DNA of 64,000 bases, from positions 2,656,001 through 2,720,000 of the forward strand of contig OY759746.1 in the NCBI GenBank assembly GCA_963662795.1. Reading direction: 5' to 3'. The DNA is from Spirochaetia bacterium. Its GTDB lineage: Bacteria; Spirochaetota; Spirochaetia; CADAEX01. The notes under the pieces were generated by a model, which was given only the letters and a program-made list of their open reading frames with translations, did no database searches and was not told where the DNA came from. This document shows, in pieces, positions 1-64,000 of this stretch (the stretch's first letter is position 1; the number at the start of each line of letters is the position of its first letter). The position numbers and the translations under genes are program-made.

Positions 1-1
1 A

Positions 2-1081
2 AATCTGTCTGATGCGGAAATAAGCAGATGCAAGCATGACAACATAAAGCCTGTTATCAGACTTAAAATTCCTCTGGAAGGTGAAACAGTTTTTACTGAT
101 TACCTTCTCGGAGATATTATCAAAAAAAACAGCGATATAAATCCCGATCCTGTACTGCTTAAATCAGACGGATACCCGACCTATCACCTTGCAAATGTAA
201 TTGATGACCATTTTATGAATATTACCCATATCTTAAGGGCTCAGGAGTGGATTCCGTCCGGCTCACTGCATGTTCTTCTCTATAAGGCGTTCGGCTGGAA
301 GCCCCCGGTTTACTGCCATCTTCCGATGGTTATGGGAAGCGACGGACAGAAGCTTTCAAAAAGGCACGGATCAACTGCAGTACGCGATTTTATGGCAAAA
401 GGGTATCTCCCCGAGGCAGTATTAAATTATGTTTCACTGATCGGCTGGTCTTTTGATGATTCCCGCGAATTCTTCACAAAAGAGGAACTTGAAAAACTTT
501 TTACACTTGAGAAACTTAATAAAGCTCCCGGTGTATTTGATTACAAAAAACTCGAATGGTTTAACGGAAACTATATAAGACAAAAAAGCGATGAACAGCT
601 TGGGCAAATGCTGACTCCCTATCTCGCAAGGGCCGGCTTTGTGGGAGAAAATCCATCTCCGGAAGAACTTAAAATTATTGAGGGTCTGGTTCCCCTTGTA
701 AAGGAAAGGCTTAAAGTTCTTTCTGATATAAAAGACATTTCAGCATTTTTATTCAGGGAGATTGATGAATATAACATCGAAGATCTGATTCCCAAAAAAC
801 TTGATGCTGCAAAAACCGTGGAAATACTTGAAATTATAAAATCTGTTCTGGAAGAAATATTTGAAAACAATGAGGAAAAAACTGAAGAGCTTTTCAAGAA
901 ACTTTCAGGGAAGCTGAATGTAAAGCTTGGAGACCTGATCATGCCGCTGCGTACTGCTGTAACAGGCAGCAGGGTCTCTCCTCCCATAACAGGTTCACTG
1001 AAACTTCTTGGAATGGAAAAAACTGCGGCCCGCATTAACAGGGTTCTTGATATTTTAAAAAATGAGGTAGTAAATGGCTGA
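2..1081 (+). CDS. gltX: glutamate--tRNA ligase (5' end outside the window)
   Basis: Frame open from position 2 (..LLKSDGYPTYHLANVIDDHFMNITHILRAQEW); KLSKR KMSKS-type motif; C-terminal PLRTAVTG..SPP anticodon-binding region. Confidence 0.97.
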   Translation, partial: NLSDAEISRCKHDNIKPVIRLKIPLEGETVFTDYLLGDIIKKNSDINPDPVLLKSDGYPTYHLANVIDDHFMNITHILRAQEWIPSGSLHVLLYKAFGWKPPVYCHLPMVMGSDGQKLSKRHGSTAVRDFMAKGYLPEAVLNYVSLIGWSFDDSREFFTKEELEKLFTLEKLNKAPGVFDYKKLEWFNGNYIRQKSDEQLGQMLTPYLARAGFVGENPSPEELKIIEGLVPLVKERLKVLSDIKDISAFLFREIDEYNIEDLIPKKLDAAKTVEILEIIKSVLEEIFENNEEKTEELFKKLSGKLNVKLGDLIMPLRTAVTGSRVSPPITGSLKLLGMEKTAARINRVLDILKNEVVNG

Positions 1082-2411
1082 AAAACTTACAATGGACACC
1101 CTTGTATCTTTATGCAAGAGGAGAGGATTTGTTTATCAATCAAGCGACATCTATGGAGGACTCTCTTCCGCATGGGATTACGGACCTCTAGGGGTAGAGC
1201 TTAAAAAGAACATACAGGAATTCTGGTGGAAAGAGATGACACGGCTCCACGATAATATTGTGGGAATTGATGCCGCAATAATGATGCATCCCAGGGTATG
1301 GGAAGCATCGGGCCATGTCGAGAATTTTACAGACCCTCTGGTAGACTGTAAAAACTGCAGACAGAGATTCAGGGAGGATAAAATTCCTGATGAAAACAGG
1401 ATAGCGAAGAAATGTCCCGACTGCGGAGGCGATCTAACAGATCCAAGGCAGTTTAACCTGATGTTCAAGACTTATATGGGCCCGGTTGAGGAAGGGGGTA
1501 ACCTTGTCTACCTCCGTCCGGAGACTGCACAGGGAATTTATGTCAATTTTAAAAATGTACTCCAGACAAGCAGGGTAAAAATACCTTTTGGAATAGCGCA
1601 GGTAGGAAAAGCATTCAGGAATGAGATAACGACAAAAAACTTTATATTCAGGACCTGTGAATTCGAGCAGATGGAGATGCAGTTTTTTATCGCTCCTGAA
1701 GAAGATGACAAATGGTTTGAATACTGGAAAAAAGAGCGATGGGAATACTACAAAAAAATTGGAATCAGGCAGGATAAACTCCGTTTCCATCAGCATGGCC
1801 CCGGAGAACTTGCACACTATGCAAAGGATGCCTACGATATTGAATACGAGTTCCCGATGGGATGGCAGGAACTGGAAGGGATACACAACAGGACCAACTA
1901 CGACCTTACAAGGCATACGGAATTTTCAGGCAAAGACCAGTCATACCTTGAAGAGGTGACAAACAGAAGATTTATTCCTTTTGTAATTGAAACTTCAGCA
2001 GGGCTTACAAGGACAGTTCTTACAGTACTTTCAGATGCCTGGGAAGAAGAGGTTGTCGCTGAGGGGGACTCCCGAGTGGTAATGCATTTTCACCCGCTGC
2101 TAGCTCCTGTAAAACTCGGCGTTTTCCCGCTTGTGAAGAAAGACGGCCTTGCGGAACTCGCACAGAAAATAGAACTTGATCTGAGGGGTAATTTTGCGAC
2201 CTTTTATGATCAGGGCGGGGCGATCGGCCGGCGCTACAGGCGGCAGGATGAAATAGGCACTCCCTACTGCGTGACAATTGACTATCAGACAAAGGATGAT
2301 GATACAGTAACTTTGAGATACAGGGATTCAATGGAACAGGTGAGAATAAAAATAGCAGAGATATCTGATTTTATAGCAAAGGCAGACAGCGAATACAGGA
2401 GAGAGAAATAA
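1074..2411 (+). CDS. glyQS: glycine--tRNA ligase, alpha2 type
   Basis: LRPETAQGIY, GKAFRNEIT, FEQMEMQFF, IGRRYRRQDEIGTPYC motifs; overlaps the gltX stop. Confidence 0.97.
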   Translation: MAEKLTMDTLVSLCKRRGFVYQSSDIYGGLSSAWDYGPLGVELKKNIQEFWWKEMTRLHDNIVGIDAAIMMHPRVWEASGHVENFTDPLVDCKNCRQRFREDKIPDENRIAKKCPDCGGDLTDPRQFNLMFKTYMGPVEEGGNLVYLRPETAQGIYVNFKNVLQTSRVKIPFGIAQVGKAFRNEITTKNFIFRTCEFEQMEMQFFIAPEEDDKWFEYWKKERWEYYKKIGIRQDKLRFHQHGPGELAHYAKDAYDIEYEFPMGWQELEGIHNRTNYDLTRHTEFSGKDQSYLEEVTNRRFIPFVIETSAGLTRTVLTVLSDAWEEEVVAEGDSRVVMHFHPLLAPVKLGVFPLVKKDGLAELAQKIELDLRGNFATFYDQGGAIGRRYRRQDEIGTPYCVTIDYQTKDDDTVTLRYRDSMEQVRIKIAEISDFIAKADSEYRREK

Positions 2412-3643
2412 TGAATCAGGCTTTGGCGACACTTAATGAAAGAGGTTTTATAAAACAGTGTACAGACCTCGATTTACTTGATAAAAAGCTTACTGAAGAA
2501 GTGCTTACCTTCTACTGCGGTTTTGACCCAACAGGGCCAAGCCTTCACGCCGGGCACCTGGTCCCCCTTTTCGCGATGGCGCACCTTAACAGGGCAGGGC
2601 ACAGGGCTATAGCGCTTGTTGGAGGGGGGACCGCGAGAATAGGCGACCCTTCCGGTAAAACAGAAATGAGAAAAATTCTCTCCTACGAAGAGATTAAATC
2701 CAATGCGGATAAAATCAGGGAGCAGATCGCAAGGTTTATTGATTTCAGCGATGACCACTCTCTTCTTCTTGATAACGCCGAGTGGCTTGCAAACCTTAAC
2801 TACATAGATTTTCTGCGTGAGATAGGGCGTCATTTTTCTGTAAACCGGATGCTCAGTTTTGAAGCCTACAAGCAAAGGCTTGAAACCGGCCTTTCATTTA
2901 TTGAATTCAATTATCAGCTTCTTCAGTCCTATGATTTTTTAATACTTAACAGGAAATACGGATGCGGTATGCAGATCGGAGGGGATGATCAGTGGGGCAA
3001 TATTGTAGCCGGCGCAGACCTTACAAGAAGAATTGAAGGAAATGAGGTAATTGGCCTTACTTTCCCTCTGGTTACCAGGTCTGACGGTAAGAAGATGGGT
3101 AAAACTGAAAAAGGAGCCCTTTTCCTTAATCCTGAAATGACATCGGTATATGATTTTTTCCAGTACTGGAGGAATGTTGCTGATGCTGATGTAGAAAAGT
3201 TCCTCTTTCTCTATACTTTTTTACCGGCTGAAGAAATCAGGGAGCTTGGGAAACTTAAGGATCAGGAAATCAACAGGGCGAAAGAGGTCCTTGCATACGA
3301 GATAACAAAAATAATACATGGAAAGGAAGAAGCTGACGGAGCACTTGAAGCCGCAAAAGCTGCTTTCGGCGGATCTGACAGCGCGGATAAATCCTCGATA
3401 CCATCTCTTGAACTTCCCGCAGATGAGATCGGGGGGGGGATCAATGTAGTTGATCTTTTTGCCCGCACTTCACTGTGCCAGTCAAAGGGAGAGGCAAGGC
3501 GCCTTGTCCAGCAGGGCGGTGCAATAGTCTCTGAAGAAAAAATATCCGACCTTGATGCAGTAATTGGTTCATCCTATATCAGGGACGGAGAGATTATGCT
3601 TAAAGCAGGAAAGAAAAGGTTTTTCAGGCTTATTGTCAAATAG
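2411..3643 (+). CDS. tyrS: tyrosine--tRNA ligase
   Basis: GFDPTGPSLHAGH, QIGGDDQWGN, KMGKT; C-terminal S4 domain (SKGEARRLVQQGG, GKKRF). Confidence 0.97.
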   Translation: MNQALATLNERGFIKQCTDLDLLDKKLTEEVLTFYCGFDPTGPSLHAGHLVPLFAMAHLNRAGHRAIALVGGGTARIGDPSGKTEMRKILSYEEIKSNADKIREQIARFIDFSDDHSLLLDNAEWLANLNYIDFLREIGRHFSVNRMLSFEAYKQRLETGLSFIEFNYQLLQSYDFLILNRKYGCGMQIGGDDQWGNIVAGADLTRRIEGNEVIGLTFPLVTRSDGKKMGKTEKGALFLNPEMTSVYDFFQYWRNVADADVEKFLFLYTFLPAEEIRELGKLKDQEINRAKEVLAYEITKIIHGKEEADGALEAAKAAFGGSDSADKSSIPSLELPADEIGGGINVVDLFARTSLCQSKGEARRLVQQGGAIVSEEKISDLDAVIGSSYIRDGEIMLKAGKKRFFRLIVK

Positions 3644-3665
3644 TCTGCAATACGATCTGCATAGA

Positions 3666-3713
3666 AAGGCATGGCAGCAGACGGGTTTACCCCGGAAAGC
3701 CCTGCCTTTTTTT
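3666..3713 (+). terminator. possible intrinsic terminator of the gltX-glyQS-tyrS operon
   Basis: Imperfect GGCAG...CTGCC stem followed by a T run. Confidence 0.4.
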
Positions 3714-3993
3714 ATTGCTCAGTCGGTAAATCCGCTGTATTATCAATTTTTCTGTTTCTGAAATACAGAACAACATCCGCCAGTACCATTAAAAGGTTTA
3801 TTATATAGAATATTATTATAATGTCCCTGCTGTAGAAAATCTTGTTGGCAATACCGGACAGGTATCCGAGAACAATGATAAACATGAAAGGAAGACTTTT
3901 CCCTTTGGCAGTTTTTGATTTCCAGGATTTTATGAGGGATGTAGGCCACGCAGCTCCAAAAGCGATCAGCATTCCAGCTTCAAATATACTCAA
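3712..3993 (-). CDS. small 3-TM PQ-loop/SemiSWEET-like membrane protein
   Basis: FGAAWP..IKSWKSKTAKGKS pattern and three hydrophobic segments; TTG start with AAGGAG upstream. Confidence 0.75.
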   Translation of the reverse strand: MSIFEAGMLIAFGAAWPTSLIKSWKSKTAKGKSLPFMFIIVLGYLSGIANKIFYSRDIIIIFYIINLLMVLADVVLYFRNRKIDNTADLPTEQ

Positions 3994-4061
3994 TTTTCAT
4001 CTCCTTTAACCGGGCAATATTTTTTTCTGACAAGTTTTATAAAATATATTAATATAGATGT

Positions 4062-5189
4062 ATGCTGGACTTTATTAAAGATCTGTTATCAAGAAATCTA
4101 ATTATTAACGGTGAAAAAATACCATTAACCCTTCAGCAGCTTATACTCAATTTTATAGTACCGCTGCTGATTTTACTTTTTGTATATAAGTTTATTCTGA
4201 AGCTTATTGTCAGAGCGCTTGGCAAATCAAAGCTTAAAGATGGAATCAAAAAGAAAATAACAACTTATATAAGAAACTGTTTCAGGATTATCATAATAAC
4301 CGCGTTTGTGGTTCTTGCCGACAAACTTCTCGGTGATGAGGTTGTAAAATATTTTCTCCTTGTGTTCAGGGTTTTGAATGAGCCGGTATTTGTGGCTGGA
4401 AGTACTTCCATATCAGTTCTTACAATTGTGATGATGATACCTGTTTTCTTTTTCGCTTCCTGGGCGGGAAAACTTGTATCCAAAGTAATTGATACCTCGT
4501 CCATGGATTTATACAGTAATGAAGATTCAAAACGATTTACAATAGCCAGGCTTGTCAGATACGGGGCAACAGTCCTGACTCTTCTTGTCGGGCTGTCAAT
4601 AATAGGCATAGACCTCTCCTCCATAGCGGTTTTATTCGGGGTGCTGGGTATTGGTCTCGGTTTCGGTCTTCAGAACCTTGTCGCAAACCTGTTCGCGGGA
4701 TTTGTTATTGTAATAACAAGGCCGATCAGGGAAGGGGATCTTATTACGGTAGCACAGAACCGTGGTGTAATTACCAAAATAAATACCATTTCTACTGTTG
4801 TAACGACACTAATGAACGAGACAATTATTGTTCCCAATTCACTTCTTATTTCTGATGTCATACACAATGACAGTTATTCGGACAGAAGCGTTATTATCAA
4901 AAACAGCGTTTCTGTAGCTTACAATACCGATGTTGCCCTGGTTAGATCAATCCTTACAGATATTGCTAAAAGAAATCCCTATTGGCTGGAAGGGACCGAA
5001 CCTGATGCGAGGCTTTATAATTTCGGGGACTCAGGAATAGAAATGGTACTCTATTCCACTATAAAGGACGTTTCAAACAGGGGCCTTGCAATAGCCTGGA
5101 ATAATTTTGATATTTGGAAGGAACTCAAGGAGCAGAAAATTGAGATTCCATTCAGTCAGATTGATGTTCATTTAAAGAAAGAGGGATAA
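4062..5189 (+). CDS. MscS-family mechanosensitive channel
   Basis: LGIGLGFGLQNLVANLFAG, RPIREGDLI, IIVPNS, IEIPFSQ motifs. Confidence 0.93.
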   Translation: MLDFIKDLLSRNLIINGEKIPLTLQQLILNFIVPLLILLFVYKFILKLIVRALGKSKLKDGIKKKITTYIRNCFRIIIITAFVVLADKLLGDEVVKYFLLVFRVLNEPVFVAGSTSISVLTIVMMIPVFFFASWAGKLVSKVIDTSSMDLYSNEDSKRFTIARLVRYGATVLTLLVGLSIIGIDLSSIAVLFGVLGIGLGFGLQNLVANLFAGFVIVITRPIREGDLITVAQNRGVITKINTISTVVTTLMNETIIVPNSLLISDVIHNDSYSDRSVIIKNSVSVAYNTDVALVRSILTDIAKRNPYWLEGTEPDARLYNFGDSGIEMVLYSTIKDVSNRGLAIAWNNFDIWKELKEQKIEIPFSQIDVHLKKEG

Positions 5190-5190
5190 A

Positions 5191-5640
5191 ATGAGATATT
5201 TACTTCTTCACCTGGAATATATCTGGCTTGCGGCCGCAGTTTTATTCATCATTATTGAAGCAATGACTTTTAACCTCGCAACTTTATGGTTTGCCTGCGG
5301 ATCATTGATCGGTATGGCGTCTTCCCTGGCAGGTCTGCCTCTTCTGCTGCAGATTCTCCTTTCCCTGCTGTCCGCGATTGCCCTTCTTGTTTTTGCCCGA
5401 CCGATCGCAGTGAAATACCTTAAAATCGGCAGAACAAAAACAAATTCGGAAAGCCTTATAGGTGAAACAGGTGTTGTAGTAAACAGGATTGAAGAGTTTA
5501 AAACCGGCATCGTAAAAGTAAAAGGGCAGGACTGGAGTGCGGAGTCTGTCACTAATACTGCAATTGATCCGGGAGAGACTGTTGTAATTGCTGAAATAAG
5601 GGGCGTCAGGCTTCTTGTAAATAAAAAGGGGGAAATATGA
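5191..5640 (+). CDS. NfeD-like membrane protein
   Basis: N-terminal TM helices plus OB-fold (LIGETGVV..GIVKVKGQDWSA); directly upstream of the SPFH gene. Confidence 0.9.
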   Translation: MRYLLLHLEYIWLAAAVLFIIIEAMTFNLATLWFACGSLIGMASSLAGLPLLLQILLSLLSAIALLVFARPIAVKYLKIGRTKTNSESLIGETGVVVNRIEEFKTGIVKVKGQDWSAESVTNTAIDPGETVVIAEIRGVRLLVNKKGEI

Positions 5641-6521
5641 TATTAATAATTCTGATATCAGTTATTGTTGTTCTGCTGCTGCTGACTAATGTGCGGATTG
5701 TTCCTCAGGCGGAAACTTATGTTATTGAAAGACTGGGCGCTTATCTTACGACATGGAGTGTCGGGCTGCACCTGAAACTGCCTCTGCTCGACAGGGTCGC
5801 AAAAAGGGTGTCGATAAAGGAAAAAGTTGTGGATTTCCCTCCGCAGCCGGTAATCACAAAGGATAATGTTACAATGCAGATTGATACTGTTGTCTATTTT
5901 CAGATAACAGACTCAAAGCTGTATGCGTACGGAATTGAAAATCCCATGTCAGCTATTGAGAATCTTACTGCGACAACGTTAAGAAACATAATCGGAGACC
6001 TTGAGCTTGATGAGACACTTACTTCACGCGATACAATTAATACAAAAATGAGGTCCCTTCTTGATGAGGCAACCGATGCGTGGGGCATAAAGGTAAACAG
6101 GGTAGAGGTGAAAAATATTCTGCCGCCGAAGGATATCCAGGAAGCAATGGAAAAACAGATGCGTGCGGAAAGGGGAAGACGGGAGGCAATTTTAAGAGCC
6201 GAGGGGGAAAAGCAGTCAGCAATTCTTGTCGCAGAGGGGCAGAAAGAATCTACAATACTTAAAGCAGAGGCGGAGAAGGAAGCCGCTATCAGAAAAGCGG
6301 AAGGCGAATCGGAAGCCATACTTAAAGTGCAGCATGCAACAGCGGAAGGTATTAAAATGCTGAAGTCAGCAGATCCCAATAAGCAGGTCATTGCCCTGAA
6401 AAGCCTTGAGGCTTTCATGAAAGCTGCTGACGGCCAGGCTACCAAGATTATTATCCCGTCCGATATTCAGAATATCGCGGGACTTGCAGTGTCTGTCAGC
6501 GAACTGTTAAAAGATAAGTAG
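5637..6521 (+). CDS. SPFH/stomatin-like (QmcA/band 7) protein
   Basis: VITKDNVTMQID, TTLRNIIGDLELDETLTSRD, WGIKVNRVE, MEKQMRAER. Confidence 0.95.
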   Translation: MILIILISVIVVLLLLTNVRIVPQAETYVIERLGAYLTTWSVGLHLKLPLLDRVAKRVSIKEKVVDFPPQPVITKDNVTMQIDTVVYFQITDSKLYAYGIENPMSAIENLTATTLRNIIGDLELDETLTSRDTINTKMRSLLDEATDAWGIKVNRVEVKNILPPKDIQEAMEKQMRAERGRREAILRAEGEKQSAILVAEGQKESTILKAEAEKEAAIRKAEGESEAILKVQHATAEGIKMLKSADPNKQVIALKSLEAFMKAADGQATKIIIPSDIQNIAGLAVSVSELLKDK

Positions 6522-6552
6522 AAATCCCCGGATATGACGGGAGATGATATAA

Positions 6553-6600
6553 AAACCCCCCTTCCATTTTTTTAATTTCAAGGAAGGGGTTTGTTGTTTT
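6553..6600. terminator. possible bidirectional terminator between convergent genes
   Basis: CCCCTTCC...GGAAGGGG stem with flanking A and T tracts; the loop is long. Confidence 0.45.
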
Positions 6601-6636
6601 AATTTATTTATGCTTTAATAAAAAGCATAAAACAGC

Positions 6637-7413
6637 TTATCTGAATATTGAATCGAAAAATACAAGCATTGATGCCCAGGCCATATTTGCCTCATCCTCA
6701 AAATAAGTCTTGCTTTCCGGATTTGTAAAATTATGGGCAGGCAGATTCCCGTAAACAATATATGAGAAATCAGCTTCACTCTCTTTCATCTCTTTTACAA
6801 AAGCTTTCTGCTTTTCTTCAGGAGCTGCAGGGTCGGAATCTCCCTGTATTGCAAGTATTCTGGTTTTGATATCACCTTTTTTGGCAGTAAGCCCTGTATT
6901 GATTGATGAATGGAATCCTACAACTCCATTAATATCAGTGCCCATTCTTGCCATGTTAAGCACGATACCTCCGCCGAAACAATAGCCTATAGCCGCTGTC
7001 CTGTTTTTATCCGTATATTCTGCATTCTTTAATATATCAAGAGCAGCATTAAACCGTTTTTTGATCAGTGGATAGTCTGATCCGATTGCTCCTGACTTTG
7101 CCCTTGCTTCAGATGCAGGGATTTCTTTTCCGTCGCCGTACATATCCAGCGCAAACGCTACATAACCCTCTTTTGCAAGGTCAACAGCCCGTTTTTTTGC
7201 ATAATTATTGATTCCCAGCCACTCATGAACAACCAATATACCGGGCCTTTTGGAAGTTTTCGACTTGTCATATGCCAGAAAGCCTATGAGTTTCTGTCCG
7301 TCGACAGTGTAGGAAATAGATTCTGTATAAATATTCTGTGCAGTTTCTTCCGCAAAGACTGTAGAAATTATGAGTAATATCAGTGCAATACTACTAAAAA
7401 TCCTGATTTTCAT
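6637..7413 (-). CDS. dienelactone hydrolase family protein, secreted
   Basis: Signal peptide; VVHEWLG; GYCFGG nucleophile elbow; catalytic D and H (AHNFTNP). Confidence 0.92.
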   Translation of the reverse strand: MKIRIFSSIALILLIISTVFAEETAQNIYTESISYTVDGQKLIGFLAYDKSKTSKRPGILVVHEWLGINNYAKKRAVDLAKEGYVAFALDMYGDGKEIPASEARAKSGAIGSDYPLIKKRFNAALDILKNAEYTDKNRTAAIGYCFGGGIVLNMARMGTDINGVVGFHSSINTGLTAKKGDIKTRILAIQGDSDPAAPEEKQKAFVKEMKESEADFSYIVYGNLPAHNFTNPESKTYFEDEANMAWASMLVFFDSIFR

Positions 7414-7490
7414 TTCCTTTCTCCTTATCGATTAAAAATTATTAATTGAATATACTAAATATTATATATAATACAAAAGAAAAAAGAAAA

Positions 7491-7538
7491 AAAAGCTGCG
7501 GAGAGAGATTCCTGTAAAGGAACTATCCGCAGCCTTTT
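7491..7538 (-). terminator. intrinsic terminator downstream of efp
   Basis: GCTGCGGA...TCCGCAGC stem; long T tract on the minus strand. Confidence 0.7.
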
Positions 7539-7566
7539 ATATTGAAATTTTTGATTTACTGAAGAA

Positions 7567-8130
7567 TCAGCTGTTTACCCTTTCAACATATTCTTTTGTT
7601 TCTGTATTAACCATTATCCGTTCTCCTTCCTTGATGAAAAGGGGAACCCTTACGACAAGGCCGGTTTCTACTTTCACAGGTTTTGTTGTTTTTGTAACAG
7701 TATCGCCTTTGATCCCTTCGCTTGCTTCCGTAACAGTGTATATCATTTTGTAAGGTACTTTTACATCAATTGGTTTTTCGTCCCAGACTACAACCTTGTA
7801 GGTATCTCCTTCAATCATAAAAAGCTGTTTATCCTCAAATCCTGCAAACGGGACTGTAAACTGCTCAAATGTCTCAACATCCATAAAATGGTATGCTTCC
7901 GGATCCGCATAAAGGTACTGGCACCCTTTTTCAGTTACAGTTGCCTCTTCCACGTTATCCTGTGTTTTCATTGTTTCCCGCAGGGCCTGACCCGTAATCA
8001 GATTTTTAAGTTTCAGCCGTACAAATGCCGAGCCTTTCCCTGGATTAACAAATTCCCTTTCCACTACCAGATGCGGATCATTTTTTAAAAGTAAAAACAT
8101 CCCTTTATCGATGGCGCCTGCTTTAATCAT
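7567..8130 (-). CDS. efp: translation elongation factor P
   Basis: FVNPGKGSAFVR loop, GIKGDT, VPLFIKEGE, YVERV. Start at 8130 (alternative 8136) after GAGG. Confidence 0.96.
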   Translation of the reverse strand: MIKAGAIDKGMFLLLKNDPHLVVEREFVNPGKGSAFVRLKLKNLITGQALRETMKTQDNVEEATVTEKGCQYLYADPEAYHFMDVETFEQFTVPFAGFEDKQLFMIEGDTYKVVVWDEKPIDVKVPYKMIYTVTEASEGIKGDTVTKTTKPVKVETGLVVRVPLFIKEGERIMVNTETKEYVERVNS

Positions 8131-8243
8131 ATTCATTCCTCATGTGTTTTTATAGTTTATCAAACAATTGATAACTGCAAAGTCCAAAAACAGATTTTGC
8201 ATGAACAAAAGTTATTTATTTAATAACATTTAATAAAATTAAT

Positions 8244-8272
8244 TTGACTATCAGAATTTTCTATAATATCAT
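8244..8272 (+). promoter_or_regulatory. sigma70-type promoter with no downstream ORF
   Basis: TTGACT (8244-8249), 17-nt spacer, TATCAT (8267-8272); AT-rich upstream sequence. Confidence 0.6.
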
Positions 8273-8277
8273 AAAAA

Positions 8278-8360
8278 AAGGGTAAAGAGCCTCCACCCTT
8301 TCTTCTCCTTCTTTTATCGATTTGTTAATCCCTTCCTCTGTCAGGGGAAGGGGTTTTTTA
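8278..8360 (+). ncRNA. candidate small RNA (~80 nt) with anti-Shine-Dalgarno motifs
   Basis: Downstream of the predicted promoter; hairpin AAAGGGT/ACCCTTT with CCTCC in the loop; TTCTCCTT linker; ends in hairpin CCCTTCCTCTG/CAGGGGAAGGG plus a T run on the + strand. Confidence 0.5.
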
Positions 8361-8405
8361 TACCACAACCTGCGATTTTAATCAATAATACAGCCGGTCA
8401 TCAGC

Positions 8406-9377
8406 TTATGGCAAGGCAGGCCTTCCATTATCCGCTTCTCCGATTTCCGGGAACGGATTGCCGCACTGCCAGCCTGTTTTTCCGGTTTCCCTGAATCTTT
8501 CAAGCCTTCTTATTGTGAGCTCTGCAAAAACAGGATCAAGGTCAAAGGTGTAGCAGCGCCTCCCGGTTTTTTCCGCGGCTATCAGGGTCGTGCCTGAATG
8601 GGCAAAAAAATCAGCTACAATCTCATTTTTCCTGCTGCTTGTCAGCAGTACCCTTTCTATCGATTTAAGGCTTTTCTGCGCATAGGCACCTGGAACATTT
8701 TCTTCCATAAGGTAGAAAACCTGCTGGATATCAATCCACACATTCCCGGGGCGGATGTTTTCCGAACGGCTTCTTTCCATATTTTCCGTCACAGTGCCGT
8801 TGATGGTTTTGTAATATCCTTTAAGGACTTTCGGGATATCTGTATAAATTACCTTAAAGGAAGGCGAACCCTTCTGATAGCAAAGGAGCTCCTGCCTGAT
8901 GCACATCCAGTTTTTCTGTGTTCCGTAACCTCTCTGATTCCTGAGCGTAATGTAGCTTCTTGACTTGTAGCCTTGAAATTCCCTCATCAGCATCATTATT
9001 TCCGGGAGAGGGGAAAAATTGTTTTTCTGGTCCGCACCAAGCCACAGATAAAACCATGAGTCATCCGCTGAAAACAGATCTGCGTTTTCAATCCATTGTT
9101 TTGAAAAATCAATATATTTTTCAATTTCATGGCTGAACAGGTTACCTGTAGACTTGTTTTCAAGCTTAATATTATAGGGAGGATCATTGACTATAAGGTC
9201 TGCCCTGTCCTCTCCCATTATTTTCCCGACATCATCGGCAGATGTGGCATCAAGTACTCCGATCCGGTGCCCCTTTACCGGATCAATCCAGACTTCCCCT
9301 TTTTTAAGGCGGCAAAAAGTAAGGAGCTTTTCTTTTAATTCCTTATTGCTGTCCAGTCTCGGAAGTGGTTCTGTCAT
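8406..9377 (-). CDS. N6-adenine/N4-cytosine DNA methyltransferase (beta class), orphan
   Basis: Catalytic DPPY precedes the SAM motif DFFAHSGTT...FDLDP; no restriction endonuclease adjacent. Confidence 0.85.
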   Translation of the reverse strand: MTEPLPRLDSNKELKEKLLTFCRLKKGEVWIDPVKGHRIGVLDATSADDVGKIMGEDRADLIVNDPPYNIKLENKSTGNLFSHEIEKYIDFSKQWIENADLFSADDSWFYLWLGADQKNNFSPLPEIMMLMREFQGYKSRSYITLRNQRGYGTQKNWMCIRQELLCYQKGSPSFKVIYTDIPKVLKGYYKTINGTVTENMERSRSENIRPGNVWIDIQQVFYLMEENVPGAYAQKSLKSIERVLLTSSRKNEIVADFFAHSGTTLIAAEKTGRRCYTFDLDPVFAELTIRRLERFRETGKTGWQCGNPFPEIGEADNGRPALP

Positions 9378-9480
9378 GATTGACCTGATTACCTTAGCCC
9401 TGCAAGTATTTTGAAGATAATATTATAATTGGTTGATTTTATCCATATCTCATAATAGAATTTTAATCAGGAGGCAAAAT

Positions 9481-10302
9481 ATGGCAATAATTACAATATC
9501 AAGGCAGGCCGGCAGTTTAAGCCGCGAAATAGCGCCTGCGCTGGCGAAAAAATTCGGCTGGTTTTATATTGATAAGAACAATATCCTTGATGCGCTTGAA
9601 AAATATAATATTGACACTGAAATTATTGAAAAATATGACGAGAAAAAGCCTTCTTTCCGTGACAGTTTTTTCCTTGAAAACGAAAAATTCTTCAATTATT
9701 TCAAACTCTATTTTTTTGAGAAGGCAGTTGAGAATGAGGGATGTGTCCTGCTCGGCCGCGGCGGATCGTTTCTTCTCAAGGGGATGCCGGGTGTACTGCG
9801 TATACGGCTTGTCTCTTCAGATGAGACAAGGATTGAACGGCTGATGAATGAGTTCGGTTACGATGAAAAAGAGGCCAAAAAGGTCATGAAAATATCAGAC
9901 CATGAAAGGATCGGCTTTCATAAATATTACTATCACGAGGACTGGAGCAGCCCTGAATCATATGATATCACATTCAATACAGATTATTTTTCTACAGATT
10001 CAGTCAGCACTATGCTTTCTGCACTGATAGAGTCTTATCTGAAAGAGGATTTTGCGGCTGAAGGGCAGAAGTACCTGAAAAACATGCTTACCGCGCAGAA
10101 GATAATTATCAGAATTCTTTATGAAAAGAACATTGCTGTACATCTTCTCGAAGTCGAAGTGGAAGACGGCAAAGCAACACTTGCAGGCACTGTTGAGGTT
10201 GACAGCATGATTGACCAGTGCGGAAATGCTGCCAGAATTGCAGGGATTGAGAGTGTTGAGAATAATATTGTCTTTATAAGCCAGTATCCGCCTATTATTT
10301 AA
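9481..10302 (+). CDS. cytidylate kinase-like family protein with C-terminal BON domain
   Basis: MAIITISRQAGS, VLLGRGG, YDITFNT; C-terminal VEDGKATLAGTV...GIESVENNI. ATG at 9481 follows AGGAGG. Confidence 0.85.
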   Translation: MAIITISRQAGSLSREIAPALAKKFGWFYIDKNNILDALEKYNIDTEIIEKYDEKKPSFRDSFFLENEKFFNYFKLYFFEKAVENEGCVLLGRGGSFLLKGMPGVLRIRLVSSDETRIERLMNEFGYDEKEAKKVMKISDHERIGFHKYYYHEDWSSPESYDITFNTDYFSTDSVSTMLSALIESYLKEDFAAEGQKYLKNMLTAQKIIIRILYEKNIAVHLLEVEVEDGKATLAGTVEVDSMIDQCGNAARIAGIESVENNIVFISQYPPII

Positions 10303-11612
10303 GACTTTCTCCGGACAGATATAAAGGACAAAACCGCAGATACTGCCATTCCGGCGAGAGAGAGGTATTCCTTCCCTGTGACGTTGGCAGCTATCCCGAA
10401 TAATCCTCCGGCGCATACTGCGGCAAGCCAGAGAGGCTTTGATATTTTTCTTTTTCCATAGACCAAAAGAGAAGTAAAAAGGGGAAAAACAACGCCGGGC
10501 GAAAAAACTGAATAGGTTCCTGTAAGCAGGGAGAGGATATCTTTCCGGAACAAGGCCAGAAAAAGAGAAGCTGTACCGGTTATAAGCACAATTACCCTTG
10601 TTGCTATGACATTTGTTCTCCCGATAATGTCTTTCCCGATAATGGCAGATGCAGTCATTATGCATGTGTCTGTTGATGAAATAACCGCGGACAGCAGTCC
10701 CAGTATGATAACTATTGCTCCGTATTTGCCTGCAGCATTTTTTATAATGAAAATAAACGGATTTTCACTTAACCCGGGATTTAACAGCGCGGCATAAACG
10801 CCTGTCAAAGTTACGGCAATGCTGATAAGTAGCAGTGCCGCTCCGGCCGTCATAGTCGCTTTTCTTGCAGTAACAGCTGAATCTGAAGTGAAGTTACGGG
10901 AAAAAATATCAGGCCCGATAAAATATGCCCCGCCGACAATAAATACAAGATGAAATATTTTAACTATAGTGACAGTATCTCCGCTTCCGTTCCCTTTAAA
11001 TCTTATAATATCCGCCATGCTGATGCTGCTGCCGCCCATAACTGCAAAGAGCGCTGCTGTGATTCCTGCTGCAAGGAGTACGAACTGCAGAGCGTCTGTC
11101 CTCATTATTGAAAACTGCCCGCCGAAAGCTGTATAGATAATAATCACTGCAGAGCAGATTATCATAAAGAGAGCCCCTGCCTTTATTCCGGTAAGCAGGG
11201 ATGCTATACTTGCAAGCGCGACAAACTGTGCCGCGATTATTCCTGTCCATGAAATTACAATAATAACGGCTGTAAGTATTTTACCCTCTCTGCCGGCAGT
11301 AAGCCCTGCAAGCCCGGGAAGGGTATATACGTTAAGGTTTCTAACCTTCTCAGAGAGAAAAACAGACTGCAGCATCAGCGCGATCCCTCCGCTGCCGAGC
11401 CATAAAAAGGCTGTAATCCCGTACCTGGCAGCAAGGGATGAAATCCCCATTGTCGCTGATGCGCCGACAACAGTCGCAAGAATCGACATGGTGACGATAC
11501 CCTGTTTCTGTTTTCTGCCGGCAAGCACATAGTCGTCAAAACCCTTAATGCTGTAATAATCGTGTATGCCGATTGAGAAAAGCACTGCGAGATATATAAG
11601 CAAAATAATCAT
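10299..11612 (-). CDS. sodium:solute symporter (SSS) family protein
   Basis: DYVLAGR, ATVVGASAT, YTAFGGQFSIMRTDALQF, LSAVISSTD; about 12-13 TM segments. Confidence 0.9.
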   Translation of the reverse strand: MIILLIYLAVLFSIGIHDYYSIKGFDDYVLAGRKQKQGIVTMSILATVVGASATMGISSLAARYGITAFLWLGSGGIALMLQSVFLSEKVRNLNVYTLPGLAGLTAGREGKILTAVIIVISWTGIIAAQFVALASIASLLTGIKAGALFMIICSAVIIIYTAFGGQFSIMRTDALQFVLLAAGITAALFAVMGGSSISMADIIRFKGNGSGDTVTIVKIFHLVFIVGGAYFIGPDIFSRNFTSDSAVTARKATMTAGAALLLISIAVTLTGVYAALLNPGLSENPFIFIIKNAAGKYGAIVIILGLLSAVISSTDTCIMTASAIIGKDIIGRTNVIATRVIVLITGTASLFLALFRKDILSLLTGTYSVFSPGVVFPLFTSLLVYGKRKISKPLWLAAVCAGGLFGIAANVTGKEYLSLAGMAVSAVLSFISVRRKS

Positions 11613-11731
11613 AGATTAATCCTTAAGATATTTTTCCGCTAAGGTTAACCGGAGGAATTGCTGTTCGTCAACCAGTATTTCAGGTATTTTACAGGTGTTA
11701 TTCAGCCGGTTTTAATTTGATAATAAAAAAT

Positions 11732-11760
11732 TTGACAGCAGCATATTTATGCCGCATAAT
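11732..11760 (+). promoter_or_regulatory. sigma70 promoter upstream of the ugp operon, with an overlapping palindrome
   Basis: TTGACA-17nt-CATAAT; inverted repeat TTATGC-C-GCATAA (11747-11759) overlaps the -10. Confidence 0.6.
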
Positions 11761-11799
11761 GAAATTGAAAAGGGTTGTTATGGCGGAGAAAAAGAGAGC

Positions 11800-11847
11800 C
11801 GGTAAAATAAGTTATCTGAGTGATATCTTGTTTTGCCGTTTTTTTTT
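11800..11847 (+). terminator. terminator/attenuator in the ugpB upstream region
   Basis: Stem CGGTAAAATAAG..TATC / GATA..CTTGTTTTGCCG (G:U pairs) followed by T9. Confidence 0.55.
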
Positions 11848-11963
11848 GTTCTGACAGTCTGAAATAGGGGAGGTTTTCATCTTTTTATAAAAAATTATGA
11901 AAACAATACAGGGTTTTATTAAAACGGGTGTATAATTATTTTTTAATTTCCAAGGAGGAAAAA

Positions 11964-13271
11964 ATGAAAAAGTTTCTATTGGTTTTAGTTTGCCTATTGA
12001 TGCTTTCTTCAGGAATTTTTGCCGCTCCGGTGTCAATTGATTTCTGGCACGCAATGACCGGAAAAAACGGAGAAATGCTTAAAGCGGTGGCTGAAAAATT
12101 TAACGCAAGCCAGTCTGACTATGTCGTTAATCAGGTCTATAAGGGATCATACAGCGACACAATGAACGCGGGTATTGCGGCATTCCGGGCAGGTCAGGCG
12201 CCTGCAATTATTCAGGTTTATGAGGTTGGAACCGCGACAATGATGTCAGCAAAAGGGGCAATCAAGCCGGTTTACAAACTTATGGCGGAAAACAATGTAA
12301 AGTTTGACCCTAAAGCCTATATTCCGACAATAACTTCCTATTATTCAACCTCAAAAGGGGAAATGCTTTCAATGCCTTTCAACTCATCCACATCTGTAAT
12401 GTATTACAACAAGGATGCTTTCCGGAAAGCAGGACTTGATCCTGAAAAACCACCAGCCACATGGCCGGAATTTTTTGAAGCTGCCAAAAAACTTAAAGCT
12501 TCCGGTATGGAAGGCGGATTTACTACAAACTGGATATCATGGATACAGCTTGAAAACTTCTCCGCATGGCACAACTCTCCCTTTGGTACCAAAGGAAACG
12601 GTTTCGGCGGTCTTGATACAGAACTTGTTTTTAACAATGCCCTTGTACAGAGACATTTTCAGACTATATATGATCTGAGCAAGGACAAAGTATTTATTTA
12701 CGGAGGCCGTGAAAACAAGGCTAATCCTCTTTTTACATCTGGTCAGGTTGGTATGCATTTTGAATCAATCGGCGGTTACGGCAATATGAAAGCTAACTGT
12801 AAGTTTGATTTCGGCGTTGCAAGACTTCCTTATTATCCTGACGTAAAAGGCGCTCCCCAGAACTCTATTATCGGCGGAGCCAGCCTCTGGGTTTTTGACA
12901 GAAAAGACAAGGAAGAACTTAAGGCTGTTGCTGAATTCTTCGCATTTCTTTCAAAACCTGAAATTCAGGCATTCTGGCATCAGAACACCGGCTATCTCCC
13001 GATAACAAAAGCTGCCTATGAACTTACAAAGAGCCAGGGATATTATAAAGATAATCCAGGCCTTGAAGTAGCGATTAATCAGCTTCTTAACAAACCTCCT
13101 ACACCCAATTCAATGGGAATAAGATTCGGTAATTTTAATATTATCCGCGAAATCGAAGATCAGACCTGGGAAGATATCCTGGGAGGCAAAATCAGTGTAA
13201 AAGACGGGCTTTCCAAAATGGTAGCTGACGGTAATAAAACACTCCGCGATTTTGAAAGAATAAACAAGTAA
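11964..13271 (+). CDS. ugpB: sn-glycerol-3-phosphate ABC transporter substrate-binding protein
   Basis: Signal peptide; FWHAMTG, QVYEVGTATMM, SMPFNSST, WIQLENFSAWH, IIGGASLW. AAGGAGG RBS before ATG 11964. Confidence 0.93.
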   Translation: MKKFLLVLVCLLMLSSGIFAAPVSIDFWHAMTGKNGEMLKAVAEKFNASQSDYVVNQVYKGSYSDTMNAGIAAFRAGQAPAIIQVYEVGTATMMSAKGAIKPVYKLMAENNVKFDPKAYIPTITSYYSTSKGEMLSMPFNSSTSVMYYNKDAFRKAGLDPEKPPATWPEFFEAAKKLKASGMEGGFTTNWISWIQLENFSAWHNSPFGTKGNGFGGLDTELVFNNALVQRHFQTIYDLSKDKVFIYGGRENKANPLFTSGQVGMHFESIGGYGNMKANCKFDFGVARLPYYPDVKGAPQNSIIGGASLWVFDRKDKEELKAVAEFFAFLSKPEIQAFWHQNTGYLPITKAAYELTKSQGYYKDNPGLEVAINQLLNKPPTPNSMGIRFGNFNIIREIEDQTWEDILGGKISVKDGLSKMVADGNKTLRDFERINK

Positions 13272-13308
13272 GTTATTTGTAAAACAATAACTTGGATATA
13301 ACTGGAAT

Positions 13309-13360
13309 ACAGAGGCAGGTCGGATGAGTGTTAAAAAGTCTCCCCTGCCTCTGCTGTTTT
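13309..13360 (+). terminator. intercistronic hairpin after ugpB
   Basis: CAGAGGCAGG...CCTGCCTCTG stem followed by TGTTTT; typical stabiliser/partial terminator after a binding-protein gene. Confidence 0.55.
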
Positions 13361-13407
13361 AATTTTCCCGTTGTGTCGGGATAATTTAAAAACACAGGAA
13401 GGTCAGG

Positions 13408-14292
13408 ATGGTTAAACAATATGAATTTTCAAACAAGGAGCTGCCGTATCTTCTTGTTCTTCCGCAGATGATAGTCGTTTTTATCTTTTTTTTCTGGCCA
13501 GCAGGACAGGCTATCTGGCAGTCGTTTTTCATTCAGGACGCATTTGGCGGGCGTCTGATTTTTGTAGGTATTGAAAATTACGTCAAACTTTTCACAGACC
13601 CTGATTATTGGGACTCATTCGGGGTATCTACCCTTTTTGCTGTTCTTGTCGCTTTTTTTTCAATGATAATTGCCCTGTTTCTTGCTGTCCAGGCAAACAA
13701 GAAAATCAGGTTTGCCTCATTTTACAAGACCATGATGATATGGCCTTATGCTGTCGCGACTATGGTTGCCGGTGTTCTCTGGCTTTTTCTTTTTAACCCC
13801 AATGTTGGAATAATCGCCTGGACACTTAAACATAAATTCGGAATGGAATGGAGCCATCTCCTTAATACAGGACACGCTCTTACGCTTATAACAATCGCTG
13901 CGTCATGGAAACAGATAGCCTATAATTTTGTTTTTTTCCTTGCAGGACTGCAGAGTGTCCCGGCGACACTTATTGAAGCTGCCGCGATAGACGGGGCAGA
14001 TAACAATAAACAGTTCTGGCATATCATATTCCCCCTTATCACCCCCACAAGTTTTTTTCTTCTTGTCATGAACCTTGTTTATGCTTTTTTTGAGACTTTC
14101 CCCATCATCCACCAGGTAACGGCCGGAGGCCCGGGAAAGGCGACAAGTATACTTGTCTACAAGGTATGGAGAGACGGGGTAGTTAACCTTGATTTGGGCG
14201 GCTCTGCAAGCCAGTCGGTTGTCCTTATGATCCTGGTTATCGGACTTACAATTGTGCAGTTCCGCTTTATTGAGCGGAAAGTCAATTATTAA
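13408..14292 (+). CDS. ugpA: glycerol-3-phosphate ABC transporter permease
   Basis: FFFWPAGQA, WKQIAYNFVFFLAGLQSVP, EAAAIDGA loop. Confidence 0.92.
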   Translation: MVKQYEFSNKELPYLLVLPQMIVVFIFFFWPAGQAIWQSFFIQDAFGGRLIFVGIENYVKLFTDPDYWDSFGVSTLFAVLVAFFSMIIALFLAVQANKKIRFASFYKTMMIWPYAVATMVAGVLWLFLFNPNVGIIAWTLKHKFGMEWSHLLNTGHALTLITIAASWKQIAYNFVFFLAGLQSVPATLIEAAAIDGADNNKQFWHIIFPLITPTSFFLLVMNLVYAFFETFPIIHQVTAGGPGKATSILVYKVWRDGVVNLDLGGSASQSVVLMILVIGLTIVQFRFIERKVNY

Positions 14293-14301
14293 GAGGGCAT
14301 T

Positions 14302-15147
14302 ATGACAGAACATTCAAAATTTCAGAAAATCATACCGCATCTTTATTTAATGATTGCGATTTTTATTATTATCTTTCCCATTTATGTAGTTTTTGTTGCC
14401 TCAACCCTTACGAGCGCCGATATCCTTGCCGCGCCGATGCCGCTGAAACCGGGCGTCCATGGTGTCGAGAATTATACACGGGCCCTGCTTGAGGGATCTG
14501 AGAATATGGGCGCACCCGCCCTAACCATGATCAAGAACTCTCTTATAATGGCGCTGGGGATATCTGTCGGCAAGATTATGATTTCACTTCTTGCCGCATA
14601 TGCAATAGTTTTTTTTGATTTCAAACTCCGCAAGTTCTGTTTCTGGAGTATATTTATCACACTGATGCTGCCTGTCCAGGTTCGTATCATGCCCACATAC
14701 AAGGTAATCTCGGACCTTGGGATGCTTAACACATATGCGGGGCTGATTCTTCCGATGGTAGTATCAGCAACAGCGGTGTTTCTCTTTAGGCAGTTTTTTA
14801 TGACAATTCCGAAGGAGATTGTTGAGGCGTCACAGATTGACGGAGCGGGACCGATGACATTTTTCTTCAGGATACTGATTCCAATGACAAGAACACCGAT
14901 TGCAGCCATGTTTGTAATACAGTTCATTTTCGGGTGGAACCAGTACCTTTGGCCGCTTCTGATAACTACCAAGGAGAAATACTACACTCTTCTTATAGGT
15001 ATCAACAGGATGCTTTCGGGGGCCGATGTCCAGATTGAGTGGCAGATTGTAATGGCTACAACGCTTCTCGCGCTGATACCGCCTGTAGTCGTTGTAATGG
15101 TAATGCAGAAACAGTTTGTTACAGGAATGACAGACACAGAAAAATAA
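14302..15147 (+). CDS. ugpE: glycerol-3-phosphate ABC transporter permease
   Basis: ITLMLPVQVRIMPTY, SATAVFLFRQFF, FIFGWNQYLWPL. Confidence 0.92.
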   Translation: MTEHSKFQKIIPHLYLMIAIFIIIFPIYVVFVASTLTSADILAAPMPLKPGVHGVENYTRALLEGSENMGAPALTMIKNSLIMALGISVGKIMISLLAAYAIVFFDFKLRKFCFWSIFITLMLPVQVRIMPTYKVISDLGMLNTYAGLILPMVVSATAVFLFRQFFMTIPKEIVEASQIDGAGPMTFFFRILIPMTRTPIAAMFVIQFIFGWNQYLWPLLITTKEKYYTLLIGINRMLSGADVQIEWQIVMATTLLALIPPVVVVMVMQKQFVTGMTDTEK

Positions 15148-15176
15148 ATATTTGATATATAAACCAGGAGTACTAA

Positions 15177-16295
15177 ATGGCTAACGTAGTTTTAAAAAAT
15201 GTGACAAAGATATACGATGGCTCGAGCAAAGCAGTGGATTCGGCCAACATCACTATTGAGGATAAGGAGTTTGTGGTTTTTGTCGGCCCTTCCGGCTGCG
15301 GCAAATCCACTACATTGAGAATGATTGCAGGACTTGAGGATATTACTTCAGGTGAAATATTTATAGATGGGGATCTTGTGAATAACATCCCCCCCAAAGA
15401 CCGCAATATAGCTATGGTTTTTCAGAATTATGCGCTTTATCCCCACATGAGTGTTTACGACAACATGGCATTCGGACTAAAAATCAGAAAACTCGATAAA
15501 ACAGAAATTGATGAACGTGTCCGCGAGGCTGCAAAAATTCTTGATATTGAAAAGCTGCTTGACCGCAAACCGAAACAGCTTTCCGGCGGACAGCGCCAAA
15601 GGGTCGCCGTAGGCCGGGCTATAGTCCGCAACCCCAAAGTATTTCTATTTGATGAGCCGCTTTCAAATCTTGACGCCAAACTAAGGGTGCAGATGAGGGC
15701 TGAAATTATTCAGCTTCATGACCGGCTTCAGGCTACAATAATTTATGTAACCCATGACCAGGTAGAAGCCATGACAATGGGGGACCGGATTGTTGTAATG
15801 AAGGACGGGATAATCCAGCAGATAGGATCTCCTCTGTATCTTTATAATCAGCCTGTAAACAGGTTTGTCGCAGGGTTTATCGGTTCTCCTCCTATGAATT
15901 TTATCAAGGTTGATGTTGTTGAAAAAGCGGGGAAAATTTCAATTGAAGAAGGCTCCTGCACCCTGTTTCCGGATGAAAAACACATTGCTCTTCTTAAACC
16001 TTATGCTGGTAAGCAGGTTGTTTTTGGAATAAGGCCGGAAGATCTGCCGTATGATGAGACAAATGCCGTGTCTTCACTTAAGGCTGTTATAACTGTATCG
16101 GAACCGCTCGGATCTGAAATACACATCTGGGCAAAGACAAAGAATACCCAGATAATTTCAAGAGTTCCTCCTCATCACCTGTTTCATATTGGTGAGGATA
16201 TTGCTTTTGTGCCTGTAATGGAGAAAGCCCGTTATTTTGATGTGGAGAGCGGTCTTTCGATACTCCCTGTCTCTGTAGTGGAAGACAGGGCATAG
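15177..16295 (+). CDS. ugpC: ABC transporter ATP-binding protein (UgpC/MalK)
   Basis: Walker A GPSGCGKS, LSGGQ, DEPLSNLD; TOBE C-terminus. Confidence 0.92.
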   Translation: MANVVLKNVTKIYDGSSKAVDSANITIEDKEFVVFVGPSGCGKSTTLRMIAGLEDITSGEIFIDGDLVNNIPPKDRNIAMVFQNYALYPHMSVYDNMAFGLKIRKLDKTEIDERVREAAKILDIEKLLDRKPKQLSGGQRQRVAVGRAIVRNPKVFLFDEPLSNLDAKLRVQMRAEIIQLHDRLQATIIYVTHDQVEAMTMGDRIVVMKDGIIQQIGSPLYLYNQPVNRFVAGFIGSPPMNFIKVDVVEKAGKISIEEGSCTLFPDEKHIALLKPYAGKQVVFGIRPEDLPYDETNAVSSLKAVITVSEPLGSEIHIWAKTKNTQIISRVPPHHLFHIGEDIAFVPVMEKARYFDVESGLSILPVSVVEDRA

Positions 16296-16303
16296 AGAAA
16301 AAA

Positions 16304-16377
16304 TGGAGAATGCGGGATTCGAACCCGCGGCCTGTTGATTGCGAACCAACCGCTCTAGCCAGCTGAGCTAATTCCCC
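16304..16377 (-). tRNA. tRNA-Ala(CGC)
   Basis: Reverse complement GGGGAATTAGCTCAGCTGGCTAGAGCGGTTGGTTCGCAATCAACAGGCCGCGGGTTCGAATCCCGCATTCTCCA: cloverleaf, G3:U70, anticodon CGC; CCA not encoded. Confidence 0.96.
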
Positions 16378-16536
16378 ATATTGAATTGCCTGTCTTTTGG
16401 ACAACCCTGATTTCAGGTATACCAGAAGACAGGGAATTTGGCAATAAGCTTTATTAAGGCGCATGAAAAAAATCAGGAAAATGAAGAATACCGTTATTCA
16501 CGTGTGTTTAAATGCCTCTGTTTATAAACATGGTAG

Positions 16537-17280
16537 TCAGTAATTCCAGTTCCATTTGGAAATATCGATGGAGCTTTCAATAATGGATTCTGTATCGTCA
16601 TCAAGCTGATAAAAAAAATCAAATCCTGTAATGTTTTCTATGTAATCAATAGGGAAAGCGAAAGCCTGTAATACTGCCGTGCATTTTTTGTTGGGGATAA
16701 TGAAGCCGATCCCCTTGATATCAGGTTCTGATGAATCAGCTATTACCTTGAAGAAATATGAGGGGACTGCTACATTATTTGTTCCTATTGTTTTATATCC
16801 TTCTGTGATTATCGGCCCTGTTGCAACAAGGATTTTTTCATTGCTTATTGCCCACTGCCGCACAAGTTCTTCCAGGTCTTTCCAGACTTTTCTGTTAAAC
16901 TGCGCTTCCTGGGGGCTTATGTTGCTCATGTAAAATGATTCACCCATAGCCTCTTCCGACCATTTCATATCTCCCGCCGGGGCAAGATGCCCCCTGTCGT
17001 ATCCTGAAGCCTTATAATCTGAAGGATCGGCGGAGCCTGTAATGATATTGGGGTCAGGCCTGAAATTGTCTTTTCTTCTATGAATGCCGCGCGCTTCATC
17101 CGCTGTAAGCTCCCAGGCAACCCAGTCTGGCTGTTCAAAAATTTCGTTATACTACAGTGAAAACCCTGTATAGCTGTATATTTTTCCGGAAGGAAAAGGT
17201 AACTCATGAGTCTGGGGACATACATTCTGCGCTGCTGCGAGCAGTAAAAAAATAACAAAACGGTACTTGCTGCTGATAAT
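16537..17280 (-). pseudogene. NucA/EndoG-family DNA/RNA non-specific endonuclease interrupted by an in-frame TAG
   Basis: One frame reads ..YTGFSL*YNEIFEQPDWVAWEL..FRPDP..GYDRGHLAPAGDMKWSEEAMGESFYMSNISPQ..FNRKVWKDLE; TAG at 17152-17154; no ATG start (ATT at 17280 after AGGGGG). Confidence 0.85.
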
Positions 17281-17341
17281 AAAACTGTCCCCCTATACCC
17301 GATTGATATATTTAATAAACTTAAGTTTTAGAGGTTAATTA

Positions 17342-17530
17342 TTACCTGAAATTAACACAGTCATCACGCCATAAACAGTCATAAAGCGCGCATACCGGTG
17401 CTATTTCAGACTGATAGCAGGGGCTGTTGCCTTCTTTTACCTGAATGGCCCTTATAAGTTCTTTTTTTCCCAGTTTACCCGGGACGATACCCATGGTTTT
17501 TGCTTTTGACTTTATTTCTTTCAATTCCAT
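17342..17530 (-). CDS. small SAP/Rho-N-like helix-extension-helix protein with Cys4 tail
   Basis: MELKEIKSKAKTMGI..KKELIRAIQVKEGNSPCY..C..CLWRDDC; AAGGCGG before ATG 17530. Confidence 0.75.
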   Translation of the reverse strand: MELKEIKSKAKTMGIVPGKLGKKELIRAIQVKEGNSPCYQSEIAPVCALYDCLWRDDCVNFR

Positions 17531-17715
17531 TTGAGCTACCGCCTTTATGATAATAATTTGCCGGAAAACGGCAGACAACAGTTGTTGTTTTAAATTCTAA
17601 TTCCACGGATTGAATTATGCAATTAAAATTAAAATATTGCAGGAATTAATTCATTGTAATAAAAAATTAGTATTTTATAATTATATATATTGATTCTAAA
17701 AAAAGGGAATTATGT

Positions 17716-18270
17716 ATGAAAAAAATATCGATTTTCTTCCTTTTTGCTGTTTTTTTTGTTTCATGCACTTTTATACCGGAGCCTCCTCAACTTACCGGAG
17801 GGAAAAGATATTTATATATTTTCCATAATGATGATGCCGTGTTTAATTTTGAACAAGCCCCTAAAATCAAAGATATTCTGGACAAACATTATATTCAGAT
17901 GAGTATAAGGCTCTCATCTCAGTATGATCGGGATTATATGAATAATTTTATTTCCAGTCTCAGGAAGAAAGGTATTTATCGCGAAAATATGAAAATTGAC
18001 AGGTACCTGCTTATCAAGAAAAATCCAATGGATAAATTAAGCATGAAATATATAAATAAATTTAAATTAACACAAACACCGGAGCTTGTTGTTGTTAATG
18101 AAAAAGGGAGGATTCTGGGCCATTATGTCAGACATCACACCTTTGCGGACAATATCAGGATCAATGAGTATGAAGAATCCGGAATAGAATTAAAAAAAAT
18201 ATTCTGGAATATTGAAGACCGGGAAGACAGAATGTCCCTGCTTGATTTTTTAAGGAAACACGCTGAATAA
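17716..18270 (+). CDS. hypothetical lipoprotein (possible thioredoxin-like fold, no CxxC)
   Basis: MKKISIFFLFAVFFVSC lipobox; KFKLTQTPELVVVNEKG resembles a thioredoxin cis-Pro region. Confidence 0.7.
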   Translation: MKKISIFFLFAVFFVSCTFIPEPPQLTGGKRYLYIFHNDDAVFNFEQAPKIKDILDKHYIQMSIRLSSQYDRDYMNNFISSLRKKGIYRENMKIDRYLLIKKNPMDKLSMKYINKFKLTQTPELVVVNEKGRILGHYVRHHTFADNIRINEYEESGIELKKIFWNIEDREDRMSLLDFLRKHAE

Positions 18271-18391
18271 AAAATATCAGGAAAAACTGATTGAAATAAT
18301 CAACCTGATTCCTCATGTGAGATATTCTCCCCAAATATCACTCATGTAATGAACACCTGAATATAATCTGCTGAAGCCAGAGGGTATTAAT

Positions 18392-18422
18392 AACCCCCGG
18401 GCAATTGCATCCGGGGGTTTTG
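18392..18422. terminator. terminator downstream of actP
   Basis: AACCCCCGG-N10-CCGGGGGTT inverted repeat between convergent genes. Confidence 0.65.
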
Positions 18423-18436
18423 AAAAACAGTTTTGT

Positions 18437-20344
18437 TTACGCAGTTTTTGAGGCGCTTTTCTGGGTAAAAAGCGATACAGCTACAAGCACTGTAAATGAA
18501 AGCGGTATTGAAATAATACCAGGATTGTCCAGAGGGAAAACTGCGTCTGCAGGATTCCATCCGTACATTGCGAACATGCTGGGAGATAAAAGTATAATAG
18601 CAATTGATGAAACTACCCCGACAGCAACCGATGCCGTTATTCCTTTTGAGGTGGTTTTTTTCCAGAAAAGAAGCATGATTATCGCCGGTAGGTTTGCAGA
18701 TGCCGCAATAGCGAACGCAAGTCCTACAAGGAATGAAACATTCATCCCTTTGAAAAGTATCCCGAGTATAATGGCAATGCCTCCTACAACTACGGCCGAT
18801 ATTTTCCCCGCTTTTACCTTGCTGCTGTCTGAGAGTTTCATTCCCAGAAAGTTGGTCATGAGGTCATGGGCTACCGCACCTGATGCCGCTACTATGAGGC
18901 CGCTTACAGTTCCAAGGACGGTAGCGAATGCGATTGCCGAAATAATGGCAAACAGATAAACACCAAAGGTCTTCGCCAGTAAAGGCGCTGCCATGTTGCT
19001 GCTTTCAACATCCATACCGCCGTTTACCATCGCCCCGATACCCATATAAAGTGTAAGGATATAGAAAAATCCTATAGCGGCAATTGCCACAATTGTCGAT
19101 TTTCTCGCATCCTTGGGACTCGGTACTGTGTAATACCTTATAAGAACATGAGGAAGCGCGGCAGTTCCAAAGAAAAGCGAGAGCATAAGGGATACAAAAT
19201 TAAGTTTTGAAGTAATTGATGAATCTCTTTCAATCTTGAATTTTAGGCCCGGCCTTAATATTTTATTGCCTTCTGTATTTTTCTGGTGCCAGATAGTAAC
19301 CTTGTCTTCTCCGTCTGTTATTGTTACAGGATTAAACAAACTGACTCCGCTTTTCTGGATTACAGAGAAAAACTTAAATGGACCGAGTGGACCTGTTTTT
19401 TCAACTTCTTTTCCATCCACTACAATTTTTGTCATGTGTCCAACAGAGTAGAATTTTTCCGCTTCTTTCGGTTCACCGTTGTACAGCACTTTGCCTTTAT
19501 CTGTTTTTGTTTTTGAAAGCACTTCTGTAAGTGTCCAGCTTCCTTCTTTTTGACTGAGCTGCCACCATGTTGAAATCCCGCCTTTGTCAAGTTTTACAAA
19601 ATCAAGATCTCCTGATTTAACCTGTGAGGAAACTGCATAGGATTTATCAGCTATGGATGTTACACTGCCCCCGGTGGCAACTGCTTCAATCTTTTTGAAT
19701 TCATGATAATTATCGTTAGGTTTCAGGTTTAATCCTTTTCCAAGGATACTGAAAACAAGTATTGTAGAAAAAACAATCAGCAGCCCCCCTTTCAGGAACT
19801 GGACATAGGTAGTTGATTTCATCCCTGCAGTCGCGACAATCAGTATTACAATACTTCCAACCATAATTACACCGACATAGTGGGGAAGTCCGAGCAGCGG
19901 AGTTACAAGCGCGCCTGCTCCAACCATCTGCGGTATGAGATAAAAGATTGAAATTACAAGGCTGCTTATCCCGGCGACAAGCTGTATTCCCCTGGAATTG
20001 AATTTTGAGTCAAGCGCGTCTGTAAATGTATATTTCCCAAGTCTTTTCATGGGCTCTGCTACTACAAACAGGGCTACGACCCAGCCGGCAAGATATCCTA
20101 TCGAATATAGAAATCCGTCATATCCGGCGGTAGCGATCATACCGCAGATTCCGAGAAATGATGCTGCGGAAAGATAATCACCGGCGAATGCTACTCCGTT
20201 TACAGGCCAGGATATGGTTCCCCCTGCTGTATAATACCCTTTTGATGAACTGGTCTGACGGGCGAAATAAAAAGAGAGGCCGAGAACCATAATGACAAAA
20301 AAGAAAAAAACGCCGATTGCGATAGGAGATGCTGTATAGATCAT
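18437..20344 (-). CDS. actP: cation/acetate (monocarboxylate) symporter ActP
   Basis: NGVAFAGDYLSAASFLG, FFGTAALPHVLIRYYTVP, FATVLGTVSGL, ASANLP; carries a ~170-aa hydrophilic loop insertion. Confidence 0.92.
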   Translation of the reverse strand: MIYTASPIAIGVFFFFVIMVLGLSFYFARQTSSSKGYYTAGGTISWPVNGVAFAGDYLSAASFLGICGMIATAGYDGFLYSIGYLAGWVVALFVVAEPMKRLGKYTFTDALDSKFNSRGIQLVAGISSLVISIFYLIPQMVGAGALVTPLLGLPHYVGVIMVGSIVILIVATAGMKSTTYVQFLKGGLLIVFSTILVFSILGKGLNLKPNDNYHEFKKIEAVATGGSVTSIADKSYAVSSQVKSGDLDFVKLDKGGISTWWQLSQKEGSWTLTEVLSKTKTDKGKVLYNGEPKEAEKFYSVGHMTKIVVDGKEVEKTGPLGPFKFFSVIQKSGVSLFNPVTITDGEDKVTIWHQKNTEGNKILRPGLKFKIERDSSITSKLNFVSLMLSLFFGTAALPHVLIRYYTVPSPKDARKSTIVAIAAIGFFYILTLYMGIGAMVNGGMDVESSNMAAPLLAKTFGVYLFAIISAIAFATVLGTVSGLIVAASGAVAHDLMTNFLGMKLSDSSKVKAGKISAVVVGGIAIILGILFKGMNVSFLVGLAFAIAASANLPAIIMLLFWKKTTSKGITASVAVGVVSSIAIILLSPSMFAMYGWNPADAVFPLDNPGIISIPLSFTVLVAVSLFTQKSASKTA

Positions 20345-20631
20345 TTGGCGCCCCCTTCGGTACTGATATTCAGTTCATCCTCTTTCTTTGTACAGAAATA
20401 GTTATAGATTATTCCCAAAATGATTGCTAACAGAATGAGACCGAATCCGTAAACAATCGCGAGGTTAAGCCCCAGAAAAATTTCCTTCTCCATAATTACA
20501 GGATTTAATGTGTTGATAGCTACAAATAATCCGTAAATTAATGCGTAGACAAAAAAGAGAATAACTCCCAGTTTTGATTTATACCTGATTGCATTATCCG
20601 GACCGAGCTGAACGGCAGGACCGTGATCCAT
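20341..20631 (-). CDS. DUF485 / YjcH-like small membrane subunit of ActP
   Basis: Two TM helices, GLNLAIVYGFGLI; overlaps the actP start; ATG 20631 after AAGGGG. Confidence 0.85.
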   Translation of the reverse strand: MDHGPAVQLGPDNAIRYKSKLGVILFFVYALIYGLFVAINTLNPVIMEKEIFLGLNLAIVYGFGLILLAIILGIIYNYFCTKKEDELNISTEGGAK

Positions 20632-20697
20632 ATATACCCCCTTAAAGTTGTTAAACTTCATGATGACTGCTAAAAGCAGTATAAGTCAAGCAAAAAA

Positions 20698-20714
20698 CTG
20701 ACCGACCGGTCGAT
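20698..20714. promoter_or_regulatory. palindromic operator-like site in the divergent promoter region
   Basis: Perfect palindrome CGACCGGTCG (20703-20712), GC-rich within an AT-rich intergenic region. Confidence 0.5.
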
Positions 20715-20757
20715 AAAAATAGTTACTCCTGGAGGCAAAGCTGTATTATAATGAAAA

Positions 20758-23700
20758 ATGATGAATGAGCCTTTCCTGACTGTAAACATGCACTGCCACT
20801 CAAATCTCAGCGATGGTATTCTGCCTGTTGATGAACTTGTGGAATTTTTATCGAAAAACAGCGTTCAGTTCGCCTCCCTTACTGATCATGATACTTTGAA
20901 GGGACAGGAGCTTTTTCATGACCTCTGTGTAAAAAGCGGTATCGGGTTTGTCAGCGGTATTGAAATTACTGCTTCATCTGAGTGGGGTGAGCTCCATCTG
21001 CTTGGATACGGCTTTAATTACAGGAGCGAAGCAATAAAGGCTTTTTTTCCTGATGACCTGCCATCGAGAACTGCTGTTGATTATAGAACTGTCATAGATA
21101 TTGTCCATGCGGAGGGAGGGAAGGTCTTTCTTGCCCATCCGCTGACTGTTTCAAAAGATTTTACGGCTCTTTCGTCAATTATCTCCCGTTTAAGGGAAGC
21201 CGGACTTGACGGAATTGAGGCTTTATATGGAATGTATGAGGAAGCTGATCAAAAAAAACTGCTTTCTATAGCTGAAGAACTTGATCTTCTTGTTTCTGCC
21301 GGGACAGATTATCACGGTTTTACGATGCCTTCAGGAGGTGCTCCTGCTTTTCGGAAAGCAGGTTTGTTTTCCAAACCAGGAGAGAGTATTTCTTATGATA
21401 ACTGGAAAAAATTCCGCTTAGCCGTATTCAGCAATTCCGCGGTAAATTCTTCTGTTACGACAGGCAGCAACGGTGCTGCTGACAGCAGAGATTCCTCCCG
21501 CTCCAATAAAAAAGAAATTAGCAGAATAAGCTATTTAAAAATAATTTTTCCCGCGTTTCTCGCTGTTTTACTGTTTACTGTTACTATTTTCAATATCCTG
21601 ATTCCTAAAATTGAAGATGTTCTTCTTGCCAGGAAAAAGGAAATGATAAAAGAGCTTACAAATTCGGCTGTAAGCATTCTTGAAGAATTCAATCTCGATG
21701 TTGAAAACGGCCTTATTACGGAAGATGAGGCAAAGCAGAAAGCTGCAAAAATTATTGAGTATATAAGATATGGAGGGGAACACAAGGATTATTTCTGGAT
21801 TACAGACATGAAGCCTGTGATGATTGTCCACCCCTACAAAAAAGAACTTGAAGGAAAATATGTCGGCGATTATCAGGACAATGCCGGCACAGCTGTATTC
21901 ATGAAATTTGTTGAAGCTGTAAGAAAAAACAGGGAAGGGTATGTTGAATATCAGTGGCAGTGGAAGGATGAAAAAAGCAGGATTATGTCAAAGCTTTCCT
22001 ATGTTAAACTTTATGAACCCTGGGGCTGGATTATAGGAACAGGCATTTACATAGATGATCTTCAGATTGAGGTAAAAAAGATAGAAAGCTTTATTATAAG
22101 TTTTTCTGTTGTAATAATAGTAACAGTATCTATTCTGCTTTTTTTCCTGGTAACTCAAAGTATAAAATCTGAAAAAGTAAAGCAGAAAAAAGAGAAAGCA
22201 CTCGCCGAGTCAAACGAGAAATACCGAACCCTTGTATCAGCCACAGGAGAAGGCACTCTTATTATACAGAACGGTAAATGCACCTATTCAAATCCGAAGA
22301 TACAGAATATTTTAGGCTATACTGAGGATGAACTGCTTCTCCTTGCGATTCAGGATATTATTGTTCCCGAATCTGTGGATTCCCATGGAAGATTTTATAT
22401 CGAATCCCTGATGCATAACGAAATACTTCCGTCTGTCTGTGAAACCGGAATGAGAAAAAAAGACGGTAAATTCATCGATGTCATTCTTGATACAGACAGG
22501 ATAAATTTTTCAGGCGGTGACGGGTTTATAATAAATGTAAGGGAAACCGAAAAAAGCGGCAGACTCAGCTATATAAGGGACAGGAAGAAAAATAAAATAA
22601 TCGGGGAGCTGCAGACAGCGATTCTTTTTTTAAGCGAGCCGGTCGTCAACATAGCAGAAGAGGCTGTAATCTGCCCCATGAAAACCAGAATTCGTGAAGC
22701 CGCATCAGTAATGACTGAGAAAAAAGTTTCCTCAATTTTTATCTCGTCGGAGGACGGGGAGATAATAGGAATTGTAACAGATCATGATATCAGAATGAGG
22801 GTCGTATCCGGGCAGATTAATCCTCAGGAAAGTCTTTATAAAATAATGAGTTCGCCTTTAATTTCAATTTCAGGCAGTTCCCTTATTTATGAGGCAATCT
22901 CAGTAATGAGAAGAGGCAGCATAAGCCATCTTGCTGTAAGGGATGAGGGGGGCAATCCATATGCTGTGGTAAGGGCAAAAGAGCTTCTTGCGTTTCATAA
23001 ATATCCTGCCGCAGTACTGACTTCTGAAATTAATTCGGCAGGTTCGTTTACTGAACTCAGGAGATCTTTCAGCAAAATGCCTGTAATGATGAAAACACTT
23101 GTTGATACCGGAGTCAAGCCTCAGAATATAACCAGAATGATATCATCCTTTTCCGATTCACTTACTGCAAGAATTATAGAACTTGCAGAGTCTGAGCTGG
23201 GGCCACCTCCTGTAAGCTATGTCTTTATATCGCCCGGAAGCCACGGAAGGGGAGAGCCTACGCTTGTTTCAGACCAGGATAACGCGATTATCTACTTTGA
23301 TATGGCGGATGACGAAAAAGAAAAATCCGCGGTTGAGTATTTCATAAAGCTTGGGGAATTGGTCTGCTCCGAGCTTGCCAGGTCCGGGTTTGAGCTCTGC
23401 AAAGGGAAAATCATGGCAAGCAATCCTGCATGGGTCTGTTCCCTTTCCGGCTGGAAAAAATATTTTACTGCGTGGATAACAGAGCCTAAAGCTGAAGAGT
23501 TTCTTAAATTCAACATGTTCTTCGATTTCAGGGTGATATACGGCGATTCTGTGCCGGCGAAGGAACTCAGGAGCCATATAAAAAGGCTATTGGCGGTGAA
23601 TCCCCCTTTCTTTGCCCACCTTGCCCAGAATACCCTTCTTTATAAAACACCTTTAGGATTTATGGGTAATATTATCTTTAATACTGATGATTCAAGTAAC

Positions 23701-24057
23701 CAGATATTCGATATAAAGGAAGCGCTGCTTCCAATTGTAAGTTTTGCCAGAATTTATGCCTTAAAGCATAATATTGAAAATACAAATACCTGGGAAAGAC
23801 TTTCACAGCTTAGTGAAAAAGGAATAATTCTTGAATCAAGCTATAATGAAATAAAGCATGTTTATGATTTTCTTATGCAGATGCGTCTTAATACCCAGTC
23901 TGCGGCAATGGATAACAACCTTGAGCCCGGCAATACTGTCTCGAGATCTTCACTTACCAATATCGAGACAGCGCTGCTTAAGAATTCCCTCAACCAGATT
24001 TCAGACATACAGAAGAAAATAATATATGATTTTATGGGTGGTGTGAATCCGTCCTGA
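20758..24057 (+). CDS. multidomain sensor: PHP phosphoesterase - TM - sCache_2 - TM - PAS - CBSx2 - DUF294 nucleotidyltransferase - DUF294_C
   Basis: PHP motifs HCHSNLSDG, TDHD, GIE, HLLGY, AHP, GTDYHG; Cache YFWITD..HPY..YVEYQW..KLSYVKLYEPWGWIIGTGIY; CBS GIVTDHDI; NTase GSHGRGE..SDQDNAI; FFDFR; DIKEALLPIVSFARIYAL. Confidence 0.88.
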   Translation: MMNEPFLTVNMHCHSNLSDGILPVDELVEFLSKNSVQFASLTDHDTLKGQELFHDLCVKSGIGFVSGIEITASSEWGELHLLGYGFNYRSEAIKAFFPDDLPSRTAVDYRTVIDIVHAEGGKVFLAHPLTVSKDFTALSSIISRLREAGLDGIEALYGMYEEADQKKLLSIAEELDLLVSAGTDYHGFTMPSGGAPAFRKAGLFSKPGESISYDNWKKFRLAVFSNSAVNSSVTTGSNGAADSRDSSRSNKKEISRISYLKIIFPAFLAVLLFTVTIFNILIPKIEDVLLARKKEMIKELTNSAVSILEEFNLDVENGLITEDEAKQKAAKIIEYIRYGGEHKDYFWITDMKPVMIVHPYKKELEGKYVGDYQDNAGTAVFMKFVEAVRKNREGYVEYQWQWKDEKSRIMSKLSYVKLYEPWGWIIGTGIYIDDLQIEVKKIESFIISFSVVIIVTVSILLFFLVTQSIKSEKVKQKKEKALAESNEKYRTLVSATGEGTLIIQNGKCTYSNPKIQNILGYTEDELLLLAIQDIIVPESVDSHGRFYIESLMHNEILPSVCETGMRKKDGKFIDVILDTDRINFSGGDGFIINVRETEKSGRLSYIRDRKKNKIIGELQTAILFLSEPVVNIAEEAVICPMKTRIREAASVMTEKKVSSIFISSEDGEIIGIVTDHDIRMRVVSGQINPQESLYKIMSSPLISISGSSLIYEAISVMRRGSISHLAVRDEGGNPYAVVRAKELLAFHKYPAAVLTSEINSAGSFTELRRSFSKMPVMMKTLVDTGVKPQNITRMISSFSDSLTARIIELAESELGPPPVSYVFISPGSHGRGEPTLVSDQDNAIIYFDMADDEKEKSAVEYFIKLGELVCSELARSGFELCKGKIMASNPAWVCSLSGWKKYFTAWITEPKAEEFLKFNMFFDFRVIYGDSVPAKELRSHIKRLLAVNPPFFAHLAQNTLLYKTPLGFMGNIIFNTDDSSNQIFDIKEALLPIVSFARIYALKHNIENTNTWERLSQLSEKGIILESSYNEIKHVYDFLMQMRLNTQSAAMDNNLEPGNTVSRSSLTNIETALLKNSLNQISDIQKKIIYDFMGGVNPS

Positions 24058-24104
24058 CAGCGCATACCCTGATGCCGTATAAAAATATAAGGAAGAATAA
24101 AAGT

Positions 24105-24914
24105 ATGAAATACTCACTCTGCATTACAACTCCCGAGGTGAAAGCTGTACTTCCTCTTGCCATGCTAAGAGGTTCTTTTATGGAAAAAACAGTAAAAGCT
24201 TCAAATTACGGTTATGCCGGTGTTGAACTTATGACAGTTGAGCCGCTCAAGGTCGATGCTTCCTTTATCAGGGATTCGCTTTTGTCGGGAGGTCTTGCGA
24301 TTTCCGCTGTTTCTTCCGGCGCTGTTTTGTCAACAGCCGGTCTCTCTCTCCTTGCGGAAGACGAAAAAACAAGAGCGGCCGCAGGGAAACGACTTTCTGA
24401 GCTGATTCAGTTTGCAGGCAGGACCGGGGCGAAAATTGTAACAATAGGCAGTTTCCGCGGCAGGGCTTCTTCAGTAGGAGGAAGCAGGAATGCTTACCGT
24501 ATTCCTTCCGCAGTTTTAAAGGAATCCTCAGCAGAAGCTGAATCCCTGAACGTAAGTATCGCACTTGAACCGATAAACCGTTTTGATTCGGATTTCCTGC
24601 ATACCGCGGATGAGGCCTCCGGCTTTATAGAAAATACCGGCTGCAGCAATCTAGGGATTCTGCTGGATACATTTCATATGAATATGGAAAGCCCTCCTTA
24701 CTCTGCCACAGGTAATGCTACCCTGTGGGATGAGGGTTGGTTTGTTTTTAATCTTGATGATGGTGATTCTTCTCAATTTATTGTTTCATCCGATATTGTA
24801 GTTGACAGTCTGGTGAAAATTGAAGTTTTTTATGATACTGAGGGAAATTTTCCTGTAACTGTTACCAGTCATACTGTTGGAGGGGGACCAGAAATCTATA
24901 ACATTAAATATTGA
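24105..24914 (+). pseudogene. sugar phosphate isomerase/epimerase (TIM barrel), C-terminus replaced by unrelated sequence
   Basis: GYAGVEL, IGSFRG, ALEPINRFD, LLDTFHMNME present; the expected downstream HxxD..R and terminal E motifs are absent after ~24690. Confidence 0.65.
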
Positions 24915-25044
24915 ATGGGATATTAATATTGATGGTGAAAAAAATCTTTGGGTTAAAATGTCAAATGATTCTATTGACTATTCAGGAATCTTTTATAACC
25001 TTATATGGTTTGTATCAAGATATTGAAAGATAACGGGATGTATT

Positions 25045-26415
25045 ATGAACTTTAGAATTGAAAAAGACACGATGGGCGAGGTAAGGGTACCGGAAGACAG
25101 GTACTGGGGCGCCCAGACACAGAGAAGTCTTGAGAACTTCCGGATCGGGAAAGAGAAAATGCCCATGGAGGTGATTACCGCACTTGCCGTAATCAAAAAG
25201 GCAGCTGCGGCTGTTAACAGCAGCCTGGGAAAGCTTGATGCCGGGAAAATGGATGCCATTGTAAAAGTCTGCGATGAAATTATTGATCATAAGCTTGACG
25301 GGCATTTCCCCCTGTCGGTATGGCAGACAGGCAGCGGTACCCAGAGCAATATGAATGTTAATGAGGTTATAGCAAACCGTGCCAACGAATTACTCGCATC
25401 CGGAGGGGAAAAAATACATCCCAATGATGATGTCAACATGTCCCAGAGCTCAAACGATGCCTTCCCTTCCGCGATGCATATCGCCTCTGTTCTTGAGACT
25501 GAAAATTCGCTTCTTCCAGCGATTGTAAAACTGCTTGGGACATTCAAGCGTCTTGAAAAAGAAAATGAGGGTATAATCAAAACCGGACGCACCCATCTTC
25601 AGGACGCGGTGCCTATTTCCTTTTCCCAGGAGATAAGCGCATGGACCCACATGCTTGAGAAAGGGAGGAAGAATGTCCTCATGTCGCTCGAAGGGCTGCG
25701 CTCTCTTGCTCTCGGCGGCACTGCCGTCGGGACAGGGCTTAACGCGCACCCTGATTTCGGACGGATGGCAGCTGAAGAAATAAGCAGAATAACCGATGTA
25801 AAATTCTTCACAGCGAAAAATAAATTCCACGCGCTTTCAAGCAGGGATGATCTTCTCTTTGCGCACGGCGCGCTTAAGGCCCTTGCCGCGGATCTAATGA
25901 AGATAGCAAACGATATAAGGTGGCTTGCAAGCGGACCGAGGTGCGGGCTGGGGGAGATTACAATACCTGAAAATGAGCCCGGCAGCTCAATTATGCCCGG
26001 AAAAGTCAACCCTACCCAGTGCGAGGCGCTTACAATGGCAGCCTGCCAGGTCATGGCAAACGATACAGCAGTAACCCTTGCTTCTTCCCAGGGGAATTTC
26101 CAGCTGAATGTTTTTATGCCGCTGTGTATTTACAACTATCTGCAGTCAGTCCGGCTTCTGTCTGATTCTATGAATTCGTTTAACGATAACTGCGCCTGCG
26201 GCATAAAACCTGACAGGGCAAAAATGAAAAGCAATCTTGACCGGTCCCTTATGCTTGTCACAGCCTTAAATCCTAAAATAGGCTATGAAAACTCTGCAAA
26301 AGTCGCCAAGCTGGCCTTTGAAAAAGGGATTACCCTGAAGGAGGCTGTAATAGAATTGAACCTGCTTACGGGAAAAGAGTTTGACGATCTTGTGAAACCT
26401 GAAAAAATGGTCTGA
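25045..26415 (+). CDS. fumC: fumarate hydratase class II
   Basis: WQTGSGTQSNMNVNEV, GRTHLQDA, GSSIMPGKVNPTQCE. Confidence 0.96.
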   Translation: MNFRIEKDTMGEVRVPEDRYWGAQTQRSLENFRIGKEKMPMEVITALAVIKKAAAAVNSSLGKLDAGKMDAIVKVCDEIIDHKLDGHFPLSVWQTGSGTQSNMNVNEVIANRANELLASGGEKIHPNDDVNMSQSSNDAFPSAMHIASVLETENSLLPAIVKLLGTFKRLEKENEGIIKTGRTHLQDAVPISFSQEISAWTHMLEKGRKNVLMSLEGLRSLALGGTAVGTGLNAHPDFGRMAAEEISRITDVKFFTAKNKFHALSSRDDLLFAHGALKALAADLMKIANDIRWLASGPRCGLGEITIPENEPGSSIMPGKVNPTQCEALTMAACQVMANDTAVTLASSQGNFQLNVFMPLCIYNYLQSVRLLSDSMNSFNDNCACGIKPDRAKMKSNLDRSLMLVTALNPKIGYENSAKVAKLAFEKGITLKEAVIELNLLTGKEFDDLVKPEKMV

Positions 26416-26513
26416 TGCTTACCGGTGAAATAATATGCTGACTGAGCATTTAAACAGCACATCAAATTCTGCTTCCGCTGTTTAAGTTAAAAACCTGTCA
26501 GCTTATCTACGGT

Positions 26514-26846
26514 TCAGCTGTAATATTTTTTATAATCTTCCCTGACAGGGGAGAACACCTCGACAGCAATAGAATCCTCAATTATTTCAGCATGGTGTAT
26601 AACATCGGGAGGAATGCACCAACTGAACCCCTTCTTCATTTCGTGTGCTATATCAGCAATATAAAGAATGATTCTCCCTGATACAAGATACCCTGTCTGC
26701 TCGGACGGATGGCTGTGTAACGGCAGCTTACTGCCTGCAGCCATTTTGAATTCACTCATCAGTGTGTTTTCCCCGTATACAAGTGTTCTTACATCTATCC
26801 CTTCTATTGCTTTAAAATATCCGCTATCTGATGGTTTATTTGTCAT
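26514..26846 (-). CDS. cupin domain protein
   Basis: [12 protein letters not shown]...[20 protein letters not shown]. Confidence 0.9.
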
Positions 26847-26898
26847 ATAAATTCCTCTGCAGGTGTGGAGTTTTTTTTAATCCCCGTACTCGAAAATC

Positions 26899-26931
26899 AA
26901 AAAAACAGCCGAAGAAAAATATCTCCGGCTG
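26899..26931 (-). terminator. intrinsic terminator
   Basis: CAGCCG...CGGCTG stem with a T tract on the minus strand, just after the 26955 stop. Confidence 0.6.
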
Positions 26932-26954
26932 AAGTAATTTTAATAAAAACAGTT

Positions 26955-27350
26955 TTATTTGATTTTTGGGGCAGCTGGTTTTTTTGCTGCTTTTGGTTTT
27001 GCTGCAGGTTTTGTTTTTGCCTTGGCAGCCGGTTTTGCAGCCAGTTTTGTCTCGGCAGCTTTGATTTCTGCCTTGGATAATTTTTTTACTTTTAGAACAG
27101 GTTCGTTTTCCTTCGCTATTTTCTGTCCCAATTCCGGAATAACTATTTCGTCTCTTTTCATTATTTCCGAATCAATTTTTTCAACGAAATTTTCAACTGC
27201 GCCAATAAGGGATTCTGTAGCAAAATAAAGTTTTCCGATCTGTATGTCTTTAAGTGCGGCAAAATCTTCCGCTTTTGCTGTATTTGCTGCTGCAACAAGG
27301 TCAGCAATCAATTTATCAAGTTTTGCATAAGTTATCATAATTTCCTCCAT
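26955..27350 (-). CDS. hypothetical protein with Lys/Ala/Pro-rich histone-H1-like tail
   Basis: C-terminal AAKPAAKAKTKPAAKPKAAKKPAAPK; may start at the internal Met (MITY) after GGAGG. Confidence 0.7.
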   Translation of the reverse strand: MEEIMITYAKLDKLIADLVAAANTAKAEDFAALKDIQIGKLYFATESLIGAVENFVEKIDSEIMKRDEIVIPELGQKIAKENEPVLKVKKLSKAEIKAAETKLAAKPAAKAKTKPAAKPKAAKKPAAPKIK

Positions 27351-27511
27351 CAGTATTTTACTATCTAATTATATATATTTCAATAATAAAATATTGCCGT
27401 TTTTTATTTACAGCGCTTCTGTATTTATTTTGACAAGCTTTTTTTCAGTAAACAAAAAAAAGTACCGTTATCATGATATCAGTATTATAATCAATTGAGG
27501 CCTATAAAGAC

Positions 27512-29326
27512 ATGATCGGATTCAGAAAAAGCATAGGGTTTGAATTATCAGGTTATATTCTCATAACAATGATTCTTTTCCTGGCCGCCATACTTGTCTT
27601 CAGCATAAAATATATCAGTACTTTTTTTATTAATGCTGCGGAAGATCAGTCAATGACTGTTCTTTATGAAACCGACTATAAGATAAAGAGCTTTTTTAAC
27701 GATATTGAAAATCTTTCGGAATCGCTGATTAATTACAGCGCTGTATACGAAGTGAGGACTTCTGAGATGAAGGAACTGTTTATCTCAAATGTTCTTGCAA
27801 GGAAAAAATATTTAAGGGCCATTTACCTGGGAACAAAAACTGATAAAATGTACGAATGGGGCTATGGCGAGGGATTCATTGATTATACCCCGAGTTTCCC
27901 TGAGGGTTACAGTCCTGTCTACAGGCCATGGTATAAAACTGCAATTGAAAAAAAATCCCATGCAATTACAAACCCCTATGTCTATGCAAGCATAGATAAA
28001 ACCGGAATTACAAGCGTAAATCCTGTTTATAATACTGAAACCGGAGAATTCACCGGAGTTCTGGGCATAGATATAATGCTTGACTCGATGAGCGATTTCC
28101 TTGAAGAGATAAATATTACAAATAACGGAAAAATAGTGCTGCTCACCGATACAGGTTATATAATTGCAAGTCAGTTCAAAGATTTGGAAGGAATATCATC
28201 ATCCATACATGATGTGCTCATCGAAAATCTTAAAAATATGATAGACGCTCATACCGGCAGATTTTTTACCCGCCTGAAGGGGGATGACTATTTTATTGTT
28301 TATAACAGAAATACAATAACCGGCTGGATTATCGCAATTGGATACCCCTATTCAGGAATAACTGAGGGGCTTGATAAAACACTTCTGGTAATATCTGCAG
28401 TGTATCTGCTGCTTACAATAATGCTGACAATCACGCTTGCGGGGATAAGCCGTCAGCTTATAGTAAAGCCTCTTGAAAATCTTGTTTCAGTAATGAAAAT
28501 GATTGAGAGCGGCAATCATGCTGCAAGGGCGGATGTAACAACCGAAAATGAATTTTCCATCCTTGGAGCTCAGTTTAACAGACTGTTTGAACTTGTACAG
28601 GAATATTCACAGTGCCTTGAGAAAAAAGTCGACGAGAGAACAAGGGAAGTGATACATCTGCAGCATGAAAACACCCGGCTCAGGATAATCGAGGAGAAGG
28701 AGAGAATAATAAGTGAATTGCATGATTCAATCGGCGCAAAACTTACCAATATCAATATCTGCAACAATGTAGCCATCAGCCTTGCCGGCCGGGAGGAAGG
28801 CGATCTTCTCAGGATGCTCAAGGTGACGGATGATAATTGTACAAACGCCATGCATGAACTCCGGGATATTGTGAACGGCATAAGCAGGCAGAATGCCTCT
28901 GAGCAGCTGATCTGTTTTATCGAGGAGGAAATACCGGACCGCCTTGAGCTGAAAAATATTACTGCTGCCGTTAAGTGGAAAGTGAGAAAGAAAACATTTA
29001 TCTCAGGTATTACAGAAGAAACTGCCGGAGAACTGGTTAAAATCATTGAAGAGCTTACCAGTAATATCTTGAAACATTCAATGGCGAATAACGTTAAAAT
29101 TGAAATTTCAATGATGAAGAAAATATTTGAAATAGTATTCAGGGATAATGGAACAGGCTTTAATCCCGAAATTCAAGGCAGCGCTGATAAAGGATACGGA
29201 CTTAGAAATATCAGGCAGAGAATTGAAAAAACCGGCGGTACTGTAAGGATTGAATCAAAACATGGCGGAGGGACATCTGTCTTCCTTGTTTTCCCTGCTG
29301 CAGGAGCAGTTATTGAAACAGCTTAG
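27512..29326 (+). CDS. sensor histidine kinase (dCache_1-HAMP-HisKA_3-HATPase_c)
   Basis: TM-dCache-TM; YSPVYRPWY; ERIISELHDSIG H-box; NILKHS, DNGTGF, GYGLRNI. Confidence 0.92.
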   Translation: MIGFRKSIGFELSGYILITMILFLAAILVFSIKYISTFFINAAEDQSMTVLYETDYKIKSFFNDIENLSESLINYSAVYEVRTSEMKELFISNVLARKKYLRAIYLGTKTDKMYEWGYGEGFIDYTPSFPEGYSPVYRPWYKTAIEKKSHAITNPYVYASIDKTGITSVNPVYNTETGEFTGVLGIDIMLDSMSDFLEEINITNNGKIVLLTDTGYIIASQFKDLEGISSSIHDVLIENLKNMIDAHTGRFFTRLKGDDYFIVYNRNTITGWIIAIGYPYSGITEGLDKTLLVISAVYLLLTIMLTITLAGISRQLIVKPLENLVSVMKMIESGNHAARADVTTENEFSILGAQFNRLFELVQEYSQCLEKKVDERTREVIHLQHENTRLRIIEEKERIISELHDSIGAKLTNINICNNVAISLAGREEGDLLRMLKVTDDNCTNAMHELRDIVNGISRQNASEQLICFIEEEIPDRLELKNITAAVKWKVRKKTFISGITEETAGELVKIIEELTSNILKHSMANNVKIEISMMKKIFEIVFRDNGTGFNPEIQGSADKGYGLRNIRQRIEKTGGTVRIESKHGGGTSVFLVFPAAGAVIETA

Positions 29327-29966
29327 CGTGTATATTGTTGAGGATGTAAATGAAGTCAGAGAGGGGCTCCGCTACCTTTTGAGCCTTGACGGGGAAATCA
29401 ATGTTATTTCTACATTCAGCTGTGCTGAAGAACTGATTCTTGATCTTTCCCGCGGCGGACGTGCTGATGTTATACTGATGGATATCGGTTTACCGGGTAT
29501 GGACGGTATTGAGGCGACAAAGGTTGTCAAGAAGTGTTATCCCCATATCAGCGTATTAATGCTTACTGTGTTCGGTGAACAGGAAAAAATTATCCGGGCT
29601 GTAAAAGCCGGGGCTTCAGGGTATGTTCTTAAAAACACAAAACCGTCACAGCTTTCAGACCAGATTAAATCCATAAGAAACGGCGGCTCTCCCATAAGTC
29701 CTGAAGCGGCAAGCAAGCTTTTTGAGGAATTCAAGAAAGATGAAAAAACATCTGTTCCCGGAGATGATGATGCCTACAATCTTACCGCACGGGAAAAAGA
29801 AATACTGAAAAGCATTGCAAACGGTTATACATATAGGGAAATAGCCGGTATCTTTAAAATTTCAAGCGCAACTGTCAAAAAGCATATACTCCATATTTAC
29901 CGTAAGCTTGATGTTTCATCAAAAGTGGAATTTATGAAAAAAGTACTGAATGAGAATCTGCTTTAA
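29313..29966 (+). CDS. NarL/LuxR-family response regulator
   Basis: IVED, ILMDIGLPGMDG, GYVLK, LTAREKEIL..TVKKHILHIYRKL; TTG start at 29313 after AGGAG. Confidence 0.93.
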   Translation: MKQLSVYIVEDVNEVREGLRYLLSLDGEINVISTFSCAEELILDLSRGGRADVILMDIGLPGMDGIEATKVVKKCYPHISVLMLTVFGEQEKIIRAVKAGASGYVLKNTKPSQLSDQIKSIRNGGSPISPEAASKLFEEFKKDEKTSVPGDDDAYNLTAREKEILKSIANGYTYREIAGIFKISSATVKKHILHIYRKLDVSSKVEFMKKVLNENLL

Positions 29967-30010
29967 AAAACTATCCCCCCCCAATTGGTGTACGGTTCAG
30001 CCTGCTTATT

Positions 30011-30037
30011 CATGCATATCACCCTTTTATGCATGAT
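30011..30037. promoter_or_regulatory. inverted repeat upstream of the DAACS transporter (candidate regulator site)
   Basis: TCATGCATA-N9-TATGCATGA. Confidence 0.4.
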
Positions 30038-30112
30038 AAATGGTTCATATGGTGTATTTACATACTGTATTTCCCGTTGTCTAATTAATTAAATTATCCA
30101 AAGGGGGAAATA

Positions 30113-31399
30113 ATGAGTTCTGAAATCAGGAAAAAAGGGATGTTTGATTTTTATTTCAAAACAAACCTTTTAATGAGAATTCTTGTCGGTCTTATACTCG
30201 GAGCAATAGCAGGTATTGTGTTTGGCAGTAAAATAGCCTGGGTTAATCCTTTCGGCAGCCTGTTCATCAATCTTCTTAAAATGATTGTAACACCTGTAAT
30301 TCTTTCAACACTTGTCGTAGGTGCTGCGAGCATAAGCCCTGCAAAACTTGGAAAAGTAGGGGTAAAGATTATTGTCTATTATCTTTTGACTTCTGCATTT
30401 GCTGTAGCAATCGGTCTTCTTGCCGCAAATATTTTCAAGCCCGGGATGGGACTTGCTCTCGCGGGCGCCGCCGATGCTGCAGGGAAAACATTAACTCAGC
30501 CTTCGCTTATCGATACTCTTCTTAAAATCGTTCCCACAAATCCTTTTGCATCAATATCATCAGGTGATGTTCTTCCGATTATCTTTTTCGCGATACTTTT
30601 CGGTATAGGTATTTCCTACCTGAAAATAAGCAGTGACGCGAGGATAAAGGCGGCCGGCGATGTACTTTTTGATGTTTTTGACGGTGCGGCAGAGGTTATG
30701 TATATGGTTGTTGGATGGGTCCTCCAGTATGCGCCGATAGGTGTTTTCGCTCTTATCGCTGTTGTTTTCGGGAAACAGGGAGCCCAGGCATTCGGGCCTC
30801 TGGGAGCAGTAACGCTTACAACATACCTTGCACTGATTATTCATGTAGTTGTAGTTTACGGCCTTATCCTTACAATTAACAAACTGAGTTTTATAAAGTT
30901 TCTTAAAGGGGCAAGAGCTCCCATGATTACAGCGTTTGTAACAAGAAGCAGCTCAGGTACACTGCCTGTTACCATGAAGGCAGCATCTGAGAATCTTGGA
31001 ATAGGAAAAAATGTTTATTCTTTTACCCTTCCGCTTGGAGCCACTATCAACATGGACGGAACCGCGATCTATCAGGGTGTCTGCGCTCTGTTTATAGGAT
31101 ATGCTATAGGACTTCCTCTCGGATTCGGACAGCAGATGACTATAATCATAACAGCAGTACTTGCTTCAATCGGAACAGCCGGTGTACCCGGGGCCGGGGC
31201 AATAATGCTTCTTATGGTTCTAAACTCAATAGGCCTTCCTGTTGAGGCAGGGACACCGGTTGCAGCAGCCTATGCGATGATTCTCGGAATTGACGCCCTC
31301 CTTGACATGGGCAGAACTTCTGTAAACGTTACCGGAGACATGGTTGGAACTGCCATAGTTGCAAAGAGTGAAAAGCAGCTTGACCTTGCAAAATGGTAA
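30113..31399 (+). CDS. dicarboxylate/amino acid:cation symporter (GltPh-like, probably aspartate/glutamate)
   Basis: TRSSSGTLP, NMDGT, ASIGTAGVPGAG, IDALLDMGRTSVNVTGD. Confidence 0.93.
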   Translation: MSSEIRKKGMFDFYFKTNLLMRILVGLILGAIAGIVFGSKIAWVNPFGSLFINLLKMIVTPVILSTLVVGAASISPAKLGKVGVKIIVYYLLTSAFAVAIGLLAANIFKPGMGLALAGAADAAGKTLTQPSLIDTLLKIVPTNPFASISSGDVLPIIFFAILFGIGISYLKISSDARIKAAGDVLFDVFDGAAEVMYMVVGWVLQYAPIGVFALIAVVFGKQGAQAFGPLGAVTLTTYLALIIHVVVVYGLILTINKLSFIKFLKGARAPMITAFVTRSSSGTLPVTMKAASENLGIGKNVYSFTLPLGATINMDGTAIYQGVCALFIGYAIGLPLGFGQQMTIIITAVLASIGTAGVPGAGAIMLLMVLNSIGLPVEAGTPVAAAYAMILGIDALLDMGRTSVNVTGDMVGTAIVAKSEKQLDLAKW

Positions 31400-31425
31400 A
31401 CCTGGTAAACCGCAGTTTTTAATAA

Positions 31426-32733
31426 TTAAGATGCATCCATGATTGGAGGCGGGATTTTTACAATGTCTGATGGGAATACAGAACTTGTCTTTGTATTTTC
31501 ATCAGACATCCTTTTATTTAAGGTCTCATGCAGATCATTTACAATATTTGAGTAGATAATGAAAGCGTCATACGGTGAATAAAAATAGTTAAAGTATTTA
31601 TGTATTTCTCCGTCCTGAAAATATTTTGTGGACATATAGTAAAAATGGTCAGATGTCTGGAGCTTTCTCCATGTATCGATAAGCTCATCGCTTCCGGTTT
31701 GTTTTATTGCTGTTTCCAGCCTGTAAATCATATTTAGTGCAGACCTCTGCATGGCATTTCCAGTCCATGCTGACAAGTCTCTCTCTTTATCTGCCCAGGA
31801 TGTGTAGTCCGGAACATCAATGATTCCCGCGCTTTTATGGCGTGCTTCAGCTTCTTTCGGCAGGATTAAATCTATATCTGTTTTCTGAATGATTGCAGAA
31901 ACAAAGTCCTGAAAGAAAGAAAAAATGCCTGTTTCTCTCCATTGATGTTCCCCGAATGTCTCAAAGTCCATAAAGAGATTGATAAGCTCACGGTCAGAAA
32001 GGGCTTGCTTTATCCATTTTAAATATTTTTCTGCGGAAAGAGGATATTCCTTCCATTTTTTATCCGAAAACCTGAATGCGATATCATCAGAGAGCCTGTA
32101 ATTTTTCAATAAGAGATTAAGGGTTGAATCCCCTGTTACACCTGCAGATCTATCTTCAGAGCCTGTTTTTACTGCACTGTGGTAAAGATAATTGGGAGAT
32201 CTCCAGCCGAGATTGGTGTCAGCCCCTTCCGCCAGAATGTTTTTAAACCCTAGCTCTGCGGCAGAGGAAGCAATATCGTTATTGTAGATAAGCTCTGTGT
32301 TTCTGAATGTGACAGGCTCTTCAGCGAAAAGGTCTGTGATTAAATTTTTGTGCTTTTCAACCTGTTTAATGAATTCTTCCCGTGAATATAAAAAGGCAAG
32401 CGAGTGGTAATAAGTTTCTGATAGGAATTCAACGCAGCCTGTCTCGGCCAGTATTTTAAGAAGTCTTATAACTTCCGGATTATATTTCTGCAGCTGTTCA
32501 ATTGCTGTACCTGTAATTGAAAAACTTAATCTGAATTTGCCCTTGTATTTATTTACAAGTTTGAGCATAAGCTTACATGCAGGTATATAGCAGTTTCTGC
32601 TTACTTTACCGGTTATTTCCCTGTTAAGGTCATCATCTTCATAGAAATGATCAGAGCCGATACTGAAGAAATTGTAGTCTCTTTTAAGCCTTAGCGGCTG
32701 ATGTATCTGAAAATATATGCAGAGTGATTTCAT
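31426..32733 (-). CDS. glycoside hydrolase family 57 (alpha-amylase-like)
   Basis: YFQIHQP, ETYYHSL, FRNTELIY, LSDDIAFRF, MDFETFGEHQW, LQTSDHFYYM. Confidence 0.93.
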   Translation of the reverse strand: MKSLCIYFQIHQPLRLKRDYNFFSIGSDHFYEDDDLNREITGKVSRNCYIPACKLMLKLVNKYKGKFRLSFSITGTAIEQLQKYNPEVIRLLKILAETGCVEFLSETYYHSLAFLYSREEFIKQVEKHKNLITDLFAEEPVTFRNTELIYNNDIASSAAELGFKNILAEGADTNLGWRSPNYLYHSAVKTGSEDRSAGVTGDSTLNLLLKNYRLSDDIAFRFSDKKWKEYPLSAEKYLKWIKQALSDRELINLFMDFETFGEHQWRETGIFSFFQDFVSAIIQKTDIDLILPKEAEARHKSAGIIDVPDYTSWADKERDLSAWTGNAMQRSALNMIYRLETAIKQTGSDELIDTWRKLQTSDHFYYMSTKYFQDGEIHKYFNYFYSPYDAFIIYSNIVNDLHETLNKRMSDENTKTSSVFPSDIVKIPPPIMDAS

Positions 32734-32781
32734 AAATAACTGCTTTTTCTCCCGTGCAGTGCTACTGCTGCTGAGAATATT

Positions 32782-34110
32782 TTATACAGCTGCTTTAGAG
32801 CAGAGTGCATTGTATATACCGGATATTCTCCTGCCTGCCGCGTCCCAGCTGATGGTTTTCATATCTTCCCTGCATTTTTTTACAATATCCGCCCCTAGTT
32901 CATCATCTTCAAGAAGGGAAACTATTGCTTTTGCGAGTTTATCTGTATCCCAGAAGTCTACCTTGTATGCATGTGTAAGGATTTCTGCGGCGCCTGACTG
33001 GTTTGATATTATAACAGGGACGTCATAAAGGAGCGCTTCAAAAGGCGACAGTCCGAAGGGCTCTGATACGGAAGGCATGATGTATAAATCGCTTATTGCA
33101 AATATTTTTTCCACTTCAGCGCCTCTTAGAAACCCGGTAAAATGAAACCTTTCCGCAATTTCATATTGGGCCATTTTTGTTATCATTCCAGGAAACAGGT
33201 CCCCATTGCCGCTCATGACAAATCTTACATTGTTCATCTTGTTAAGGACCTTGACGGCTGCTTCAAGAAAGTATTCCGGACCTTTCTGGGAAGTTATCCT
33301 TCCCAGAAAAAGAACTATCTTATCCCTGAAATTTTTTCTTATCTGGTAGCGGCTGAACTGGATATCCCTGCTTACCGCGTTATGCACAACTTCAATCTTG
33401 TCGGGATTTATACCGTATTTATTAATTACCATATTCTTTGTGTAATGACTTACAGTGATTATTTTGTCGGCGGTTTCCATCCCTTTTTTTTCAATTCTGA
33501 CAATGTCGGTATTTGCTCCTGACCATGATCTGTCATACTCGGTTGCGTGTACATGGATGACAAGGGGTTTGCCGCTGATTTTCTTTGCGCATATGCCGGC
33601 CGGGTATGTCATCCAGTCGTGGGCATGGATTATATCAAATGTTTCTTCAGCTCCAAGAGCTGTTCCTATAAAGCTGTAATTTATTACCTCATTGAAAAGA
33701 TTTTTACCGTAATTACCGGTAAAATGTATTATGCTTCCCTGATTTTTCTGATTTTCCATTAACGTTAGAATTTTTTCACTGTTTTCTGCGAGTCCGGGAG
33801 AATTCATTCCGGATGTTGTATACGATGTATAATACGGGGAAATAGAGCTGACTGTACATGGATTTTGTGCTGATTTTTTATCAATTTTACCTGATATTTT
33901 TTTTATCAATTCTTCAGCAGGATAGTATTTATCTGCAGAGATTACTTTAATCCTGCCGTCAAGTGATACTTTTCCACCCCTGTCGGAAGGAATTACGAAT
34001 GTAAGGTCGATACCACTTCTTGCAAGGCTGTCCGCAATACCTTTGCATGCAGTACCCAGTCCGCCGCTGATTGCAGGAGGCAGTTCCCAGCCAAGCATCA
34101 AAACCTTCAT
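32782..34110 (-). CDS. GT4 glycosyltransferase (glycogen synthase-like)
   Basis: MKVLMLGWELPPAISGGLG, HAHDWMT, GRITSQKGP, PSVSEPFGL; start 34110 after AAAGGGG. Confidence 0.9.
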   Translation of the reverse strand: MKVLMLGWELPPAISGGLGTACKGIADSLARSGIDLTFVIPSDRGGKVSLDGRIKVISADKYYPAEELIKKISGKIDKKSAQNPCTVSSISPYYTSYTTSGMNSPGLAENSEKILTLMENQKNQGSIIHFTGNYGKNLFNEVINYSFIGTALGAEETFDIIHAHDWMTYPAGICAKKISGKPLVIHVHATEYDRSWSGANTDIVRIEKKGMETADKIITVSHYTKNMVINKYGINPDKIEVVHNAVSRDIQFSRYQIRKNFRDKIVLFLGRITSQKGPEYFLEAAVKVLNKMNNVRFVMSGNGDLFPGMITKMAQYEIAERFHFTGFLRGAEVEKIFAISDLYIMPSVSEPFGLSPFEALLYDVPVIISNQSGAAEILTHAYKVDFWDTDKLAKAIVSLLEDDELGADIVKKCREDMKTISWDAAGRRISGIYNALCSKAAV

Positions 34111-34320
34111 TATTGACCCCTTTGCAGCTTTTTCCGTAACCGGAAATAACAGAGTTAATAAATTAAGCAGAAAAACTATGTATACATGAAATTTACTATT
34201 ACGAATTGCCGCATGCAAGGATTATACAATTATGAAAATATAAAATAAATAATGTTCATGATTATTTATACAAAAAAAACATAAAAAACATAAAAAAAAC
34301 GCATGACTGTCCGGTCGTAT

Positions 34321-35787
34321 TTATTTTTTCCCGTGCAGCAGGTCAAGACGTCTTATAAATTCTTTGATAATTATATCATAGAGTTTGTTTCCAAGAATCC
34401 TGTCTTCAACGCTTTCCTCTATACTCGGATTGTCATTTATCTCAATAATGCTGGGTTTACCGTTTATAACTTTTAAATCAACCCCATATAGACCGTTTCC
34501 AATAAGATTGGTCGCCTTCAGCGCGGCGCTGATAACCTTCTTCGGCGTGTCTGCGATGGAAAGAGTGTCTACGTTTCCGAATTCGGGAGCACCGCTGCCG
34601 TTATGGTTATAAATCTGCCAGTGTTCACGGGCCATGTGATATCTGCACACAAAAATAGGCTGGCTGTTCAAGACACCTACACGCCAGTCAAATTCTGTCG
34701 GAGTGAATGCCTGTACCAGGAGCAGTGCAGATTTTTTAAACAGTTCAGGGAGCGCCTTTTCGAGTTCATACTTTGTTTCATACTTAAATACGCCCAGGGA
34801 AAAAGAGCTGTCAGGAACTTTCAGAACACAGGGAAACCCGATTTCCTTTTCCACTTTTTTTACATTTCCGTGGCTGATAATTATTGTAGGAGGAGTGGGT
34901 ACCTTGTTTTTATGCATTACTTCAGTAAGGTAAATCTTGTTTGTGCACCTCAATATGGAAAGAGGGTCGTCAATAACTACAAGACCTGATGATTCCGCCC
35001 TGCGTGCGAATCTGTATGTATAATGGTTTACAGCAGTGGTATCTCTTATAAAAAGCGCGTCAAACCTGTCCAGTTGGGCTATGTCATCCTTTGAAATAAT
35101 TTCAACGCCTACGCCGTTTCTGTCTGCTGATTCAAGAAATTTCTCAATAGCATCATTATCAGAAGGAGGATTTGGATCTGACAGTGTTCTTAAGATTGCC
35201 ATTTCATATTTGTAGATTTTTTTCCCTCTGCTGTCCCTTGCAGATTTTCTTCCTACATAATCTATTATCCTCTGTACAGCAAAATCAATATGGCTTTCAT
35301 AGATATCCTTGATCGCGATAAGGCTGATCGAATCAAGCTGCCATTTGTTTTTTACTTTAAGGAAGCTTGCCTTGAAAAACGGGAGGGGAAAAACGTTATA
35401 AATCATGTTGGCAAGCCTGTTATGGCTTTTAGCTATATTTTTTCCGAAATATATGTTTAGCTCAAATGTCTCGCCATGTACTCTTTTGAGGCTTTTCTGT
35501 ATCTGTGTATCAAGATCGTGGGATGCCCGTTTTATGATTATGCTCTGTTTCAGGTCCTGAGTTGCCTTTACGGAAGGGATAGGGTAGTGCCCTCGTGCTG
35601 CAGCTATCAGTGAAACATAATATCCTATTGACTGATATTTGTATGATTTGCAAAGGTTAAGAACTTTTACGTTTTTTAAATAACTGAAAGACTCATCAGT
35701 AAGATAATCACTGGCTTTAATAATATCCGCACCGGGAATATTAAGTTTCCAGCCGGAAGGGTTCTCAAGAACCAGAATAGTATTCAT
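34321..35787 (-). CDS. RimK-family ATP-grasp ligase with N-terminal RLAN domain
   Basis: NLCKSYKYQSIGYYVSLIAAARGH (RLAN); DALFIRDTT, LKVPDSSFSLGV, DWRVGVL, YGVDLK, IEINDNPS. Confidence 0.9.
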   Translation of the reverse strand: MNTILVLENPSGWKLNIPGADIIKASDYLTDESFSYLKNVKVLNLCKSYKYQSIGYYVSLIAAARGHYPIPSVKATQDLKQSIIIKRASHDLDTQIQKSLKRVHGETFELNIYFGKNIAKSHNRLANMIYNVFPLPFFKASFLKVKNKWQLDSISLIAIKDIYESHIDFAVQRIIDYVGRKSARDSRGKKIYKYEMAILRTLSDPNPPSDNDAIEKFLESADRNGVGVEIISKDDIAQLDRFDALFIRDTTAVNHYTYRFARRAESSGLVVIDDPLSILRCTNKIYLTEVMHKNKVPTPPTIIISHGNVKKVEKEIGFPCVLKVPDSSFSLGVFKYETKYELEKALPELFKKSALLLVQAFTPTEFDWRVGVLNSQPIFVCRYHMAREHWQIYNHNGSGAPEFGNVDTLSIADTPKKVISAALKATNLIGNGLYGVDLKVINGKPSIIEINDNPSIEESVEDRILGNKLYDIIIKEFIRRLDLLHGKK

Positions 35788-35959
35788 TTCATTCCTTTTC
35801 TGTACTTACTCCGTGCTGCACAGAAATATCATTTTTAAAGTTTTCCTTGAAAATATTTTTATAACTATGAATTGTGATTGTCAACCTTTTAGTTCTCTTT
35901 TATCAGTCTTTATAAAAAGTTTTTTTTAAAAATTCTCATTTTCATGATATAAAACTATT

Positions 35960-36268
35960 ATGCCAATACAGATCAATTGCAGACCCGGATGCGGCGCCTG
36001 CTGCATTTTTATTTCCATTACATCGTATATTCCAGGTATGCCAGTGGGAAAACCGGCAGGTGTCAGATGCGTTAATCTTAATGATAATAACCTCTGTACT
36101 CTCTTCGGAAAGGAAAACCGGCCGAAGGTATGCATATCCTTAAGACCGGAACCTCAAATGTGCGGCAGAAATCCTTTAGATGCTGAAAAATATCTTACAA
36201 TGCTTGAGAATGAGACAACCCCTTCTGCTGAAGAAATTCAGCAATCAGAATTTATCAAAATCACATGA
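35960..36268 (+). CDS. YkgJ-family CxxCxxCC cysteine cluster protein
   Basis: CRPGCGACC, GKPAGVRC, C.LFG...RPKVC. Confidence 0.9.
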   Translation: MPIQINCRPGCGACCIFISITSYIPGMPVGKPAGVRCVNLNDNNLCTLFGKENRPKVCISLRPEPQMCGRNPLDAEKYLTMLENETTPSAEEIQQSEFIKIT

Positions 36269-36791
36269 TCTCATTGGTTTTTTCCTCTGCTACACCTGAA
36301 AGTTTATATCCGGGCGCCAGATTGAAGAGCCTTTTTATGCTTTCATCCTCGTTTTCCCAGGCTTTAATCACCTTTGCTGTAACAATGATATGGTCTCCCG
36401 CGACATATTCCGATTCAAGGAGGCATTCGAAGTTTGCCGCGCTGTTTTCCAGTATAAGGCTGTCAACCAATTCAGCTTTGGCGGTTTTGAGCGGCTTAAG
36501 TGAGAATTTATCTGTATCCCGTCCTGTTTTTGTACCGTAAAAGAGCACTTCATCCGCCATAAGAGTTGACGGAAATGATATAACAAACTCACCCTTGCGC
36601 CTGATTGCCTCAAGCGAATAACGCTTATGGGACAGTGAAAAAGCAAATATAAGGGGATCTTTAGATGCTGTCATTGCCCAGCTGCATGGAGTAGGGTTAT
36701 ATTTCCCTTTTCTGTCTTTTACAATAATCAGTATAACCGGTTCCGGATATTTTCTTTTGACCGCTGATGCAGTTTCGCTGACTTTCTGCAT
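36261..36791 (-). CDS. flavin reductase-like family protein
   Basis: YPEPV, GEFVISFP, GTKTGRDTDKF, AGDHII. Confidence 0.88.
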   Translation of the reverse strand: MQKVSETASAVKRKYPEPVILIIVKDRKGKYNPTPCSWAMTASKDPLIFAFSLSHKRYSLEAIRRKGEFVISFPSTLMADEVLFYGTKTGRDTDKFSLKPLKTAKAELVDSLILENSAANFECLLESEYVAGDHIIVTAKVIKAWENEDESIKRLFNLAPGYKLSGVAEEKTNEIM

Positions 36792-36805
36792 TTGAGATTC
36801 CTTTG

Positions 36806-38812
36806 TTATTTTTTAAATATTGCATTAATATCTTCAAACATTTTCTTCGTTCTGTCCACATCCGGTATTGCATCCATTGTGTAATTGTTTAAAAGATTTA
36901 CCGGAAGTTCTTCGAGAAACCGTGATGGTCTTGAATCAATAATATCACGCAGATATCGTCTCTGCCTGCAGGAAGTTATAAAAAGTTTTTTCCGTGCCCT
37001 TGTGATTGCGACATAAAAAAGTCGTCTTTCTTCTTCAATGTTGCTTTCATTTTCTTCGATTGCGCGCGCGTGAGGTATTATTGAGTCTTCAACTCCCGCA
37101 AGGAATACTATATCAAACTCAAGGCCCTTGGCCGCATGTATTGTCATCAGGTTTACTTTCCCCTGCTCATTGTCGTCGATATCATCCCGGGTGATGAGTG
37201 TTATCCTGTTCAGGTACTTGAAAATATCAGGATCAATATTATCGGGGTCGCTTTCCCACCTTTCAAGCAGGTCTGTGAATATTTTTATATTTTTGAATTT
37301 CCATTTTGCCACTTTTTCATTTTTCTGATATTCATTAACAAGATAGCCCCAGTAATCGATATTCTCAACAAATTCTTCGAGGGTTTTTGCCATCTTTTTT
37401 CCTGATAAAAATCTTGACCTGAAAAAACCGGTTAGATCAAGAAATTCCTGGAGCGACCCTTTTATTTTATCTGAAAGCCCATGCTCATTTGAATGACAGA
37501 TTGCGCTGATTGCGGAATAAAGCGAACATTTTTTGTTTTTCGCAATTGTGCTGATAACTTCAACAGATTTTTTTCCAATTCCCCGTCTTGGAGTATTTAT
37601 TATTCTGAGCAGGTTAACATCGTCATCAGGGTTTGTCATAATTCTTAAATACGCGATAAGATCTTTTACTTCCTGCCGCTGGAAAAAACTTGTTCCGCCT
37701 GAAACCTTGTATGGAATACCTGCACCCAGGAGAGCGTCTTCAATTGAAGCGGCAAGGCTGTTTGTCCTTATAAGTATTCCGAAACTGTGGTAATTGAGGT
37801 TTTCCTGTTTTTTATGGTATTTTATCATCTCCGCGATAAAATCGCTCTCCCGTGAATCATTTTCAGGGTAATATATTTCTATAAGGTTTCCGCTTTCTGT
37901 TCCTGTCCAGAGTTCTTTTGCTTTCCTGTTCTTATTGTTTGAGATAAGTGTGTTTGCAGCTTTAAGTATATTGCCTGAAGACCTGTAGTTCTGCTCAAGC
38001 TTTATTTCTTCCACCTCGGGAAAGTCCTTCTCATATTGAAGAATATTGGAATAATCAGCCCCGCGCCATGAATAGATTGACTGGTCATCATCCCCGACAG
38101 CGCAGATGTTCCTCGATTTTTCCGCGAGGAGCTGCACCAGGTTATACTGTATCCGGGAAGTGTCCTGGAATTCATCAACCATAATGTATTTGTATTTTTC
38201 CCTGTATTTCTCAAGGATATCGCTGTTTTCCCTGAAGAGTTTTAGGGGGAGGGTAATAAGGTCGTCAAAATCGACTGCGTTATAGACTTTAAGGTGGTCA
38301 AGATACTCTTCGTATATATCCTTGTATTCCTGTGTATTTTCCGTCCACTTTGCAAGACCTGTTTTTATGGATGAAAATATTGATGAAAGGCTGTAAAGAT
38401 CAAGCGAGTTGGGATCGATCTTAAGCTCCCTTGCAGTGCTTTTAATAAGCGAAATTTTATCTGTCTGGTCATAAATGCTGAAATTTGTCCTGTACCCGAG
38501 TCTCTCGATTTCTTCACGGAGAATTTTTACCCCGAACGCATGGAATGTGGATACTGTGAGGTTTGTCAGCTTTTTACCTGTAATCTTTTTTACCCGCTCT
38601 TCCATTTCTCTTGCAGCCTTGTTTGTAAAGGTAAGGGCCAGGATGGAAGCCTGCAGTATTCCCTGTGATAGCATATATGCCATCCGGTAGGTGATTGTCC
38701 TTGTTTTCCCTGATCCGGCACCTGCTATTATCAAAAGAGGCCCTTCTATTGTTGTAACAGTTTTTAACTGCTGCGGGTTGAGCTGTTTTTTTACTTCATC
38801 AAGATTGAACAT
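36806..38812 (-). CDS. ATP-dependent DNA helicase UvrD/PcrA/Rep family
   Basis: AGAGSGKT, TFTNKAA, VDEFQDT, GDDDQSIY, TIHAAKGLE, EERRLFYVAITRA; start MFNL at 38812 coupled to the upstream stop. Confidence 0.95.
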   Translation of the reverse strand: MFNLDEVKKQLNPQQLKTVTTIEGPLLIIAGAGSGKTRTITYRMAYMLSQGILQASILALTFTNKAAREMEERVKKITGKKLTNLTVSTFHAFGVKILREEIERLGYRTNFSIYDQTDKISLIKSTARELKIDPNSLDLYSLSSIFSSIKTGLAKWTENTQEYKDIYEEYLDHLKVYNAVDFDDLITLPLKLFRENSDILEKYREKYKYIMVDEFQDTSRIQYNLVQLLAEKSRNICAVGDDDQSIYSWRGADYSNILQYEKDFPEVEEIKLEQNYRSSGNILKAANTLISNNKNRKAKELWTGTESGNLIEIYYPENDSRESDFIAEMIKYHKKQENLNYHSFGILIRTNSLAASIEDALLGAGIPYKVSGGTSFFQRQEVKDLIAYLRIMTNPDDDVNLLRIINTPRRGIGKKSVEVISTIAKNKKCSLYSAISAICHSNEHGLSDKIKGSLQEFLDLTGFFRSRFLSGKKMAKTLEEFVENIDYWGYLVNEYQKNEKVAKWKFKNIKIFTDLLERWESDPDNIDPDIFKYLNRITLITRDDIDDNEQGKVNLMTIHAAKGLEFDIVFLAGVEDSIIPHARAIEENESNIEEERRLFYVAITRARKKLFITSCRQRRYLRDIIDSRPSRFLEELPVNLLNNYTMDAIPDVDRTKKMFEDINAIFKK

Positions 38813-39297
38813 CAGATAAAGACCCTTTTTGTGAGAAACGAGAAGGTTTCTACACCGAAAAAAGCGACAAGCGAAACAATAATACCTGCAATCACAACTC
38901 CCGCGCTTACTGACAGCATTGTTTTTCTTTTCCCGAGTCCCAGCACCCACGCGCCCATGGTTCCTGTATAGGCACCGGTTACAGGCAGGGGTATCGCAAC
39001 AAAGAGCATTATGCCTATGTACCCGTATTTTTCTATACTGGATTTTACTTTGTTTCGCGTTTTGACTACCAGTTTTTCAAAAATGATGTTATACCAGCTG
39101 AATCTTGTAAAAAGCCGGTGAAATGTTGCGATAAAAAAGTAAAACAGCGGCGCGACAAGCATATTAAAGCCCACGCAGTAGATATATGCGAACAGCGGGT
39201 CTGCCTTTTTAGCGAGGGCGTAGGGAATTGCCCCCCTGAGTTCTGATATCGGCAGAAGGGATAAAAGCGCTGTAAAAATGAGGTCGGTTTGAGTCAA
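38812..39297 (-). CDS. small multi-drug export family (COG2426) membrane protein
   Basis: LLPISELRGAIP, LFVAIPLPVTGAYTG. Confidence 0.9.
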   Translation of the reverse strand: MTQTDLIFTALLSLLPISELRGAIPYALAKKADPLFAYIYCVGFNMLVAPLFYFFIATFHRLFTRFSWYNIIFEKLVVKTRNKVKSSIEKYGYIGIMLFVAIPLPVTGAYTGTMGAWVLGLGKRKTMLSVSAGVVIAGIIVSLVAFFGVETFSFLTKRVFI

Positions 39298-39430
39298 ATC
39301 AGGAATCTCCTTACAGGTGAGGATTTTAACCCGCCAGGATTTTTTTGGGAATATGGTTAGAGAGGAAAAACAGATAAAGTTATTCCTCTCTCTGTTTTTA
39401 CTTTTAAAAGGCAGAAGGGAGCGGGGCGGG

Positions 39431-40570
39431 TCAGCCCTTTCCAGGGAAAAGGAGCTTTTTTATGCTGATGGCCTTCGCGGGGCATATCTCATGGCAACAG
39501 TAGCAGTTGATGCATTTTTTATAGTCTATGTGCACCCTGCTGTCGGGCCCGGTCGGAAGGGTCAGGGCTCCTGCCGGGCATATCCTTACGCAGTAGCCGC
39601 ACTCAATGCATTTATCGTGATCAAAAACAGGACGCGGAATGGTAAACCTTTTCAGTATCTCGAAAAAGAGGGGCGGCATTTTATCCTTAAACATAGATGC
39701 GTCTTTTAATATCTTTATCCTGTCAAAATCCTTTACAACAAGGTCTTCGATTTTTTCTCCCCTTATTTCAAAGCCGGCAACACTGTCGAGCCAGTATTTT
39801 CTCTCAAGCGCGTCAGTTATTACAGGAAGGTCAAGCGGGTTATAGCCCATAATGGAGGAGGCAGCGATATCAAGGGCAAGGGGATTTGAGGACGCGAGGA
39901 TCACCCCAGTCTGACGGGGAGAGCCGCTTCCGGGGCCGTGCCCTTCCATTGCTGTTATCCCGTCCATAATGGAATAGACATTTTTTACCGCGAGGTTTAA
40001 GTCTACAATCATGCGGGCGAAAAGATTCCTTTCTGAAAAGCGGAGGTGAAAGGAAGCTTTTTTTAATCCCGGAATGAGGCCGAAAATATTTTTCATTGCC
40101 CCGGTATAATAAAGGAGCTGATGCGTTTTCATCTTGGGAAGTGAAACTATAACATCCGCCTTTTTTATTACAGAAGCAAGATTAAAGCTTTTGACAAGTT
40201 TACCTGAAGGGTTCTTTACTGTAACGGAATCGGAAAAATCAACCCATGTACCGCCAGCGCTTGTAACAGCTTCCATAATGCCGGATTTTTTTCCTCCGGC
40301 ATCAGATGAGTGGTAGCCCGGAGAATCTCCTGCGAGCACCTCTCTGGCGCCGAGCTCGAGGAAGAGGAGAACGCACTGTTTTACAAATTCAGGGTGTGTT
40401 GTAACTGCCTTTTCAGGCGCTGAAGCTGACAGGATATTGGGCTTTAGTAGTACTGTTTTCCCTTTGACGTCAGGAAGGTCCCCCGACAGCTTTACCGCCT
40501 CCCTGATGGAAGATGCAAGCTGTGAAGGAGAATACGAGGCGCATCTGACAGCTGAGGTAATTCTGTTCAA
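39431..40570 (-). CDS. DUF362 domain protein with C-terminal 2[4Fe-4S] ferredoxin
   Basis: VLLKPNIL, TTHPEFV, PKMKTH, GAMKN, MEGHGP; CIECGYCVRICP and CINCYCCHEICP; TTG start 40570 after GGAG. Confidence 0.9.
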   Translation of the reverse strand: MNRITSAVRCASYSPSQLASSIREAVKLSGDLPDVKGKTVLLKPNILSASAPEKAVTTHPEFVKQCVLLFLELGAREVLAGDSPGYHSSDAGGKKSGIMEAVTSAGGTWVDFSDSVTVKNPSGKLVKSFNLASVIKKADVIVSLPKMKTHQLLYYTGAMKNIFGLIPGLKKASFHLRFSERNLFARMIVDLNLAVKNVYSIMDGITAMEGHGPGSGSPRQTGVILASSNPLALDIAASSIMGYNPLDLPVITDALERKYWLDSVAGFEIRGEKIEDLVVKDFDRIKILKDASMFKDKMPPLFFEILKRFTIPRPVFDHDKCIECGYCVRICPAGALTLPTGPDSRVHIDYKKCINCYCCHEICPAKAISIKKLLFPGKG

Positions 40571-40648
40571 TTTTTTTTCTCCATTTTCAGGTGTAGTTTT
40601 TAAATATCTTTTAAAGACTATATATGGTATTAAACATGTCTGCAATAA

Positions 40649-42589
40649 TTAAAAATAATATCCGGCAGATAATCCGTATGCAAGATTGCTTAAGTCGGCA
40701 ACCTCGCCCGCAATCATTGTGCCGATGCTGAATCTTTTCCACGCGTAACTGTACTTTAATGCCGTAATTGTCATACCCTCAATCGGTACAACAATAAACC
40801 CCACGCTGTGTATTACAGTGTCAGGATCCTTTGTCCATGCCGCTGTCAGAAGAGGGAAAGCCCCTTCACTAAAGCCTAATACTGACAGGCCGAAATATCC
40901 TGTTTTCGTAAATTTGCAGAGGAACCCTGCATCTAATGTTAGAGAAAGCTCCCTGTTATCGTCAGAAGGTATGGATAAAAACCCGATCTGGGCAGGGAAA
41001 AGCCATTTGTTGCGGTTTTCATCAGTCTGAATTTTATTTCCCTTCCCTCCGAAATTGTAGCCGTACCCAATGAGTATTTCTGATGTGTATGTTGAAAGAT
41101 TAAAATCTCCATCATCGTCTTCAATACTATCGTAGTATCCGTATTCAAGCAGAGATGCGGATGAAACTCTCATACCGAGGCTGAAAACATGTCTTTTTAT
41201 TTTAAGGCTGTATTCAAGTCCTGCCAGTATCCCCATTGTATCATCTGCGAGGTCATAATAATTAATATCAGGGATAAGATCACCTGCTTCTTCCATACCG
41301 CCTCCCCTTTCATATGTGTCCCGGTAAAAGAGTCCCAAAAGGAAGCCGAATCTGCCGAAATCGGTTTTATACATATATTTCAGCATAAGAGGGATCTCTG
41401 TTGTTTTCATATATTCAGTTTCTCCTCCATCTTTATAGAAAACAAGCTCCTTCCTGTTATATTCAGTCCTCAGGCTTATATTGTTTAAAATCTGGTATTC
41501 AAGGAAAAAACCTGCAACCGGAGACAGGTTTTTCTGCGAATTTACTTCATCCAGATCAAATACATTCTCTACATTGTTCTCATTGCTTTCTGTCTCGTTG
41601 ATCCTGCTGTTGCCTGCCCCTGCATGAAACCCGATAATAATTTCCCGTTTATCAGGAACCGGTTTTGCATCGAGTTCTGTTTCCCACGCCGCCCGTTCAT
41701 TTCTGTATTTATCGCGCAGTTCTGAAAGGCTAAGATTATAGGGGGTGTCGATAAGGAGCGATTCAATTTTATTGTAGGCATCAACTACCTTATCCTTTCT
41801 CGAAGTTTTATCCCTGTTTTTTTCAATTATTTTATCGAAATCTGAAAGAACCTCCTGCTCATCCTCAAGAAGGTAGGGGATTACGAGTGAAATTCTGCTT
41901 TCCGCCCCTTCCCTTACAGTTATTTTTTCCGTATGGATAACGTATGTACCTGTCATCCTGTTCTGTTTAATCTGTACGATCCGCTCTCCGGTCAGCACCT
42001 GCCTGAATGAATCTGTATCGGCAGGGTATTCCTCACCGTCAATAAAGGGGATAAACGAGCCCTTGTCCGATGCAAATGTTATTGCTATTGATCCGAATGC
42101 GATATGGCGGCCGCTGAAACCCTCGATAAGTGAAAAGGTTATCCTGTCTGTTGTGCTGAATATATCGAGCGCCGATTCCGCTTTTTCTTTTCTTGTTATA
42201 GTTGTTTTTTCCGCCTCTCGACTGAATACCGACATTTCAATTGTAAAAGAATCATCCCTTTCCTGGACCGCCCTGCCGTAAACAAGATTATCAATTTTTT
42301 CTCTTGTGCAGTACGCAAGCATCTCTTCCCTTGAGTATCCGGCAAGGGGCGCCGGATCCTTTACATATTCATATTCGTTCATGAACCTGAGTATCAGTCC
42401 TGCCGTATCTGTCACCCTGCCTGATATAATGTTGAGCTGAATATTGTTTTTATCCGCGATTGAAACAGGAATCACAGCTACCCTCGGTTTTACCTCCTGG
42501 GCTTCCAGTCTGTCCGGGAATGGGGTAGCGGCCGCAAGCGCTGAAAATATGAATGCTGCAACAATAATTCTGATTGATTTGTATTTCAT
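40649..42589 (-). CDS. hypothetical outer-membrane protein (periplasmic N-terminal domains + beta-barrel)
   Basis: Signal peptide; PRVAVIP alpha/beta N-domain; alternating beta strands (EIPLMLKY, LIGYGYNF); terminal LSAGYYF BAM-like signal. Confidence 0.7.
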   Translation of the reverse strand: MKYKSIRIIVAAFIFSALAAATPFPDRLEAQEVKPRVAVIPVSIADKNNIQLNIISGRVTDTAGLILRFMNEYEYVKDPAPLAGYSREEMLAYCTREKIDNLVYGRAVQERDDSFTIEMSVFSREAEKTTITRKEKAESALDIFSTTDRITFSLIEGFSGRHIAFGSIAITFASDKGSFIPFIDGEEYPADTDSFRQVLTGERIVQIKQNRMTGTYVIHTEKITVREGAESRISLVIPYLLEDEQEVLSDFDKIIEKNRDKTSRKDKVVDAYNKIESLLIDTPYNLSLSELRDKYRNERAAWETELDAKPVPDKREIIIGFHAGAGNSRINETESNENNVENVFDLDEVNSQKNLSPVAGFFLEYQILNNISLRTEYNRKELVFYKDGGETEYMKTTEIPLMLKYMYKTDFGRFGFLLGLFYRDTYERGGGMEEAGDLIPDINYYDLADDTMGILAGLEYSLKIKRHVFSLGMRVSSASLLEYGYYDSIEDDDGDFNLSTYTSEILIGYGYNFGGKGNKIQTDENRNKWLFPAQIGFLSIPSDDNRELSLTLDAGFLCKFTKTGYFGLSVLGFSEGAFPLLTAAWTKDPDTVIHSVGFIVVPIEGMTITALKYSYAWKRFSIGTMIAGEVADLSNLAYGLSAGYYF

Positions 42590-42679
42590 AGCAGAGCTCC
42601 TTATGTCATCCGCAGTTTCAGCTGTCGGATATGGCATATACCTGTTTAAGTATTAATTCTATCATAAATATGGTGACGA

Positions 42680-43525
42680 TTAAAGTTTATTAATTACAGA
42701 ATAGTATATCGGCCCTGATCCGCCTGTTTTATCAGGCATGATCAGATTTCCCCATTCAGTTTTTTCAGGAATGAAATCCCGTCCGGAGCCGGCTTCTTCG
42801 ATTTTATCTGATATTATCTCAAACAGGCCTGCCCTTTTTTTAAAAAGCTTTTCAATAATTCCATCGTTTTCTGAAGGTGATATTGAGCATGTTGAATAAA
42901 CAATTTTTCCTCCATGCTTTGCAGCATCGAGTGCGGCGGCAAGCATGGCGAACTGTCTTTCCGAAAGCTGCCTTGACCGCGCCGGGCTCCAGTTATCGAG
43001 GTGGGGTTTTGACAGATACACATGCCGCTCCGATGAGCAGGGAGCGTCAAGCAGAACGCGGTCGTAAATATTTTTCTCATATATGCCCCACCTCGAGGCA
43101 TCGTGGCCTGTTACTGTAACGCTTTCGCGCAGCCGGGGGGGGAGAGAACCTTCAAGCACTTTTATAAGGCGGTTTCTGCGGTCAGGCGACCTGTCGTTTG
43201 CAGTTATTGTCCCGCTGCATTTGCCGTCATCTTTTTCCCGGCTTCCTGTGCCCGGCGCCTGCGCGAGCGCGAGCGCTATAAGAAGGGTTTTCCCCCCCGG
43301 CGCCGCGCACATGTCAAGTATCTTCTGCCCCGGCGCTATGTCAAGCGCGCGGACCGGATAAACAGAAGCGCTGTCCATGTAATACGGGGATAAAAGGCCT
43401 TCCCCTAAAATCATATAATCAGGTTCTTTTTCAAACGCCTCTTTTAAACTGTCCCAGCGGGATCCGTATATTGATTCATAAAAATCATTAAAAGCTTTTT
43501 CGCCTTTTAACTTTATTTTTTTCAC
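42680..43525 (-). CDS. RsmB/NOP2/NSUN-family m5C RNA methyltransferase
   Basis: LDMCAAPGGKT, DRVLLDAPCS, VYSTCSISPSEN. Confidence 0.92.
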   Translation of the reverse strand: MKKIKLKGEKAFNDFYESIYGSRWDSLKEAFEKEPDYMILGEGLLSPYYMDSASVYPVRALDIAPGQKILDMCAAPGGKTLLIALALAQAPGTGSREKDDGKCSGTITANDRSPDRRNRLIKVLEGSLPPRLRESVTVTGHDASRWGIYEKNIYDRVLLDAPCSSERHVYLSKPHLDNWSPARSRQLSERQFAMLAAALDAAKHGGKIVYSTCSISPSENDGIIEKLFKKRAGLFEIISDKIEEAGSGRDFIPEKTEWGNLIMPDKTGGSGPIYYSVINKL

Positions 43526-43629
43526 TTTAACTGTCTGTCCCTGTTTGGATAATCTTATTAAAATTGCTATATTGTACCCGGAGCAGAGGTATTTTTACAT
43601 CTGGTTAATAAAATGTCAAATGAGGAATT

Positions 43630-44283
43630 ATGAAATATAAAGCAGCTATATTTGATCTTGACGGGACCCTGATCGAAACAGCAGATGATATCGGTTTTTA
43701 CATCAATTTGATTCTCAAGAGGCACTCGTTCCCCGAAATCAGCCTTGATAATGTATCCTCAATTGTAGGATGGGGCCTAAAGGATGCCATGGAAAAAGCA
43801 CTCTCCGGAGCTGAACCTGATGACAAAAAAATTGAGAAATACACAGAAGAACTGATCGAAGAGTATGCTCTTGACCCTGTAATAGATACCTATATTTATG
43901 ATGGGATTGTTGAACTTTTAAAAAAAATCGAAATGAAAGGGATAAAAAGCGCTGTTTACTCGAACAAGGCTCATCCAGTAACAACGCGGATTGTTGATAA
44001 GCTTTTCCCGTCAGGGCAGTTCGAAATTGTAAGAGGTGCTGTGGAAGGGTTTCCCAAAAAACCCAATCCTGACGGGGCATTGCTGATTGCGGAAAAATTA
44101 GGCTTTAAACCACAGGATATCCTGTACATAGGAGATTCCGATGTCGACTGCCTCACCGCGAAAAACGGCGGGTTTGATTTTGCCGCGGTACTCTGGGGGT
44201 ACAGGACAAAAGAGCAGCTTGAGAAAGCCGGAGCGGCAAAGTTTGCTTTAAAGCCTTCCGACCTTGTTGATTTCTTAATCTGA
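43630..44283 (+). CDS. HAD-family hydrolase (phosphoglycolate phosphatase-like)
   Basis: FDLDGTL, SNK, KKPNP, YIGDSDVD. Confidence 0.9.
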   Translation: MKYKAAIFDLDGTLIETADDIGFYINLILKRHSFPEISLDNVSSIVGWGLKDAMEKALSGAEPDDKKIEKYTEELIEEYALDPVIDTYIYDGIVELLKKIEMKGIKSAVYSNKAHPVTTRIVDKLFPSGQFEIVRGAVEGFPKKPNPDGALLIAEKLGFKPQDILYIGDSDVDCLTAKNGGFDFAAVLWGYRTKEQLEKAGAAKFALKPSDLVDFLI

Positions 44284-44353
44284 TTTGATTTTTACGTCAA
44301 ACAATGTATTATATAATTATACTTGATAAATATACCTGTGAAGGAAGGATGTC

Positions 44354-46105
44354 ATGGAAAAAAATGAAATAAAAAAACTGGCAGAAGAATATATCAGACT
44401 TGAAAAGGTCATGGACTTCCGGGATGAGGTTTCAAAACTGCTTTCTGAAGAAAATTACAGCGAGCTTGGAGACCGGTTCTACAGGGAGCTTGATTTTGGG
44501 ACAGGGGGGATCCGGGGAGTTATCGGAGGGGGTTACAACAGGCTGAATCCTTTCATAATAAGAAAAACAACACAGGGACTTGCAAACTACATCAACAAGG
44601 CTGTAAAGCATGACAGCGGGGGAAGCGGAAATGAGGCGTCTGTCGCAATTGCCTATGATTCAAGAAGATTCTCGCCCCTTTTTGCACTGGAGGCGGCGCT
44701 TGTTCTATGCGCAAACAATATCAGGGTTAATCTGTTTACATCCTTAAGACCGACGCCTGAGCTCTCCTTTGCGGTAAGGGAGTTGGGCTGTACCGCCGGT
44801 ATTGTAATTACCGCAAGCCATAATCCTGCAGAATATAACGGATATAAGGTTTCCTGGTCAGACGGAGGGCAGGTAGTAGAGCCCCATGACAGGCTGATAA
44901 TAGAAGAAGTACGCAACAGCGCGGGAGAAGATATCAGGGAAATGACGGAGAAAGAGGCCGTTGATAAAAAGCTTCTTAAATATATTGACCGTGAAATTGA
45001 TGAGCCTTACCTTGAAATGGTAAAAGGGTGCTTCCTCCGGCCTGATCTCGTAAGAAAGAAGGGAAAGACACTGAAAATTGTCTATACGCCGCTCCACGGC
45101 GCAGGAAGGATCTCTGTCGAAAAGGCACTGAAAGATGCAGGGATTGATGTAATTACAGTACCGGAGCAGGCAGAACCTGACGGCAATTTCCCGACTGTAA
45201 AGTTTCCTAATCCAGAAGAAGCTTCAGCGATGGCTATGGCTTTAAAACTTGCCGGTGAAGTCGATGCGGACCTTGTAATGGGGACTGACCCCGATTCGGA
45301 CAGGATAGGGATCGCAGTCCCGGACGGCGGGGAATTTACACTTATAAACGGAAACCAGCTCGGTTCAATGCTTTCTTACTACATCCTTTCGACCCTAAAG
45401 GCGCAGGGAAGGATGCCGGATAAACCTGCCATTATAAAAACAATTGTCACAACTGAACTTCAGCGCCTCATAGGCGAGAGTTTCGGGGTCAGCGTTTATG
45501 ATGTTCTTACCGGATTCAAGTGGATTGCAGACCTTATTGCCAGATTTGAAAAAACAGGCGAGAATTATGTTTTCGGCGGAGAGGAAAGCTACGGCTTTCT
45601 TGTCGGGACCAGGGTGCGTGACAAGGATGCGGTTTCAGCTGCAGTTGTAACAGCTGAAATGGCTCTCTTCAGCAGGGAAAACGGAATGTCTGTTCTTGAT
45701 TTTCTCAATTCGATATATGAAAAATACGGATATTTCAGAGAGAGCCAGGTATCGGGGACATTCAAAGGGCAGAGCGGTCTTGAGATTATGAAAAACCTTA
45801 TGGGCGGTTTGAGAAGCTCTCCGCCTGAACAGATCGGCGGGATCAGGATAAAAGAAGCAAGGGATTACAAGAACAGAATAACAATCAACAATATTAAACT
45901 CCCTGAAGCAGATGTTCTTCAGTTTTCCCTTGAAGACGGCAGCATGATTACTGTACGCCCCTCAGGTACGGAGCCGAAGATAAAGTTCTATATTTCCTGC
46001 AGGGAAAAACCGGGTAAGAAACTTGAACAGGCAAAAGCTGATGCAGGAATAAAAGCCGCGGCAATGGAAAAAGATATTAAAAAAATAATAGACAGCGCAA
46101 ACTAG
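44354..46105 (+). CDS. pgm: phosphoglucomutase/phosphomannomutase
   Basis: FGTGGIRG, ITASHNP, TDPDSDR, GGEES, RPSGTEPK. Confidence 0.92.
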   Translation: MEKNEIKKLAEEYIRLEKVMDFRDEVSKLLSEENYSELGDRFYRELDFGTGGIRGVIGGGYNRLNPFIIRKTTQGLANYINKAVKHDSGGSGNEASVAIAYDSRRFSPLFALEAALVLCANNIRVNLFTSLRPTPELSFAVRELGCTAGIVITASHNPAEYNGYKVSWSDGGQVVEPHDRLIIEEVRNSAGEDIREMTEKEAVDKKLLKYIDREIDEPYLEMVKGCFLRPDLVRKKGKTLKIVYTPLHGAGRISVEKALKDAGIDVITVPEQAEPDGNFPTVKFPNPEEASAMAMALKLAGEVDADLVMGTDPDSDRIGIAVPDGGEFTLINGNQLGSMLSYYILSTLKAQGRMPDKPAIIKTIVTTELQRLIGESFGVSVYDVLTGFKWIADLIARFEKTGENYVFGGEESYGFLVGTRVRDKDAVSAAVVTAEMALFSRENGMSVLDFLNSIYEKYGYFRESQVSGTFKGQSGLEIMKNLMGGLRSSPPEQIGGIRIKEARDYKNRITINNIKLPEADVLQFSLEDGSMITVRPSGTEPKIKFYISCREKPGKKLEQAKADAGIKAAAMEKDIKKIIDSAN

Positions 46106-46117
46106 GGGGATTATCTA

Positions 46118-46369
46118 ATGGAAAGCGGCGAATGGTACAGGGAAAAAGCGTTTAACGCTAAAAACGGAAAGGATGAATGGAAATATTATTATATAAGGGA
46201 GCTTATTCCGGAAAACAATTCAGCTGAAATGGATGTTTACAGAATTTATTTTGACGGCAGGATCTCAGCTCCGAGAAAATGGACATCCCCTTCCGATCTG
46301 ATTGAAACGATGACCAAAGTTTCAGGTGATTATGCTTGTTCTGTTCTTAAAATAAAACCGCCGCAGTAA
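46118..46369 (+). CDS. hypothetical protein
   Basis: 83-aa ORF with AGGGGG RBS immediately after pgm; no recognisable motif. Confidence 0.55.
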   Translation: MESGEWYREKAFNAKNGKDEWKYYYIRELIPENNSAEMDVYRIYFDGRISAPRKWTSPSDLIETMTKVSGDYACSVLKIKPPQ

Positions 46370-46407
46370 TTTTTTTAAGTCCTCTGCGGCGATGCGCCGT
46401 AACCGGT

Positions 46408-46911
46408 TTATTCTTCTGTATCTACCGGAGTTTTGCTTTCGGTTATGGTGCCGTCTACATCACCCGGCAGATACGGTATTTTCAGGTTGAAAGATTTATA
46501 AACTACAAAAGTTTCAGAGACTGTTATCCCCTTTATCTGAGAAAGTTCCTGGTCAAGGAACTCAAGTATCCCCAGTTCCTTGTCGAGATGAACAAGAATA
46601 ATAAAATCATATCTTCCTGTAACAACGCAGACATGTATAACCCTTTTTAGTTTGCTCAGCTTTTCTCCTGTTTTGACATAGCTTAAGTCCTTGACCTGAA
46701 TTCCCACAAGTACAATCTGGTGGTCCTGCAGTACTTCTGGGTTAAGCACTGTTGTAATATCAATTACCTTGTCTTTTTCAAGTTTTCTTACTCTTGATTT
46801 TACAGTGTTTTCCGCAATTGAAAGATCATCCGCTATTTCCTTATAGGATTTTCTCCCTTTCTGAAGATGGGAAATGATTTTTTTATTAAGTTCATCAAGT
46901 TTAATATGCAT
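46408..46911 (-). CDS. Lrp/AsnC-family transcriptional regulator
   Basis: LDELNKKII..GRKSYKEIA..ENTVKSRVRKL HTH; VTGRYDF; divergent from gcv. Confidence 0.92.
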   Translation of the reverse strand: MHIKLDELNKKIISHLQKGRKSYKEIADDLSIAENTVKSRVRKLEKDKVIDITTVLNPEVLQDHQIVLVGIQVKDLSYVKTGEKLSKLKRVIHVCVVTGRYDFIILVHLDKELGILEFLDQELSQIKGITVSETFVVYKSFNLKIPYLPGDVDGTITESKTPVDTEE

Positions 46912-47109
46912 AAATTGTTCTCCCGTCTTATTATACAGCCAATAACTTTTTTCTGCAATTTTAAAATGTGCAATTAATGATGAAAACATATAAGATTAAG
47001 ATAAAATATGATTATATTATCAATAATATATTGACAAATTGATTATATGGGATAAGTATAATTAGATAGGTATTTAAAAATCCAGAGTTAGCCTTAAGGA
47101 GGCAGTATT

Positions 47110-48198
47110 ATGGGAAAACGCACTCCCTTATATGAAAAACACTTGCAGCTTGGCGGAAGGATTGTTGATTTTGCAGGCTGGGATCTTCCTGTGCAGTATA
47201 CTTCAGCTATTGAAGAGCACATGGCTGTAAGAACCAATGCAGGAATTTTTGATATTTCGCACATGGGAGAATTCAGTGTAAAGGGAAAAGACAGTCAGAA
47301 TTATCTCGAGTCTCTTGTCCCAACGTCCTTTTCAAAACTGGAAGACGGCAAGGGTATGTACAGCTGCCTCTGTAATGCAAAGGGCGGAATTATTGATGAT
47401 TTATTCATATTCAGGATTGCCGGTGATGATTTTTATCTGGTTGTAAATGCCGGAACAAGGGAAAAAGATTTCAAATGGCTTAAAGCCGGCCTTAAGGGAG
47501 ATGTTGTTCTCGAGGATCTTTCAGATGTAACCGCAAAGATAGATATTCAGGGTCCTTCTTCAAAAAATATTATGCAGAAAATCTTTGCTGACATTGATTT
47601 TGAAGCGCTTGAAAGGTTTCATTTTACCTGGTCAAAGTTCAATGGAAACAGGATCATGATTTCAAATACAGGATATACCGGCGAAGCGGGCTATGAGCTT
47701 TTTATGAATCCTGAGTCAGCGGGAGCGCTGTGGGACATCCTGCTTGAAAAAGGAAAGCCTTTTAATCTTATTCCCTGTGGACTTGCTTCCCGTGATTCAC
47801 TCCGCCTTGAAGCGTGTTATTCACTTTACGGGCATGAGCTTAATGAAAACGTCAATCCGGTAGAAGCCGGGCTTTCCTGGATAGTAAATTCGGATAAGAA
47901 ATATACAGCCTCGGATATTCTCAGAAAGGTCAAGGCGGAAGGGGCTTCCCGGAGAATTGTCTGCCTTGAAATAAAGGAAAAGGGAATACCGCGGGAAGGG
48001 TACAGGGTAATGTATGAAGGAGCTGATATCGGACATGTTACAAGCGGCGGATATTCTCCTGTACTGAAAAAAGGGATAGCGTTTGCGCTTGTAAAAACCG
48101 GAATTGTAAAAACCGGCAGTGATGTTGATATCGTAATCAGGGACAAAAATGTGGGGGCTTCTGTGGTTAAGCGCCCGTTTTATAGTTTTAACGGATAA
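47110..48198 (+). CDS. gcvT: glycine cleavage system aminomethyltransferase T
   Basis: RTPLYEKH, FAGWDLPVQY, FDISHMGE, TGYTGEAGYE, RDSLRLEA. Confidence 0.96.
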   Translation: MGKRTPLYEKHLQLGGRIVDFAGWDLPVQYTSAIEEHMAVRTNAGIFDISHMGEFSVKGKDSQNYLESLVPTSFSKLEDGKGMYSCLCNAKGGIIDDLFIFRIAGDDFYLVVNAGTREKDFKWLKAGLKGDVVLEDLSDVTAKIDIQGPSSKNIMQKIFADIDFEALERFHFTWSKFNGNRIMISNTGYTGEAGYELFMNPESAGALWDILLEKGKPFNLIPCGLASRDSLRLEACYSLYGHELNENVNPVEAGLSWIVNSDKKYTASDILRKVKAEGASRRIVCLEIKEKGIPREGYRVMYEGADIGHVTSGGYSPVLKKGIAFALVKTGIVKTGSDVDIVIRDKNVGASVVKRPFYSFNG

Positions 48199-48210
48199 GG
48201 GAGGAAAGGA

Positions 48211-48621
48211 ATGGATGCAACTAAAGGTAGGGAAGTAAAAGAAGGTTTCAGGTATACGGACAAACACGAGTGGATAAAACCGGACGGGAAAGGGAATGCT
48301 CTTTGCGGGATATCTGATTTTGCCCAAAACAGCCTGGGAGATATAGTCTATGTCGAACTGTCTGCTTCGTCAGGCAGCACTATTTCGGCAGGCGATGTAA
48401 TTGCTGTCGTTGAATCTGCAAAGGCTGCCTCTGATGTATATTCGCCTGTATCGGGAAAGGTGCTTGAATTAAACAGCGCAATTGAGGATGCTCCCGAAAC
48501 AGTGAATAAATCTCCGTATGATGACGGGTGGTTTATAAAACTGGAACTCTCTGATACGGCAGAGCTTGAAAAACTGATGACTCCTGCGCAGTATACCGAT
48601 TTTCTTGCTGCCGGGGGCTGA
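48211..48621 (+). CDS. gcvH: glycine cleavage system H protein
   Basis: HEW, GISDFAQ.SLGDIVYVEL, VESAKAASDVYSPVSG lipoyl site. Confidence 0.96.
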   Translation: MDATKGREVKEGFRYTDKHEWIKPDGKGNALCGISDFAQNSLGDIVYVELSASSGSTISAGDVIAVVESAKAASDVYSPVSGKVLELNSAIEDAPETVNKSPYDDGWFIKLELSDTAELEKLMTPAQYTDFLAAGG

Positions 48622-48622
48622 A

Positions 48623-49954
48623 ATGAAATATACCCTTTTAAATAATGATGACAAAACCCTGATGCTTAAAAAAATCGGGGTATCAAAAATTGATGATCTG
48701 TTTGCCGACCTTCCTCAGGATATTCTTCTGGACAAACTTGACGGGCTTCCGGAACCTGTATCGGAAATGGAAATATTTGATATTCTGAAAAGTGAAAGCT
48801 GCAAAAACAGTTCCCGGAGGATGTTTTTGGGTGCGGGAGCATATAACCACTATATACCGGCAGTTGTTGACGATCTTGCGTCAAGATCGGAATTCTATAC
48901 TGCCTATACCCCCTACCAGCCTGAAGTCAGCCAGGGAACACTGACTGCCATATTTGAATTCCAGACCTACATGTGCCGTCTGACCGGTATGGATGTTACC
49001 AACGCAAGCATGTACGACGGTGCAACCTCTCTTGCCGAGGCTGTTATGATGTCAGCAAGGAACAGCAGGAAGGACAAGGTGCTTGTAAGCCGCGCTGTAA
49101 ATCCTGTTTACAGGGAAGTTCTTGCAACATACGCATGGGCCGCCGGTCTTAAAGTTGAGGAAATCCCCCTGAAGGGTCTTGTAACGGATTTTGATGCGGT
49201 TAAAAAGTTATGCGACAATGAAACAGGAGCTGTTGTAATACAGTCTCCCAACTTTTTCGGATGTATAGAGACTCCTGACGCAGCCTCGCCAGGTTTTTCC
49301 GCGTTTAAAGAAGAGAAAAAGCTTGATCTCATTTATACCGTAACTGAAGCCTTAAGCCTCGGCTTTCTTAAAAGTCCTGCCGAAATGGGAGCCGACATTG
49401 TCTGCGGTGAAGCGCAGAGTTTCGGAAGCCCTGTCTCATTCGGCGGCCCGATGCTCGGTTTTATTTCAGCGAAGGAACGCTTTACCCGCAAAATACCCGG
49501 GCGCCTTATAGGGCTTACAGTCGATTCTGACGGTAATAAAGTTTTTGCCCTTACACTTCAGGCCAGGGAGCAGCATATCAGAAGGGAAAAAGCAACTTCC
49601 AATATCTGCTCGAACGAAGGAATTCTTGCGGTCAAGGCTGCTGTTTATCTGGGGACAACAGGTCCTCAGCTTGGAAAACTTGGGAAACTTAATCACAATA
49701 CAGCATCATATCTGCGTGAAAATCTTCTTTCCGCCGGATTTTCCCCGGTCTCCGATGCCCCGTTTTTTAACGAGTTTGTGCTGCATAACGGAAAATCCGG
49801 TTTTGACAGCGCAGCCGCCGGAGCCGGTTTCGACCTGGGCGGATACTTTCCGGAATTCAGGGACTGCACTCTTTTCTGCGCCACAGAGACAGACACAATG
49901 CAGTCGATAGACAATTTTATTGAAAAAATAAAGTCAGGCAGTGTATGGAAATAA
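48623..49954 (+). CDS. gcvPA: glycine dehydrogenase subunit 1
   Basis: FLGAGAY, YTAYTPYQPEVSQG, NASMYDGA, REQHIRREKATSNICSN. Confidence 0.96.
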   Translation: MKYTLLNNDDKTLMLKKIGVSKIDDLFADLPQDILLDKLDGLPEPVSEMEIFDILKSESCKNSSRRMFLGAGAYNHYIPAVVDDLASRSEFYTAYTPYQPEVSQGTLTAIFEFQTYMCRLTGMDVTNASMYDGATSLAEAVMMSARNSRKDKVLVSRAVNPVYREVLATYAWAAGLKVEEIPLKGLVTDFDAVKKLCDNETGAVVIQSPNFFGCIETPDAASPGFSAFKEEKKLDLIYTVTEALSLGFLKSPAEMGADIVCGEAQSFGSPVSFGGPMLGFISAKERFTRKIPGRLIGLTVDSDGNKVFALTLQAREQHIRREKATSNICSNEGILAVKAAVYLGTTGPQLGKLGKLNHNTASYLRENLLSAGFSPVSDAPFFNEFVLHNGKSGFDSAAAGAGFDLGGYFPEFRDCTLFCATETDTMQSIDNFIEKIKSGSVWK

Positions 49955-51366
49955 TATTTGACAAAAGCAAAACAGGAAAAAACAGCTATGCTGTGCCGCA
50001 GTGGAAAGGAAAGGAATATCCGCTTGATAACAGATATATCGGAAATTCCGGAACCTCTCTTCCTGATGTCGGCGAGTCGGAACTTGTAAGGCACTATGTA
50101 AATCTCTCCAAAAAGAATTTCTGCGTGGATGAGAACATGTATCCGCTGGGCAGCTGCACAATGAAATATAACCCCAAGATCAATGAGAAGCTTGCATCTG
50201 ATCCGGGATTCACGGCCCTTCATCCCCTTTGCGGCCCGGAATCATCGCAGGGTGCGCTTAAAATCATATTCGAACTTGAAGAATACCTTAAAAAAATTAC
50301 AGGGATGAAAGGAGTTACGCTTCTTCCCGCAGCCGGTTCCCACGGGGAACTTACAGGTGTGATGCTTATAAAAAAGCACTTTGAGAAAACAGGCGAAATG
50401 AGGGATACAATTATAATCCCTGATTCAGCCCATGGTACCAACCCGGCATCTGTTGCCATGTGCGGTTTCAAACTTAAAGAGGTAAAGTCCACTCCTGAAG
50501 GCGATGTCGATATCCAGGCTCTTGAAGGGATGATAGATAAAAATACAGCAGGAATGATGCTGACAAGCCCCGGCACAACAGGACTTTTTGACAGAAATAT
50601 AAAGAAAATAGCAAAGATGCTCCATGATAACGGCTCTCTTTTTTATGGAGACGGCGCAAACCTTAACGCGACACTCGGCAAGGCAAGGTTTGCCGATATG
50701 GGCTTTGACATAATGCATATGAACCTTCACAAGACTTTCTCCACTCCTCACGGAGGGGGAGGCCCGGGCGCAGGTCCTGTTGCTGTAGTTGAAAGCCTGA
50801 TAAAGTATCTGCCTGTACCCCGTGTTGTGAAAAAGGGAGGACAGTATGCTTTTGAAACAGATCTGCCGGATACAATCGGAAGGGTACACAGTTTCGCAGG
50901 TAATTTTCTTATCTATTTAAGGGCTTATGTCTATATCAGGCTTCTTGGGGCTGCCGGTTTAAAGGATGTTTCTGAAACAGCTGTCCTGAACGCGAATTAC
51001 CTTCTTTCCCTTCTGAAGGATGATTATAACTGGCCTATCAGGCGAAAATGCATGCATGAATTCATAATCAACGATAAAGGTTTTCCGTCAGGGATAACAA
51101 CAGACCATATCTCAAAAAGGATTCTTGATTACGGATTCCACGCACCGACAGTATTTTTCCCTCTGATTGTTGAACACAGCATCATGATAGAACCTACTGA
51201 GACGGAAAACCGCGAAACGCTTGAAAATTTTGCGGATGTCATGAAGAAAATTAAAAAAGAGGCGTTTGAAACACCTGAAATTGTTCTGAACGCACCTCAT
51301 AAAACCCCCATAAGGAGGGCTGATGTTGTCCAGGCCGCAAGAACTCCGATCCTGAAGTGGGAATAA
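49945..51366 (+). CDS. gcvPB: glycine dehydrogenase subunit 2
   Basis: YPLGSCTMKYNP, SAHGTNPAS, NLHKTFSTPHGGGGPG, IEPTETE. Confidence 0.96.
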   Translation: MEIIFDKSKTGKNSYAVPQWKGKEYPLDNRYIGNSGTSLPDVGESELVRHYVNLSKKNFCVDENMYPLGSCTMKYNPKINEKLASDPGFTALHPLCGPESSQGALKIIFELEEYLKKITGMKGVTLLPAAGSHGELTGVMLIKKHFEKTGEMRDTIIIPDSAHGTNPASVAMCGFKLKEVKSTPEGDVDIQALEGMIDKNTAGMMLTSPGTTGLFDRNIKKIAKMLHDNGSLFYGDGANLNATLGKARFADMGFDIMHMNLHKTFSTPHGGGGPGAGPVAVVESLIKYLPVPRVVKKGGQYAFETDLPDTIGRVHSFAGNFLIYLRAYVYIRLLGAAGLKDVSETAVLNANYLLSLLKDDYNWPIRRKCMHEFIINDKGFPSGITTDHISKRILDYGFHAPTVFFPLIVEHSIMIEPTETENRETLENFADVMKKIKKEAFETPEIVLNAPHKTPIRRADVVQAARTPILKWE

Positions 51367-51386
51367 TCGGGGGGAACTGACAGACA

Positions 51387-51429
51387 GGCTGCATTCCATG
51401 CTGGAGATAGTATGGAATGCAGCTATTTT
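51387..51429 (+). terminator. gcv operon terminator
   Basis: GCTGCATTCCAT...ATGGAATGCAGC stem followed by TATTTT. Confidence 0.7.
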
Positions 51430-51477
51430 ATGTGAAAAAAATATAACAAACCAAGTTTATAGTATTATAATAATGTC

Positions 51478-52431
51478 ATGAACGACAATAAACTGCTTGT
51501 TTCCATGACCCTGAATCCGGCGATTGACAAGATTATTGAACTTGAAAAATTCAGGTACGGTAAGATGAACCGTATTGATGCCAGTTCAATGACAATTGCC
51601 GGAAAGGGATATCATGTAGCCATTACTTACCAGTTACTGGGCGGTAATGCTTTCTGCCTCGGCTACAGCTTCAAGCACAACAGGATAATGACTGAGAAAT
51701 ATTTTCAGGAAAACAGCCTTCCGAATGAATTCTGCGAAGTAAACGGAGATCTCCGTGTAAATTTGAAAATGCATGATAACGCGACAGGAAAGATAACCGA
51801 GATAAACGACAGGGGATGTGAAATCGGAAAAAAGGATATTGAAGCAGTGTTTGATCTTTTCAGAAAATATCTTTCTGAAGATGGTTTATTTGTTTTTACA
51901 GGAAGTATTCCTCCCGGAGTCTACCCCGAAATTTACAGGGATATGATAGCTGAATCTGTCGGGAAAGGAAAAAGATCAGTTCTTGGCGGGGAAGGGCTTC
52001 CCATGCTGAAAGGTATTGAGGGCAAACCTTATCTTCTTAAAGCAAATACTTACGAAGTTGAACAGACTTTTGGAATCAGTATAAATAACATCAGTGAAGC
52101 TGCCGCATTTTGCAGTAAAATCAATAGAATGGGTGTGGAAATTGTCAGCATAACTCTCGGCGAAAATGGAGCTGTAATATCTGACGGTAATAATATGTTT
52201 TCCGCTCTCCTTCCTGTCAGGCTGAGCAATATTTATCCGCTTGGCGCCGGAAACGCATTTCTGGGAGCCTTGTGCCGGGGAATCAACTTTGAGGGAAAAT
52301 CTGATATTGAAGAAATGCTGCGCAGCGGGGTTGCCGCCGCGTCAGCCAGAATTGCAAATACAAATAAAAAGTATCTTGATATTGAAAGGTACAAAAACTT
52401 CAGGCAGCAGGTCGAAGTAAGGTCTCTTTAA
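51478..52431 (+). CDS. 1-phosphofructokinase/LacC-like PfkB-family protein with degenerate active site
   Basis: MTLNPAIDK, RVNLK, TEINDRG, GSIPPG, ITLGENGA; GAGN in place of GAGD. Confidence 0.85.
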   Translation: MNDNKLLVSMTLNPAIDKIIELEKFRYGKMNRIDASSMTIAGKGYHVAITYQLLGGNAFCLGYSFKHNRIMTEKYFQENSLPNEFCEVNGDLRVNLKMHDNATGKITEINDRGCEIGKKDIEAVFDLFRKYLSEDGLFVFTGSIPPGVYPEIYRDMIAESVGKGKRSVLGGEGLPMLKGIEGKPYLLKANTYEVEQTFGISINNISEAAAFCSKINRMGVEIVSITLGENGAVISDGNNMFSALLPVRLSNIYPLGAGNAFLGALCRGINFEGKSDIEEMLRSGVAAASARIANTNKKYLDIERYKNFRQQVEVRSL

Positions 52432-53483
52432 AAATCAAGGACAGAGCTGATATCAGGAATGGAAGACAGAAGAGGCATTGTATCTATGCTTCTTGCTCCC
52501 AGTTTTATCAGTTCATACCTTACCTTCGCGATTGGAGTTTCCTTTCTGTCAGCTTCAAGCTGTATGCTGTACTGCGAGTATTTGGATCCGGGAATTCTTG
52601 TGGGTTCATCAGCGTAAAGATTGTATTTTGTAAGGTACTCTTCTGTTATTTCCTTTTTGTCTTCCGGAACATTGAAAATAAGAAGCACCTTGTTCTCCGC
52701 GTTGATTGTTCCGTAAAGGTTAAGGGTGAGCATTTTAAGCAGCTCTTTCTTCTCACTGCTTTTAAAAAGTTCAGGGCTTGCCCATATACTTGTTTCTGAC
52801 GAAAAAACCTCATCAATTATCTTGAGTCCGTAGCTTTTAAGCGCGCTTCCTGACTGGGTAATCTCAAGCCCTATGTCCGCTCCGAGGTTCTTTATTTTCG
52901 CCTCTGTTTTTCCCCATGTCTCGTATATAAGAATTCCTTTATCAATTTTCGGCGGAGTTTTATATTTCTGGACCGACCAGCTTTCTGAAAACTCACCAAG
53001 CCCTGCTTCCTTCATTTTTTCCTGTATCCAGAAAAGAGACATGTAGGGGAGCTCGGAAACAACTGTAATCAGTTTATTCCCTGCTTTAAAAAAGTTTTTG
53101 AGATACTGGACAGTTGAAGTTTCTTTTGCTTCCTCATCAACAATACCTACAAGCCTTACATTTCCCCGGTTCAATGACATGATTTTTTCAAGCTTTATAT
53201 CAACACCATATTCAATTTTAAGCTCAAGCCGCCGTTCCTCAATCCAGTCATTTCCGGCGATCGCAACATCAAGTTCGTTAAGCGCAAGCTGAGTGCCGAA
53301 TTCCTGGGGCCTGCCGTCCCAGCCGAAAAGAAAGTTCACGGATGTAAATGATGTCGGGCCTCCTGATTCATAGCCTTTGGTCGGAAATCCTGAATACTCA
53401 AGAAGTTCTGTGAGGTTTCCCCCTCTTTTCGAGTTTGCAAGCGAGCCTGCCGGCATTCCTATGACAAGTTGATTATTTTTCAT
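52428..53483 (-). CDS. hisG: ATP phosphoribosyltransferase-like protein (divergent long-form HisG)
   Basis: GMPAGSL, RPQE, DVAIAGNDWIEE, TWGKTEAK, EITQSGSALKSYGL; C-terminal regulatory-type domain. Confidence 0.72.
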   Translation of the reverse strand: MKNNQLVIGMPAGSLANSKRGGNLTELLEYSGFPTKGYESGGPTSFTSVNFLFGWDGRPQEFGTQLALNELDVAIAGNDWIEERRLELKIEYGVDIKLEKIMSLNRGNVRLVGIVDEEAKETSTVQYLKNFFKAGNKLITVVSELPYMSLFWIQEKMKEAGLGEFSESWSVQKYKTPPKIDKGILIYETWGKTEAKIKNLGADIGLEITQSGSALKSYGLKIIDEVFSSETSIWASPELFKSSEKKELLKMLTLNLYGTINAENKVLLIFNVPEDKKEITEEYLTKYNLYADEPTRIPGSKYSQYSIQLEADRKETPIAKVRYELIKLGARSIDTMPLLSSIPDISSVLDF

Positions 53484-53486
53484 AAA

Positions 53487-53876
53487 TTATTCCTCTATTA
53501 ATTCAAGTTTGTTGTCTTCATTAACCTTTCGGTAGTAGCAGCTTGTATGGGGCAGGCCGCTTGCCCTTTTCGCGTGACAGGCCCCTTTCCCCTCAGGTTT
53601 TACAAGATATAGAAGCGAGTTCTGCTCGCAGTTTATCCTGATTTCAACAATTTTAAGCATATCGCCTGATGTAAGACCTTTTTTCCAGAGTTCATTCCTG
53701 CTTCTGCTCCAGTAGGTAGCGTAACCGCTATTTCTGGTTTCATCAAAAGCCTCTTTATTTACAAAGGAGAGGATAAGCACCTCTTTTGTCTCAAAATCCT
53801 GGGTTACAACAGGCAAAAGCGCTCTGCCGTCACTGCCGAAATCAATTAAAAGCTCTTCAGTATATTCCTTGCCCAT
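53487..53876 (-). CDS. hisI: phosphoribosyl-AMP cyclohydrolase-like protein
   Basis: LLPVVTQD, ATYWSRSRNELWKKGLTSG, C..GACH..SCYYR; the metal motif reads NCEQN rather than DCDxD. Confidence 0.82.
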   Translation of the reverse strand: MGKEYTEELLIDFGSDGRALLPVVTQDFETKEVLILSFVNKEAFDETRNSGYATYWSRSRNELWKKGLTSGDMLKIVEIRINCEQNSLLYLVKPEGKGACHAKRASGLPHTSCYYRKVNEDNKLELIEE

Positions 53877-54155
53877 ATAGCCCCCTGTTCCGGTTTTGAT
53901 TTTAGGAATGATGCTAACAATAAATTCAACTTTCTGCAAGTTGAAGAACCTTTATTGTTAAGGGTAATGGATCACAAGATTAAATTCAGACGGATCGAAA
54001 TCAGAACGGTTACAATCTTATAACAATATAAACCGGGTTCATTTCCCGCTTTTGTTGATTTAATAATCATTCAGGACGATAATTTAACAGGGTGTTTTTT
54101 TCATACGTGTAAACAGTATGTCAAAAGCGCCTTATAACAAATCAGGATGTTGAAT

Positions 54156-54788
54156 ATGGAATTATCAGATCTTTTTTTCAAAACAGGAATTATCCCGGTT
54201 ATTAAAATTGACAAGGCTGAAAAAGTTCTTCCTGTTGCTGAAGCGCTGTTAAAAGCAGGAATTCCGATTGCAGAGATTACTTTCAGATCAGATGCCGCGG
54301 AAAAAGGCATTTCCCTGCTGAAAAAGAAATTGCCGGAGATTCTTGCAGGGGCCGGAACTGTTCTTACTCCTGTCCAGCTTGCGATGGCCGCAGGTGCAGG
54401 GGCCGATTTCATAGTTACACCCGGCTTTAATCCTGAAATTGTTGATCAGGCCTTAAAGCTCGGGATACCTGTATATCCAGGTGTCAACAGTCCGACGCAG
54501 GTAGAGATGGGTCTTTCGAGAAATCTTAAGATCCTTAAATTCTTTCCGGCTGGAGTGTCGGGCGGAACGGCGATGATGAAAGCTCTTGAACCTGTATATA
54601 ACGTGAAATTTATGCCGACAGGAGGAATAGGCTTAAGCAATATTGCGGATTACCTTAAATGCAGAAACGTTATTGCCTGCGGAGGAAGCTGGATGGTTAA
54701 ATCAGAGCTTATCGAAGCGAAAAAATACGACGAAATCTACCGGCTTGCAGATGAGGCCGTAAAGGCGGTACGTGCGGTCCGGCCTTAA
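54156..54788 (+). CDS. eda: KDPG/KHG aldolase
   Basis: AEITFRS, GAGTVL, LKFFPA, FMPTGGI, ACGGSW; alternative start 54147. Confidence 0.93.
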   Translation: MELSDLFFKTGIIPVIKIDKAEKVLPVAEALLKAGIPIAEITFRSDAAEKGISLLKKKLPEILAGAGTVLTPVQLAMAAGAGADFIVTPGFNPEIVDQALKLGIPVYPGVNSPTQVEMGLSRNLKILKFFPAGVSGGTAMMKALEPVYNVKFMPTGGIGLSNIADYLKCRNVIACGGSWMVKSELIEAKKYDEIYRLADEAVKAVRAVRP

Positions 54789-54861
54789 GGCTGAGCCGGA
54801 CTGGCAGCTGCCTATGCAATTCCGGCACGGCCCGGGGCAGGGTTCAGAGACAGATACGGCA

Positions 54862-55797
54862 TTAAGGTTTACAGGTGCTTCTCTCAATAATCCCCATAAC
54901 ATTGTAGATCAGCCTGGCTGCCGCAAAATCAGAAGCGTGAAATCCGGGGTGTGTGAACGGCGCAAGTTCAACAACGTCAAATCCAATTATCTTTCTCTGC
55001 TGCGCTGCTGATTCAATTATTGAATGTACCTGATACCACCCGAGTCCGCCGGGTTCAGGTGTTCCTGTCGCAGGAAAAATAGAAGGATCAAATCCGTCCA
55101 CATCAATGGAGATATATAAATATTCAGGAAAATCTGCCGGGAATACTATTGAAGTAATGTTTTTTTCAACTACCTCTCTCGCGTCAATAAATGATATCCC
55201 GTTTTCCTTCCTGAAAACTACTTCCGGCGGAGAGAGGCTCCGTATACCTATCTGGAAAAGCGGTAGACCGAGTTCAAAACCGCGCCGCATAACGCAGGCG
55301 TGGCTCAGCCTGTCTCCCTCGTAAATGTCGCGCAAATCTGAATGGGCATCGAAATGAAGTATGCCTGTTTTTCCTGCAAACGGTGAGCCTTTCCGTGTAA
55401 TGGCTTTGAAGGCTGCAAGGGAAACAGTATGCTCTCCCCCCAGCAGAACAGGAACATGTCCTTCCTTCAGGGCTGAGTAAATTTCCTTTTCAATTTCTTC
55501 AAGAAAATTTTCCGTACTTCCTGAAAGGGCTGATTTATCAGGGTTCCGTGTGAATATTCCCCTGTCTCCGGGAACTGAATATCCATCCCACTTTTCAAGC
55601 TGCTGGGATGCTTCAATAATCGCTGCCGGCCCTTTTGCAGTGCCTGTTCCGTAGGAAACGCTTTTCTCAAGCGGTGCGGGGATAATGTGGAAGAGAGCTT
55701 CTTCCGCAGAGGAAGAAACTTCAGACCCTAAAAATTGTTTGACGCCGCTCTTGTCTGTACCGTATTCATGCCGTCTTTCTGTGTTGCTTAACGCCAT
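54862..55797 (-). CDS. speB: agmatinase
   Basis: GGEHTV, HFDAHSDLR, SHAC, SIDVDGFDP, TGTPEPGG. Confidence 0.93.
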   Translation of the reverse strand: MALSNTERRHEYGTDKSGVKQFLGSEVSSSAEEALFHIIPAPLEKSVSYGTGTAKGPAAIIEASQQLEKWDGYSVPGDRGIFTRNPDKSALSGSTENFLEEIEKEIYSALKEGHVPVLLGGEHTVSLAAFKAITRKGSPFAGKTGILHFDAHSDLRDIYEGDRLSHACVMRRGFELGLPLFQIGIRSLSPPEVVFRKENGISFIDAREVVEKNITSIVFPADFPEYLYISIDVDGFDPSIFPATGTPEPGGLGWYQVHSIIESAAQQRKIIGFDVVELAPFTHPGFHASDFAAARLIYNVMGIIERSTCKP

Positions 55798-55798
55798 A

Positions 55799-56956
55799 TC
55801 AGGACAATCTCCCTTTGAAATCTTTATATCCGAATTCCTTGATTATTTTATAATTTCCGTTTTTACTGCTGCAGGCTACAATCGCCGGAAGGGGCACACC
55901 GTTAAAAGTCGTGGTTTTTACCATGGAGTAGTGTGCCATGTCTGTAAATACAAGAGGGTCTCCCGGTTTCAGGGGAGTGTCAAACGAGTATTCCCCTATT
56001 ATATCTCCGGCAAGGCAGGATGTTCCCCCTAAAATGTAGCTGTATTTTTTTTCACCTTTAAATCCTGACCCTAATATCATAGGACGGTACGGCATCTCAA
56101 TTATATCCGGCATGTGGGTCTGGGCTGATACATCAAGCAGTGCGATTTTACCGTTATTATCCACTATGTCAAGTACTCTTGAAACAAGTACTCCGGTGTT
56201 GAGCGCAACTGCTTCTCCCGGTTCCAGATATACTTCAACTTCATATTTATTTTTAAAATCCGAAATCAGCCTGCAGAGAAGGTCAATATCATAATCGTCT
56301 CTGGTTATGTGATGTCCTCCGCCGAAGTTTATCCATTTCATCCTGCCTAAATATTTTCCGAACTTTTCTTCTACTGCGGCAAGTGTCCTTTCGAGGGAAT
56401 CAGAATTTTTTTCACAGAGTGTGTGGAAGTGAAGACCTGTTATCCCTTCAGCAAGTTCTTCCCTGAAGTTCGCTGCCGTTACCCCAAGCCGCGAGAGCGG
56501 CCTGCACGGGTCATAGACCGCGGTTTCTGTTTCACTGTGCTGGGGGTTAATTCTTATTCCGGCTTCGGCTGAGCTGTTGTATTTTCTTAAAAGCGGGAGG
56601 AATTTTTCAAGCTGGCTGAAAGAGTTGAAAACTACATGCCCTGAGAGACGGGCTATTTCCCTGAACTCTTCTTCCCTGAACGCAGGGCTGTAGGTGTGAA
56701 CCTCGCCGCCGAATTCCTCATAGCCGAGCCGCGCCTCATTAAGGCCGCTCGCGCAGACACCCTTTAAGTATTTTCTGATGAGGGGGTAGAAGTAGAACAT
56801 TGCAAAGCCTTTCTGCGCCAGCAGTATTTTAGCTCCTGTTCTCTTCTGTACCGAGTCGAGTACTTTAAGGTTGTTTTCAAGATCATCCTCATCCACAACA
56901 AAAGAGGGGGAAGGGCATCCTGAAGGATCTAATTTTTTATAAATATTTCTTTCCAC
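55799..56956 (-). CDS. nspC: carboxy(nor)spermidine decarboxylase
   Basis: LLAQKGF, ASGLNEARLG, GLHFHTLCE, LEPGEA, HYSMVKTTTFNG. Confidence 0.94.
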   Translation of the reverse strand: MERNIYKKLDPSGCPSPSFVVDEDDLENNLKVLDSVQKRTGAKILLAQKGFAMFYFYPLIRKYLKGVCASGLNEARLGYEEFGGEVHTYSPAFREEEFREIARLSGHVVFNSFSQLEKFLPLLRKYNSSAEAGIRINPQHSETETAVYDPCRPLSRLGVTAANFREELAEGITGLHFHTLCEKNSDSLERTLAAVEEKFGKYLGRMKWINFGGGHHITRDDYDIDLLCRLISDFKNKYEVEVYLEPGEAVALNTGVLVSRVLDIVDNNGKIALLDVSAQTHMPDIIEMPYRPMILGSGFKGEKKYSYILGGTSCLAGDIIGEYSFDTPLKPGDPLVFTDMAHYSMVKTTTFNGVPLPAIVACSSKNGNYKIIKEFGYKDFKGRLS

Positions 56957-58113
56957 GGGAGTCCATACTTGTTCAAATCTTCCATGAATGGATCAGGGTC
57001 CATCTGTTCCATATTGAAAACCCCTTTGCCGCTCCATTTCCCTGTAAGCATCATCTTTGCCCCTATCATGGCAGGAACTCCTGTTGTGTATGATATTGCC
57101 TGGGATTTTACTTCCCTGTATGCCTCTTCATGGTCACAGATGTTGTAGATGTAGTATTCCCTTTCCTTTCCGTCTTTTACCCCTTTCATGAGGCAGCCGA
57201 TGCAGGTTTTTCCTTTTGTCAGGGGGCCAAGGGAGGCAGGGTCGGGCAGAAGCGCTTTTAAAAACTGGAGCGGTATTATCTCCTGTCCGTTGTACATGAC
57301 AGGGTCAATCCTTGTCATACCTACATTTTCAAGTACCTTAAGGTGGTTGAGGTAATTTTCCGAAAATGTCATCCAGAATCTTGCTTTTTTTATTGTCGGT
57401 ATATGTTTTACAAGAGATTCAAGCTCTTCATGATACATCAGGTATATCTTCATTGCCCCTATCCCTTCCGGGAAATTGTAATCCTTTTTTACGGAAAGCG
57501 GGTCTGTCTCAATCCATTTGCCGTTTTCATAATACTTTCCCCTTGCGGAGACTTCCCTGATGTTTATCTCGGGGTTGAAATTGGTAGCGAAGGGCTGGCC
57601 GTGATTTCCCGCGTTAGCGTCAATAATGTCAAGTTCGTTTATTTCGTCAAAGTGATGCTTAAGTGCATGGGCTGTATAGACATTGGTGACGCCTGGGTCA
57701 AACCCGCTTCCGAGCAGGGCCATCAGCCCCTTGTCTTTGAATTTCTTATCGTAATCCCACTGCCATTTATAGCAGAATCTGGCTTCATCTTTAGGCTCGT
57801 AATTTGCCGTATCAAGGTACTTGACTCCGGTCTCAAGGCATGCGTCCATTATGGTAAGGTCCTGATAGGGAAGGGCGACATTTATTATCATATCCGGTTT
57901 GTGTTTTCTTATAAGAGAAATGAGCTGGGGAATGTTTTCAGCGTCAACCTGCGCTGTCTGTATCGGCCGTTTTAACTGAGAAGCTATTTTCCTGCATTTT
58001 TCCTCTGTTCTGCTTGCAAGTATTATCTCAGAAAAAACTTCCTGTACCTGGGCGCATTTATGCACCACTACCTGGCTTACTCCGCCTGCTCCTATTATAA
58101 GAACTTTTGCCAT
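56929..58113 (-). CDS. carboxy(nor)spermidine dehydrogenase (saccharopine dehydrogenase family)
   Basis: IIGAGGV, NVALPYQDL, YLDTANYEP, FATNFNPEINIRE, ISYTTGVPA; operonic with nspC. Confidence 0.93.
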   Translation of the reverse strand: MAKVLIIGAGGVSQVVVHKCAQVQEVFSEIILASRTEEKCRKIASQLKRPIQTAQVDAENIPQLISLIRKHKPDMIINVALPYQDLTIMDACLETGVKYLDTANYEPKDEARFCYKWQWDYDKKFKDKGLMALLGSGFDPGVTNVYTAHALKHHFDEINELDIIDANAGNHGQPFATNFNPEINIREVSARGKYYENGKWIETDPLSVKKDYNFPEGIGAMKIYLMYHEELESLVKHIPTIKKARFWMTFSENYLNHLKVLENVGMTRIDPVMYNGQEIIPLQFLKALLPDPASLGPLTKGKTCIGCLMKGVKDGKEREYYIYNICDHEEAYREVKSQAISYTTGVPAMIGAKMMLTGKWSGKGVFNMEQMDPDPFMEDLNKYGLPWKEIFIKN

Positions 58114-58383
58114 TTTTCCGGGCCTCCTGTGAAATAAAAATTATCAGGCCATTATATCAGAGAGAAGCAGCTGTTATCAATCTATCAGCTCATCATTGCA
58201 GTTTAATAATGAGTGAGTTCATTATCCTTTACTTGTTCATTTTAATTTTTTGAAATAATATTCAAATTGCTGCGAAAAAAGTATATACTTCTGACTTATG
58301 AGTCTGAGTGACAGCATGAAAATGCCAATTGACATTCTTTCCGTGTAAAAATCAATAATTCAGGGGAGGCCTGATAAGAAAAA

Positions 58384-60303
58384 ATGAAGAGAAGTTCTGG
58401 AATAAACTACTGGAGTATCAAAGATGCTGTAGAGCTTTACGGCATAGAAAACTGGGGATCTGATTTTTTTCAGGTAAACAAAGACGGCGAGGTTACAGTA
58501 ACACTCAGAAAGGGCGATGCCCTTGAACCTGTAAGCCTTTTTCAGATTGCCAGGGGTCTTGACGAGAGAGGTATTACAATGCCTGTTCTCATGCATTTCC
58601 CTGATCTGATTTTCAACCGCATAGACCGGATAAATAAAAGTTTTAACAATGTAATTAAAGAATACGGTTATACCGGTAATTACCGCGGCGTTTATCCCAT
58701 AAAGGTAAATCAGCAGCAGCACATAGTCGAGGAAATGGTGCGGTTCGGTACAGATTACAGCTACGGCCTTGAAGCCGGAAGCAAGTCAGAGCTGATGATA
58801 GCAATATCATCAATAAAATCCAGAGAATCTCTTATTATATGCAATGGATACAAGGATGAGGAATTTATTGATCTTGCCCTTTACGGTATGCAGCTGGGGC
58901 TTAAAATATTTCTTGTTCTCGAGAGGCCTAATGAAGTTAATACCATAATTTCACGTGCAAGAAAAAACAACATAATGCCCAATATAGGCCTGAGGGCAAA
59001 ACTCTCTTCCACTGTCGGGGGGAAATGGGCGGAATCGGCAGGCGACCATTCTGTATTCGGCCTTACGGCTTCCCAGATAATTGATGTAATTGATACGCTT
59101 AAAAAAGAGGACATGATTGAATGCCTTAAGCTTCTCCATTATCACATGGGTTCGCAGATCCCTGATATCCGCCATATAAGGGAAGCGGCAGGAGAGGCGG
59201 CAAGGATTTATATCAATCTTGTAAATGAAAATGCTCCGATGGGTTATCTTGATATTGGAGGAGGGCTTGCTGTTGATTATGACGGGTCAAAAACAATTTT
59301 TGAAAGCAGTAAGAACTATTCGCTTGAAGAATACTGCGGAACAATAATTGATTTATTGAAACAGGCTTTTGACGGAGCGGGGACTGCCCACCCGAATATA
59401 GTATCGGAATCAGGCCGGGCTGTAACCGCTTATTCCTCCATCCTTGTTTTTAACATTCTCGATGTCAACAGTCTTATCCCTGAAAACGGTATTCCCGCCA
59501 TGCCTGAAAATGCGCATGAGAACATAAAAAACCTTAAGGAGATACTTGAGACTTTGACCCTCAAGAACATTCAGGAGCAGTACCACGACGCGATCTTTTA
59601 CAGGGATGAACTCAGGAATCTTTTTCAGCTCGGAAAAGTAACTCTTCGCGACAGGGCTTATGCGGAAGAAATATTCTGGCGTGTTATCAAGAAGATCTCA
59701 GTTCTTTCCGCTGACTTAAAGCATGTTCCAGAAGAAATGAAAACACTTGAATCCATCATGGCAGATGTGTATTACGGCAATTTCAGCCTGTTCCAGTCCC
59801 TGCCTGACTGCTGGGCAATAGACCAGCTTTTCCCTGTAATACCTCTTCACAGACTTAATGAACAGCCTCTTGTCCCGGCTATAATAGCGGATACAACCTG
59901 CGACTGCGACGGAAAGATCGATAAATTCATAGGGTTATACGACATAAAGAGGAGCATAATGCTCCATTCGCTCAAGAAAGATTCAGACTACATTCTCGGC
60001 GTTTTTCTGGTAGGGGCTTACCAGGAAACACTCGGCGATCTGCACAACCTTTTCGGAGACACACATGTAATCAGCATTACCATTGATGAAGACGGTGAAA
60101 TCCAGCTGACAAGGGAGATAAGCGGAGATTCCGTATCCGATGTTCTAAGTTATGTGGAATATAAGCCAGCTGTTCTTCTTGAGCAGATTCGGACCCTTGC
60201 AGAGCAGGGCGTCAAGGAAAAGAAGGTTACGCCGAAACAGAGAAAGGAGATAATGGCCGCCTTTGAGGAAGGGATGAGGGGCTACACTTATTTTGAAGTA
60301 TAG
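58384..60303 (+). CDS. speA: biosynthetic arginine decarboxylase
   Basis: YPIKVNQ, EAGSKSE, HYHMGSQI, DIGGGLAVDYDGS, FSLFQSLPD, TCDCDG, GAYQETLGDLHNLFG. Confidence 0.96.
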   Translation: MKRSSGINYWSIKDAVELYGIENWGSDFFQVNKDGEVTVTLRKGDALEPVSLFQIARGLDERGITMPVLMHFPDLIFNRIDRINKSFNNVIKEYGYTGNYRGVYPIKVNQQQHIVEEMVRFGTDYSYGLEAGSKSELMIAISSIKSRESLIICNGYKDEEFIDLALYGMQLGLKIFLVLERPNEVNTIISRARKNNIMPNIGLRAKLSSTVGGKWAESAGDHSVFGLTASQIIDVIDTLKKEDMIECLKLLHYHMGSQIPDIRHIREAAGEAARIYINLVNENAPMGYLDIGGGLAVDYDGSKTIFESSKNYSLEEYCGTIIDLLKQAFDGAGTAHPNIVSESGRAVTAYSSILVFNILDVNSLIPENGIPAMPENAHENIKNLKEILETLTLKNIQEQYHDAIFYRDELRNLFQLGKVTLRDRAYAEEIFWRVIKKISVLSADLKHVPEEMKTLESIMADVYYGNFSLFQSLPDCWAIDQLFPVIPLHRLNEQPLVPAIIADTTCDCDGKIDKFIGLYDIKRSIMLHSLKKDSDYILGVFLVGAYQETLGDLHNLFGDTHVISITIDEDGEIQLTREISGDSVSDVLSYVEYKPAVLLEQIRTLAEQGVKEKKVTPKQRKEIMAAFEEGMRGYTYFEV

Positions 60304-60412
60304 TTTTTAAGATATAGCTCCGGCATAGATTGCGGAGATCTTTAAGCGTTTTAATGGATTATTGTTTTATCCATTTGCTGCTTTGAATATTTATTAAAAC
60401 GGAGAATTCCAC

Positions 60413-62527
60413 ATGAAAAAAGTACTCAAACCTGTAATCCATGTAGATGAAGACAAGTGCAGAAACTGCCACACCTGCATAGCTGTATGCCCGGTGAAAA
60501 TTTGCATAGACGGCAGCGGGGACAAGGTAGTAATAAACCATGACCTGTGTATTGGATGCGGCAGCTGTATCGCCGCATGCACCCACAATGCCCGAAATAT
60601 TATTGATGACATGCATCCCTTTCTTGAATCCCTGAGAAAAAAAGAAAAAATGATCGCGATTGTCGCACCGGCTTCAGCTGCGGTTTTTCCCGGTGATTTC
60701 CTGAAACTTAACAGCTACCTTAAAAGCATCGGTATTGAAGCGGTTTTTGATGTCAGTTTCGGTGCGGAACTTACTGTAAAATCCTATTTTGAGCATATAG
60801 AAGCTTCAAACCCGAAAGCGGTTATTGCCCAGCCGTGCCCCGCGATTGTTTCCTATATTGAACTTTATATACCTGAACTCCTTGAATATCTTGCGCCTGC
60901 AGACAGTCCGATGACTCATACGATTAAAATGATAAAACATTATTATCCTCAGTACCGCGGTCATAAAATCCTCTGTATCTCTCCATGTCCGGCAAAAAAG
61001 AGGGAATTCGAAGAAATTGGAATAGACCTCTTCAATGTGACAATGCTTTCGCTGAAAGAGCATATTAAAAATACAAAAGTGAATCTCTCCGCTTTCGGCG
61101 GGATTGATTATGATAATCCTCCCGCGGAAAGGGCTGTCCTTTTTTCAACCCCTGGCGGACTTCTTCAGACAGCTCTAAGAGACAGACCCGAAATCGGCAG
61201 TGTGACACGGAAAATTGAAGGGCCGGAAATTGTATATGAATATCTTGACCATCTTCCGCAGATGATAAGGGAAGGGAAAAACCCCCTTCTCATCGACTGC
61301 CTCAACTGCAGCCTCGGCTGCAACGGCGGGCCGGGTACCGGTAATGCGGGCAAGTCTCCTGATGAAGTTGAATATCATGTGAACCAGAGAAGCGAACAGC
61401 TTAAAAAGTTATACGCCGGCAGAAGGAACATTCTGCCGGGTATGCGTCCGGGGTTTCAGAAAAATATCGGTAAAATTGTTTCAAAATTCTGGAAAAAAGG
61501 TCTTTATGACCGCAGTTATACACGACTTTCGGAAAACAACTCCATAACAGTTCCGACAGAAGAAGAAAGGGAAGCAATTTACCGTAGTATGCTGAAAATT
61601 AATGAAAATGACATTATCAACTGCTGCTCCTGCGGCTATAACAGCTGTGAAAAGATGGCAGAGGCCATACACAACGGATTGAACAAACCTGAAAACTGCA
61701 ACCACTACAGGGAGAAGGTTATCGGGATGGAAAGAAAACATCTTGAAGAAATATATACTGAACTGAGCTGCAGGGTTTCTGATGTCAACAGAAGCATTGA
61801 GGCTATTACAGGATCTCTTGAGCAGTTTTTCGAAATAATAATGAAACAGGCCCGGTATCTGGGAGATTCATCCGCTGCGGTAGAGGAGATGATTGAAGTC
61901 ATAAGGACTCTTGCTTCAAAGGCAGGCGAAAGAAAAATTCTTATTGAAGATATGGCCGACAAGGCACTTGCCGGGGAGAGCAGTCTTCAGGAGACAATAG
62001 ATGCCATGAAGAACGTGGCAGAGGCTGTCTCAGGGATTTTTGAGATGACAGACATGATAAAATCCATTTCCACCAATACCAACCTGCTTTCTTTAAATGC
62101 CGCGATAGAGGCAGCTCACGCAGGAACTTTCGGTAAAGGATTTGCGGTTGTTGCCGGTGAAATAGGAAAACTTGCTGAAAGCGCTTCAGAAAATTCAAAC
62201 AGGATATCTTCAACACTTTCCGATATCGAAAAACATGTTTCAGGATCAAGGAAAGTAACAGAAAAATCAAGCGAAGGGATGAAGGTCCTGATGACAGATA
62301 TCAAACAGGTTGCTTTGGTTATTTCAGAAATACTTATTCAGATGAATGAGATGTCCGAAGGCTCAGGCGAGATTATAGGTTCACTTAATCAGCTCCGTTC
62401 TCTTTCAGATACTGTAAAAGATGAATCAGATAAAATAAGAGAAAGGGTGAAAGAAATAAAAACCGCTGTCAGTGATATCGCAAATATTTCAGAGACAACA
62501 CAAATCACTCTTGTGAATGCAATCTGA
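60413..62527 (+). CDS. cytoplasmic chemoreceptor: ferredoxin + [FeFe]-hydrogenase-like H-domain + FeS domain + MCP signalling domain
   Basis: CRNCHTCIAVCP, CIGCGSCIAAC; AQPCPA, SPCPAKKRE, DCLNCSLGCNGG; NCCSCGYNSC; TNLLSLNAAIEAAHAGTFGKGFAVVAGEIGKLA. Confidence 0.88.
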   Translation: MKKVLKPVIHVDEDKCRNCHTCIAVCPVKICIDGSGDKVVINHDLCIGCGSCIAACTHNARNIIDDMHPFLESLRKKEKMIAIVAPASAAVFPGDFLKLNSYLKSIGIEAVFDVSFGAELTVKSYFEHIEASNPKAVIAQPCPAIVSYIELYIPELLEYLAPADSPMTHTIKMIKHYYPQYRGHKILCISPCPAKKREFEEIGIDLFNVTMLSLKEHIKNTKVNLSAFGGIDYDNPPAERAVLFSTPGGLLQTALRDRPEIGSVTRKIEGPEIVYEYLDHLPQMIREGKNPLLIDCLNCSLGCNGGPGTGNAGKSPDEVEYHVNQRSEQLKKLYAGRRNILPGMRPGFQKNIGKIVSKFWKKGLYDRSYTRLSENNSITVPTEEEREAIYRSMLKINENDIINCCSCGYNSCEKMAEAIHNGLNKPENCNHYREKVIGMERKHLEEIYTELSCRVSDVNRSIEAITGSLEQFFEIIMKQARYLGDSSAAVEEMIEVIRTLASKAGERKILIEDMADKALAGESSLQETIDAMKNVAEAVSGIFEMTDMIKSISTNTNLLSLNAAIEAAHAGTFGKGFAVVAGEIGKLAESASENSNRISSTLSDIEKHVSGSRKVTEKSSEGMKVLMTDIKQVALVISEILIQMNEMSEGSGEIIGSLNQLRSLSDTVKDESDKIRERVKEIKTAVSDIANISETTQITLVNAI

Positions 62528-62549
62528 AATTAACGGAAGGGAAAAAGTA

Positions 62550-62580
62550 TCAGCCGGCCGGCTTTAAGCCTGCAGGCTGA
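62550..62580. terminator. hairpin between convergent MCP and glgP genes
   Basis: TCAGCC...GGCTGA stem with internal pairing. Confidence 0.5.
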
Positions 62581-62599
62581 TGCCGTTATTACATTAAAA

Positions 62600-64000
62600 T
62601 CAGCCAGGAAGCTTTATGCTTACGGGTTTTGCCCCCCATATCTCTTTTGCGTATTCTTTTATAGTTCTGTCGCTTGAGAATTTACCGGATTTTGCAACAT
62701 TTAAAACTGATTTTGTGTTCCACCTGCTCCTGTCGAAATAAAGCTCTTCAACCTGTCTCTGGCTGTCGATGTAGCTTTGATAATCGGCGAGAAGCATATA
62801 GTTGTCGCCATGATAAATCAGCGAATCAATAAGAGGTTTGAACAGATCAGTGTTATACGGTGAAAAATACCCGGATGAAATCATGTCGAGAGCTTTTTTT
62901 AATTCATCGTTTGTATTGTAATAATACTGCGGATCATAGCCCTTAGACTTAATCTTTGAAAGTCCCGCGCTGTCATGACCGAATATGAATATATTATCCT
63001 TTCCTACTTCTTCGAGAATTTCAATGTTTGCTCCGTCAAGTGTTCCGATGGTCAGCGCCCCGTTAAGAGCAAACTTCATGTTGCTTGTTCCTGATGCTTC
63101 TGTTCCTGCTGTTGATATCTGTTCCGAAAGATTTGCTGCCGGTATTATCTTCTCAGCGAGGCTTACGCCGTAATTGGCAAGGAAAACGACTTTCAGCATT
63201 CCGTTAACAGAACTGTCGTTATTGACAGTTTCCGCAACTGCGTTTACAAGCTTGATAATAAGCTTTGCAGTGTAATAGCCGGGTGCGGCTTTTCCTGCCA
63301 GAATTATTGTTCTCTTTACTTTTACTGAAGCCGGATTTTCCCTTATTCTGTTATAAAGCGTTACCGCATGCAGGATATTAAGAAGCTGCCTTTTGTATTC
63401 ATGCAGCCGTTTAACCTGGCAGTCGAAAATTGACTCAGGGTCAATCTCTATACAATTGTGCCTGTAGATATAGTCAGCAAGTGCTTTTTTGTTTGCAGTC
63501 TTCACTTTTTCCCATCCGGAAAGAAATGATTTATCTTTTGCCAGGGGGATAAGTTTTTTAAGTTTGTAAAGGTCCTTGATCCAGCCGGAGCCGATGCTTT
63601 CGGTAATAAGACCTGCAAGTCCGGGATTGCAGACTGCAAGCCATCTTCTCTGGGTAATTCCGTTGGTTTTGTTGTTGAACTTTCCCGGATACATAAGATG
63701 GAAATCATTAAAAATATCGTCCCTGATAATATCAGAGTGGAGCTGTGATACACCGTTTACCGAGTGGCTCCCGATTATTGCAAGGTTTGCCATCCTTACC
63801 CTTTTTTCACTCCCCTCTTCAATAATTGACATTCTGGAAAGTTTGCTGCTGTCTCCGGGATACCTTCTTTCAATCCCGCTTAAAAATCTGAAATTGATTT
63901 CATTTATAATCTTTATATGACGGGGTAGTACTTTTGAAAACAGGCTCATCGGCCATTTTTCAAGTGCTTCGGGAAGTATTGTGTGGTTTGTATACCCGAA
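62600..64000 (-). CDS. glgP: glycogen/starch phosphorylase (5' end outside the window)
   Basis: Frame open from 64000 (FGYTNHTILPEALEKW); NKTNGITQRRW, QVKRLHEYKRQ, EASGTSNMKF, FSSDRTI. Confidence 0.96.
   Translation of the reverse strand, partial: FGYTNHTILPEALEKWPMSLFSKVLPRHIKIINEINFRFLSGIERRYPGDSSKLSRMSIIEEGSEKRVRMANLAIIGSHSVNGVSQLHSDIIRDDIFNDFHLMYPGKFNNKTNGITQRRWLAVCNPGLAGLITESIGSGWIKDLYKLKKLIPLAKDKSFLSGWEKVKTANKKALADYIYRHNCIEIDPESIFDCQVKRLHEYKRQLLNILHAVTLYNRIRENPASVKVKRTIILAGKAAPGYYTAKLIIKLVNAVAETVNNDSSVNGMLKVVFLANYGVSLAEKIIPAANLSEQISTAGTEASGTSNMKFALNGALTIGTLDGANIEILEEVGKDNIFIFGHDSAGLSKIKSKGYDPQYYYNTNDELKKALDMISSGYFSPYNTDLFKPLIDSLIYHGDNYMLLADYQSYIDSQRQVEELYFDRSRWNTKSVLNVAKSGKFSSDRTIKEYAKEIWGAKPVSIKLPG

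Follow-up and report, generated by a model that had tools for sequence, protein, structure and literature searches.

The window, a 64,000-nucleotide stretch from a Spirochaetia bacterium (contig OY759746.1), contains an uninterrupted 1099-residue open reading frame that encodes a one-component membrane receptor (Table 1). Pfam and NCBIfam matches together with hydropathy bear out the PHP-TM1-sCache_2-TM2-PAS-CBS-CBS-DUF294 order and topology that a first-pass annotation had read from the same DNA. There are exactly two hydropathic TM segments, with K/R-rich flanks toward the PHP and PAS sides, which places the PHP domain and the C-terminal half in the cytoplasm and the Cache domain outside. 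As that annotation had also claimed, the named PHP, Cache, and nucleotidyltransferase motifs are intact. Indeed, all of the catalytic and ligand-binding motifs of the protein are, and the named ones do not vary among 18 aligned full-length relatives. Nucleotidyltransferases of this Cache-PAS-CBS-DUF294 kind form a widespread family.

Table 1. Features of the receptor gene and its divergent neighbours (positions in the window).
Feature	Position	Strand	Remarks
Whole gene, PHP-TM-sCache_2-TM-PAS-CBS-CBS-DUF294-DUF294_C	20758..24057	+	1099-aa receptor; ORF and profile matches
PHP phosphoesterase, cytoplasmic, RNase AM/YciV/Cv1693 type	20758..21453	+	aa 1-232; nine metal ligands intact; insertion (lid) domain missing
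TM1	21541..21597	+	aa 262-280; hydropathy
sCache_2, periplasmic	21610..22092	+	aa 285-445; predicted C2/C3-carboxylate pocket Y345 W347 H358 F381 Y398 W400 K412; Pfam, structure-sequence match
TM2	22093..22149	+	aa 446-464; hydropathy
PAS	22204..22545	+	aa 483-596; TIGR00229 over cut-off, Pfam PAS just under
Tandem CBS pair	22654..23022	+	aa ~633-755; profile matches
DUF294 pol-beta-type nucleotidyltransferase core	23077..23490	+	aa 774-911; G827 S828 R831 E833 D839 Q840 D841; D923 just past end
DUF294_C helical domain	23605..24030	+	aa 950-1091; with DUF294, a GlnE/DrrA-like two-domain module
DUF485 small membrane protein, YjcH-like	20341..20631	-	probable start M11 of longest ORF (20341..20661)
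ActP/MctC-type sodium:solute symporter (SSF), 'long' form	18437..20344	-	635 aa; ~170-aa insert between TM6 and TM7
Divergent intergenic region	20632..20757		126 bp; GTCAAG 20685-20690; inverted repeat GAC-N6-GTC 20700-20711

Divergent from the receptor gene lie genes for a DUF485 protein and an ActP-type symporter. Alignment of 27 DUF485 neighbours puts the DUF485 start at M11, so that the intergenic region spans 126 bp (96 bp with the longest ORF), in agreement with the ~125 bp given previously. Both GTCAAG and the GAC-N6-GTC repeat are kept in four orthologous same-family loci, all four of which also keep the divergent arrangement, and the region is probably an operator for a transcription factor. 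The DUF485 alignment contains no conserved cytoplasmic tyrosine. The genome's best match to the acetyl-CoA synthetase model TIGR02188 scores 130.5 bits, below the cut-off of 724.95, making Acs an unlikely target here, and there is no RNase T gene within 228 kb of the receptor gene.

The sensory part of the protein resembles receptors for small carboxylates, as the first-pass annotation had proposed. Pfam sCache_2 matches aa 291-442 (E 3.4e-40), and the domain aligns with acetate-bound Adeh_3718 (4k08, E 2e-31) and with PscD (5g4y, E 5e-31). The Y345-F346-W347, H358-P359, Y398-x-W400, and K412 motifs are among those invariant in the 18 relatives. In PscD, seven residues contact acetate or propionate (PMC5062169); all seven are kept here and are invariant in the same alignment, and this pocket is a predicted carboxylate pocket. 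The MctS model also matches the Cache region (E 1.1e-24), at 86.6 bits against a cut-off of 700. Like PscD, Adeh_3718, McpP, and VP0354 (2qhk/4exo), the protein places a periplasmic sCache_2 domain between two TM helices. The output of sCache_2 chemoreceptors is an MCP signalling domain, whereas here a putative carboxylate ligand would act on a nucleotidyltransferase and a phosphoesterase. Control of an SSS-family transporter by carboxylate sensing is a theme shared with the sensor kinase systems MctS/MctR and CrbS/CrbR, but this receptor lacks kinase, receiver, and DNA-binding domains. Further along, NCBIfam sensory_box (TIGR00229) matches the PAS region at 44 bits (cut-off 22.9), where Pfam PAS reaches 22.1 against 22.6, and Pfam CBS matches two stretches (E 4.7e-16).

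The C-terminal module gives clear profile matches to DUF294 (E 3.7e-42) and DUF294_C (E 6.1e-35). Its motif, G827-S828-x-x-R831-x-E833 ... S838-D839-Q840-D841 plus D923, is invariant in the 18 relatives; across 68 sequences G827, S828, R831, D839, Q840, and D923 are invariant and E833 and D841 are at least 90% conserved. A structure model of aa 760-1099 (pLDDT 94.7) has only four Foldseek matches at E <= 1e-3: the GlnE N-domain (1v4a, 1.9e-9), DrrA with Rab8a (6yx5_B, 2.7e-9, TM 0.68), and the GlnE C-domain (3k7d chain A, 2.6e-8; chain B, 4.7e-8). In VIA-align, run over 48,161 chains, GlnE and DrrA likewise take the top three places (Z 26.5, 25.6, and 24.8 over 297-299 residues) and are the only full-length matches with high Z. 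The next rows are partial DrrA entries (Z 12.9 and 12.8) and single HEPN-like helical domains (Z 8.5-9.7), and the next full-length fold is ANT(4') (Z 9.0). As modelled, then, the nucleotidyltransferase has the GlnE/DrrA fold, in keeping with the GlnE-type assignment of the first-pass annotation. The top three matches are enzymes that add AMP to, or strip it from, a protein tyrosine.

The module shares with GlnE, GlnD, and Legionella DrrA/SidM the two-domain nucleotidyltransferase fold and the G-x(n)-D-x-D motif, although no GlnD structure appears among the matches of the model. A further common theme, which extends to SidD, is the pairing of adding and removing activities under sensor control; GlnD, for example, combines a nucleotidyltransferase with an HD hydrolase and ACT sensors. 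Identity to GlnE/DrrA is nevertheless 13-16%, the gene lacks a GS, PII, or Rab context, and the protein sits in the membrane with its sensor outside the cell. In those systems the nucleotide is taken off by an HD domain, a PPM fold, or a second nucleotidyltransferase domain; here the candidate for that task is the PHP domain. We found no biochemical data on any DUF294 protein in the literature.

This PHP domain is recognized by Pfam at aa 11-95 (31.7 bits, cut-off 26.4). Its metal motifs (H12-x-H14, D19, D43-H44, E69, H80, H127, D184-x-H186) are invariant in the 18 relatives; among 36 sequences H12, H14, D19, H44, E69, H127, and D184 are invariant and H80 and H186 are at least 90% conserved. 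The best structural matches of its model (pLDDT 90.7) are 7ug9 (E 1.8e-16, TM 0.80 on the target), 9etk, 3e0f, and Cv1693 (2yb1), and sequence matches to structures of this type run from E 9.2e-16 to 7.5e-11. Of these, 7ug9 and 9etk are RNase AM, and Cv1693 is a pAp phosphatase. With RNase AM (YciV/TrpH) and Cv1693 the domain shares the PHP fold and nine metal ligands, but it is fused ahead of a TM helix and lacks their insertion domain of ~75 residues (3e0f residues ~111-184). The top NCBIfam model, 3',5'-nucleoside bisphosphate phosphatase, matches at E 1.7e-27, with scores far below the equivalog cut-offs (96.3 bits against 400, and 75 against 375 for another model). YwqE/CpsB, which are PHP-fold protein-tyrosine phosphatases, rank only 49th among the structural matches (E 6e-3).

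A genome scan returned at least 598 relatives in many phyla, and we examined 80 loci. The PHP fusion is present in 35 of the 80 and absent from 45; given these numbers, it is not an assembly chimera. In a tree of the nucleotidyltransferase part alone, the PHP forms fall on one side of a branch (27 versus 41 rows, SH-aLRT 99), indicating that the fusion arose once, and they span at least nine of the phyla named in the tree. A calcineurin-like phosphoesterase gene adjoins none of the 35 PHP-fused loci but 29 of the 45 PHP-less ones, a contrast that Fisher's p of 1e-10 overstates: the PHP clade reflects one evolutionary event, so that the 80 loci are not independent observations. The partners fall into two subfamilies that show no similarity to each other (E 0.27), one upstream (17 loci in its cluster) and one downstream (10 loci), with the partners at L045 and L012 added via tblastn. 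The nearest named models are phosphodiesterases: PRK09453 for the upstream type and YfcE for the downstream type, plus PdeM. The PDB sequence matches of the downstream type are to Dbr1 alone, a 2'-5' phosphodiesterase. One PHP-less locus instead has an RNase T-domain gene beside it and another a GAF-HD gene; a separate PHP gene occurs in none of the 45. In 16 of the 45, several on cut contigs, the fetched flanks hold no calcineurin-type gene. This distribution supports the view that the PHP domain would stand in for a separate phosphoesterase. The first-pass annotation was thus right that PHP replaces a partner, but it had named a DEDDh exonuclease, and in the membrane-bound relatives the partner is mostly calcineurin-like. 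Since fused PHP, two unrelated calcineurin-like subfamilies, and RNase T-like proteins all occupy this role, the nucleotidyltransferase apparently requires a phosphodiesterase as partner, whatever its fold. The predicted linkage to actP-type genes also extends to homologues: 52 of the 80 loci have a symporter gene (26/35 PHP-fused, 26/45 PHP-less), and the fetched flanks of the other 28 have none.

Soluble COG2905 relatives carry a cNMP-binding domain, two CBS repeats, DUF294, and DUF294_C. PP_0354 forms an operon with the RNase T-like PP_0353 in Pseudomonas alloputida; loss of either gene lowers growth on propionate, and loss of PP_0353 also lowers it on pyruvate (10.64898/2026.09.07.749794). 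A pflu5625 mutant is described as lacking a phenotype (PMC5715377). Cofitness ties a COG2905 gene to an adjoining DUF4212-symporter pair in both Shewanella and Pseudomonas stutzeri, and Price et al. speculated that COG2905 is required for symporter expression (10.1101/072470). PP_0354/PP_0353, Pflu5625 (P. fluorescens), Sama_1525, and Psest_0349 share with our receptor a CBS-DUF294-DUF294_C output, a partner of the phosphodiesterase type, and a link with the uptake of acetate, propionate, pyruvate, or lactate, which in their case runs through the CrbS/R (MxtR/ErdR) regulon with actP and acs and through DUF4212-symporter cofitness. Our receptor has a transmembrane sCache_2 and PAS sensor where they have the cNMP-binding domain, and an N-terminally fused PHP domain where they have a separate DEDDh gene.

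The protein is probably a membrane receptor for acetate-like acids outside the cell, as predicted from its sequence; on the cytoplasmic side a GlnE/DrrA-type enzyme could modify a target with a nucleotide, which an RNase AM-type enzyme could take off. We tentatively favour a switch gated by carboxylate and by energy. It would reversibly attach a nucleotide to a protein, target and chemistry both being putative, and would act on the uptake of monocarboxylates. The sCache_2 domain would bind a C2/C3 monocarboxylate (acetate, propionate, pyruvate, or glycolate), and the signal would pass through TM2 and PAS to the CBS pair, which may contribute adenine-nucleotide (energy) input, setting the balance of two activities on one polypeptide. 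The C-terminal module would transfer NMP from NTP to a hydroxyl of a protein, and the PHP domain would hydrolyse the protein-NMP phosphodiester, releasing 5'-NMP. The switch would act, in a direction that we infer, on monocarboxylate uptake or use; its most likely target is the DUF485-ActP symporter encoded beside the receptor, or a component that binds this symporter. Several observations weigh against this reading: the missing conserved tyrosine on the cytoplasmic side of DUF485, the low rank of YwqE/CpsB, the 16 PHP-less loci lacking a calcineurin-type neighbour, the 28 loci lacking a symporter gene in the fetched flanks, and the pflu5625 mutant.

Both RNase AM and RNase T cleave a phosphodiester to yield 5'-NMP, and we assume that the calcineurin-like partner does so too; the bond cut would be that of a protein-O-NMP adduct. 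The partner families (RNase AM-like PHP, RNase T, calcineurin-like, HD) are nucleic-acid or nucleotide hydrolases, none of which is known to us to remove AMP from proteins, and the first three types are as compatible with breakdown of a messenger, whether oligonucleotide or nucleotide, as with protein de-NMPylation. On carboxylate sensing, DUF294 might turn NTPs into a linear or cyclic (oligo)nucleotide that diffuses and is degraded by PHP or by a calcineurin-like, RNase T, or HD partner, much as in GGDEF-EAL or cyclase-phosphodiesterase pairs; a putative effector would adjust how carboxylates are taken up or metabolized. This fits partner families that degrade nanoRNA, pGpG, pAp, or cyclic nucleotides, the RNase AM and Cv1693 likeness of PHP, the PRK09453, YfcE, PdeM, and Dbr1 matches, and the RNase T and GAF-HD genes beside paralogues; second-messenger enzymes, too, are usually built from a sensor linked to a synthase and a hydrolase. 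We nonetheless consider it unlikely: the nucleotidyltransferase model reaches Z 25-26 with GlnE and DrrA but only marginal values with CD-NTase-like entries (CdnC, Foldseek probability 0.23; HalB, Z 6.9), the 80 neighbourhoods hold no conserved candidate effector gene, and the close operon association with a single transporter points to a local target.

Post-transcriptional control of the symporter, in which the nucleotidyltransferase extends an RNA 3' end (actP mRNA, a small RNA, or tRNA, for example) and an exonuclease-type partner trims it, strikes us as improbable. Poly(A) polymerases and CCA-adding enzymes are pol-beta nucleotidyltransferases, exoribonuclease families account for two of the partner types (RNase AM-like PHP and RNase T, including PP_0353), and the speculation of Price et al. 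about symporter expression points the same way. Yet the strong structural matches include no CCA-adding enzyme or poly(A) polymerase (tRNA-processing 3wfo has Foldseek probability 0.11), the C-terminal helical domain is of GlnE/DrrA/HEPN type without an RNA-binding module, calcineurin-like and HD partners are atypical exoribonucleases, and this PHP lacks the RNase AM insertion domain. There is a similarly slim chance that the two ends are unrelated, PHP being a membrane-tethered housekeeping pAp/nanoRNA phosphatase and DUF294 acting alone, on itself or a small molecule. The top PHP model, the 16 PHP-less loci without a calcineurin-like neighbour, and the rank of ANT-type small-molecule enzymes as next full-length match are consistent with this; against it stand the bit score far under the phosphatase cut-off, the mutual exclusivity of PHP and the calcineurin-like gene, the recruitment of two unrelated subfamilies to the same position beside the gene, and the retention of the fusion across phyla.

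The anatomy, folds, linkage, and partner substitution of the first-pass interpretation thus stand, while the DEDDh identity of the partner does not. The architecture is not unique but common in databases, and the protein is one of a widespread and unstudied family whose genes adjoin acetate-type transporters.

The receptor is encoded in one uninterrupted reading frame, and we found in it the domain order and all of the motifs that the first-pass annotation had listed (see table). By hydropathy there are exactly two membrane segments, with the sCache_2 domain between them; because their K/R-rich flanks lie on the PHP side and the PAS side, the PHP domain and everything after TM2 are placed in the cytoplasm and the Cache domain outside the cell. 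By every sequence criterion the receptor is a member of the DUF294 family. It differs from the classical soluble DUF294 form in its sensor, which is Cache-PAS instead of cNMP-binding, and in its partner, which is a fused PHP domain instead of a separate DEDDh gene. Neither Pfam nor NCBIfam yields a match to the cNMP-binding domain in the receptor, and its place is filled by the series PHP, TM, sCache_2, TM and PAS.

Coordinates of the receptor, its parts, and neighbouring features in the window (aa, residues of the encoded protein)
Feature	Position	Remarks
Receptor gene	20758-24057 (+)	1099 codons
PHP	aa 11-95	over curated cut-off (Pfam)
TM1	aa 262-280	hydropathy scan
sCache_2 (PF17200)	aa 291-442	137.9 bits, cut-off 25 (Pfam)
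TM2	aa 446-464	hydropathy scan
PAS	aa 483-596	NCBIfam sensory_box 44 bits vs 22.9; Pfam PAS slightly below cut-off
CBS pair, two stretches	aa ~633-755	directly N-terminal to the nucleotidyltransferase; over curated cut-offs (Pfam)
DUF294 (PF03445)	aa 774-911	143.9 bits, cut-off 21 (Pfam)
DUF294_C (PF10335)	aa 950-1091	120.6 bits, cut-off 22.5 (Pfam)
DUF485 gene (PF04341)	20341-20631 (-)	E 7.2e-10; precedes the symporter gene
Symporter gene (PF00474)	18437-20344 (-)	E 2.9e-67; 'long' form, 635 aa
Symporter insert	aa ~202-375	~170 aa, between sixth and seventh hydrophobic segments; no Pfam match
Intergenic element	20685-20711	GTCAAG, then inverted repeat GAC-N6-GTC
TIM-barrel gene	24072-24914 (+)	scores best as IolO-like epimerase, 118.6 bits, cut-off 300
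Kinase/regulator pair	27512-29966 (+)	dCache_1-HAMP-HisKA_3 histidine kinase and LuxR/NarL-type response regulator, 3.5 kb downstream
ORF	16537-16968 (-)	matches only positions 92-222 of the 223-position DNA/RNA non-specific endonuclease model
ORF	16965-17258 (-)	97 aa, just upstream of 16537-16968; no Pfam match

The nucleotidyltransferase has no PDB match by sequence. We compared its fold using a model of residues 760-1099 built on 68 sequences (pLDDT 94.7). Foldseek returned only four matches at E <= 1e-3, namely the GlnE N-domain, Rab8a-bound DrrA and two GlnE C-domain chains, with E-values from 2e-9 to 5e-8. In an independent all-against-all aligner, the top matches (Z 26.5, 25.6 and 24.8) cover 297-299 residues at an rmsd of 2.9-3.8; the next rows are partial DrrA entries (12.9, 12.8) and single HEPN-like helical domains (8.5-9.7), and the next full-length fold after GlnE/DrrA is ANT(4'), at Z 9.0. 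This full-length superposition, with all others far lower, makes the modelled module a GlnE/DrrA-type enzyme by fold. It shares the two-domain arrangement of GlnE, GlnD and DrrA, a pol-beta core with a helical C-domain, over the full length; the likeness is one of fold, from which the same class of activity is only predicted. The pol-beta motif G-S-x-x-R-x-E ... D-x-D and the third acidic residue are complete in the receptor (G827, S828, R831, E833, D839, Q840, D841, D923), and are invariant or at least 90% conserved in an alignment of 18 sequences; across the 68 sequences, G827, S828, R831, D839, Q840 and D923 are invariant and E833 and D841 are conserved in at least 90%.

The sensor end of the protein can be read in similar detail. 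In the PDB, the Cache domain matches the acetate-bound Adeh_3718 (4k08, E 2.3e-31), PscD (5g4y, 4.7e-31) and the pyruvate-bound Vibrio domain (2qhk/4exo). The residues of PscD described as contacting propionate are Y90, W92, H103, F126, Y143, W145 and K156 (Brewster et al., PMC5062169). All seven align to identical residues in the receptor (Y345, W347, H358, F381, Y398, W400 and K412) and all seven are invariant among 18 full-length relatives, which makes a C2/C3 carboxylate a well-founded prediction for the Cache ligand.

The PHP domain, modelled on 36 sequences (pLDDT 90.7), is closest to the PHP domain of RNase AM (7ug9; E 1.8e-16, rmsd 1.9 over 180 columns), followed by 9etk, 3e0f/3o0f and 2yb1; YwqE/CpsB, which are tyrosine phosphatases of the PHP fold, come 49th. 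Sequence searches find the same group: 3e0f, Cv1693 (2yb1), 9etk and the 5'-3' exoribonuclease 7ug9. All nine metal ligands (H12, H14, D19, H44, E69, H80, H127, D184 and H186) are conserved. The receptor domain thus shares its fold and full set of metal ligands with RNase AM, YciV and Cv1693, but it lacks the insertion domain of these solved enzymes: ~75 residues of this domain, which lies between their sixth and seventh ligands, have no counterpart, receptor residues 104-109 bridge residues 110 and 185 of 3e0f, and H80 and H127 are 47 residues apart. In the 18-sequence alignment, an insert ~45 residues longer is retained in other receptors of the family. Against the NCBIfam equivalog models the domain stays below the cut-offs, both for nucleoside bisphosphate phosphatase (96.3 vs 400 bits) and for RNase RNM (74.9 vs 375 bits).

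The fusion of these domains is widespread. A protein search over 5.8 billion clusters returned 250 matches, and among the 120 of them that were listed, ~80 by manual count carry PHP (PF02811), Cache, CBS, DUF294 and DUF294_C together; these proteins, of 1050-1273 aa, come from Chloroflexi, Planctomycetia, Spirochaetaceae and others, and a second set without PHP measures 790-990 aa. A scan of one genome per species confirmed at least 598 stretches as relatives, and in the best 80 of these loci, which we kept for comparison, 35 have the PHP fusion. The window's own genome has one DUF294 gene only. Within the same family, an orthologue of the receptor occurs in 5 of 20 genomes, four besides the window's own, at 94% identity in the same genus and 47-48% in the other genus. 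These occurrences reject an assembly chimera; the first-pass annotation had named a fusion confined to this assembly as the sign of one.

We also built a tree from the nucleotidyltransferase part alone, for the window and 67 loci. A single branch (SH-aLRT 99) separates the PHP forms from the other sequences (27 vs 41 rows), so that on this sequence tree the fusion is a single old event. It has spread across Chloroflexota, Armatimonadota, Spirochaetota, Lentisphaerota, Bdellovibrionota, Bacillota and several candidate phyla.

To compare gene neighbourhoods, we called ORFs at the window and at all 80 loci, clustered them by BLASTP and annotated the cluster representatives with Pfam. A calcineurin-like phosphoesterase gene (~250 aa) directly adjoins the receptor gene in 29 of the 45 PHP-less loci, two of them (L012 and L045) detected by tblastn alone; no such adjacent gene is present in the 35 PHP-fused loci or at the window. 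These genes form two clusters that show no pairwise similarity to each other (E 0.27). The first lies upstream of the receptor gene (17 loci, mostly Bacteroidota); the second lies downstream (10 loci, in Kiritimatiellota, Lentisphaerota, Rifleibacteriota and delta-proteobacterial MAGs), and in L076 and L067 its gene and the receptor gene overlap at their stop and start codons. The metal motifs of the superfamily are visible in both, in aligned snippets for the upstream type and in an alignment for the downstream type. Sixteen PHP-less loci lack a calcineurin-like neighbour, several of them on cut contigs, and none of the 45 has a separate PHP gene. Among the sixteen, L073 has a GAF-HD gene directly upstream, and a locus of Desulfobacter latus AcRS2 (L008, 4055-18484) holds four DUF294 paralogues: a soluble CBS-DUF294 protein of 494 aa, one Cache form of 830 aa, another of 864 aa in which CBS is not matched, and a cut Cache-PAS-CBS-DUF294 form. 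They are accompanied by a DUF3360 gene and by a protein of 681 aa that carries an RNase T domain at its C-terminus.

The first-pass annotation had proposed that PHP stands in for a separate partner enzyme. The contrast between 0/35 and 29/45 loci bears this out, although the separate partner is mostly calcineurin-like and not the DEDDh enzyme then expected; near the receptor there is no DEDDh (RNase T-like) gene, the single PF00929 match of the genome lying 228 kb away. Since the PHP fusion arose once, the loci behind this contrast cannot be counted as independent; what did occur independently is the recruitment of different folds, namely the fused PHP, the two calcineurin-like subfamilies and RNase T. 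The clear comparative signal is that the nucleotidyltransferase comes with a phosphodiesterase of one fold or another (fused PHP, one of the two calcineurin-like types, or RNase T).

We predicted a complex between the cytoplasmic part of a PHP-less receptor (L009, aa 245-843) and its adjacent phosphoesterase of the downstream calcineurin-like type. The score was 0.32 vs 0.00 for the best of three controls; the runs gave 0.32, 0.00 and 0.43 and agree in at least 0% of contacts, with a pLDDT of at least 77 for the phosphoesterase. Of 80 solved complexes, 58 reach the mark for this score, as do 2 of 110 mismatched pairs, and passing scores of at most 0.60 comprise only 7 of the 80 solved complexes but both of the mismatches. 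We take the prediction as weak support for a complex and give it little weight.

Two further gene arrangements stand out at PHP-less loci. In L061, L064 and L075, which lack a calcineurin-like neighbour, a convergent AP_endonuc_2 TIM-barrel gene lies just downstream, with weak matches to the CbiR phosphodiesterase and endonuclease IV (nfo) models; it may be another alternative phosphodiesterase partner, or be there by chance. Bacteroidota loci (L013, L016, L021, L034, L079 and others) have a conserved same-strand row of genes for DUF4212, a VC_2705-type symporter, a TPR protein of ~257 aa (13 loci), a 418-aa protein (10 loci) with no Pfam or NCBIfam match, the calcineurin-like phosphoesterase and, at its end, the receptor. 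Beyond the annotated clusters, no recurring gene cluster was found in the best 80 neighbourhoods of the at least 598 relatives.

The linkage to a symporter gene seen at the window is conserved. Such a gene is present in 52 of the 80 loci (26/35 of the PHP-fused and 26/45 of the PHP-less ones), and in each of the four orthologous loci of the same family the receptor gene and the DUF485-actP pair are arranged divergently. Where the receptor is 47% identical, ActP is 78% identical. The small partner gene varies: DUF485 occurs in 21/35 PHP-fused and 5/45 PHP-less loci, and DUF4212, the small subunit of the VC_2705-type symporter, in 0/35 and 14/45. Close relatives of the window's symporter are annotated as 'cation acetate symporter'. 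The symporter itself scores below the equivalog cut-offs for MctC (447.6 vs 670 bits) and ActP (402.9 vs 750 bits) because its insert splits the matches to these models in two. The symporter is far better conserved than the receptor: its relatives of 628-653 aa, from Acidobacteria, Anaerolineae, delta-proteobacteria, Spirochaetales and other groups, share 66-72% identity along their entire length. As the insert follows six TM segments and the first loop is K/R-rich, it is probably periplasmic, which makes it an unlikely cytoplasmic target. Among 27 DUF485 sequences we found no conserved cytoplasmic tyrosine.

An alignment of 27 DUF485 neighbours places the real start of DUF485 at M11 of the longest ORF. 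With this start the divergent intergenic region is 126 bp, in line with the ~125 bp first described. The element within it, found at the same place in the four orthologous loci (L094-L097), looks like the operator of some transcription factor; its spacing differs from that of the CrbR motif examples printed in PMC5715377. A scan for promoters was uninformative, with 12 sites vs 9.1 +/- 2.8 in shuffles. The kinase/regulator pair downstream is a possible transcriptional regulator of the actP locus.

In the 3.93-Mb genome (G000), no acetyl-CoA synthetase exceeds the TIGR02188 cut-off (best 130.5 bits vs 724.95), which argues against Acs as the target here; either acetate imported by ActP would have to be activated in a different way, or other monocarboxylates are the transporter's main substrates. 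We rejected the TIM-barrel gene downstream of the receptor as a part of the system: it adjoins the receptor gene in the same-genus genome only and is absent beside it in three genomes of the other genus. It matches the 286-aa frame of its same-genus orthologue only to about residue 218, and the C-terminal 70 residues of that orthologue have no match in window positions 24000-25100; the gene is probably truncated or rearranged. Likewise, the two ORFs at 16537-17258 (-) may be a split or frameshifted endonuclease gene.

Published work connects soluble relatives to carboxylate use. DUF294/COG2905 was placed in the nucleotidyltransferase superfamily by a 1999 paper, as cited in PMC5715377. According to that article, the acetate regulon under CrbS/R includes, besides actP and acs, P. 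fluorescens Pflu5625, a protein with cAMP-binding, CBS and nucleotidyltransferase domains whose mutant showed no phenotype. In Shewanella amazonensis and Pseudomonas stutzeri, DUF4212 and the symporter are cofit with a nearby COG2905 gene, which Price et al. speculated is needed for symporter expression (10.1101/072470). In P. alloputida, the operon of PP_0353 (RNase T-like) and PP_0354 ranks with the genes that depend most strongly on MxtR/ErdR; deletion of either gene reduces growth on propionate, and deletion of PP_0353 also on pyruvate, and this September 2026 preprint terms their function unclear (10.64898/2026.09.07.749794). The literature that we searched reports no activity for any DUF294 protein. 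Our new contributions are the pattern of partner swapping and the ligand prediction.

Both RNase AM and RNase T cleave phosphodiester bonds by hydrolysis, releasing 5'-NMP, and we assume that the calcineurin-like partner does likewise. A protein-O-NMP adduct would be such a phosphodiester, with a protein hydroxyl replacing the 3'-oxygen of the neighbouring nucleotide. In the mechanism we propose, the GlnE/DrrA-type module would add an NMP to a protein and the hydrolase partner would remove it, as in a GlnD-like switch; extracellular carboxylate would gate the switch, as adenine nucleotides probably would through the CBS pair, and the symporter complex, to which the conserved neighbour genes point, would be the object of control. 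The GlnE/DrrA fold, the sensor-controlled architecture and the required but interchangeable hydrolase partner together fit the addition and removal of NMP on a protein best, and we give a carboxylate-gated switch of this kind, acting on carboxylate uptake, a little under an even chance. The interpretation in the first-pass annotation is in part supported, and the observation beneath it is confirmed.

Enzymes of these partner families are also classically known to degrade nanoRNA, pAp and cyclic nucleotides, and for this reason two rivals remain. That the receptor is a synthase/hydrolase pair for a nucleotide messenger seems to us unlikely, and that its two enzymes tail and trim RNA is more improbable still. 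A PHP domain functionally unrelated to the nucleotidyltransferase fits poorly with the swapping of partners, and we rate it as low as RNA tailing. Other transmembrane signalling outputs are phosphorylation and second-messenger synthesis. That protein nucleotidylylation is a third such output in bacteria, in which an extracellular metabolite sensor directly drives reversible modification of a membrane transporter or its small subunit, with the adding and removing enzymes on one polypeptide and an exchangeable eraser fold (PHP, calcineurin-like, DEDDh or HD), is a reading we consider rather doubtful.

The input of the receptor is predictable, its Cache pocket corresponding to the acetate/propionate pocket of PscD, and this ligand together with the partner swapping makes the proposed addition and removal of NMP directly testable by simple experiments. 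To our knowledge, the cases of control by nucleotidylylation described to date are nitrogen assimilation (GlnE, GlnD) and a small number of toxins and effectors; should the proposal hold, carboxylate uptake would be controlled post-translationally in this way. If instead the receptor makes and hydrolyses a messenger, carboxylate sensing would be coupled to a new nucleotide messenger system. And if reversible nucleotidylylation is indeed a third transmembrane output, it would give a function to the DUF294/COG2905 proteins, which are widespread and part of the acetate regulon in model bacteria.
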